Below the pieces are notes generated by a model that saw only the letters and a program-made list of their open reading frames with translations, was not told where the DNA came from and searched no databases. A DNA stretch of 64,000 bases from the human T2T-CHM13v2.0 reference genome, Homo sapiens, in assembly GCF_009914755.1 (NCBI RefSeq), contig NC_060936.1; one strand, 5' to 3'. The translations under genes and the position numbers were made by a program. Every line of letters begins with the position of its first letter. Position 1 is the stretch's first letter. Positions 1-64,000 of the stretch are shown in pieces.

Positions 1-153
1 GATAGATTCTTCAATACATTCATATTCCCTCTCATCATGTAAGAGTAAATAGAATCAAGGATATGCTACTATAGGCCCATACAAGATAACAGAGGGATGC
101 TATGCGTTTTTTGTAGTAACTGTTCAGGTTGTGCCCGTAAGAAGGTAAATGTA

Positions 154-430
<277 letters not shown>

Positions 431-1034
431 TTAGACAACTCTAGTTATTAAGTCAGGTGTGGTTGTCTTAAATTTGGAATTGAATCTTAAAATTGTTTCA
501 CTCAATGTTTTGGCAATATCGTAGGAAGAAAACATACCTGCTTATTCTTACCAACAAGAATGCTTACTTTTGATTCAGGTTTTCTAAATTTAATTATTAA
601 CCTGTAGTTTCCACAAATTTTGGTACATTATTTCAGTCTATTTTCTAAACATAGTAGCCTCTAGCTTCTGGCAATTCATTGTTACTGTTTTTTAAATCCT
701 TTGCTGCCTTTGGAAGTTTTCTTGAACAGCAGTTGACCAACAGGTAAATATATTGCTAGAGATTTAATCCTGGATATTAACTACACAGATGTTTTGCTTG
801 CATACACATCATGATATTTGTTACATTTATGATGCAAATCATGGTGTCTCCCTTTCCTGTGATGCTACTTTTTAGAAGCTACTAAATTCAAATGAACTAT
901 CCTTTTTCATGTTTAAGTCAGATGAAATCTTATGAGATTAAACATTTAGTCATAGTTATATAAACAGACTAAGCTGGTTTGGTGGATTCATCTTTCACTT
1001 ATGAAGAAAGCAGTTTCAAAAAAAAGTCACTTTA

Positions 1035-1142
1035 GGCTGGTCCAATGGTAGTCAGTTATCTCAATTGATTGCTCACAGTCAGTTACAGGTCAAACTCCTT
1101 GTTCTTCTCTTTTCCCCCCTCACTACTGTACTTGGCTAGTCT
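1035..1142 (+). pseudogene. Y1 RNA (RNY1) retropseudogene with A-rich tail to about 1190
   Basis: GGCTGGTCC...AGTTATCTCAATTGATTG...CACAGTCAGTTACAG...CTCACTACTGTACTTGGCTAGTCT matches hY1 with several substitutions; degenerate A-tail follows. Confidence 0.92.
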
Positions 1143-1349
1143 ACAAAAAATAATAAAAATTTAAAAACTAAAAAAAAAAGTTAAAAAAAAGTTTTTAAGT
1201 TATCACTTTGGATTATATTCCAGAAGTTAAGGTTTGATCACAAGAAAAAGGATAGCTTATTGTACAGGGCTTATCATTATGTTTCTTTATTATTTAATAA
1301 AAAACCAAAATTCTGTTGTCTTAATTGTTTCTTTCTTCTACCCCTAAAG

Positions 1350-1481
1350 ATTCCTATTCTAGAAATAAAATTGAAGATCCTTCCAGTTCTTGGATTTCTA
1401 GGTGGAGTAATATTTTCCTGTTCAAATTATTTCCATGTTATCCTCCATGGTGGTGTTGGCAAGAATGGATCCACTATAGCA
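1350..1481 (+). CDS. CHPT1: CHPT1 (choline phosphotransferase 1) coding exon 5, IPILEIKLK...GKNGSTIA
   Basis: AG at 1348-1349, GT at 1482; 132 nt, phase 0-0; peptide recognised as CHPT1. Confidence 0.95.
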
Positions 1482-2226
1482 GTAAGGCAATAATTTCATC
1501 ATTCAGTGTCAATTTTATGATACATTTTCTTATCACCAGTTATAAAAAGATTAAAATATGCCAAAGTTCAAGAATGGGGAAGGAAACTAAGTATCTTAAA
1601 GAATTCATTTTAGGCACATAGTACAAAAGCATTTTAAAAACAGTTTAAACTGATATTTTCCTCTTTCTACAAGCTTGCTCTGCATAGACTTTTCTGACAT
1701 CTAGTTTCATTACTGCACATAATTAAGAGTTGCCATTTGTTTTCCTGCATTTTGTGCCTTGAACTAATAGCAGAGAGGAGAAAGGGTAGGGAATGTATGA
1801 GTTCCTGATTGAAAGCAGGAAAGTGGCCAGAGGTCAATGGTTTCACATATGGGGGGATTTATTACTCATCAAGTAAATTTTATTGAAATTTCACTGAAAT
1901 ATATTTAAAAGAACTATTCTAATATTTCAAAAGGTAAAATTTTAACTTTAATTCTTAAGTGGGTATACTTTGTGCTTGTGTTCTTTACACCTTGCTCATG
2001 CAAGTATTAAATATAATGCTTTTGTATTTTTTCACATTTGTTTTTTAAAACTTCAGTACTTTTAAGTGGGCAAGAGTTGGGATTCCTGCAAACTTTTTAA
2101 ACAAATATAACACCTATGTTTTTAAAAAGCCTATTGTCATTTTCAAGGTAGTTGAACAGAAGAAGACAAGTACTTATTCCAGTGATACCATCTTATACCA
2201 AACCATTGTTATAATGCCTTTTTCAG

Positions 2227-2525
2227 GGCCGGGCACAGTGGCTCATGCTTGTAATCCTAGCAATTTTGGAGGCCGAGGCAGGTGGATCACTTGAGGTCAA
2301 GAGTTCGAGACCAGCCTGGCCAACATGGTGAAACCCTGTCGCTACCAAAAATACAAAAAAATTAGCTGGGCATGGTGGCCATGCTTTTGTAAATCCAGCT
2401 AGCTACTTGGGAGGCTGAGGCAGGACAATTGCTTGAACCAGGAGGCGGCGGTTGCAGTAAGCTGAGACGGTGCCACTGCACTCCAGCCTGGGTGACAGAG
2501 CGAGACTCTGTTTCAAAAAAAAAAA
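2227..2525 (+). mobile_element. Alu (S-type)
   Basis: Dimeric Alu, A-tail, AATGCCTTTTT flanking repeat. Confidence 0.92.
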
Positions 2526-3005
2526 GAATGCCTTTTTAGGATTGCTTTAAACTATAGCATATTCACTTTAATTTCTTTTGTTGTATAGTTCAAAATTTCT
2601 ATCCTTTAAAGTCATTTGGAGCAAGGTCTAATAAGATATTAAACATTAGATATAGCATTTTTAGTAAAAAAAAGTCTCATTCTTTTAAAAGACGTGTAAG
2701 TAGACTTTCGAGACAATTTCAAAGGGATCCTCATAATTGACAAATTGTCAATATTTATGAATACACTTTATATACATAATTCAAAAGCAAAGTATACAAT
2801 TCATCTAGAAATATAAGTTCTGATATATTTGGAAAAGTTGTCATTTTTTGAGGTGTTTTGTCAGTTGATCTCAGTATAGTACTGTGCTTAGGAATACATG
2901 TTGCTTGACTGTGGATGATAACATAGAACAATAGTTGGAACGTTAAGTTCCATTGAAGAAAACAAGATGTAGTAATGATCATTGTCTACTCTAAAGAATA
3001 TTTTT

Positions 3006-3297
3006 GACCAGATGCGGTGGCTCACGCTTGTAATCCCAGCACTTTGGGAGGCCGAGGCGGGCAGATCATTAGGTCAGGAGTTCAAGACCAGTCTGGCCAA
3101 CACAATGAAACCCTGTCTCTACTAAAAATACAAAAATTAGCTGGGCTTAGTGGCGGGCACCTGTAATCCCAGCTACTCAGGAGGCTGAGGCAGGAAAATC
3201 GATTGAACCTGGGAGGCGGAGGTTGCAGTAAGGCAAGATCATGCCACTGCACTTAAGCCTGGGTGACAGAGCTAGATTCCATCTCAAAAAAAAAAAA
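3006..3297 (+). mobile_element. Alu (S-type)
   Basis: Dimeric Alu with A-tail; AAAGAATATTTT flanking repeat. Confidence 0.92.
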
Positions 3298-3798
3298 GAA
3301 TATTTTCATTAAAAAAACTGTTAGATGTTTGAAGGATGACTTAAACACAAGTTAGGAAGTGGTTGGTTTCAAACTCTTAAACTGGTATTTTTCCAACTTT
3401 TTTAGGAGCAGATTTTTTTTCTTGAATGAGATTTAAGAATCATAATATAAAGCACTATTAGATTTTTATAATTTATTACTATACAGTGTCATGTATATAA
3501 TTTTATAATATGGTATTACTGTAATTTTATAGTAAGTTCTAACTTAAAACATGTAAACTTAATAAACAAGAGTAAAGCTGTTCTTGTGAACCCATTTAAA
3601 TTGGTTATAGATTTAATAACCTCAATACCAAATTTATTTCAATATTTTATTTAGGATAAGCAGTGCCGAGAGGATACTAATTCACATAGATAAAAATGTA
3701 ATGGTCTGGATTTTACAATTTTACATAAAAGAACATTTGCAGTCTGAATGCAAAAAGAAAGGAGGTGGGGATGTTGGTGTAGAAAGAAACTAGGATAA

Positions 3799-3953
3799 GC
3801 TGGGTGTGGTGGCTCTCGCCTGTAATCCCAGCACTTTGAGAAGCTGAGGCTGGGAGGATCGCTTGAGCCCGGGAGTTTGAGACTGGCCTGGGCAACATGG
3901 GGAAACCCTGTCTCTACTAAAAACACAAAAAATTAAAAAAAAAAAAAAAAAAA
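3799..3953 (+). mobile_element. Alu left monomer (FLAM/AluJ-like) with A-tail
   Basis: Single Alu arm followed by poly(A). Confidence 0.85.
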
Positions 3954-4394
3954 GAAAATAGGAAAAAAGAAGGAAACCTGAATAGAACTAAACTATTCTT
4001 ACTCTTCTTCATCAGTGATATTTTGTAGAATTGGCAGAATAAGCTCTATTTCAGTATCTCCACAAAATTATGTTAATTTGGCAATCCACATGTGGACTGC
4101 CTTCGATGTAGTAAAAGTTGATATAGAATAAACTGCATTAATTTTTAGCCAGTTTAAAACGTGTGTGAATATCAAACTGGAATCAGACATCTGTGGCACT
4201 GTATTATGTCTCTGTCACCCTCAGGTTCTATGAAACCTTGGAAAGCACAACTCAGGTTTGTATACTCCTGTAGGCCATACACTACATCACACTGTTCTTT
4301 AGGCCTCTTGCACAAAATAGATGGTCAGAAAATGTCTACATTGTAATAAATGCAGTGTTAAAATGTGATACTGATTTTCTGCTTTATCCCTTAG

Positions 4395-4553
4395 GGCACC
4401 AGTGTCTTGTCACCTGGACTCCACATAGGACTAATTATTATACTGGCAATAATGATCTATAAAAAGTCAGCAACTGATGTGTTTGAAAAGCATCCTTGTC
4501 TTTATATCCTAATGTTTGGATGTGTCTTTGCTAAAGTCTCACAAAAATTAGTG
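4395..4553 (+). CDS. CHPT1: CHPT1 coding exon 6, [10 protein letters not shown]...AKVSQKLV
   Basis: TTAG acceptor, GTAAGA donor; 159 nt in frame with exon 5. Confidence 0.95.
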
Positions 4554-4948
4554 GTAAGAAATTTTTATTATTCATGATATAAATAATATACTTAGTCGTC
4601 AAACACAAAGCTGGAAATTATTTCATAAAATGTATAGGTTTTCTTTTGTAGTGTAAAATCATAATAATTAGCTATTTGTGCTCCAAGCAAAACTGTGATA
4701 AGAGTTATATTCAGTTAAATTGTTTAGCTGTAGTTATCATTTACAACTTTCTGATATCAAGAAATTTAAACACTGGAAACTTTAATAAGCTACCCAGTTG
4801 TGAATTTGAGAAGGTGTAGAAAAGTATTCTTAAATGTGAGATTAAATGGTCTGTTTTAATACTGAATTAAAGTTATAATTAATTCTGTCGTAAAAGCTAA
4901 CACATTTAAAACTTAATAGTAAAATTATTTTGTTTAATTTTTTTATAG

Positions 4949-5074
4949 GTAGCTCACATGACCAAAAGTGAACTATATCTTCAAGACACTGTCTTTTTGG
5001 GGCCAGGTCTTTTGTTTTTAGACCAGTACTTTAATAACTTTATAGACGAATATGTTGTTCTATGGATGGCAATG
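4949..5074 (+). CDS. CHPT1: CHPT1 coding exon 7, [13 protein letters not shown]...VVLWMAM
   Basis: TTTTATAG acceptor, GTAAGT donor; 126 nt; overlaps ORF 4958..5176. Confidence 0.95.
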
Positions 5075-5161
5075 GTAAGTATTTTTCTCCATTTTATTTA
5101 TTTTTTAACAATGCTTAAGAGCTATTTCAGTGAGCTATCAGTAGCCTCAAGATCTAGTCTA

Positions 5162-5461
5162 GGCCAGGCGTGGTGACTCACGCCTGTAATCCCAGCACTT
5201 TGGGAGGCCAAGGTGGACGGATCATTTGAGGTCAAGAGTTTGAGACCAACCTGGCCAACATGGTAAAACTCTGTCTGTACCAAAAAATACAAAAAATTAG
5301 CCAGGCGTGGTGGTGCATCCCTGTAATCCCAGCTACTCAGGAGGCTGAGGCAGGCAAATCACTTGAACCTGGGAGGCAGAGGTTGCGGTGAGCCGAGATC
5401 ATGCCACTGCACTCCAGCCTGGGTGACACAGCGAGACTGTGTCTCAAAAAAAAAAAAAAAA
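5162..5461 (+). mobile_element. Alu (S-type)
   Basis: Dimeric Alu; TSD AAGATCTAGTCTA. Confidence 0.93.
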
Positions 5462-7520
5462 GATCTAGTCTATACAATATATACAATAAATGTTTCTGAG
5501 TATTTAAAATTACTTCTTCTAAGCTGTGAATAATATTATATTGTGTGTAGAAATGGCCACATATCTATAGGCCAGGTTTCCAACAACCTGGATTCTTGGA
5601 AACACAACTGTGTACCTAAAAATAGCTATATTTTTCTCCCCCAAAATACCAGTACAAAGATGCCAAAAACCACTTTACTCTGCCCAAAGACTTTATTCCC
5701 AGTTTACAGCAAGTAACAGGAAAATTAGATGGGGTTAGTACTAGCAAAGGTGGGCACTTTATTGCATCGAGAATTGTCAGCTAATATTGAGGAAACAAAA
5801 CAGAATAGACAGTGCTACTAAATACAGGATTCTCAGACCATTTTATGCTAGATGTAAGGAACCCTTTTTATGTGTATGGCCCTTGAGGATAGTGTATAAT
5901 TTGTATTAATGATGACTCAGTCATCAATTAAATTAAATTCGCTTTGATTATATCCTGCTTAAGGAAACGACGTGGATGACATAATTTCTATTCAAAATGA
6001 TTATAAAATACAGAATATAGTGCTTGAGAGAGACACGTTAGCCATCTAAGGAAAAGAAAATCAATATTGGTAACACTTCAATTACAAAGTTGGATAAATG
6101 GAGCATTATTACATTTTTTTTCTATTGAGACATATCTTTATGGTTGGTCTCCAATTAATGGTGGCTTTGAATAGTTTTCTTGTATTTCTATCTCTGGACC
6201 CACTGGTTGTCACCAAATTCATAGTGATATATAAATATACCGAAGTACACCAAAACAAAACCCCCCAAAACCCTGCAGTGAATCTTTTGATAATTCAAAT
6301 AATCTCACCGTATTTGTTAGATTTGGATATTTAAAAAAATCTGTATCTATTCTGTGCATGGATTACAGGAGTACATCTAATGGTCCCTTACTAGGTTGTG
6401 TAGTATGCTTTTTCTGGAGTAACTTAATAACGTAATATTCATTCATAGTCCATTCAGAAGTCTTCATTCTTCCTATGGTGGCAGTGAGATATACTTAATT
6501 CTTTGAGGTGGACAATGAACGTTTTCAGGCAAAATTAAAAAAAAAAATGTTTAAAAATCAGAATAATGTCCTTTAATTTGGTATCCACTATAAATATTTT
6601 TAGGGCTCCCAAACAATCCAGTTTAAAAAATAGGGGATAATTAATCAAAATATCTAAAAACTCAATGTAAGTTTTCTTTTAGTGAACTTAGGTATGTATT
6701 ACCAAGTGGAATTGCTGAATTAAAATACCAGGTGTTAAAAAAATCAATCATCTGTCGTAACGAGTAATTGGCCTGGTTTACACCTGTGATGGAGACTGGT
6801 AAACTGAGGAAGTCAAATTCAATTTTTATTTAAAACACTATGTGGATGACAAAAAAAAAAAAAAAAAGCCACACACACAATGTGGTACTTTTCAAGTAAG
6901 CTTTTAACATAAATGATAGAGATTTTCCCCTCATGGGTGAGAATTCCCTCTCCAAGGGCAGAGCTATGAGTCTCCTTTTTCTCCTGGGTTTCATTTTCTG
7001 AAGAGAAGCATTTGACTGTAGACTCTGGGCAAAGTTTCTAAATAGAGGCCATCTTTAAATTTGTAAACACAATTCTGTATATGCTTCAAGTATGGTATCT
7101 TTTCTAGACCTTTTACCTTCTTACAACTAACCTCAAAGAAACAGAAATGTATATGATGGAATTAATTCATTATAAGATGACTGATAACTTCTTCTAGAAG
7201 GAAATTTGCAGCTTCGTGGCACAGCAGGAAGTTGAAACAATGTGGAGTCAGGAGAGTTGGGTTCTGTTACTTTCTAGTTTCTGTATTTTAGTCGTCTTTT
7301 TTACCTCTGAGCCTCAGTGTCTATAACTGTGAAATAACCTGCATTTTCCAGAGGACTACAGTGAGGTCCAAATTTGAAATGTATTAAAGTGCTTTAAAAT
7401 GTAGTATTTTTGGTGAAGAATTTTAGGTTAAGGTTTGATATTTGGGGGAGAAACAGAATAGTGCTACTTGAGAAAAGATAGATCATAATCGATTTTATAT
7501 TTTCTTTTTTGCTTCTAAAG

Positions 7521-7631
7521 GTGATTTCTTCATTTGATATGGTGATATACTTTAGTGCTTTGTGCCTGCAAATTTCAAGACACCTTCATCTAAATATATT
7601 CAAGACTGCATGTCATCAAGCACCTGAACAG
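7521..7631 (+). CDS. CHPT1: CHPT1 coding exon 8, VISSFDMVIYF...CHQAPEQ
   Basis: Pyrimidine tract plus AAG acceptor; weak donor CAG|GTTCAC; 111 nt. Confidence 0.93.
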
Positions 7632-7652
7632 GTTCACAAGCATATTGACTGA
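7632..7652 (+). CDS. CHPT1: CHPT1 alternative C-terminus by read-through of the exon 8 donor (VHKHID*)
   Basis: In-frame GTT CAC AAG CAT ATT GAC TGA; downstream tandem AATAAA at 8217 and 8233. Confidence 0.7.
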   Translation, partial: VHKHID

Positions 7653-8216
7653 CTAATAGCCCAAGGAAAAGAGGAGATGAAGTTAGGGGAATCTATGAGT
7701 GAAGGAAATCCCCCTGTGCAGGAGGCTAGTATACCATCAATAAGGTTATATTTGAATATAAAACATAAACCCTGTAGATTTCATTGTGTCTTATTTCAGT
7801 TATGAAGCCCCCGTTGTATCATCATTTTTTATCACAGATGTTCTCAGAATTGTCTACATATTAATTAGAAACAAGACTAAAGAAATGTCAATCCTGAGGA
7901 CAACAGTGAACCCCTGTAATTCTAAGTAGCAGTTTGTCTCTGAGACTTATCAGACACAGGGTTTTCACTGCCAAAGGATTACATAAATATTCAGAACATA
8001 AAGGATTTTAGCCATCTTGAGGGTGCTTACTTTGACTGCTAAAAACTGAAAAGTGATTCAATACTGCTTAAGTGCATGGCTTATAATGTAATTATTGAAT
8101 CAAGTTATGTTCTAAGAAATTTTTTATACTAATCATTTTTCAAGAGGCATATTAGTATGTTATAAAATACTTGCTTTTAGTATACTAGAATTTAAAAGGG
8201 CTACAGGAATTTTTTA

Positions 8217-8238
8217 AATAAAATTTGTATTTAATAAA
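8217..8238 (+). terminator. Tandem AATAAA, putative intronic poly(A) site for the short CHPT1 isoform
   Basis: AATAAA at 8217-8222 and 8233-8238 followed by GT-rich ATTTGTTGT. Confidence 0.5.
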
Positions 8239-9169
8239 AGGAATTTGTTGTACCAGTTCAGAAAAACATACGAATCTTTATACTGAAGGTAACTTGTTCC
8301 TTGATATTTTGAGTTAAAATTTCACTGTCACTGAAAAGTGGATGTTAAATATTCCCTTTCATGAAAAATGAAAACAGTAGCTAAGAGTCAGTTGACATGT
8401 AAGAAAATTAGTAACTTAGAAAAACTTACTTGGTAAAAAAAATCTTCCTTTTAGAATACAAAAGTTTACTTTAAGTACACACTGACTCATTTGAGGTGAT
8501 AAGGGATAAAATAAGTAAAAGTTATTCAACCACTAAGTACATTAGGTACTGATACTTATCTTTCCACTCTAATTGAAATGTATTTAGATTACTCATTATG
8601 AATACTACTAGAACTATCACAAAGATCTCTGGGGATCCAAATCTTCAGATTCCCATCTGACCCTATTTATTTTTAATTTTATATAATAGTTCAACAGACC
8701 ATATGTCATATGATGAAGTAATCAAAAAAAAAAAAAAGGAGTAATTTGTGTACTACATCTGTTTTAGGCAAGAAAAAGGTATATTGAAGAAAACAGTGAA
8801 AGATGATATTCCTTAAAAGCAAAAAAACATACTTATGGGAATTAAGTACACAGAAAACACTGGAGTACTTATTTTGCCTCTAACTAACTATTGGTAAAAC
8901 TTCCCAAATAAGGACTTTCTTACAAGGATGAATAGTACTTATGATTTATATTCTAATAATATATACTTTGGCTTAAAAGGAAAATCCTTTACAAAGTTCA
9001 AAAATTTAGGAAATAATGTCAAATATTCGTTAATGGTGGAAGACTAATTTCTTCCTGTACAAGTAGGTTGTCACAATTAGAAAAAGTTTATCTGTAGGCA
9101 CCTGTTTTTTTAAAACTTGGAAAACCTTATTATAACTAAGATAAGGGTGAGTTATACAGGCAAAAATTA

Positions 9170-9544
<375 letters not shown>

Positions 9545-9889
9545 TTAATTTAATTGCAGACCAAGCCCAATGAAGTGACATTATGTCTTTGTGGCAATGA
9601 CATATTCACAAATCCATGTCTTAAAACTGTTATTTATATATTGTTCTATTGCTAGTGATTTAATGTTCAGAGGTTAATGATTTTAGCAATTTATTCCAGA
9701 ACACAAATTTAAATGCATCTTATTGTCATTAGAATCGGTTGTACAACTTAAGTATATAGAAAAGGATGTACATGTAAAATAGATTTTGTATTCCGTTTTT
9801 TCCTTAAAGAACATAACCTTCTATACTTGGTTTTCTACCTTTTGGGATTGATAGAGATACAATGAAGCCAAACCTAAAATTAAATCGTC

Positions 9890-9895
9890 TTTATT
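9890..9895 (-). terminator. SYCP3: SYCP3 poly(A) signal
   Basis: TTTATT on + (AATAAA on -), about 260 nt after the SYCP3 stop. Confidence 0.7.
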
Positions 9896-10127
9896 TAATT
9901 GACAGTGTTAGAGAGAAAAATTCACTATCATTACTAAAGAGCTGAAAGCTTAATACATATTCTTTAGGAATAGTTGCTAACTAACTCATAACTATTTAGA
10001 TTTGACTTAACAGAAAGGGAGGTCTTACAATGAAACAGGTTTATGATTAAAGATGTTACAATTAAACTATTCTAAAGACTTACAATATGCTTCTTAGCTA
10101 ACGTTATAATTGTATCATATTACTTAG

Positions 10128-10172
10128 GTTCAAGTTCTTTCTTCAAAGAGTCATCAGAATAACATGGATTGA
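10128..10172 (+). CDS. CHPT1: CHPT1 terminal coding exon 9, VQVLSSKSHQNNMD*
   Basis: TAG acceptor with CTAAC branch-like motif at 10098-10102; matches the recalled human CHPT1 C-terminus. Confidence 0.88.
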   Translation, partial: VQVLSSKSHQNNMD

Positions 10173-10207
10173 AGAGACTTCCGAACACTTGCTATCTCTT
10201 GCTGCTG
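10154..10207 (-). CDS. SYCP3: SYCP3 last coding exon (9), QQQEIASVRKSLQSMLF*
   Basis: CAG acceptor at 10210-10208; TGA at 10156-10154 followed by a second TGA. Confidence 0.96.
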   Translation of the reverse strand, partial: QQQEIASVRKSLQSMLF

Positions 10208-10274
10208 CTGTTTCATGGAAGGAGATATTAAACATTTGTTTAATTTTTATTTAAGTGTTATACCTATTTCAGCA

Positions 10275-10280
10275 AATAAA
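10275..10280 (+). terminator. CHPT1: CHPT1 poly(A) signal, located inside SYCP3 intron 8
   Basis: AATAAA about 100 nt after the CHPT1 stop. Confidence 0.7.
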
Positions 10281-10335
10281 ATATTTCATTGCTTATATTA
10301 ATCCTTATTTTTTCAATTTCAATATGATCACTTAC

Positions 10336-10440
10336 AGTTTCCATCATAATTTTTTTTTGCAACATAGCCATTTCTTTTTTAAATTCATTTTGTGCACCAG
10401 TAAGTAGATTATCATGATTCTTCTCCAACTCTTCCATACT
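10336..10440 (-). CDS. SYCP3: SYCP3 exon 8, [10 protein letters not shown]...KKIMMET
   Basis: TTTTTAG acceptor, GTAAGT donor; 105 nt. Confidence 0.96.
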
Positions 10441-10877
10441 CTAAAAACACAAAAGACAAGTTAAGTTACAAAGGACCACTTTTCATCTCAGGTTCTAAAC
10501 TTGTACAATTAATTTTCAAAAGTAGTAATTTTTGAATATTCAAATGCTCATCTATTTGAAATAAAAATATTCTAAGTAATACATGAATACCAAAATACCT
10601 ACTAAAAAAGAAAAAATATAAGACATGAATAAAATGTTATAGGAAGTACAATGTAGTATACTTTGCCCACAATGGGTTTCCTGAACTGTTAAGGTCAAGA
10701 TAAAAAAGACTGGAAGTCCCACATCAGTAAAAACCATTTCTATTAAGCTTTCCAAATATCAAGCAATAATCTACTTATGACTAATAGTGTGCCATGAATT
10801 CACTAGAGGGAATAAAATAATCTATAGTACAACCTCTTTCACATTATGAAAAATAAAAATTATGTCTTACGTCTTTA

Positions 10878-11600
10878 TTATTCATTCAACAAACAGTTAA
10901 TCTGGTGCCTACTATGTAAAAGGTGTGTATTAAGTGCTGTAGAGAAATTAAAAAACAATAATACATGATTGCTTCCTGATGGCAATGAGAAAAAAACATA
11001 GGAACAAAACAAAAATTTTATAATAGGAATGGAAGCACAACTTGCTGTGGTGATATAGTGGAAAATGGGGATTAATTCCAATTTAGTGGGCAAAATACTA
11101 AGATTTCAATAGATAAAGAAAAAGGAGTTAAATATATTCTAGGGGAAGGGCATAAGCAGAAGCATGGAAGTACATAGTGAGCTGAGAGAAAGCAGTTATG
11201 TGGAGGGGTGGGGTAATGAACAAATGTAGTAAATGAAGCTTAAAAAGAGGGTCATGTCATAGGGGGATCTTCAATACCTAAGAATTTAGAACAGGAGGCT
11301 ACTGACAGTTTTTCAAGAGGGAAGAGATATATTTTTAAAAGATAATATGGCAGATCTAGGAGGGATAGATTGGAGAACAGAGACATCAGTTAAGAATTTT
11401 AATGGTACAAGCAAATAATAATGAGGTCCTAAACTAGGGTAGTAGCAGTGGGCATTAAAAGAAAGAACCACTGCAGAAGTAAAAATTACAGGGCCTAGTA
11501 ATAACTGGATGTGACAGAGAAAGGAGATGGAAGAGTCAAAGGTTATACTATAGTTCCTATCCTAAATAGTAACATTTAGTGATAACATTTAGAAGAAATC
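10878..11600 (-). mobile_element. L2 fragment
   Basis: TTCATTCAACAAAC...GTGCCTACTATGT is the reverse complement of an L2 3' end; purine-rich L2-like body follows. Confidence 0.55.
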
Positions 11601-11718
11601 TTTATCTAGTACTTTATCAAAACTTCACACCAACTACCAAATGGTTCTCAGAGCATTGGAACAAGACAACAAGTTTTCCACTTGGAAATACTTTTTAAAA
11701 TAACATGTGTGTGTATAA

Positions 11719-12030
<312 letters not shown>

Positions 12031-12794
12031 TGAAATATTTATTTTAAAACAATTTTGCTAGTTTACTTAGAGCATCCCAATTCCTTTAATGTTATTTTAA
12101 CATGTATTTGCACAAGACTATCTAAAGGAACCACCACTGAAAAAAAGTATATGCAAGATTCCATTGAGCTTCTATGAATAGTTACTAAAAAGTATATTTC
12201 TGCCTGAACAAGAGGGGTACAGACTACAATTTGCTAATATGTATGTGTCAGTAGATAATTATCAATCCACAGACTTTTAATCCTCAGATGTCTATTATAT
12301 CTGTTATTTTATGTTGGATATAAATTCATTTTTGGTCACTGTAATAATTCTAAAAGCAAATGTGCCATAAAATACTTCTATAATACATTTGAAAACAAGA
12401 GAATTCAATAATTTGGGTACTTTCTATTTAACAAACACTGGGGATAAAAAAACAAGTAAAATACAACCTAAAAATGATTATTATAGAGTCTATTTTCACT
12501 TAAACAGAGAACTATGACTGAAGTGTTATTAAAGTATGGATTTTATGCATGATAAGTATATTTCTAAGTAAAATTCCCAATTTACCATTTCCTGTCTTGA
12601 ATAATCCCAACAAAACCATTTGAATCCTCAAGTAAAAATATATTTATCACTTAAATCAGAAACAATGAATTCAAAATGGAAAAGTAGTTAAAGTCTAAAA
12701 TGTTTTTTCCCATAAACTTAGAAAGAATTATCTTCTACTTCCATAAATATATTATGTTTTATAACGATGTATTGTGTTACCACATACAACAAAC

Positions 12795-12893
12795 CTTTAT
12801 GAACTGCTCATATAACTGTTTAATTGTTTTCAATCTCTGGCTCTGAACAATTCTAGATTGTTGAAGAATCTTTTGTTGCTGTCGAAACATATT
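12795..12893 (-). CDS. SYCP3: SYCP3 exon 7, [10 protein letters not shown]...YEQFIK
   Basis: TTTGTAG acceptor, GTTTGT donor; 99 nt. Confidence 0.95.
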
Positions 12894-13657
12894 CTACAAA
12901 TATAAAAGAAAAAAAACTGTGTAATAACAATTTGGGTAAAATTTTAAATTTAGAAAAAATAATTCTACATTAAACTTAAAAGAAAGTGTTAAAAATCAAT
13001 GCTTTTAAAATTTTAACAACTATTATGACCACATTTAGATAATTTATGTTCACCACTAATATGTAACAATATATTAATTCTACCAGTTGCTGAATGGGAA
13101 ATTTTAACAATAATCAAGTCATGTCTTAATTCTTGGTGATTTCAATGTCCACACAGATGATCCTTCCAATAATAATGGTTTTCCGTTTCGTGACCTGTTT
13201 CTCAATGATTTTGGCCTCTACCCTACTTTAGCCATTGACTTACATACTCCCACCCTAGATTTTGTCATTACTAATAATTCTAACCACTACACAGTATTAG
13301 TAATGGTAAACTTTCTAAGAGATAGATACTCAGCATTCCCCTTTCATAGATGAGTAAACTGAGGCATAATCTGTCCATGGTTTCACAGCTACAATTGCTC
13401 AAACAAGAATTTGATCCAAAACAGTATTGTTGCTGGCATCCAGGCTCTAACCATTATACATACTGTTTCTCTGTCTATCCTAGTATTTAACCACTACTTC
13501 TTTACCATTCTAACTTACTCTTTTTAGTACTACAGCTCAATAATCTATCAGTGCCACAAATCCATCCTATCTATTTTACACTGTCATCCCTACCCCCAAT
13601 ATCCTCACTTGCAGGTAACACAAGTCTGGCCATTAAAAGTCAACAATGTTCTGACTA

Positions 13658-14270
<613 letters not shown>

Positions 14271-14801
14271 TACAATGATTGGTTCAAGAATGGGCAAATG
14301 ATCCAAACTCCCATCAGTCATATTTTCCCAGAGGAATTTTTTGCCAGAGCTATTGAGAAAGATTTTCTCAGTCCACTGGGGTTACTAAACTTGTAATAAG
14401 CCTAGGACTGTAAAAACTATCTTGCTTACTACATCAAGACACCTTACTAAGTACTGATGACAGAACCCAGATGACACTACATGAGCAACCCCCTCCCTGT
14501 TCCCATCTGGCTATGCCTGAAGCTAAACTGCCCCGACTTCTTTTACATAAACCAATGATCCTTCTTTTGTACTTTGACAAATTTCTGTCACTTGGAAATG
14601 CAGGAACCCCAAACAATATAAATGCCTTTTATGAGTATGGTATGTGCCTATACGTCTGTGGTTTACAGTTCAGTAGGTTTAAAACACATGGCCAGCAATG
14701 GTTAATGAAACCTGGCTCAGTTCCACTGGTCACAATAAAAGGCTAGGTTGTCCATTCCTACTTGAGACTTGGTTGATTATAAACCTAATCATGATACCAA
14801 C

Positions 14802-14901
14802 AAGTATTTTTTCTTCTTGTTCCTCAGCTTTCTGCATATCTAAATCCCACTGCTGAAACAAAGTCAGAAACTGCTGAGAATATTCTTGGTTAAGCTTCTG
14901 C
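14802..14901 (-). CDS. SYCP3: SYCP3 exon 6, (R)[11 protein letters not shown]...EEKIL
   Basis: TTTTACAG acceptor, GTTGGT donor; 100 nt; ORF 14730..14912. Confidence 0.95.
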
Positions 14902-15505
14902 CTGTAAAACATAATGATGAATTATTGTCATATTTCATACCAATATAAAAAGAATTTAAAACAAAACTGAGTTGACACAGTTATACTATATAAGAAAAGG
15001 AAATACCTGCAGCTTAAGTCTTCTGATGGGAAACCAAAAAGTAAAATTATGATTTACACTGATTCCAGAAGTATTTTTTTTCTAACAAACTAATAGAAGA
15101 AAAGCCCTGTCACAAGCTTTAGCTCTTGAAAACTAAGGAAGTTTTATTGTATATATAAATTTTCAAAAAGAAATTCATCTGATCTCTAAGCAGTTTATTT
15201 TTCATTTTTTTCCTATTGAATATAGATTCTGATATAACAAATACATTAAATAAGGTGATTGTATTTATCCTATAAGATTTCTAAATAGAAATAGTTCGCT
15301 TAATTTTTTTCCCTATTTTGGCTTAACAAAAGATTTTATACAAAAGAAGAGTTAAGTCAGCTAAAACATACAAATTATATACGATACAAGATTGGTGTTC
15401 TTCTACATTGTTGAACATAATTCACCATCATAAGACTAACGGTTTTTATGACATTTACCTTTTATTCAACTAGTGTATTTCTAGAATGAACATAAATTAC
15501 TTTTA

Positions 15506-15640
15506 GGCTGGGCATGGTGGTTCATGCCTATAATCCCAGCACTTGGGAGGCTGAGGTGAGAGGATCGCTTGAGCCTAGGAGTTCAAGACCAGCCTGGGCA
15601 ACATAATGAGACCCCCATCTCATAAAACAACAACAAAAAA
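15506..15640 (+). mobile_element. FLAM-like Alu monomer
   Basis: Single arm with short A-tail; AAATTACTTTTA flanking repeat. Confidence 0.85.
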
Positions 15641-15822
15641 CGAAATTACTTTTATAACCTCACTTGTTACCTAAAAGGAAAAAAGTGATCTTTATTGATT
15701 TTTTAGGAAATAATGTCAATTCTATGAAGGAGTGAGGTTATAGGGCTACAGGACTATCATACTTAGAGAAAAATCAAGCCAAATACATTTTCACTAGAAA
15801 CCCCAGTAACTAGAATAGTATT

Positions 15823-16072
15823 TTTCTTTTCTTGTTTTTTTTGACAGAGTCTCACTCTGTTGCCCAGGCTAGAGTGCAGTGTCACGACCTTGGCTCACTG
15901 TAACCTCTGCCTCCTAGGTTCAAGCGAGCACGCCTGGTTAATTTTTGTATTTTTAGTAGAGATGGAGTTTCACCATGTTGGCCAGGCTGGTCTCTAACTC
16001 CTGACCTCAAGTGATCTGCCTGCCTTGGCCTCCCAAAGTGCTGGGATTACTGGCATGAGCCACCGTGCCGAT
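15823..16072 (-). mobile_element. Alu with internal deletion in the right arm
   Basis: Antisense Alu lacking the TCTCCTGCCTCAGCC segment; TSD CTAGAATAGTATTTTTC. Confidence 0.88.
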
Positions 16073-16153
16073 CCTAGAATAGTATTTTTCATAAGTAATT
16101 TATACCAGTAAATACTAAGAAATGTGGCTCTAAAAAAAAAGCAACCACCTTAC

Positions 16154-16271
16154 CTTTGATCTTGTTGTGTTTTCCAAACATGTTCAATTTTCTGGTTACT
16201 AGTTTTGAGAGAAGCCTTGGTATACATTTCTAGTCTCTTTCTCTTGGCAAGAAGAGCCTTGTTAATGTCAA
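16154..16271 (-). CDS. SYCP3: SYCP3 exon 5, (V)[16 protein letters not shown]...KTQQDQ
   Basis: CTAG acceptor, GTAAGG donor; 118 nt. Confidence 0.95.
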
Positions 16272-16607
16272 CTAGATTGAAAATAAAAATTCATTAAAAT
16301 TTAATGTTGAAAAAAGTATTTTGTTCCCACATATTCAAGTAAATATGGGTAAGGTTGGTTCAACAATATTGGAAAGACATTTAAACTTAAATTTAGAAAT
16401 AGGCATAATTTCAAAATGCAGAATTGTTTGCTTACTTTTTTTTTCTGAGAAAACTCTCAGCTACTAGCACCCAAATTCTGATTTTCCTAACTGGAGATAA
16501 TTTTTTAACTTAGGAACAATAAAAAAGAGCTAATAAACAAAACAATGTGTCAAGGACAGACTTTAAATTTCCCCATGAGAAAACACTGTTAATAAAGGCT
16601 AAATGTA

Positions 16608-16904
<297 letters not shown>

Positions 16905-17043
16905 TTAAAAAGGCTAAATTTATCTAAATTTATAAAATACACCCCAATTAAAAGGACACATTTCAATGAATTATTGTTAGAACTCATTATAGAAAATATG
17001 TAAAAGTACTCTATTAGAAAGAATCCAAAAAGGATAAAAATAG

Positions 17044-17352
<309 letters not shown>

Positions 17353-17929
17353 TGAATAAGATCAGTTTTAAATGCTTTTGTGGAGCTCTTTATTGGGCAT
17401 TTTTACCCATAAGAACTGCATTTCATAAAATGTTTACTACTTCAAATAATGCTTTGCTAAACATAAGCCTTTATCTTATGGATCTACCATAAATAGGTAT
17501 CTTTCAGTAATCATGCTGTAGCTGCACTATTACATAAATATTTTATACTTTCAGTATTATCTATAATAAATTTATAAAACAAGCACTGTTTCACCACCGG
17601 ACAGAGCAAAGGTTTCAAAAAAGAGTTGACTGTATGAACAATCCATTTAGAGGAGCTAAATATTAACTCTTTTTTAAGATAACTAATCTCTAACAAAGCT
17701 CATATTATTGATACTTAATATATTATTTAAAACTTGAGAATTTTTGAACCTAATTATAAAACTCTATCTAGCAAAATTGTCTTTAGTATCAACTACATAG
17801 TTTATTAATGTAAAAAGAGTTATTTTAGAGGCTTAATTTACACTGTCCTCCCTAAAGAAAATAGCATAGGAAGTCAGAAAATAACTAAACTGAAAAAATG
17901 AAAAACTTATATACAAATATATGTATGTA

Positions 17930-17933
<4 letters not shown>

Positions 17934-17968
<35 letters not shown>
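17934..17968. repeat. (TG)n microsatellite
   Basis: Uninterrupted TG run. Confidence 0.95.
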
Positions 17969-17970
<2 letters not shown>

Positions 17971-18263
17971 CACTTAGTCTGTGAATACAAAGAAGGGTAA
18001 AGACTTTTCCTGTGCATTTTTCTTCTAAAATTCCATAGTCCATTAAATTCACATATGTATAAAATACCATTCACTCTTAACATCATGGAAAAGATTAACT
18101 ATGAAAATCTGTGATGCTAAATCACAAATACTTATGCAGAATCTTCTATGTGAGAACAAGGCATTAAATAACAGTCTTATAGTCCATTATTAACATTTGT
18201 TATTATACAAATTATATGGCTTAAAACAATTTTCTTTAAATACAAGTATCTCCTAAAACCTAC

Positions 18264-18298
18264 CTCCAACTCCTTCCAGCATATTCTGCACTTCACCC
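18264..18298 (-). CDS. SYCP3: SYCP3 exon 4 (35 nt), GEVQNMLEGVG
   Basis: CCAG acceptor, GTAGGT donor; phase matches neighbours. Confidence 0.94.
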
Positions 18299-18458
18299 CT
18301 GGAAAGAAATTACATTTTAAACACTTTAGAAGATCCACAACATACCATGCTTGTTTTGGAAGAAATACCAGATGCCAAGTATTTTACATATATTATTTGT
18401 TAGCAACTTTTCTTGAAGTGCTTTATCTAAGAAACAAAAATTATTTTGAACACGTTAC

Positions 18459-18525
18459 CCCATATCTTCAACTACTCCTGCAGAAGACCTTTTCTTCCTA
18501 CGTTTCTCAATGACTGCAGTCTTCC
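18459..18525 (-). CDS. SYCP3: SYCP3 exon 3, [21 protein letters not shown] (basic patch)
   Basis: Poly(T)...TACAG acceptor, GTAACG donor; 67 nt. Confidence 0.95.
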
Positions 18526-19029
18526 CTGTATTGACAATTAAAAAAAAAAAAAAAAAGCTTTTGAAACTGAATAGGTTATTTTGGTAAATTTTAATGAAAC
18601 ATCTTCATTTGGGGATTTTTAGGCTTTTTGCCAACATACAGTTTCAAAGCAGACATAAAAATGCAATATTCTCTGCAGGTTAGGTGAAATTAAATCAGGA
18701 TTCAGGACCATTTTATAGGAATAATTTTTCAAGTCTCCCTGGGTTAATGTCACAGTAAGCCACATACTATATATCAGATATTTTGGAAATAACTGCAAAA
18801 GCAAGAGTTGCCGAATAAGCTTCTGTAACTCCGATACTGCAATATAAGGATCAAATGAGAAACACAAGTACAGCTGGCCATCCGTGTCAGCAGGTTCTGT
18901 AACCACAAATACCGGGGGAGGGAAGACCATACCTGAAAATGCTTTACAAACTAAGTTGTACGATAGTCTCAATGGGTTCAAAACAAATGAACTGAAGGAC
19001 ATCACTGCCCAACATGAGATGTACTGCAC

Positions 19030-19162
19030 CTTCAATAACATCTTCCTCTGATCCACTCAGATCTTTCTTATCTTCAGTCTCAAAGTCATAGGCTCTCGTA
19101 AACTGATCTTCCACAGACGGCTTCCCAGATTTCCTGGAATACTTTTTTCCGGAGGACACCAT
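19030..19162 (-). CDS. SYCP3: SYCP3 first coding exon (2), [21 protein letters not shown]...DVIE
   Basis: ATG at 19162; GTGCAG donor; all coding exons sum to 711 nt (236 aa + stop). Confidence 0.96.
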
Positions 19163-19368
19163 ATTTAGATGCTTCCTGACTTTAAAAAACAAATTTCTTT
19201 AACCTTCTGAATGCAAAGACATCATTTTAATACACTGGTAAAAGTTTAAATATCAAAGGAGATATCGAACAAGGATTGTTGAATACAATTTTAACAGTTT
19301 CCTCATTTATTTGGGGGGCCAAAAGTTAAGAAGATAATGACATTTGTTAAAAAATAATAAAATAAATA

Positions 19369-19975
<607 letters not shown>

Positions 19976-20119
19976 ATGAGAGAGAATGACAGTGTCCACC
20001 CCGACTCCAAGCGCGCAGTGCTGGAGAGGTGGCCCCTGAGGCCTGGGAGTTCCAAATTTTGGGGCCGCCTCTGCCAGATTCTGGCTAAATCTGGGCAACT
20101 CTAGCAGGGCGCTCAGTCA

Positions 20120-20880
20120 CGCGGGGAAATTATAGTTGCTGGCGGGACACGACATGAGGATGCCAGAAATAAGCTCATAATAATCAAGACAAATAATAAA
20201 AACGTCCCGCAATTTAGGTCTCGGAAAATGAACACAGGCAGAAGATTTCGACAACAAATACATCGAGGAACCACGAAAGGCGCCCTCGGCGTGGAGCGGG
20301 CAGGAGGGAGACGCGCGGAGCGAGGTAGGGCCCTGCCCGGCCCCGCCGCGTCCCTCCTGTAAGTGGTCCCAGGGTGTAGCGATGGGGCCCAGCCCCAGCC
20401 CAGCCCGCCCGCTTTCCACTAGGCCCTATCCTGCTCAAGGCCCTGTCCTCAGGTTCGCGGCCTCCGTTTTCTCGTCAGAGGCCCCAGGCGACGCCAGGAG
20501 GTAAGATTTACCTCACTGGTCAAGGGCAGCCTCTGGCCTGGACACCTGCGATAGACAGACGCCTCCCCTGCTCACACCTGAAACACACCGCAATGGCCGA
20601 GGACCAGTTACTGGTCGTCGACAGGCGTCCTCCACAACTCCTCCACAAGCGCGCTTCACCTGAGGTGGCCCCTTCTCCGCGACGCTTCTGAGGCAAGCTG
20701 GGATTCGCACAGGAGAAAAGCCAGTCCCGCCTCATCCGGACACGTCGCTGATTGGCTGGACGCAGAGCGCAGGCGTGAACTGGATGGCGAGGCTCCGCCC
20801 CCATGGGGCGATTGCGCGCCCAAATAGCTGGCCCAGGGTGCTTTGGCCGCCGGAGCGGGTTGCGAGTACACTTGAGGCCT
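20120..20880 (-). promoter_or_regulatory. SYCP3: SYCP3 CpG-island promoter and non-coding exon 1
   Basis: GC/CpG-rich block; CCAAT (ATTGG at 20751), GC box near 20791; candidate minus-strand donors with G of GT at 20659, 20577 and 20511. Confidence 0.8.
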
Positions 20881-20927
20881 GGTGCCTTCCAGTTTTTAAG
20901 TTTTAAATGTTTATAATCGAAAATTGC

Positions 20928-21270
<343 letters not shown>

Positions 21271-21899
21271 CTAATTTATGAAGTAGGGCTTTACCAACAT
21301 TCACTGAATCTCCTCAGGCAGGCCTTTCCATCCGATCCTCACCAGGACCCCACCCTTCCCCATTCAGGGATATAAGAAAATTATCCTAAATTTATGTAAA
21401 TCATTCACCCTTCCTTATTTTCTAAGTTTTATTACCACATGAAAATGTGTCGTTAAACAACACGGCTTAGTTTCGTTCGCGTTTGGCATTACAAAAAATT
21501 GTCCCATAGTCTATGTAGTGTTCTGACAGTCCACTAGAATGGCAAAACTACAAAATATGACTACACGGAGTGATGATGAATCTATGTAACAAAGGGAACC
21601 CATTCAGTGGGTGGGAGTATAATTGTAAAACAATTATTTGGTGTAACTGGAAATCACCTATCAATTGCAAAACAATTTTTGAAGATACAATTTATGAAGG
21701 AAATGAAACTCACCTATAATCCCACTACCCAGAAATAATATACAGTTTAAAATTGGGGGTATTATTGCCTTTCATCCTTTTTTCTGTGCTTATATGTATT
21801 TTCCCCCAAATAATTTTAAAATATATTTCAACCTTTGTACCTGCCTTAGTTTGCTCACAGCTCTGCAATCCTTTTTCTATTTGAAATCATACATTTTAC

Positions 21900-22218
21900 T
21901 TTTTTTTTTTTTTTTTTTTTGAGACAGGGTTTTGCTCTCTTGCCAAGGCTGAAGTGCAGTGGCATGGCATGATCACGGCTCACTGCAGCCTTGATTTCCT
22001 GGGCCCAAATGATCCCCCTGTCTCTGCCTCCTGCGTAGCTGGGACTCATGCACGTGCCACCATGCCTGGCTAATTAAGAAAAAAAAAAAAAAAAAGTTTG
22101 CCGAGATGGGGTCTCACTATGTTGCCCAGGCTGTTCTCAAACTCCTAGGCTCAAATGATCCTCTCACCTCGGCCTTCCAAAGTGCTGGGATTACAGGCAT
22201 GAGCCAACTTGCCTGGCC
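21900..22218 (-). mobile_element. Alu (J-type)
   Basis: Poly(T) plus diverged antisense Alu. Confidence 0.88.
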
Positions 22219-22455
22219 TATATTTTACTTCTTTAATATTTGGCAAAGGCTTCAGGATCTTATTGACGCCAATCACTTTTCAACTGCCTAGTTCAAGTAA
22301 GAGATTCAAAGGAACCCTCCTGTTTACTGTTTTGCTTTGAATCCTCTTCCTTATGATGCTCAGCATTCCACTGGCTCGTTTAAATACACCAGTGTATTGG
22401 GTAAGGAATGACGGATGACGACTCCCAGACTTGTTCCTGTAATTCCATTCACTAC

Positions 22456-23630
<1,175 letters not shown>

Positions 23631-24499
23631 TTTTCCAATTGCTTTCAAGTATGGCAGCTTGCCTTCACCTTGAGTACCTAATCCAGGAACTTGGTCTTCC
23701 ACCTGCACCATCTCTAATCTGTGAAGCTGGAAGGTGATGTTTTGTAAGCCCAGCATCCCTCCCCTCCTTCCTTGGGTAAAAATCTCCATCCCTCTGGCTA
23801 CAGAGGTGGGCACAGAGCCCAGAATGAGCCAATCACAGTAACTCATCTCCCACCAGGATTTTCTATATTGAAGCCAGAGAGGAAACTTCCTGCCTCTCTG
23901 GAGTATGTGAGCCAGGAACTGCCATGTCCTCACCAAGGAGAGAAAAGCTGATGTGCATAGAGAAGCACAGATAGACAGTGCTGAGCAATGGTTCAGGAAG
24001 AGTATCTTCCTCCTGTACCCCTCTTTGTTTTTCCTTAAGAAGCTTGAGTTAGATTTGTCCCTTGCAATCCAAGTTTATTTAGTGGCTAAAAATTAATTTT
24101 GTAGAGACTTGGGTGGAAAAGCTGTCTCTTAACTTAATAGACCTGAGGTGAGGCACTAAACCTAGTTAGGCCCCAGTTCCCTCACTGATAAGTGGGGATA
24201 TGGTGTGGATGAAATGAGATTATGAACATAAAGCATTTAGCACATAGATTGTGTACAGTAAGATATAGCTGTTATTAGGGCAAGTGAGAGGAGAAAAGCA
24301 ATTAGACTGACAAGAAGCCCCCTTCACATCCCTTTAACCACCATGGCTCTGTACTCCTGTCACAAGGAAGCCTGGGATTTCCCTTAAAACATATCACAAA
24401 GAAAAACGGAGCATGAATAAATGTGGCAAAGTCTTGATAACTGTTGAGCAGATGAGAATTCATCTATTGGTCTTTTTAAAATTTTTTATGATCTTTTTT

Positions 24500-24830
24500 A
24501 AAGAAAGATCTGTTGAGATTATCATCCAGTTTCTTTTGGTCCTGCTGATGTGGTGAATTGATTTTCAAGTGTTGGGCCAAATTTGCATTCCTGGAGTAGG
24601 CCCCACTTGACTGTGAAGTGTTGTTCTTCTGGGAATAACTGAATTTGGCCTGTTAGTATTTTGTTTGGGATTCTTTTGCAGTAGACTGCCCATGGTTTTT
24701 GTCTTGTGGTATCTGAGCCAAGTTTTACTGTTGGGGTTGTGTTTCAAGGGATGAGTTGGATGATACTGTATTTTGCTTTTTTCTGCTCTCTGGAAGAATT
24801 TGTGTGGGACTGGTGCTGTTTCTTCCTTAG
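24500..24830 (-). mobile_element. Old L1 fragment
   Basis: T-rich, resembles antisense L1 ORF2 (TTGCATTCCTGG...CCCACTTG). Confidence 0.5.
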
Positions 24831-24935
24831 ATGTTTTGACGTAAGTAGTGATTACCCTTTAGTTTAAATGCTTAATCTGTTATTATTTGTATACTTCTTG
24901 GTATATGTAGAAATAATTTTCAAAATGAACACTTT

Positions 24936-25238
24936 TGCCAGGCACAGTGGCTCACACCTGTAATCCCAGCACCGTGGAAGGTCGAAGCAGGAGTATTGCT
25001 TGAGCCCAGGAGTTCAAGACAGCCTGGATAACAGTAAGACCCTGTCTCTACAAAAATATAAACAAAATTAGTCAGGTGTGGTGGAGCACATCTGTGGTCA
25101 CAGCTGCTCAGGAAGCTGAGGTGAGAGGACTGCTTGAGCCTGTGAGGTTGACGCTGCAGTCAGCTGAGATCACGCCACTGCTCTCCAGCCTGGGGCAACA
25201 GAGTGAGATCGTCTCAAAAGAAACAAACAAACAAAAAA
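24936..25238 (+). mobile_element. Alu (J-type)
   Basis: Diverged dimeric Alu; AACACTTTTG flanking repeat. Confidence 0.88.
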
Positions 25239-25871
25239 CACTTTTGAAGACATAAGGTAGGTTAAAAAAATCCTTTGTAATTAGAAAATGTGTCACTTTT
25301 TTAGCTAAGAGCAATATAATCATCTCACCCTAATGACTAGACTAGGAGCCTCACCTCTGGCCTGGACAACAGTCTTTAACACGAATTTTCATCATTACCA
25401 TCATCACCACTGACATTTAGCAGGCAGGACTATTTGCCAGGCACTGGGCTGCGTGTGTTGCACATGTCATTTCCTCTAATTATCACCATAAGCCTCTGTG
25501 GTAGCTACCAGTATTGCCTCCCACATTTTGGCAGAGAAAGCTAAATCACGGCAAGCAGTGTCCAGGATCCAGGACTTGAACTCCCGTAGTCTGACTGCAG
25601 AGTGTGCTCTTCACCCACATGTGCCACAGTCCTGGGGAGGCAGCATGGGCTGGTGGGGACAGGAAAGAGGGACAACCCGGGTTCCCACCCTACCTCTTCC
25701 TCTAACTGGTTGTAAGACCTTGAGCAAGTCATGTCATCCCCGTGGCCTTGGTGTCCTTGCCGATAAAAAGCAAGGGTTCGTCCAGACAGTTGTTTTGAAA
25801 CTCTGCCCGAAGGGCCTGGGAGCTGGAGGGAACACCTTGAGAATCAGGCAGGAGAAGCAGCCTTCCTTCTT

Positions 25872-26240
25872 TTGTATCACAGAATTTTTATCTGTCCAAA
25901 ATTCATGTTGAAACTTAACTGGCAATTTAAAAGTATTATGAGGTGGGGCTTTCAGAGGGTGATAAGTCATGGGAACAGAGCCCTCATCAATTCAATTAGA
26001 TGTCTTTATTAAAGGGCTTGACAGAGGCAGTTTGTGCCTTCTTGCCCTTCTGCTCTGTGAGGACACGGCATTCAAGAAGCCATCTTAAAAGCAGAAAGCA
26101 GCCCTCACCAGACAACTAAACCTGCTAGCCCCTTGATCTTGGACTCTCGGCCTCCAGAACTGTAAGAAAATGAATTTCTGTTCTTTGTAAATTACCCAGT
26201 CTGAGGTATTTTGTTACAGCAGCACAAAAAAACTAAAACA
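25872..26240 (+). mobile_element. MaLR LTR (MST/MLT1A-like)
   Basis: AAATTCATGTTGAAACTT...CTTGATCTTGGACT...CCTCCAGAACTGTAAGA...TATTTTGTTACAGCAGC. Confidence 0.75.
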
Positions 26241-26719
26241 CAGAGTGACCTTTTCTATAGGATTTGAACAAATGGTTCTGACCATCTGACTGCTCATCAA
26301 CTTCTGAGGTTCCTCTGTTCTAATGATTCTACTGAATCACAGAATCATTAGAATGAGTCTATGAATAGCCTATGATTGTATTATCCATCCCATTATCAAG
26401 CTCCTAATTAGGTATGGACTATATTCATCTAACCACAGAAATCGTCATTACAGACAAATGTTCATTTCTCTAACTTTTCTAGAATAAATCTCAGCTTTTA
26501 TAATGATACCCAGATATCCTAAATTTTACCATATGATAAATTCCATTTAGAAACTATTTTCCCCCCATAAAGCAACATTCTTCTGTATAATACTAATCTT
26601 TCCTTACTTTCCACTTAATTTTAGTAATGTTCAGCACAGAACCTGATACACAGTAAAGGCACTCAAGTGACTGCTGAATCTGAGTAACAGTAAACTCAAT
26701 CCTCAAAGATTTAAAAATC

Positions 26720-28390
<1,671 letters not shown>

Positions 28391-28468
28391 CTATACTCTG
28401 ATTCGATTGGGACTAGCTTCTTTGTGTATCCTCCTTCTGGGAAATATCTTCCGCTTAAGTGCAATTAA
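28391..28468 (-). CDS. GNPTAB: GNPTAB exon 21 coding part, LIALKRKIFPRRRIHKEASPNRIRV*
   Basis: TTTAG acceptor; known cytosolic C-tail with RIR motif. Confidence 0.96.
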   Translation of the reverse strand, partial: LIALKRKIFPRRRIHKEASPNRIRV

Positions 28469-29079
28469 CTAAATGATGAAAGACAGAAAATACATTTTAA
28501 TTCTCACGTTGATGAAAGAATATAAGTGCATCAAACTTTCTAAGAGCCATATGACCTTAATCATTTCCACAATCTTATACATTAAAAAGACAACAAACAA
28601 ATCTCCATCATTCCTCTTCCAAAACAAAAACAAATATTAGTTTTGTTTAGCTTTGTAGGGACAGTATGCCTAGATATGTGCCCACAAAGAGACCCAAGAG
28701 GATTAAAATTATTTCGGCCCATGCTTCATTTTTCTAAGACCTACAACTACAGATTTTTACACAGCTATTACCAAAGCATATTTATTTTCAAGATGTCCAT
28801 TTGTCAAGTCTTTCTATTGAAGGAAACTGGCTCTATTTAGCCATAAGACACTGTCTCTGGGTTGATATGATGGCTTATTCCTTCATCTGTAGGAGGAGGC
28901 AGGGCTTTGCCCAAACATAAGACACCACGGTTTGAATGATGAGCTGGAATTTGGGAGGGGAGGAAGAGGCAGCATTGGCTGCTTTGTTTGTGAAGGTGGC
29001 AGGTATGGCAGGAGGAAGGAGTTTGACTCCAGTAGAGAGCAGAGTGTTGGGATTTAACCTGCCCTTCCCTTCCCTCTTC

Positions 29080-29187
29080 CTGCCTCTCTAGTTCCCTATT
29101 CTCTACTGGTATAGATAGACTGGTATAGATAGAGGAAAGACTGCCTCTCTAGTTCCCTATTCTCTACTGGTATAGATAGAGGAAAGA
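29080..29187. repeat. Nested tandem duplication (47-bp unit x2, first copy with extra internal 14-bp duplication)
   Basis: Direct reading; copies are identical apart from the 14-bp insert. Confidence 0.95.
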
Positions 29188-30327
29188 CTGACACTCCTCT
29201 TCCTTTCCATTAATGGCTGCTCCTTTGAGTCAGGGCTCCTTTCCTTCCCCATCCTAGGTCAGCACAGCAGACTCAAAGGTTTCTCACTGGACCCTGTTCT
29301 AAAAGCAGGTACAGCCTTTCTGAGATTTTTCATAAGACTTTTACCTGCCAGGAACAATGGTAACAGACATCAAGAACAAGATGTACAATCCCTGGAAAGC
29401 AGATGAAGGTTAAGTTGCTGTCCTGTTCACCTGCCCAGTCTCTGTTTCCTGAATTTCCTTCCATTTACAGCAAGAAGCCCATTCATTTATCCTGAAGCTC
29501 TCAGTACTTAGGTGCTTGTCCTTCTTGGTATAAGTCAACTTGGTGTACGTTTCATTTGAGTGACAGCTAGAAAAGCTCCACTCAATAGTCACCTTGATTG
29601 GAGGCAGAGGCCAAGTCACTTGCCACACCCAAGTCAGGTTGGTAAAGATGCCCATTCCCCTCCTTCAATCCTTTTTCTTCAGAGTATTTGATATGTGAAT
29701 AGCCTAATGAGGACTCTCTTATCCCTTTCTCTTTACCTCACAAATCTCCCTCCGACTTCTGGACACTCACCTCAAGGAGGCTGCGTGTGTACATGCATGC
29801 AGAGGAAAGCCCAGGTGTAGAGGGGCTGACAAGGAGAGGAGGAAGGAGGAGAGAGGAGGGAGAACTCCTAGCGATTGAAAGAAAGATAAATGGGAGCTAC
29901 TGGTGTGAGTGGGACAACACAACGGAACCGTGGGATGTCTGAAGACACTGTGCTCACTCAAGGAAGCGTGAAAGAGAGGAAGAAAATTGGAGACCCATAG
30001 AAAATTAACATTAGATAAGGATTCTAGATGGTTTTTTGGTTATAAATACTTAGAGCTACTTGGTTTTAGCCTGATATCTACAAGTTAATCTGTTGAGTTC
30101 CAGATAAAAAGAATACTGGTAATGGATTTAGAAGAGAAATGAATAAAAGACTGTTATATTTGCTGCCTGAATATTGTGAAACATATTTAACATATTCACA
30201 TATGAGCTATAAGACAATAAGAGAAGTTAAAATTTTGATTGTAAATGTGTATCATTTTCTAAAACATTCAGATGCTAGTATACCAAGAAATACCATTTAA
30301 TACCCACATAAAATATATAAAACTTAC

Positions 30328-30418
30328 CTGCTCAGCAAAAAATGAGAATATAGTAAACATAATCAATGTTGCTAGTACACAATGGGTCCAAAACTTCAAT
30401 TTGTCTCGATAAGCCCTC
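30328..30418 (-). CDS. GNPTAB: GNPTAB exon 20, [30 protein letters not shown] (transmembrane segment 2)
   Basis: CAG / GTAAGT; 91 nt. Confidence 0.96.
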
Positions 30419-33302
30419 CTGTGCAGAGAGAAGAAAGCAACTATGTACTTCTGTATATGGTTTCACTACCATTAGTTAAGCATTATTTATATACTAGTTC
30501 TATAAAAACAATGTTGGGAAACACAAAAACATTGTCTTGCAATTCTAAAATGCTCACACAATATACATTTCCAACACGAGTTCAGATTTTTTATTATGTC
30601 ATAGTAAATATTATACTTGAATTAGTGAAGTTATCCAGGCAGGAGAGAGGACTTCAAAAGAAAATTACTTCTGGCACTTAAACAAAACCACTCTTTCATT
30701 CATTTTTATTCACTCATACTTATTTATTCACTCAGTTTCTTGATAAATACTTCCTGCGTATATGGAGAGATGAACAAGATGAAGTCCCTGCTTTTAAGTG
30801 TTTAGAAAACTGAGGCGTTGCTGACATGCTGACTGATGACTTGCCATCACATAAGACACAGAAATATGCATTATCAAAAGCAAAGTCATGTGAAAAACTT
30901 AGAGAAATGAGGACAGTGCCACAGAGATGGTGGCATTTCCTGTAAGCCTTGAAGGGGACAGGAAGCATATGGATGAGAAAGAGAAGGAGCAGTAGAGTGG
31001 CACGGTGGCCAGCTGGGCCCTACAGGACTGAGTGGAGTGAATCCATGCGGCAGCATGGGGGGAACTAAGCCAGGTGAAGGCGAGAGGGTATGAACTGCAG
31101 CTGCTTTGCAAAACCACACCGTGGGGTCTGGACAGAACACTCTAGTGGGAAAGTGGATGAAACAGACAGGTGGGGGTATGTGTGACATAATCAGGGTAAA
31201 CATGTTGGCCATTTGAAGGATGGACAAACAAGGAAGGCAGGCAGTTTAGTTTTAGTCCAGGCATGAAAGGAAGCAGTGACAATGAAAAGAAATAAGCAAC
31301 AGAAGAGACATTCCTGAGGTAGAATCAACTGGACCTGGAGCCAAGAGAATACTGAGGATAAAAAGAGGCAGTACAGCCATTTCCTCATCTGTAATTTGGA
31401 AATAATGAACAATTGGTTACGAAGATTAAATAAAAATGCTTACCATAGGTTTGGAAGATATGCTAGTAACTACCAAACTCTGGCCTCTGTGCTGAGTTAC
31501 AGATTCTCATTTTCCACTGTTTGGGCGTCTCTACCTCAAGTCACACATCCAAAACGGCACTCGCCCACACACAGCTCTTCCCCCTGTATTTCCCACTTCT
31601 GTTAATAGGATCATAACCAGCTCTGTCAACTAATGTCTAGTGTCAGTGCAGTGAGAGACAATGCAGAACTAAGCAGGATGAGGAGCAAGCAACCTCCAGG
31701 GCAGGGGAATGACTGCAAGAGCACCCACACCTGATTCACACCATTTGTACAGCACAGAAATCAAGGTCCTCTCAAATTACTTTTAAGCCCACTTCTTTCT
31801 TATTCAAATGGACCCTTGAGGGTAAATTTAGTCACAAATTGAATTTGGGGAGTTAACACTTAGAACCACCTAAAGATCTTTTTCCTCTGAGTTAAGGGAA
31901 AGTGAAAACGGTGAGAAGCCATTCCTTGCCATTTCTGGGAGACAAGACCCATGATTCAGTAATAACTTCTCCTTATGAAAATAAAAACATAAAGATAGCA
32001 GCAATATTCATCCTAATTGTCTCATTTGCCCAACTCCAAGATACCGAGGAGTTCTAGTGCCAGGGTCTGCCAATTTCCCTTTTAAAGTGTCTCCCAGTTC
32101 GTCTATTGCTTTTTCTTTATTGCCTAGGCTGTATCCTTGGTTCACACCTGACTGACTGTTTCTAGGACTAGTGAAATGCTTATATACTTGTCTCCCTGCC
32201 TCCAGTTCCCAGGCAACCCTGCCCCACTCTAAGTAACTTCTTCACCACTCCAACCTCCCCACTAATACTAGTTATCATCTCAAATCATGAAGTCTGATCA
32301 TGACAAACATCTAAAAAAAAAATCTCTCCTGGGGGTCCATTCTCAAAAGAAAAAAGTCTAATTCAAATACAGCCTTTCACAATCTTTTTTCTCGACACAG
32401 GACTCTCTTACACCTCTGTGCCTTTGCACATGCCATTTCTTCTACCAGGAATGCTCTTTCTTACATGGAAGTGTCATTTTCATAATTCAAAATCAAGTCC
32501 AAATGTCACCTTCCTGTAACAGAATCAGCTGGTCCTTCCTACGTACACCAGCTGCACTGAACTCTTATTGCCGCCCTCAATATACTGTATCACAATTTGC
32601 CTGGTATCTGTCTCCCTGGATAGACTGTGAGCATCTCAAGGCCTGGTACCACATGCCTTTCATCTTAGTATTCCTAGCACCTGGCACAGAGAGGCAAGCA
32701 AAGGGTCAAAAATCTTCCTAAACTGAAAGATAAAATTATCTTTATAATTAAATGTTGGCAATGGCAGTAGAATGAAAGATGAAGAAAACTTATAAAGCAG
32801 CTTTGGAATATAGTGGAATGTGCAGAGGACTGGGAGTCAGGCTGGATCAGCCACTTGCCAGCTACTTCAGCTGGAGCAAGTTACTCAACTCACATTACTA
32901 TGTTCTCATCTGCAACATGGCAATAACAATACTTTTAATTGTAGAGAGTAAATATCTTGCCCAGTACAGTGTTTGGCGTACAACAGGTTCTCAAGAAAAA
33001 GGGTAGCTACTCTGACGGCAGTGATGATGATGAAGCACACTTAGTAGGTGTTGTAGGCCAGAATCTGGGGAATGGGCTGTCCAGGTTCATACGCGGGCTC
33101 CCCCATTCAGGAGCTGAGATGCCTTATGCAAGTTACTTCCTGTTGCTGTGCTGAGGATAAAATGGACCTACTACAGAGTTGTTAGAATAGTTAAATGAGA
33201 ATGTGCATGAAAAGCTCTTAGTCAAGTACCATGTTACAGTTAAGTTAAAAAAAAAAAAAAGGCCTTAGTAAGGTATTGTTACTTAAACACGCAATATTGC
33301 TA

Positions 33303-33681
<379 letters not shown>

Positions 33682-34187
33682 CTAATCCTTTACTCATTAT
33701 AAAGTTTCCTGGTTGGTTATAAAGGCTAACCAGATAGTCTGGTTGTTGAAGTACTGAATGAAATGGCTCCTAATACCTTTCCAGGTTTACACTCCACTAT
33801 TTCAGTATGAATTCTCCAACTAAGCTGGGCTAGCCCCCAAATTGCCCTGATCATTCCCACCTCCAAGCTTTTGCTCATTGTTCCCTTCTCACCACTTCTG
33901 AGATTCTGCCTTCAGGACTTAGTTTAATTCATTTTCCCCAAAGTCTTTCACTATCAGCTCAGCACATACCGACCTCATGTACCTCTCATTTTATACTAAA
34001 CAATCCCTTCACTTACACATTGGTCAACAAACAGTTGAATAAATGAAGTTCCAACTAGACTGAAAGAACCCAGTTACACATTTTTTCAAATCCCTTAAAA
34101 TGCAAATAAATGTCTTTCAAATATTAAACGCAATAAAAATTATAACTATACATTTTACAAAGAAATTAAAGAGCAAATAACACGTTA

Positions 34188-34500
<313 letters not shown>

Positions 34501-34597
34501 GAAATTTCATAAAAAAAACATTTCATCACTAACATATAGATACATATGCATGTATACACTCACCCACACACATGCATATATAAAACATGAGAATTTA

Positions 34598-34795
<198 letters not shown>

Positions 34796-35094
34796 TTACA
34801 TATGGATAATCCTGACCTAACAAAACAAGGATGTGGATTCCAAATATATTTTAAATGGACTTATGTCCCAAGTTGGTATATTTGCTGATATGATTCTCTG
34901 GGGGAATGATATTCTATAAAATTTTTCTTTAGATATTCCTCACGTATAAAACAAGAGAACTAGGGTAGATGGCCTTTTAGCTATGGGAGTAAATTAATTT
35001 AATGACTTCCTTTTAGAGTGTCCTGAATTAATTGTTCAATAAATGTAGTTAACTGACTAGAATATTTTGTTGGCAGCTAGCAAAGACAATCAGT

Positions 35095-35678
35095 GGCCAG
35101 GCATGGCGGCTCACACCTGTAATCCCAGCACTTTGGGAGGCAGAGGTGGGCAGATCACCTGAGGTCAGGAGTTTGAGACCAGCTTGACCAACATGGCGAA
35201 ACCTATCTCTACTACAAATATGAAAATTAGCCAGATGTGGTGGCACGTGCCTGTGGTCCCAGCTCTTCAGGAAGCTGAGGTAGGAGAATCGCTTGAACCT
35301 GGGAGGGAGAGGCTGCAGTGAGGAAAAAAAAGAAAGACAATCCGTAAGTACCTAAAACCAAGTTCTCTGAAGGCCATGCATGGTGGCTCATGCCTGTAAT
35401 CCCAGCACTTTGGGAGATCAAGGTAGGCTGATTACTTGAGGTCAAAAATTTGAGACCAGCCTAGCCAACATGGTGAAACCCTGTCTTTACTAAAAATACA
35501 AAAAAATTAGCCGGGTGTGGTGGCATGCCTGTAATCCCAGCTACTCGAGAGGCTGAGGCACTAGAATTGCTGAACTCGGGAGGCAGAGGTTGCAGTCAGC
35601 AATCTTTAGATTGCACCACTGCACTCCAGCCTGGGTGATAAAGCGAGACTCTGTCTCAAAAAGATTAAAAAAAAAAAA
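35095..35678 (+). mobile_element. Two Alus: 35095-35332 (right arm shortened) and 35372-35678
   Basis: Flanking repeats AAAGACAATC and AAAACCAAGTTCTCTGAA respectively. Confidence 0.9.
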
Positions 35679-37655
35679 TCAAAACCAAGTTCTCTGAAAT
35701 GATAGTTATATTACAAAGAAAAATCATGTAAATAATTGAGAGAGAGAGACAGTGCCTTATAGCTACAGATTATATGAATTTGATAATTTCTGCTTACTAT
35801 GTCTCTAACCAAGCTGTAAGATGCTACAGTTCTGGCAAAAAAGCAGATTACAGTGGTGCTTCCTTGCTTGTTTCAAGTTCCTTTCAAGGCAAAGGTCACT
35901 AAACTAAGGGCCCATTAAAGTGGCTTGTAGGTAGGCCAATACTTTTGAAGTAGATTCGCCAAAATTAAAAAAAAAAAAAATCAAACAAACCTGATAAAGC
36001 CTTCAGATCCAACTACCAATTTATGGGAAATACAAGAGACATAGAAACTTGTTAACTAGGATTCAATCAGAGAGGGACAAAGTGTAAGATAGCTATAGAA
36101 TCTATAATCAGATTTATTCATATACACATGCAAAAAATTATACGGTTAAAAAAAGAGAGATGGAGGGAAAACCCATAGATTTAACTTCAAACCAACAAAC
36201 TTAAAAACCAAAAAAACACATAAGTCTTTATGAAAGTTAAGAGGAGTGAAAGGTGTACATTGACAAAGTAGTTGGTCATATTAAGGAATCATTATTGATT
36301 TTTTTAGGGTGATAATGGTATTGTGGTTATATTTTTAAGAATCTTTATATTTTGGAGATACATACAAAAAACGTGGAGCTAAAATGATACAATGTTTGAG
36401 ATTCACTTAATATTAATCAGGTAGCAGTGGTGGAGTGGGTGTGTTTAGATGAAACAAGGTCAAATAGAAATGGAAGTAAATAAATATAAATCACTTGTCT
36501 TCCTTCTGAAGAAGGAAGTTTTAGTTGTAGCCTACACTTCTGAAGAAGACAAGTGAGGGGTATGTGAAAGCTCATTCATCTTTCTCTAAACCTGGAGACT
36601 GCTTTAAATTAAAGGATACTAAAGAGCTATGTCAACCTAATATATGAGCCTTGAGTGTATCTTGGATTAAAAACAAACAGAGGCAGAGAACAGCTATGAA
36701 GGGCATTTGGAGGCAACTGGGGAAATGCTGAAGACAGGCTATTAGATGGTATTATTTAACCAATGTTAAAGTTCTAGAATGTGTTAATGGTCTGTGGCCT
36801 GATGATGAAGCCATCACAAGCAGAGCTAAGAAATTCAGAGAAAAACAAAGCCTGGAGATTGTCTATCCCAGACTCCCTGTTAACGGGATAAACATGTCCT
36901 TAAAGCTGAAGTCAGTCTGAAGTCTAGTTTTCCATGCCTGACTTAAAATAAGCCTTCGTCGAAATAAAACAAAACAACATAAACAAGGGTTAATGATAAA
37001 ATCTGTTCAGGTACACAAGAGGCAGCTGGGCCTGGCAAACTGTGGAAAAAGCCTGGCTTGCCATGTGTCTTTTTACTAAACCCCTGTCCCTTTAAGTACC
37101 ATGAAAATGTCTATGAATACTCTAACCCAATAACTTTCAAATTGGCACAAAGACCTAAAAGTATAGGCTACAACTAAAAACTGCAAATTCTCACATTATT
37201 ACTACACATGACGGAGAGAACTCATCAAGAAAATGGGGGAAGTCTGTACTCCCATCAAAATTGGTTCTTAAAAGCTAAAGTTATTTTAAGAAATTAAACA
37301 GTACACTTCAAGTGGAGGGAACAGCATATGCAAAGAGGGCTGTACGCTAGGTAATTATTATTGTAGCTTATGGTTTGCTTGGCTTGTGGGAAACATTTTG
37401 TAAAAAATCAAGTATTTTACTGGATTACTAAAGACACTAAATAGGTGTTAAAGGTATTTTTATTTTTTTTGAAAATTCCAATTTCTTTCTCCTCCAAACG
37501 AGAACAGGGTTTATAGAAAAAATATAATGGCTTTAAAATGTCTGTAAGGTTCACATCTTTGATTATTTATAATTAAAATCCTAATTTCAGTGAGGTAAAA
37601 CTAAAGACCTCCAAATGCATTTAAAAGACCCAGAAATTAAAAATACTCCATTTTA

Positions 37656-37808
37656 GCTGGGTGCAGCAGCTCATGTCTGTGGTTCCACTAGTCAGGAGGC
37701 TGAGGTGGGAGGATTGCTTGAGCCCACGAGGTCGAGGCTACAGTGAGCCATGTTTGCATTACTGCATTCCAGCTTGGACAACAGAGTGAGATCCTGTCTC
37801 AAAAAAAT
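37656..37808 (+). mobile_element. Alu right monomer (FRAM/AluJ-like)
   Basis: Single right arm with A-tail. Confidence 0.8.
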
Positions 37809-38434
37809 ATAGTTTATATGCCAGTGTCTTTATTTTCCAAAGAAGTTGATGAAACATCTACTTCCCACTAAAGTTAAAAACTCAAAAATGCATATTTTTA
37901 GCACATTTTATCAAACCTGCTAAAGTAACAGTTAAGGGGCTAGTAAAGAAATTGTTAAGACTTAGGTAAACCTGAAAATTTATTCATCCCCAAAGGATGG
38001 CTGGAGTATACTGGATTAAGGTTCACATTTACGGTAGCATTCCTTTTTCCTCAAAAGCTAATCTGAACTTTACTTTGAATTCCATCTAAACAACTGTTCT
38101 GGAAGTACCTTTTTAGAAATGCCATAATTCTAAAAAGGCATTTCTAGAATGTCCCAGCTGCCTGGCCTCACCTCCCCACAATGCGATCTGTCCCTGGGTC
38201 TCTCTGAACAGCTTGTTATTAATAGAACCCAGTTCTTCGAAGTTCAGGCTCATCCCTCTGCATGGGGGACCCTATCTCAACTTGCAACTCCTATCTCTCA
38301 CTCAACCACCAGCTCCAACACTGCCTGCACTGTTAGGCCTTTTGGTCTGTTCCATACAGAAATAAGCTACTCCCTTCTTTCCAGTCCTTTTATTCAGGTT
38401 TATTTGCATAATTAAAAATTATATATAAAAATCA

Positions 38435-38572
<138 letters not shown>

Positions 38573-38798
38573 TTACATGGATATAAAAAATAAAACTTCA
38601 ATAGAAAATACATTTTTTAAAACCGTAGTGGACTCAACATCCACAAAATAACTTAAACTTTTAATACTACTACAGCAAACAATCTCATATAAATTTTAGA
38701 ACAGTGCTTAATAGACAAAATATTGTAGAATTATAAAAAAGCCAGACCTTTGTGATTACTCTTATACTAAACAAAGGGAGTATGCGTGTACTACTTAC

Positions 38799-38884
38799 CT
38801 ATATTTGTTTTTGTCCTTATATGCTTTGTGGATTTTGTCAGTTACTGGTTTACAGTTTGTTACTAGACTTTTAGTGACCGGTGG
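38799..38884 (-). CDS. GNPTAB: GNPTAB exon 17, PPVTKSLVTNCKPVTDKIHKAYKDKNKY
   Basis: CATAG / GTAAGT; 86 nt. Confidence 0.96.
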
Positions 38885-39251
38885 CTATGAGAAAATATAA
38901 GTAGATCAGATATCACATCAGAGCTGAAACTAGGGCAATTTAGTCCTAATCTTAGTTCTGATTTTTAACTTTGATTCTATGCTCTCTGGAGGTAAGAAAA
39001 ACACCAACTGTGACTACATATACATCTTTTTCATCTTTAAGAACATACTGGCAAACAATTACTACCATTTATATAATAGAGTTTATAATGCATTTTTCAC
39101 AAACCAAACCTGAAGTACTTTATCCTATTGGATCATGGCAAAAACCCCAAATAAACTGCTGAAGTACACAGACGAGCTGCTCTTCTGTTATCAGCCTGAC
39201 TGCGTACCAGCTCTGTGTGAGGCGTCTGGTGAATTCCCGACCCACAAATAG

Positions 39252-39702
<451 letters not shown>

Positions 39703-40309
39703 TAGTCTCATTCTTGACCTGCTGATTCCTATCTGCTAATCCCACTAGAGCAAGTTCCTTTAAGGCTGATACCAGGTCTTACTCCTCTATTTATCTCAAC
39801 TTTATTAATTTGGTAATGTTAAGTCTTAGCACATTTAGAGAATTGGCTTTTAAGTGGCACATATCCATATACTAACCCATGCCATATGCTAAACTAATCT
39901 ACACGTGATAGGCAACACTCATACTATGTGCTCTGATGGCTGCTATGCTGACCTCTTTCACCAATGGCTGCCACTTGTCACACTGTGTCTCCTCATGAGG
40001 GAGGAGGTGTCCTATCTGCAGTCATTATTTATACATGGCTTGAAGATTTGCAAGATCGTAATTTTTTAAAAATACCACTTCATTCTGATTATGAAAGCAA
40101 AATCTACTCATTGTAGAAAATATGAAAAACTCTAGTGTACAAAAAGGATATTAAAAACTACCTGTGATTTAACCTACTGTCATTTCTGTTGTCTTTTGGG
40201 GTATGTGTGTTGTATATGTACTTGGAGGATTTTTATAGTTCAACTCATACTGTCTATATGGTAGTACCCATTATTTTCTCCACCTAATTTTATTATATAA
40301 GAATTTTTC

Positions 40310-40673
<364 letters not shown>

Positions 40674-41124
40674 TTATCAGTAAAAAATTAACAGAAAATA
40701 GCAGATTAATGGCTGTATTATATTCATTTCATCAATTCTATGATTTTCTTCACATTATAACCTCTCTGAAACTAAAATGTCTCTTATAATCTATACTCTT
40801 TCAATTATTTCAGCCAAATGACATTCCAATGCAGTCGTGTGTTAATCACCCACTGCCCCTACTGGTAAAATGGAGTAAGTGCCAGCATTAAAGCAATTCA
40901 GCTTTGATGAACGATGATATTCCATGTGATGAATATTTCCTTGATGGTTAAACCTCAGGATTGTTCTCTCTGGCCAATGAGAATACTCTGGGGCTATTTT
41001 CTGTCACCCTTAGTAAACAGGACATCCGCTTATGGAATATAAGCAACAAATCCAAATTACGCATCTATGGGGTGAACAGTAAGATTCCAAAGCAAGCTAT
41101 GAATGATTCGGATTACCTGTGCTA

Positions 41125-41370
<246 letters not shown>

Positions 41371-41955
41371 CTAACAAAGAAAAAGATGATAAATCTGTTA
41401 TGCGCATTGTAAGTAATGACTGTGGTTTTAAAAATAAAAATTAAGTGAAAGCTTCCAAAAATGGTTTAAATGCTATCTTCAAAGAGAGTCTGACTATATG
41501 ATTCTTAAGATAAAGGCACTCTAAGAAGAGCAGAATGAGACAATGCCAACAAAAATATTTCATCTTCATCTCAAAGAACATTCTGGCCTCTGAGATACCC
41601 ATTTACACAAGGTGGTCCAGGGCTCAGGAGAAATCATGCCCTGCAGCTAGATTCATCTGGGCACCTCCATTAGTGAGTTTCCTACTCCTGGGACTAGAGG
41701 ATGCCATGAAGGAGGGGCTAGCTGAGATCTCCAGCTAGCCACACCTGAAGTCCTAGAATGAATATACCACAAGAATCTCATATGCAGGTATGGTCTGGCT
41801 CTTTTCCAGACAATACAAGATCAATCCCTACTGAAAACCTGCAAAAAGTAATTTCATAAAATACAAACCCCAAATTTGGTTATAATTCTAGCACTAAAAC
41901 AGACTAGCTATGAATACCCACAGTAAATATTAAGAATTATTTTTACTTGCAATAA

Positions 41956-42298
<343 letters not shown>

Positions 42299-42353
42299 AG
42301 AATTAAATTCTCATTTAAAACATCAAAAAGTTTAGAATAAGACAATACAACAC

Positions 42354-42573
42354 CTGCAAACTTAACGGCAGTTCGTGAATTCTGGTAGCCAGTGTTCGGA
42401 TTTCTCTGTCAGACAAGACACCAGATTGATCTGTATCAACTTCATCAAAGACTTGAGATATATTCAGTGGCTGCACTGCACTCATGAGATAATAAAAATA
42501 AGAGAAGGCAAACTGCATATCCTCAGAATGGCGCACTTTGTGAAATGACGTCTTGTCAAATTCTTCAGGGAAC
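42354..42573 (-). CDS. GNPTAB: GNPTAB exon 15, [21 protein letters not shown]...[12 protein letters not shown] (Stealth CR3 end, EF-hand)
   Basis: CAG / GTGTTG; 220 nt; ORF 42315..42590. Confidence 0.96.
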
Positions 42574-42789
42574 CTGTCCAAATATAACATATTACAAACT
42601 CTGGATATTCAAAGTATGTACCGTATCTAACATTTGCAGAGATGGACTTTTTTCTTTCTCACTTAGATAATACCTTTAACATATTAGTCATCAAATATTA
42701 GAGCTATAAATTTAGCATGGTAAATATGCACATTTCAAGTAGCCTTAGTTCTGAACACAAGCAAACAACTCAAACACGAGCAAGACTTA

Positions 42790-43083
<294 letters not shown>

Positions 43084-43559
43084 TCACGAACTCTTCATTA
43101 GGAGCAAATGAAATACATGTTAACGGGTCACTTTAAGGATCTAAACTGGACTTAGCAGGACTCAACTGGATTTCAGTGCAAGTATCACCAATGTTGGTTT
43201 GAGAACAACAGCTGTACGATGGAGATCTACATAACAACAGTCACATATGGAGGGTATTCTTCAAGGACTGGTCACTGACTGTGAGATGTCAAAGCTAATT
43301 CAATGCAACATTTAGAAAATTTATGTACATATACATTTGATAGTACTTTCAATATCAAGCTATTTCTGCAGGTGATATCAAATGTGCAAGTCCTTGAGTT
43401 TTAAGCGCAAGGACTAGAAACAAATTTGGTTTCATCTTATAATAGTTTTAATATTATAAAATCAAAACCAGTCAGTGGCAGAACTAAATAGGCAAAGAAA
43501 ATTGGCAAAGCATTCAAACACTTTACAGAAATATTTTTGCTTCTCAAACTGATAAAAAT

Positions 43560-44150
43560 AAAAATGTAAGGAGACTGATATTAACTGGTGTTGGTTAGAC
43601 TGCAGTGAAACAAGCACTGTTGTATACTGTTTGTGGAAATATGAAGTGGTGCAACATTTCAGAAAGACATATTTAAAGTTTATACCTGCTAAGCTAGTAA
43701 TTCTACCTGCAGAACTAAAACTCACTGAAATGTAAGATATATGTACAAGAGAATTCACTGCAACACTATTTGTAATCACAAAACATTGGAAATAACTAAC
43801 CTGCAGCCATTAAAAAGAATAATGGCACTGGCATGGGTATAAATAAATAAATAAATAATGGCATTTGCCCACATCCTACTACATCAAAAGGCAACTGCAG
43901 GGAAATATATGTAAATTTACACTATACATATATTTCTCTATATATAACTATACATACATATAGGTATGTTTGCATAGCTATAGAAAAATACTGGAAGAAT
44001 ACCCATCAAACTATTAACAGCAATTATCTCCGGGAAGGAGACTGAAGAAGGAAGAACTTTCCTTTATTTACTGTATATTTTTGAATTGTTTGCAATTTTT
44101 ACTACTAGCCTATAATGCTTTTGTAAATTTAAAAAAAAAAAAAAAAAAAA
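43560..44150 (+). mobile_element. Old L1 (L1M-type) 3' fragment with poly(A)
   Basis: L1 3'-region-like motifs ending in an A-run at 44131-44150. Confidence 0.55.
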
Positions 44151-44165
44151 AGGAAAGAGGCCAGA

Positions 44166-44510
<345 letters not shown>

Positions 44511-45359
44511 TCAAGAACACTGCAGTCCTTCACTAGACAATCTGTAAATGCCTCATGTGCAAGGCACAAGATACTTCCTAAAATGCTGAGGACATAGTTC
44601 CTCCTTCACTCTCTTTTCTCCCAGCCTAACACCCACTCGTGGCTGTGTGCCTTCACTATTCAGCCCAGACTGTATGATTTTTTTTTTTGGTCTGTCAACT
44701 CCCACCCCTTCGAAGGTCAGTCCACAGGGCACTTCCTTCTGTATGCCTTCCCTAGTACTTCTAGGCAGAGCTAAGGAGTCCTCCCTCTGAACTTCTTGCC
44801 CATATCTCAACACAGACACATCTCTTTGCTACAGTTTTCTCCCCACAAATTTGTCTTCTCTACTGGTCCCTGAGTTTCCACATGAGCAGTGGCTATGTTC
44901 CCGTCATCTTGCATTCCCCAGTGGTTAGCACCGTGAGAGCACTGAGGAGAGGTACAGATGACACCACAGCACAGTGAAGCCATGGTACAGGGCAACGAGC
45001 AGTCCAACTTTGAGGCTTGGCTCACACTGATTTGCTGTTATAATGTTGGGGAAGCGAATGAACTTAATTGAACTTCAGGGTTTTTCATCAGTAAAGCTGG
45101 AAAAATACCATATCTGAAATGTCAAGACAAGACAACATGCCACTTCCCACTCTCCTTCCTCCAAGTACGCCCCTGGCTAAATCCCTTACTCATTCACACT
45201 TGGGCTGTTTCCTAAACTACAAAATGGGGACAGCAATAATAAATACCTTCATATGACATTTTTTATTATTAGGGTTATTGGGTAAATTAAATGAAACCAT
45301 GTAAGAAAAGCATTTAGTTCCATGGCCGGCACAGGGAAGTGCTGAATAAATGGTAGCTA

Positions 45360-46592
<1,233 letters not shown>

Positions 46593-46626
46593 TTAATTCT
46601 TTGAGTCTGAGTTTTCACTTTCTTTT

Positions 46627-46736
46627 AAAAAAAATAATAGGGAATGCATCATGAATTTGCATGTCGTCCTTGTGCAGGGGCCATGCTAATGCCTAAACTG
46701 TTCTAATTTTAGTATATGTGCTGCTGAAGTAGGCAC
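46627..46736 (-). pseudogene. U6 snRNA retropseudogene
   Basis: Minus strand reads GTGCCTACTTCAGCAGCACATATACTAAAATT...ATTAGCATGGCCCCTGCACAAGGACGAC...; 16-bp TSD TGAGTTTTCACTTTCT at 46608-46623 and 46737-46752. Confidence 0.93.
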
Positions 46737-47282
46737 TGAGTTTTCACTTTCTAAGAGTGACTTTAATTTCAAAATAATCAGATATCCTAATACAACAGTT
46801 ACTGGTATAGGGCTTATTTCACTATCTGAGGCAGTCACAATAATTACCATGAAATAGTGATCCTGACTCACTATAGAGATATGGCATGGTTCTTAACAAT
46901 AAATTACAATAATCAATTTCCATCTTTTTATCCATTTGAAAAAAACTTTCTGCCAAAACAAACTCCATTAATACGCTATCAACAAAATCCAGTGTTTGAA
47001 CCATCTTTATTTAATGAATTATTGATATCCTTTTTTGTTTCCAAATTAAAACTTCACCACATATTTTCAGCTAAGGTAAATCTGCTTGGTCCAAACAAAA
47101 CAAAACAAAACAAAACACCAGACTGCAACAATAACAGGAAAAGATCCTCTTCAGTGATTTATGTTGTTCTCTTACTTTCATAACTAGTTTGAATGCAAGG
47201 CTGGTAAAGGGATACACAGAGAATCATTATTTTAAATAACAAAAGCCATTCAAAACTCTCTCTACCTGTCAAGGATGTTTTA

Positions 47283-47894
<612 letters not shown>

Positions 47895-48856
47895 TTATTT
47901 CATATTGATGTTTTCAAGGTTGATGTGTAAGTTTTAGTCAGAAAAGGTTCACCTCATTCTTTAGTAGAAGATCTCATATACCTTAAGAAGAAAATAAACG
48001 TAAAAGGGAGTCACTTGACAGAAGCGTGATGAACAGGCCCTGGCATTTTGTAGCTGTGCAACCTACAAGTACAGGGCTTACATTTGCTCAAGGGGCACGT
48101 GCTGACAGAAATGGAGGAGCACGAAAACAAGAAGAGATTATTCCAAAGACTGTGACTATCAGAACTGCCAAAAACATGTCCAAACGTGGGTAACATGTTT
48201 GATACCCCTTGTTATCAAATGCTAATGTTCCAGTAGAGACTGACTTCTCTGGTCTACACAGATCTACTTTGCACATCTGTATTCTCTCTCCTCAGCTAAA
48301 GCGCATCTGACATATCTGACTGAAATACAACTTGAAGCTTTGTTTTCTCCAATATTCAAACATTTCCAAATCCATTTCTTCATATGGAAATGGGGATGAT
48401 AACATTTGTGTACATACTTACTCTCTCTCTCTCTCAGGTAACAAACACAATTCAAGTGAATATAATGAATAATGCTCTATAAATTTAATGCTTTATAAAT
48501 TGAAAGGTAGTAAGTAAATGTAACAAATTGCTATTATCAACAAGTCAAAATATAACTATGTGAGGGAGAGGGAAGAGCTGCTGAGGAGAGAAAATACTTA
48601 TTTCTTTTGCAACTCTTTAGTAATTCTGTGACCTATCACAATCTGCTGCTGAAAGCTACCAGCAGTGAGCTCCTATAAGAACCAGTTAGAGTGATTCTTG
48701 CTCTTGGATTTATATAAGTGTATTCCAGATTTTCATATTTTAAATAAGAAGACATTTTCAAGTGTATTTTCTCTTGTTCAATGCCCTCAACAATGAATAA
48801 ACTGGGCCACATGAGGGCACTAATTACCACCTCCAAAGAGTCCATTGATTACTGAT

Positions 48857-49143
48857 TTGTTTGTTTTGAGAGAGGCTGTCACTCTGCCGCCCAGGTTAGA
48901 GTACAATGGTGCAATCACAGCTCACAGCAGCCTCTAACTCCTAGGCTCAAATGATCCTCTTGCCTTAGCCTCCCAAGTAGCTAGGACTACAGGTTTGCAC
49001 CACCACACTTGGCTAATTTTTTTTGATAGAGATGGGGTCTTACTATGTTGCCCAAGCTGGTCTTGAACTCCTGGCCTCAAGCACTCCTCCCAGCTCAGCT
49101 TTGCAAAGCACTGGATTATAAGCATGAGCCACCATGCCCAGCA
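48857..49143 (-). mobile_element. Alu (J-type)
   Basis: Antisense Alu; ATTACTGATT flanking repeat. Confidence 0.88.
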
Positions 49144-49201
49144 TTACTGATTCTTTATTAATACATAAAGAATGTTTGGTTAAGTCTATAGCACATGTTC
49201 A

Positions 49202-49387
<186 letters not shown>

Positions 49388-50825
49388 CTACGATAAAACC
49401 AAAGAGAAAATAAAATGACTTCTGGCTTCTGATACATTTTATTCTTGAGTTAAGATTCCCTTTATAAAAAGAAATTAAGTCTCTAGAAAGATTAAAATTT
49501 TCAAAGGGCTCAGCGTTCACACTCACAAGTGCTTTAAGTTTGCCTGTACCTACAGTCATTGTTTAGATCCTGCTGCGTTGACCGTTCTTACTGAGCGTAT
49601 TTACTTTTTTTCCATTACTCAAGGAAAGCAGACAAGGATTCAACTCATGGATTAGTCTCTCATAACATGCTTTGATAATCTACTATGAAATAAAGTAGCA
49701 CCATGCCAGACTTGACTGCAAGTACCAAAGCATGTCAAAGCTGGTGGGAAGTATGCACAGTCACTGCTTTTCTGTAACTATCAGTAGCTCATTAGTGTAT
49801 TTGTGCATAATCTTGTCTCAAGGCTGAGAGACAATATCCTCTCTCTTCAAGCTTAAGGCCCTGTGATAAATTAACTGGCATAGCATTCTGAGCTGTGCAT
49901 TCACCTGCTCTCAGAATTAGTGATGGGGTACATGGTTTTTCAAATTTAAAATCATTGAAAAAAAATACACTCCTCTTTAAAAATCTCTGTGCCTTTGCAT
50001 ATTCTAATTGGAATGTCTTTTTTAACCTAAACTAATTCTTACTTGTTCTTCTCAGTACATGTCAATTCAGATGGGCTTTCTTCCCTATCCTATCTGATTT
50101 AAGCCTCCTTTGCTCACACTCCTCAGCACCAAGGCACACCTGTCAGCAGGAAAAGCACCACACAGTCATTGATCTTGTTTGTCCCCTTGTTAAGCCACAA
50201 GCTCAACTTTGAGCCCTACAGTCTGATACAGAGGAGACAACTCAATAGGGGAACAGGAGAATGGGCCTGGTTGGGTAGCATAAACAATTACAGACAAAGT
50301 AGTTTTGTGTTATTAGCACTTACAGTTGCAGAGTTTTATAACTTCTAAGTTTACGGTGATAAGTCTCTAACTTATCACTGAACCCTTCTAACAACGCTAC
50401 AAGGGTATTTGTACTTTCCTCACTATGCCAGAAAACACAGAGGTAGAGCCACTGCCCAAGGTCATCCTGAAGAGTTGGCCCCTAAGTCTGTACTCTTAAC
50501 CACTTCTCCATCCCACCTCTCACAAAGTTAGAGTGCAACAGGCTACCTTAAATGAAATTACATCTATAGCTTTAAGCACTAACTTGAGTTAACTTTCTAT
50601 TTTGGCCATTTTGCTGATATTCTAACCATGATTGTCTGTTTCACAGTGATTTTGCTTTTTCTGCTATCGTAGTAGAAAATTGAGATGGTTGGGAAAAAGT
50701 GTGGGTCCTGGGTGTCTAAGAATGCAGGAAAGCAAATTTCTAACTGTAGTGTTCTTACTTCTTAATTGCTGATTTCTGAGCTTAGCACTCAAAAATGATT
50801 ATTTGATCTCATATATCTATATATA

Positions 50826-51157
50826 TTTTTTTATTTTTCAAGATCCGGTTCTCACTCTGTCACCCAAGCTGGGGTGCAGTGGCACAATCACAGCTCACTG
50901 CAGCCTCAACATTCAGGCTAAAGCAATCTTCCCATCTTGGCCAGTGACCCCCTACTCCCCCCACGGCCCCCCAACACCCAAGCAGCTGGGACTACATGAG
51001 TATTCCACCGGGCCCAGATAATTATTTTACTTTTTGTAAAGACAGGGGTCTCACTATGCTTCCCAAGCTGGTCTCAAACCCCTAGGTGGTCAAGTGATCC
51101 ACCCACCTCCGCCTCCCAAAGTACTGGGATTACAGGTGTGAGCCACCATGTCTGGCC
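50826..51157 (-). mobile_element. Alu (J-type) with C-rich internal insertion
   Basis: Diverged antisense Alu. Confidence 0.82.
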
Positions 51158-51238
51158 TGATATTTGACTACAGTAGTATGTGCACTCATTTTCTGATTTG
51201 CTAAGTGACTTCCACGCTAGACAACCCCCCTCCTCTTA

Positions 51239-51421
<183 letters not shown>

Positions 51422-51602
51422 TTAACAACAACAAACAAAAAAAGAGAGTGAATGAGAGCTGTTTGGGTTTGGTTTAGTTTTTGAAAGGAAGGAAGGGAAG
51501 GCAATGAAGAGCTAGAGAAAGGAAGAAATGGAGGTAGAAGGGTAAAGGGAATGAAATTATGGAAATCCCTGTACCACACTAAAAGAGCAGAATTAGAAAT
51601 CA

Positions 51603-51857
<255 letters not shown>

Positions 51858-52150
51858 TCATACCTCCTCCTCTTTGTCCTTTCCTTCTGCCCGTCTGCTC
51901 TCAAGGTGCTCTGGCAGACTTTTAAAGATGGAGTCCTAATTTTAAACATTACAAAAAATGCAAAAGATTCAGTATATATATTTTTAAACCCAAAATTCAA
52001 AGAGACAGCATTTCTATAACACACTTTATGAAGAAGGTTCTTGGATCTGATTCTAGGTGACTTCAGTTAATACCAAACCAATGGCAGTGACTGAAAAATT
52101 AGAAAAATTCCAATCAACTCACCTCTCTGTAAGTCCCCTTCCCTCTTCTA

Positions 52151-52384
<234 letters not shown>

Positions 52385-52435
52385 CTATCAAATAACAAGA
52401 GGATTACACATGAAAAGACTGAATCTCAAGGATGA

Positions 52436-52777
<342 letters not shown>

Positions 52778-54026
52778 TAATCTTGAAATGGTAAGACAAT
52801 ATCAAAACACAACAAAAAGACCTACACAGACCAGATGCATTTCCCAAATGAATGTTAAAAAAATAGGCGTCTAAAAACAAGAAGGAATGGTAAAGGCAGT
52901 GGCAAACTGGACACCTCAGAGCCATCTGAGAGCTGCAACCACTCAATGGCACCAAGTGCTGCCAGATCTCCTGAGAGGCAAGAATCCCCAACTGTTGTAT
53001 GAAATCTCCCCAATTTTTCAATGTTGGCTCAAATGATTTTTGACTTCTTTGCAAGTACACCTGCTGGCCAACAGTTCTGTGACTTTTCTTCTAGAATATT
53101 ACCAATCTGCTTATATTGGGCAAAAAATCTGCAATGTAATTAACCTTGCTGGAATTGGTGACAAGTACATCTGCTAGTGGGGTGTCTGAACAGCTTTTGT
53201 GCCACGTGCCTGGGAGGAGCACCTTCGGCAGGACTGCCTGAAGTGCTTCCATGGGAAAACTACCTTTTGGGGCAAAGCTTTTGGGGCAATCATAAATCTA
53301 AGCGTGAACATCACAAACATCAAGTTCCACAAACAGGCTTTGCCACCCCTACGAAAGTCCACACCACTCTTTATCTGTTTTCTGTTCTGACTCTGTATCA
53401 CACAACTTCCTATGAAGAGGCTTTCATCACTCAGGAAAAGGGGAGAGGCCTGAAAACCACAAATGTAGGACAGTAAAATCCTTCTGCTGAACTAGTGCTT
53501 CTAAAAGAGCTTACGGTCTTCTTTCTCAATCTATAAAACAAAGCAAACACAAATTTTATTATGAGCTTATTCTGAGCTCTTCTATTTGCTGCATGACTAT
53601 TCTTAGCTCATTTTCTAAGCAGTTTCCTGAGCGTATGTAGTCCAGAACACCAGAGGTGAGAGTTAGAAATTTCATTTATATCTTTTCCCCTTATGATGTA
53701 GGCCATTAACTCTTCTCACAGATTAGGTGCAGGTGCATGTGTGAGCACCTGCAGATGCATGTAACTGTCTTCCTGACTCACCACTTTCACCTCTTTTACT
53801 TAGTGAGTGCCTGGCACATATTTAGTACTCACTAAGTTGGTTCTCACTGAGTCACCAACTTGCCTCAGCATATGTGCCGGGTGCTGGGAGGCAGGCCACA
53901 CAGGGGGATTAGTAGTCTGCCTGGGTCCCTGTCTACCCTCTGGCCTTTCCTGTCCCTTTCCTCCCTCTCACAGCACCCCCAAAGCATTTCTGAGGGCTCC
54001 CTGGAGAGAAAAAGTCACTATTCTAG

Positions 54027-54337
<311 letters not shown>

Positions 54338-54733
54338 TCCATCTCCCATTTCTTGAGGGGCATCAGTGTCTGGTTCAATCACAGCTTCGTTATCAATTTC
54401 TAGATCACTTTCCTCACTTGATAGTTCGTCTGTGCTTATGTTTTCCTCCACCTTCTTACTACCTGTTTTTAATTCCTTGATATTTTCTTCTGATTTATAA
54501 TAGCTTTCTGAGTAGCACATGGTACTTCACCCCCCATGCTCTCCACCTGCTCCCTCAGAAAGCACATTTCCTTGGTATGCAGAATGCTCGGATCCTGCTT
54601 ATACATTTTCACGAAGTCCCGAAGCTCGTTCACTTTGCGAAGGTCCAGGGTCGGAAGGCAGTGGGCGAAGCTGAGGGGCTGCAGGCCAGTTTCAGGCCCA
54701 GGCACTGGCTTGGCGTAACCTCGAAGAAGGGGT
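54338..54733 (-). pseudogene. ST13 (Hsc70-interacting protein, HIP) processed pseudogene fragment: 5' UTR plus about codons 1-101
   Basis: [25 protein letters not shown]... and KSEENIKE...[13 protein letters not shown] match the ST13 N-terminus; intronless; ATG>CTG at 54648-54646; 5-nt insertion frameshift near 54497-54501. Confidence 0.92.
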
Positions 54734-56558
54734 GTGTCTAGTTTAATTTCATAACTTGTGTTGGCTCTTTGTTTGATAAGAAGGTATATCACTAAAACTA
54801 TTCTTTTTAGTGCCTAGGGTTGGTTTCTAATTATATATGCATAAAAGAGCAAGAAGAGGTTTGTCTATAGTAACTATACAATAATTCGGAAAGAGATGAA
54901 GATTAATGAGGTTAAGGTAATATTTATATGTATGAGAAAGATTTTCTGCCACTGTAAAAAGGGTGGGGAAGTACCCTCTGACAGCCACTAGGTGGCACCC
55001 CAATCCTGGACATCATCATTACTTTTGTCAGAAGAGAGAAGGTAGTGTGGGAAGAGCAGCTGTAGTTTGTGCCTAAGGCTGGAGTTTGTGGCTTGGGCAA
55101 TTGTGGGCAACTGCCTCCATATATGGCATCTTATTTTAAATTTTAAATTTACATAAATTATAAGTTTCTGCAAAAGGGAACAACTTCTATACCCACTCCC
55201 TACAGACCCACAGTGAACAACACGTAGCATGACTAAGAAATAAAGCTTTGTTGTTTTTAGCCATTGAGATTCCAGAATGTTTGTTCTAGCAGCATCATCT
55301 AGAACAACATGACTGATACACCTGGTACTTGTAGGAGTATGAGGCAAGGGAAGACAGACAGAGGGAGAACTAAATGGTGGCTGAGGCCAGGGCCTGGGTA
55401 GGCTACAACGACTGAGCAACTGGTGGATCAATTTGAGTCAAGGAAAGACAATATAGATGATGGTCAGGAGAAGCAGTGTTGTAGAACCCAAGAAAAAAAT
55501 GTTAATTCAGAAAAATATGTTAATTCTGGTATATTTCTAAAGACAACAAGCATCAAAATTAAGGGACAAGAAACAAAATTAAGTGGAATGTGTAATTAGT
55601 AGGTCAATGGAGACCAATTTCAATGGCATGACAGATATGGAAACCAGATTTCAAGTGCTTGATACTTCACAAACTTCTAGATATAATATGAACATATGTA
55701 AGTATATATTGGAAGCAAATCTAACATTTTACATTTTGTACAGTGTATCACATAGGACAGGGATGATAAAACAATCCCAGGAGTATTAAATTCAGTATAA
55801 TTCAGTATAACTGACCAAGTCACAAGATATAAGAATTGAAAAAGCAGTGTAAATAATCTTCACTTTTAAATTCTATAAATGATTATCAAGGCAAGATTAG
55901 AGCATATTAATATAAAATACATAGAGCCACTTTAAGATATTGCTTATTATAAGTGAGAATATTCAACAGTTCGTTCTACTGTTCTCAGCATTGTAGCCTA
56001 TATTTAAAAATTGGCTTTAAAAACAATAGTAGCCAACAAATACAGGTAAGTTTGAATGCATGTTTTTAAGTCAAGCAAAAATAATGAGTGCAAAAGAGAA
56101 GGTATCCTTTTGAGGCAGACAAAATAGTATTTTAAGATAAGCCTTAGTTAAAAATCATGATATCAAACTGGTCATTTTTCAATGCCAAAAAGAAAGGCTG
56201 CGTCAAGTTGTCTAAACAATCACATATCTGCAAATACTCCCGAAGGACAGAGACCTGGGATGCTGCTAAACATCCTACAATACATAGGACAGTCCCCCAA
56301 GGATAGCGGCAACAGGTCTAAACTGTGAATGGTGCAAAGGTGGAGAAAATTTGGTCTAGAAGAACATGCAAATCCAAAATAACAAGGCTTTCCTATTAGA
56401 AGTTATTTTCCCAACAACTTTAAAGTGCTTACAAATTCAGAAGGTGTAATCTACTTTCATTTTGGATTCATTTGATTTAAAATCATTAAAAATCTGTTAG
56501 GAAAAAAACCCCACGTCTGCTAAGACCAACTGAAAACCAAATTAGTGCCTTTAAGTGA

Positions 56559-56890
<332 letters not shown>

Positions 56891-59851
56891 GCTACTAGAT
56901 CTTAATACGTCCTGGTGGTTTTCTAAAACTTAATCAGTTTCAGAGTTGTTTGTTTCATCTTTATTTTAGAAATAAAACAAAAAAAGAAAAAGGTACCGTG
57001 CTTTAAAAGAACAAGTGCACATAGTGGTTTCAGAGAATTATCTAAAAGAAAGGGCATTAGTAGAAAATTATGACAATTTACTGTGACCTTAGGCCCTGAC
57101 CAGAGCTTTGAGGGGGGCAGAGTCCATGCAGGACAATATGCTGTTCCCATCCTTCCTGCACAAACCACCTGTTCAGTCTTCAAGAACCCAGTGCAGCCTC
57201 TTTCTCTTTGAAAACTTCCCCCATGTCTCTGACCCACACAGACTTTTCCTGTTTCCAACTGCCAACTCTATACACACACGCTGCTTCCAAAATGTGACTA
57301 TAAATGCTTGAGGGCAGGGTCTACATCTCCTCCACGTTTTGCACACTCACTCAACAACTACTATAATTGAAGGAAACTTAGCATGAGAATTCACTTGACA
57401 GCTTTGGGAAGATTTCCCACTTGCTCTAAAATATGTTTAAAAAAGAAGTGAACAAAAGCAAAAATCAAAAAATAAATGCAAAAACCCACCATGAATGAAA
57501 ATGTTCTATGGATACAAAATGATTTAGAGGGATCTGAAAATAAGGACTGATGATCTGATTTATCAAAAGCTGAATTCTGTGTCCGTCATACACAAAAATT
57601 ATACAGATAAATTAGAGAGTAATTAATCAGATTATTAAAGGACCCACCTCAAGGTATTTCAAATTAGAAAGTCTCTTACAGAAAAGACTGATTTATAAGA
57701 CTACAGTCAAAAGATTTTATGAATTCAAATCCATTATCTTACAAATGAAACTATTTTCAAGTCCTACACTCCTGCCTCAGTTAATAAAACAAAAACAAAA
57801 AACTTCAGGTTTTGTTCTAAACAGGATGACAAAGGCCTAGTTGTGTATATACAACAATGTGCAAAGACACATTTCTGTGCCTAGAGTGACTCCTATGAAT
57901 AATCATACTGCTGAAAATGTTTCCCTATATATCCCAAGATATTGCCTCATATGGCTCATTCCTTAAGCAGCCCCCTAAGTGCCAAGTAATCACTAAGGGT
58001 AAAAAGGTGAATAGGGCAGTACCTGTCCTGAGATACCCGTGGCCTAGTGAGAATCTGTAGGGCAGAGCTGAGCTGAGCCCTAGGTGGCTCCAGGGCCACA
58101 GGCCATGGCAAAGGCCTCCTGGGGGAACCTGCGAGGGCAAAGTGGTTCAACAGTTCAAGTCTTGAAGTCCAATGTCTAACAGCCCTCTCCTCTGACATGC
58201 CACGTACACCCCTAATGCAACACATCCGAAACTGAGCTCTGGGTCTCCTTCCAAAAGACACTTGCTTCTGCCACTGAAGCTCTGAGTGTGGTTAATTCCA
58301 TCACTTCTATCTTCACCAGAAAGGTCCACCTCCCCTTTCATTCTCCTCTTCCTCCTCCTGAATAGCTTGTAAGTCACCAAGTGATGTTGAGTGTTTCTCT
58401 CAGATGCTTCTGGAACCATTTCCATCGTTGGCATCCCACTGCCAAGCAACTTTTGCATGGGAACGTCTTACTGGGCTATGGCAGCAGCAGCTGAACTGGT
58501 TTTCCTACCACACCTTTCCCTAGTATGTTCCTTAGAAGCAGATCAGACTGTGTCCTTCCACGGCCTACAGGAAAAAATCTAGTATTCTTAACAGAGACGT
58601 TTCTCAACCTGGCCTCAACCTGTCTTTACAATCTCATCCTCACCAAAATCCCTGCCTGTGCTAGAAACCATTGCCTTGGTTCCCTGAAAACACCATTTAT
58701 GTTCAGGCCTCCAGCCCTCTTGCTCAGGCTGTTCCCTCTACATAGAATGGTCTCTTCTGCTCCCTTCTCTGCTGGGAGAATGGCTGCTCTGTTTAGGGCC
58801 CAGCTAAAATGCTTCTATTATGCAAAGCCTGCCTTGACCCCAAGTACACCTAAAGCCCAGATGTTCTCATGGCACTCTGTATAAACTCTTATTTGGAGCT
58901 CATCATACACACAAAAGGTGTTTTGTTTGGTTGGGAACGCAGTGATAGGAAACTTCATTCTCAGAGTACTCATAATGTAATCAGGAAGCAAAGCCTAAGG
59001 AAAGCAAGTCACTCGAGGCCTGGACTCAAATGCTGACACTGCGTCTGTTCTTCCTCTTTCTCATTTTCTCTCTAGTCTCTAAAAATCTTAAGTCCTAGTC
59101 CCTGAAGTTGATCACAGGTGTTGGAATTATGAAAACAACCTTCAAAGAACATTATGTGTGATTAGCTTGATGCTCTGAGAGGTGTTGGCCTCCACAAAGA
59201 CAACTCTGAAAATCCAAATAAATCTCTGACTGGGAGACTGAACTGTGGAAAGGAGTCTCACCACACCTGGAGCCTGCTGGTTTTCCTTGTTCAATTCAAA
59301 TTGCTACCCCACTCCACCTCGACCTGCTTATACCACACATGCCACCCAAAAATAGTTTGCTGAATTGTCAACCATGACTCGGGACTGGCATTCTCTGGCA
59401 GCACACACCCATCCACCAGTAGACGCATGAGAGCAGTCCGCACTGGTGGGCAGCTGCAGCAGGCCAAGTGATGTGGGATATTCAAACAGAGTGGAGTATG
59501 GAGAAGTGGAATGAACCTTCTTTCTTTTCAGCATTTATTTTATTGAAATTATATAAATAGAATCAAGAATGCCATTCTGTCTACATAAGCAAGTTGAACT
59601 GGTGGTCAAAAGTACAGATATACATGTGTCTATAATTCTAGAACTAATAACCAGGAAGCCAAGAAGTCAAATAAACATTGGCTGAAATGAAAGTTAATCT
59701 ATGGTTTTATCTGTCCAAATCAGTACTAAAAATAACTCAGAGGAAGGAGAGATGTATTATCTATTCTAAAATAACTGCATTTAAGAACAAATTCAACTCT
59801 AATATAGCCAGGCATTACAGTATTTCAAAGTACAATAAAGAAAGTCATGAA

Positions 59852-60144
<293 letters not shown>

Positions 60145-61041
60145 TTATGAAGAAAAATATGAAAAAAGTAAAAAATTCATAAGTGGTTATTCACATTACC
60201 ATTGTATTACAAGGATAATACAATGTATCATAAAACAGTAAAACACTTGGTCTGGGGTAGGGAGAAACAAGTTAAAAGGAATTTGGTTGGGGGGTGCATA
60301 TAAAAACATGGTTAAGACAGGAACTAAGTAAAAACTGCTCTCTAGTCACCTCTAATCACAGCTCCCCCACCACTACTCCATCTTCATCCTTTCACCCTCA
60401 AAATTGTTAAATGACATACAACAGGAGGAAGTAAGAATCAGGTAAGCTAAACCCAGTGGCAGAACTCAAAGAACATTTCTTTATAAAATCAGGAAAACTA
60501 GAGCCTCACAAATTCTGAGACAAGGACTTTATGCTCTCTACTCTAAGAGATGGGACATTCACGATTTACAACCTGAAACACCTCTGACAGAATAGCAGGC
60601 ATCTTGACGTAAGGTCAAATAGAGAGAACACCCACATGGACTATGTCCTAAGTCAATCAGATAAAGGATCTGAAAACAATACATGTTAAGGAAAAGGCAC
60701 GTCCCAGGCCAGCCTCCAGAGTCCACCTTAACAAGTGGCATCAATGGTCAAGCCTGAAGAGCTAATAAGTATAAATTTTAAATACATTTGTCCCTCAATT
60801 AGTTACTAATGAATGGTTCTCATTAGCAGATGTTCCATGTATCTGAAGCACACTACCTTTATGAGTGAAAGCTTTGGGTAAACAACAGGCTGTGTGCATT
60901 GATGACATTTATGACTTCCCCTCATCTCCTCCTCCCATGCTTCCATTGTTCACACCCTAAGTTCCATCCGGGCCTTTGTCTGTTTTGTCCACTGCTGCAT
61001 CCCCAGCAGCTGTAATGTCACCTAAGACATTGTAGGAGCTC

Positions 61042-61132
61042 GTCTACGGCCATACCACCCTGAACGCACCCGATCTTGTCTGATCTCGGAAGCTAAGCAG
61101 GGTCGGGCCTGGTTACTACTTGGATGGGAGAC
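61042..61132 (+). pseudogene. 5S rRNA retropseudogene, nt 1-91, no poly(A) tail
   Basis: GTCTACGGCCATACCACCCTGAAC...TGGATGGGAGAC, 3 mismatches to recalled human 5S; 17-bp TSD AGACATTGTAGGAGCTC. Confidence 0.95.
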
Positions 61133-61370
61133 ATTGTAGGAGCTCATCTGTTAAACAAATGAGTCCTTCTCTATCCAGGAAACAAGCAAACCAAATAAGA
61201 CTCTTAGATTTTTGCCCAAATTAAAAGTAAGGAGTGAGGCTCTTCTGGCAGAACAGAATCCCTCTTTGCTTCTTATGTTTATCAGCTAAACTTTGGGGGA
61301 AAAAAATGGACCACAAGAAAAGAATCACACATTAAATGAGAATGTGCCAGGCTAATTGCTCTATTTTCTA

Positions 61371-61514
<144 letters not shown>

Positions 61515-61745
61515 CTAAAATAAGGGGAAAAACATAACTCATTTTCCACATCATGAGGCTGGTGAAAACCTACAGCTGAGAAAACTGGTAAAGATCTATT
61601 GCATCACAACACAAGCTTCAAAATATGATTTTTAGGATTACTTGAATCAACAGTCATTAATATTAGTAAGCTACCCTTAGATAAAAAATAAACATTAAAA
61701 AGATTCTCAAAGAAAAACAGCTTTATTATTCATATTTTTATTCTA

Positions 61746-61937
<192 letters not shown>

Positions 61938-62615
61938 CTATTAAAGCAGCATAATATATGGTCCAAAAAAAGGAAGCTGAAGGAGACAAAATTAGCCCAT
62001 TCAACAAAAGGGGAACAATGTAAATCAGTGTACGTTGAAATGTTAAATTTCACAATACCAAAGGTGATTGACATAAAGGGAATTCTTCATGGGAGCAGTC
62101 AAATTTAAGCTAGAATGCGAAGACAGAAATGATAGGATGATAGAAATCACAGATGTATATGCAAAGACAGGGGGAAAAAGAAAGAATTGTTTGACTAGAG
62201 TAAAATATTTGGGAGTGGTGAGTACTAGGAAACAAGGGTAACCAAAGGGGCCCTTGAACACCAGGCAGTGGCATGTATGTTAACAGCAGGGGGCTACTAT
62301 GGATCTTGTGGTTCCTTAAGAGGCACAGTTTTCTCATAATGAATCCCCAGTTCATTGGGTGCTGCTGAATGGAGCATCATAAGTCACAGTAGGGATTGGG
62401 GGTGACACAGCCCAACTGGGAGAGAGTTAGTGATGGGGACAAGTGAGATCAACAAACTCACTGCTGACATTCAGGGATTGTGGAAAACAAAAGAGAGGTC
62501 AGAAAGCTCCAATTCTGATCTTCAAGATAAACAAAGAAGGCAGGTTCTCCAAATTATAGCCTGATGAGATGAGATGTCAATCCTGGGCATGAGTCTCAAG
62601 TGTACTATAGTTACA

Positions 62616-62927
62616 GGGCACAGTAGCTCATGCCTGTAATCCCAGCACTTTGGGAGGCTGAGGCAGGAGTATCACTTGAGCCCAGAAGTTCTATATCAGC
62701 CTGGGCAACATGGCAAAACCCTGTCTCTACAAAAAACAAACAAACAAACAAAAAACACAAAAACTAGCCGAGTGTGGTGGTGTGCACCTATAGTCCCAGC
62801 TACTCAGGAGGCTGAGATGGGAGGATCATCTGAGCCCCGGAGTTGGGGCTGTGGTGAGCCATGATCATGCCACTGCACTCTAGCCTGGGTGACAGAGTGA
62901 GGCCTGGTCTCAAAAACTGAAAAAAAA
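62616..62927 (+). mobile_element. Alu (J-type)
   Basis: Diverged dimeric Alu. Confidence 0.88.
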
Positions 62928-62989
62928 CAATATAGTTGGTGAGCACTGAGAAAAGAAAGCCTTCATAATACACTGTTTATCTTTAAAGG

Positions 62990-63680
62990 AAGCACTGGCT
63001 GTTAAGAGTATGAATTCATTACAACTTTATCAGATAAACTTTTCTCTCTCTCTTTCCATTGATATGATGAATTCTACCTAACAGACCTGGTATATGTATT
63101 TGTAATCTCAGCAAAGTAGCTAAGGGCATCTCATGTCATCTTCATGGATATAACAAAGACATACAGGCTCGATGCTCAGGTGGGCTAGAACTTAACCAAT
63201 TCTACCAAAGAGGTGTAGGTAACAAAGCCGCAATCAACCTAGAGGGAGGTTTAGGAGATTAGTCATAGGTCCGGTCTTGCTGAACCCTCTATCAATGTTT
63301 TGGAAGTTACAGAAGGCATGCTTGTGAAATGTGTAGATTCATAGGAAGATGGCAGAGAAGCTATTGTCCTGGATAAGAGACTATGGATTTCCCAAATTTG
63401 TGACTATTTGGAGCAATGAGTCAAATCTGGCAAAATAAAATCTCCTATGAAGTAAAACCTTTATAACTTGGTACCAAAACCAACTACACAAGCATACACT
63501 AAAATAGGTATTTGAGCATTAGAATATATAAGTTTTTTTTTTAAAAAGATAAGTTTTACTCAACAGTGAGTTCAGTATGAGTCAACAATGTGCTGTGGCC
63601 ACACTGAATTTCCATCACATTTTTGTGCTTTTAAACAGAAGTAAAGTACGTCGAATAAAAAAGGTGATGATGTTCTCTAA
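62990..63680 (+). mobile_element. CR1/L3-like ancient LINE fragment
   Basis: ATGAGTCAACAATGTGCTGTGGC resembles the CR1/L3 RT region. Confidence 0.45.
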
Positions 63681-64000
63681 CACCGAGTCATTAGGAAACC
63701 CTGTTGGGTTGACCTTCAAAATGTCCAGAATCCAACCACTTCTTATCTTCACTGCACCTCCCTGGTCTAAGCAACCTTCCCTCTTGTCTGAATTATCACA
63801 ACTTTTGCCCCTCCTCAGTCTATTTCCACCAAAGAAGCCAGATTGACTGCCTGGAATGTAAGTCAGATCACATTACATTTCTACTCAAAACCCTCTGGTG
63901 ATTCCTCATCCTACTCCAAGTTAAAGCCAGGTCCTTGTTATGGTTACTAGGGCCTACACTATTTGGTCCCCTGCTTACTTCTTCAGGTTCATCTACTGCC

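What the first reader, a model, noticed from the sequence alone, without database searches (positions are those of the whole stretch)
10128..10280. CHPT1 and SYCP3 coding sequences overlap on opposite strands
Seen: CHPT1 exon 9 CDS (10128-10172, +) and SYCP3 exon 9 CDS (10154-10207, -) share 19 bp. Each gene's stop codon lies within the other's reading frame. The mature mRNAs are complementary over 10128-10207, the CHPT1 poly(A) signal is in SYCP3 intron 8, and the SYCP3 signal is in CHPT1 intron 8. Antisense coding overlap is rare in mammals. Inference: CHPT1 exon 9 was overprinted on the antisense of SYCP3, which could allow RNA duplexes or convergent interference in spermatocytes. It would also make unstranded RNA-seq report false somatic SYCP3 expression.
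Basis: partly seen in the sequence, partly recalled or inferred. Interest (0 to 1): 0.75.

Follow-up and report, generated by a model that had tools for sequence, protein, structure and literature searches.

The report
Ancient CHPT1–SYCP3 antisense coding overlap
The last coding exons of human CHPT1 and SYCP3 really do share 19 bases on opposite strands; gene-overlap lists already include this pair, and protein comparisons suggest the arrangement is at least as old as four-limbed vertebrates and covers the short SYCP3 tail needed for its fibre assembly.

Summary
Observation confirmed. CHPT1 exon 9 (10128-10172,+; VQVLSSKSHQNNMD*) and SYCP3 exon 9 (10154-10207,-...SLQSMLF*) share 19 bp. Each stop lies in the other's frame. 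The mRNAs are complementary over 80 nt. Each poly(A) signal lies in the other's intron 8.

The overlap is not new. Besides RefSeq, Soldà 2008's supplements list the pair, citing 2004 catalogues.

What I add:
- The 19 bp are SYCP3's Ct6 patch (aa 231-236), required for fibre assembly, plus its stop.
- Third codon positions face each other; 3 of 57 single-base changes are silent in both genes.
- Exon 9 is an alternative last exon. 52 of 120 CHPT1-family proteins carry its tail, from frogs to human. 26 carry a short tail made by reading through the exon-8 donor, also seen in elephant shark.
- SYCP3 ends LQSMLF from coelacanth to human.
- SYCP3-silent sites needed for CHPT1's Met and stop are kept (49/52, 51/52).
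- A snake CHPT1 N>Y change is mirrored by SYCP3 F>Y.

Overprinting on the older SYCP3 end is supported, but it is old, not mammalian. RNA-duplex or interference roles remain untested.

The parts
10128..10172 (+). CHPT1 exon 9 coding part: 14 codons plus TGA (VQVLSSKSHQNNMD*)
   Evidence: The tail is conserved in 52 of 120 CHPT1-family proteins.
10154..10207 (-). SYCP3 last coding part: 17 codons plus TGA (QQQEIASVRKSLQSMLF*)
   Evidence: The end LQSMLF is found in 88 of 107 newly retrieved orthologue models.
10154..10172 (.). 19-bp dual-coding segment. It holds the SYCP3 stop, F236 to Q232 and the wobble of L231 (the Ct6 patch), opposite CHPT1 (His wobble) Q N N M D plus stop. Third positions face third positions.
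   Evidence: register table; mutation table; Ct6 = aa 231-236, needed for fibre formation.
10128..10207 (.). 80-bp stretch present in both mature mRNAs (perfect complementarity)
   Evidence: Intersection of the annotated exons 10128-10301 (+) and 9875-10207 (-). Sequence.
10108..10127 (+). CHPT1 intron-8 acceptor (TAG at 10125-10127) with the weakest pyrimidine tract of the five acceptors in the window (11 of 18)
7632..7652 (+). Read-through of the CHPT1 exon-8 donor (CAG|GTTCAC): alternative short C-terminus VHKHID plus TGA
   Evidence: sequence. The tail VHKHID occurs in 13 retrieved mammalian models and related VQNH(N/H)(D/E) tails in sauropsids and elephant shark. The donor matches 5 of 9 consensus positions.
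10173..10301 (+). CHPT1 exon-9 3'UTR; AATAAA at 10275-10280, inside SYCP3 intron 8
   Evidence: hub gene table
9875..10153 (-). SYCP3 3'UTR. A second in-frame TGA at 10151-10153 gives a tandem stop. AATAAA (TTTATT on +) at 9890-9895, inside CHPT1 intron 8.
10208..10335 (-). SYCP3 intron 8 (GT-AG), which holds the CHPT1 poly(A) signal. It is retained in another annotated SYCP3 transcript (9875-10440).
   Evidence: hub gene table. Intron-retention-type ends ('ETVS...') occur in orthologue models.

Best explanation
CHPT1 exon 9 is a conserved alternative last exon that lies antisense inside the last exon of SYCP3.

How it works. The exon-8 donor of CHPT1 is weak. It is either read through, giving the older short tail VHKHID* and a proximal 3' end, or spliced to a weak acceptor at 10127. 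That acceptor sits in the antisense of the SYCP3 3'UTR. The resulting frame runs 9 codons opposite the SYCP3 3'UTR and then 5 codons plus the stop opposite the SYCP3 stop and its last residues.

The dual-coding segment. The shared 19 bp encode SYCP3's Ct6 self-assembly patch (LQSMLF) on one strand and CHPT1's ...QNNMD* on the other. They sit in the antisense register where wobble faces wobble, which costs both genes least.

Inferred history. The SYCP3 end is the older constraint. CHPT1 extended its 3' end across the convergent neighbour before frogs and amniotes split. Since then the CHPT1 tail has been under its own purifying selection, which freezes otherwise silent sites of SYCP3 (the S233 wobble, the L231 wobble and the choice of TGA as stop).

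Shown: the anatomy, the register, the two alternative tails, the depth of conservation, and the constraint pattern at protein level. Inferred: that the non-human exon-9 tails overlap SYCP3 at DNA level, the order of events, and selection on the tail. Unknown: what the 14-residue tail does, and whether the two transcripts influence each other.
For: Anatomy.

Two tails. One search found 233 hits, of which the 120 best were listed. Of those 120, 52 carry the exon-9 tail, 26 carry the read-through tail and 42 are other. The exon-9 tail is seen in primates, carnivores, bats, ruminants, squirrel-type and hystricomorph rodents, aardvark, marsupials, echidna, turtles, tuatara, lizards, snakes, birds, and the frogs Ascaphus and Discoglossus. 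51 of 52 tails are exactly 14 residues, so there is no indel even in the 26 nt opposite the SYCP3 3'UTR.

Older short tail: elephant shark VQNHHD, and CEPT1-type ends ...HSNHH.

SYCP3 end: LQSMLF in 88 of 93 full-length-type ends, including caecilian, newt, lungfish and coelacanth. Among 66 deep unnamed family representatives that reach the profile end, 39 keep an S-[LMIV]-[LFV]-[FYLMA] end. PMC4102245 (passages read) states that the last six residues are conserved and required for fibre formation.

Constraint beyond SYCP3. Given LQSMLF* alone, wobble drift keeps QNNMD* in only 8 of 128 codings, and TAA or TAG as the SYCP3 stop would truncate CHPT1. Observed: Q 52/52, second N 52/52, M 49/52, terminal D/stop position 51/52. 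Losing the TGA would add 43 codons.

Mirror substitution. Elapid Notechis CHPT1 ...HQYNMD predicts SYCP3 ...SMLY. That end is found in the colubroids Pantherophis and Erythrolamprus. Vipera has SMLF and pythons have CHPT1 HQNNMD.

Linkage. Ascaphus CHPT1 and SYCP3 carry consecutive locus tags on one contig. The same contig holds both genes in 10 further species.

Use of the isoform: a 406-residue CHPT1 chain in PDB 9uet.
Against: - No non-human DNA could be read. Overlap in other species is inferred from peptides, because the tail equals the antisense reading of the SYCP3 end.
- Many orthologue proteins are automated gene models, which can copy a tail by homology.
- The mirror substitution is matched at clade level, not within one species.
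- Rhinolophus ferrumequinum SYCP3 ends SMLL, whereas R. sinicus CHPT1 ends HQNNMD. That does not mirror, although the species differ, and it is unresolved.
- The predicted partners for hystricomorph HQSNMD, Hipposideros HQNNVD, tarsier SLHSVLF and beaver SILF were not among the sequences retrieved.
- Discoglossus (13-residue tail ending NNI) and Alligator (VQVVQ) do not fit simply.
- Frozen SYCP3-silent sites could in principle reflect an RNA-level constraint on SYCP3 itself.
- The absence of exon 9 from shark rests on one model. Bony fishes, lungfish and coelacanth CHPT1 were not among the 120 listed hits.
- The sequences are phylogenetically non-independent, so the k-of-n counts overstate the number of independent observations.
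Confidence: 0.75

Rival explanations
1. Passive by-product. CHPT1 merely terminates in its neighbour. The 14-residue tail has no function of its own, and its conservation only reflects constraint on SYCP3 (coding sequence, stop context, proximal 3'UTR).
For: The five overlapping CHPT1 residues are largely dictated by the SYCP3 peptide: D and the second N are forced, and Q and the first N are nearly so. Positions 4-8 of the tail, opposite the 3'UTR, vary (L/V/I, S/P, S/P, K/L/V, S/N). A short alternative tail exists and is the only one seen in several mammals. Soldà 2008 (abstract and passages) says overlaps often arise by acquiring terminal exons and are mostly species-specific.
Against: Sites silent for SYCP3 are kept: the S233 wobble (CHPT1 Met 49/52) and the L231 wobble (CHPT1 stop position 51/52). 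Only 1 in 16 wobble codings would keep both. Tail length is invariant in 51 of 52 tails across the 26 nt opposite a 3'UTR. V-Q-V and His9 are nearly invariant.
Confidence: 0.13
2. Regulatory antisense pair. The arrangement is kept because convergent transcription or an 80-nt mRNA duplex lets SYCP3 and CHPT1 regulate each other in meiotic cells, for example by shifting CHPT1 to its proximal short-tail 3' end when SYCP3 is on.
For: Perfect 80-nt complementarity of the mature mRNAs, with each poly(A) site inside the other gene. CHPT1 has a ready alternative proximal end with a weak donor and a weak acceptor. The arrangement is old. CHPT1 isoform usage is reported as regulated in other settings (passages in PMC3562341 and PMC10410515), but neither passage concerns the 3' end or SYCP3.
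Against: No expression, small-RNA or editing data were available here. No known RNA family lies at the site; there is one sub-threshold chance hit. The conservation pattern is codon-structured (Met and stop kept) and needs no RNA-level role. This rival is not exclusive of the best explanation.
Confidence: 0.1
3. Annotation artefact. Exon 9 is a rare or untranslated splice product, and the coding overlap exists only on paper.
For: The acceptor and donor are weak. The ORF is only 14 codons, which is trivially open by chance.
Against: It is the RefSeq-selected transcript (hub table). A 406-residue CHPT1 chain is in PDB 9uet. The tail is conserved from frog to human in 52 models plus unnamed transcript-derived proteins. 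The pair appears in independent cDNA-based catalogues.
Confidence: 0.02

Closest known systems
[quoted passage not shown]
   Same: Two protein-coding genes on opposite strands share terminal exon sequence. This very pair is entry Cluster555 (NM_020244/NM_153694) in Soldà 2008 supplementary files 2 and 5, with the two 2004 papers given as sources.
   Different: Most catalogued overlaps are UTR-UTR and species-specific, and overlaps involving coding sequence are under-represented (Soldà 2008 abstract and passages). Here both CDSs overlap, and the arrangement appears to be kept from frogs to human. The catalogue rows I saw give no anatomy, register or age.
ERCC1 with its antisense 3' neighbour: a conserved 3' antisense overlap (van Duin 1989, seen only as a title in the reference list)
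   Same: A tail-to-tail overlap of two unrelated genes that is conserved over a long evolutionary distance.
   Different: I did not read that paper, and whether coding sequence is shared there is not known to me from any call. In CHPT1/SYCP3 the shared part includes a functionally mapped protein motif.
Overprinted or dual-coding regions (classical in viruses; a few mammalian cases, recalled rather than looked up here)
   Same: A younger frame is laid over an older, strongly constrained one. Substitutions are visible in both proteins (the snake N>Y / F>Y mirror).
   Different: It is only 19 nt, antisense rather than same-strand, and created by splicing into a neighbour rather than by a new start codon. 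No new protein arises, only a new C-terminal tail.
Alternative last exon versus donor read-through (intronic polyadenylation) isoform pairs
   Same: A weak donor is either spliced to a distal terminal exon or read through to a nearby stop and 3' end. This yields two C-termini and two 3'UTRs.
   Different: The distal terminal exon is embedded in another gene's coding exon on the other strand.

Membership tests
Convergent cis-natural antisense pair of protein-coding genes | Genes on opposite strands, tail to tail | tested here: met
   hub gene table
Convergent cis-natural antisense pair of protein-coding genes | Mature transcripts share exonic sequence | tested here: met
   Exons 10128-10301 (+) and 9875-10207 (-) intersect over 80 bp
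Convergent cis-natural antisense pair of protein-coding genes | Both transcripts present in the same cell | not testable with these tools
   No expression data available
Antisense dual-coding (CDS-CDS) segment under selection in both frames | Both annotated frames open and in phase across the shared bases | tested here: met
Antisense dual-coding (CDS-CDS) segment under selection in both frames | Constraint at sites silent in frame 1 but not in frame 2, and the reverse | tested here: met
   Indirect, from proteins. SYCP3-silent sites at 10166 and 10172 are implied to be fixed (CHPT1 Met 49/52, stop position 51/52) against a 1/16 expectation. The SYCP3 end is invariant in 88/93. No nucleotide alignment was possible.
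Antisense dual-coding (CDS-CDS) segment under selection in both frames | Both frames translated | tested here: inconclusive
   SYCP3 Ct6 is functionally mapped. For CHPT1 there is only the 406-residue PDB chain and conservation; no ribosome or peptide data.
Overprinted (younger-on-older) coding sequence | One frame demonstrably older | tested here: met
   The SYCP3-type end is family-wide (PMC4102245 passages)
Overprinted (younger-on-older) coding sequence | Younger frame phylogenetically restricted | tested here: inconclusive
   The exon-9 tail is seen in tetrapods only. Elephant shark and CEPT1 have the short type. CHPT1 of bony fishes, lungfish and coelacanth was not among the 120 listed hits, and unnamed P0080 could not be placed.
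Regulatory natural antisense transcript (duplex or transcriptional interference) | Expression of one partner changes level or isoform of the other | not testable with these tools
   No data. The Rfam scan of 9500-10800 found nothing above threshold.

The most novel reading that the evidence does not exclude
The CHPT1/SYCP3 19-mer is one of the oldest antisense coding-coding overlaps in vertebrates, and it is kept for a regulatory reason as well as a coding one. When SYCP3 is switched on in meiotic cells, convergent transcription or the 80-nt duplex would push CHPT1 from its exon-9 end to the proximal read-through end. This would couple a phosphatidylcholine-synthesis isoform switch to entry into meiosis. 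The resemblance of the two CHPT1 tails (Q-N-x-x-D in both) would then mean that the antisense of SYCP3's Ct6 motif happened to mimic a functional CHPT1 C-terminal motif, which allowed the exon to be captured.
Probability: 0.1. Interest if true: 0.6.

Novelty: already known. Interest (0 to 1): 0.35.

Why it matters
The overlap itself is ordinary knowledge: it is in RefSeq and in overlap catalogues since 2004. Its details have practical and modest conceptual value.

(1) Variant interpretation. In 10154-10172 only 3 of 57 possible single-base changes are silent in both genes. 'Synonymous' SYCP3 variants at S233 or L231, or a TGA>TAA stop change, alter CHPT1 (Met>Ile, stop loss with +43 codons, or premature stop). 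Infertility panels that target SYCP3 necessarily read CHPT1 too; one panel lists both genes.

(2) Expression analysis. Unstranded reads from CHPT1 exon 9 can be credited to SYCP3, especially to its intron-retaining model. This bears on reports of somatic or tumour SYCP3 expression and remains to be tested.

(3) Evolution. Catalogues report that most animal gene overlaps are species-specific and that coding overlaps are selected against. A coding-coding antisense overlap apparently held since before the frog-amniote split, on top of a mapped assembly motif, with mirror substitutions visible in two proteins, is a neat natural test case for methods that estimate selection in overlapping frames.

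Tried and rejected
- **SYCP3 exon 8 as search query:** I used the 44-aa first coding exon instead, then a profile of 7 full-length orthologues.
- **Direct DNA comparison in other vertebrates:** not possible. The DNA collections on hand hold viruses, prokaryotes, plasmids and E. coli only, so all cross-species inference is from proteins.
- **Same-species mirror tests:** Those four predictions stay untested. The Rhinolophus pair (different species) does not mirror.
- **Placing unnamed P0080** (tail VKVISSVKHQNNID) to date the exon more deeply: 67-77% identity to tetrapods and 71% to elephant shark. Inconclusive, so it was not used for dating.
- **Mouse entry in Soldà 2008 supplementary file 2:** searched with accession numbers recalled from memory and with gene symbols; no hit. 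This is uninformative, because the accessions may be wrong and the file holds no symbols.
- **Supplements of Sanna 2008 and Makałowska 2007:** not readable. One file of PMC2811022 was not searched and the others gave no hit. These may also list the pair.
- **Main-text searches:** 'CHPT1'+'SYCP3' gave 12 papers, of which I read passages in 3. 'CHPT1'+'antisense'+'overlap' gave 13 papers, of which I read passages in 2. For 'SYCP3'/'sense-antisense'/'overlapping genes', none of the 15 listed papers holds SYCP3. I found no main-text description of this overlap in the library searched; subscription journals are not covered.
- **Rfam scan of 9500-10800:** only a Yersinia sRNA model at 23 bits against a gathering score of 66, which is chance.
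- **Artefact reading and the reverse order (SYCP3 extending into an older CHPT1 exon):** both considered and rejected, as explained in the full report.

Full report
**1.
Window 10128-10172 (+) translates to VQVLSSKSHQNNMD*, and 10154-10207 (-) translates to QQQEIASVRKSLQSMLF*. A script joined the annotated coding parts. The five CHPT1 parts in the window form one open frame ending at that stop. The eight SYCP3 parts give a 236-residue protein. Every intron is GT-AG.

The coding overlap is 10154-10172 (19 bp), and the exon overlap is 10128-10207 (80 bp). Each stop codon sits inside two codons of the other gene. AATAAA on the + strand at 10275 lies in SYCP3 intron 8. AATAAA on the - strand (9895-9890) lies in CHPT1 intron 8.

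**2.
- Third codon positions face each other throughout the 19 bp. CHPT1 position 1 pairs with SYCP3 position 2, and CHPT1 position 2 with SYCP3 position 1.
- In this register three wobble pairs are two-fold degenerate in both genes. Of the 57 possible single-base changes, 43 change both proteins, 8 change only CHPT1, 3 change only SYCP3 and 3 change neither.
- On the SYCP3 side, the 19 bp comprise the stop, F236, L235, M234, S233, Q232 and the wobble of L231. Residues 231-236 are the 'Ct6' patch. Its deletion abolishes SYCP3 fibre formation, and the paper describes it as conserved through evolution (PMC4102245, passages read; it cites Baier 2007 and Fraune 2012, which I did not read).
- SYCP3 has a tandem TGA-TGA. 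If the CHPT1 TGA were lost, its frame would run 43 more codons, to the end of the annotated exon.

**3. Exon 9 is an alternative last exon.**
The exon-8 donor is CAG|GTTCAC, matching 5 of 9 consensus positions. Reading through it gives VHKHID* at 7632-7652. The exon-9 acceptor has the poorest pyrimidine tract of the five CHPT1 acceptors in the window, 11 of 18.

I searched the large protein collection with CHPT1 exon 6 (53 aa). This gave 233 hits at E<=1e-3, of which the best 120 were listed and examined:

| Class | Count (of 120) | Notes |
|---|---|---|
| Exon-9 tail | 52 | 20 distinct variants |
| Read-through tail | 26 | VHKHID in eutherians; VQNHNE, VQNHND or VQNHSD in sauropsids; VQNHHD in elephant shark |
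| Other | 42 | Fragments, CEPT1, odd models; includes two near-variants of the short tail, and Alligator ending VQVVQ |

The exon-9 tail occurs in primates, carnivores, bats, ruminants, marmot, hystricomorph rodents, aardvark, four marsupials, echidna, turtles, tuatara, lizards, snakes, birds, and the frogs Ascaphus and Discoglossus. Only the short tail was seen for hamster, deer mouse, jerboa, kangaroo rat, elephant and shrew. That means 'not seen', not 'lost'. CEPT1-type proteins end ...HSNHH.

The short tail therefore looks ancestral. On the sequences I could see, the exon-9 tail is at least as old as the frog-amniote ancestor. That this is more than 300 million years is general knowledge, not a call. 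A 406-residue CHPT1 chain (392 + 14) is in PDB 9uet.

**4. SYCP3 is the older partner.**
I reached full-length orthologues from the 44-aa first coding exon. I then searched with a profile of seven of them: 883 hits, of which the best 120 were listed. Among the 107 sequences new in that call:
- 88 end LQSMLF, including birds, turtles, squamates, Ascaphus, a caecilian, a newt, lungfish and coelacanth.
- 5 have a single- or double-residue variant: SMLY in two, and SMLL, SLHSVLF and SILF in one each.
- 14 are intron-8-retention or truncated models.

A profile search of 1.84 billion unnamed representatives gave 514 hits, of which 150 were listed. I picked by hand the 66 whose best match reaches profile position 233 or beyond. 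Of these, 39 keep an S-[LMIV]-[LFV]-[FYLMA] end, and 4 keep the exact SLQSMLF.

**5. Does the overlap exist outside human?**
I could read no non-human DNA, so this is inference from proteins. Four lines of evidence support it:
- **(i)** QNNMD* is the exact antisense reading of (L)QSMLF*. It requires TGA as the SYCP3 stop, TTR for L235, TCC for S233 and CTT for L231. Only 8 of 2592 synonymous codings of LQSMLF* give it, or 8 of 128 if only wobble positions vary.
- **(ii)** In the 52 tails, Q is kept in 52, the second N in 52, M in 49 and the terminal D/stop position in 51. 51 tails are exactly 14 residues. Met and the stop depend on sites that are silent for SYCP3, so their retention in mammals, sauropsids and Ascaphus points to constraint from CHPT1 itself. 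The fixed length across the 26 nt opposite the SYCP3 3'UTR points the same way. These sequences are related, so the counts are not independent trials.
- **(iii)** A prediction written down before the SYCP3 data were seen (note) was met at clade level. CHPT1 of the elapid Notechis ends HQYNMD, which mirrors to SYCP3 F236Y. The colubroids Pantherophis and Erythrolamprus have SYCP3 ...SMLY. Vipera has SMLF and pythons have CHPT1 HQNNMD. That elapids and colubrids group to the exclusion of vipers and pythons is recalled knowledge.
- **(iv)** Ascaphus CHPT1 and SYCP3 have consecutive locus tags on one contig. Ten further species show both genes on a contig of the same length. A chicken study lists GNPTAB, SYCP3 and CHPT1 together in one region.

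**6. Results against, or unresolved.**
- Rhinolophus ferrumequinum SYCP3 ends SMLL, but R. sinicus CHPT1 ends HQNNMD. A mirror would give HQSNMD or HHNNMD, and the species differ.
- The predicted partners for hystricomorph HQSNMD (SMLL), Hipposideros HQNNVD (STLF), tarsier SLHSVLF and beaver SILF were not retrieved.
- The Discoglossus tail is one residue short (…HQNNI), and Alligator ends VQVVQ.
- Unnamed P0080 carries the tail (…HQNNID) after a 35-residue insert but could not be placed.
- Many sequences are automated models.

**7. What is already known.**
Soldà et al. 2008 list the pair as human Cluster555 (NM_020244/NM_153694) in supplementary files 2 and 5. They give Veeramachaneni 2004 and Chen 2004 as earlier sources. 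I did not read those two papers. The same paper (abstract and passages) reports that overlaps involving coding sequence are under-represented, that overlaps are mostly species-specific, and that they often arise by acquisition of terminal exons.

Three main-text searches, with passages read in five of the papers found, turned up no description of the register, the Ct6 coincidence or the age. Supplements of two other catalogues could not be read. Subscription literature is not covered.

**8. Mechanism.**
Most likely (0.75): an ordinary alternative-last-exon system whose distal exon was captured from the antisense of a convergent neighbour. The cost is low because wobble faces wobble, and the tail has since been held by selection on both proteins.

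A purely passive tail (0.13) is disfavoured by the frozen SYCP3-silent sites. A selected regulatory interaction (0.10) is neither supported nor excluded. An artefact (0.02) is unlikely. No Rfam family lies at the site.

**9. Verdict.**
The finding is real, and as a gene overlap it is already known. The added detail is tidy and useful for variant and RNA-seq interpretation: the overlap coincides with a mapped assembly motif, it appears to be tetrapod-wide in age, and substitutions mirror between the two proteins. It does not amount to a new kind of system. Interest 0.35.

Noticed in passing
window 10208-10335 (-), SYCP3 intron 8: Many orthologue models (primates, marsupials, turtles, bats, geckos) and a human isoform end '...IMMETVS...'. 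This is what reading into intron 8 would give, and it would lack the Ct6 assembly patch. The matching human transcript model is 9875-10440. Whether this Ct6-less form is made as protein is unknown.
   Followed up: partly
window 7632-7652 versus 10152-10172 (+): The older short CHPT1 tail (VQNH[NH][DE] in shark, birds and reptiles) and the end of the exon-9 tail (HQNNMD) share Q-N-x-x-D. Both tails also start with Val (GTT) followed by Gln or His. This could be chance or a functional C-terminal motif that eased capture of the exon.
   Followed up: no
window 10151-10156 (-): SYCP3 ends in a tandem stop, TGA TGA. The second stop lies in the CHPT1 Ser-His codons.
   Followed up: no
window 1350-10172 (+), CHPT1 exons 5-9: All five coding parts in the window are multiples of 3 (132, 159, 126, 111, 45), so skipping any of them keeps the frame. 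6 of the 52 exon-9-tail models join exon 7 directly to exon 9 ('WIAM|VQV...' or 'WIAL|VQV...').
   Followed up: partly
protein P0148: A 1219-residue squirrel model named GNPTAB also carries the SYCP3 domain (PF04803). It is probably a fused gene model across the neighbouring genes GNPTAB and SYCP3.
   Followed up: no
proteins P0221 and P0037: Rhinolophus ferrumequinum SYCP3 ends SMLL, while R. sinicus CHPT1 keeps HQNNMD. If both hold within one species, the mirror rule would be broken there.
   Followed up: partly
proteins P0099 and P0071: The Alligator CHPT1 model ends VQVVQ, and the Discoglossus model ends ...HQNNI, one residue short. These could be lineage-specific changes of the exon-9 tail or model errors.
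   Followed up: no
PMC11892938: A male-infertility sequencing panel lists CHPT1 directly beside SYCP3, presumably because the targets overlap. Variants in 10154-10172 need annotation in both genes.
   Followed up: no
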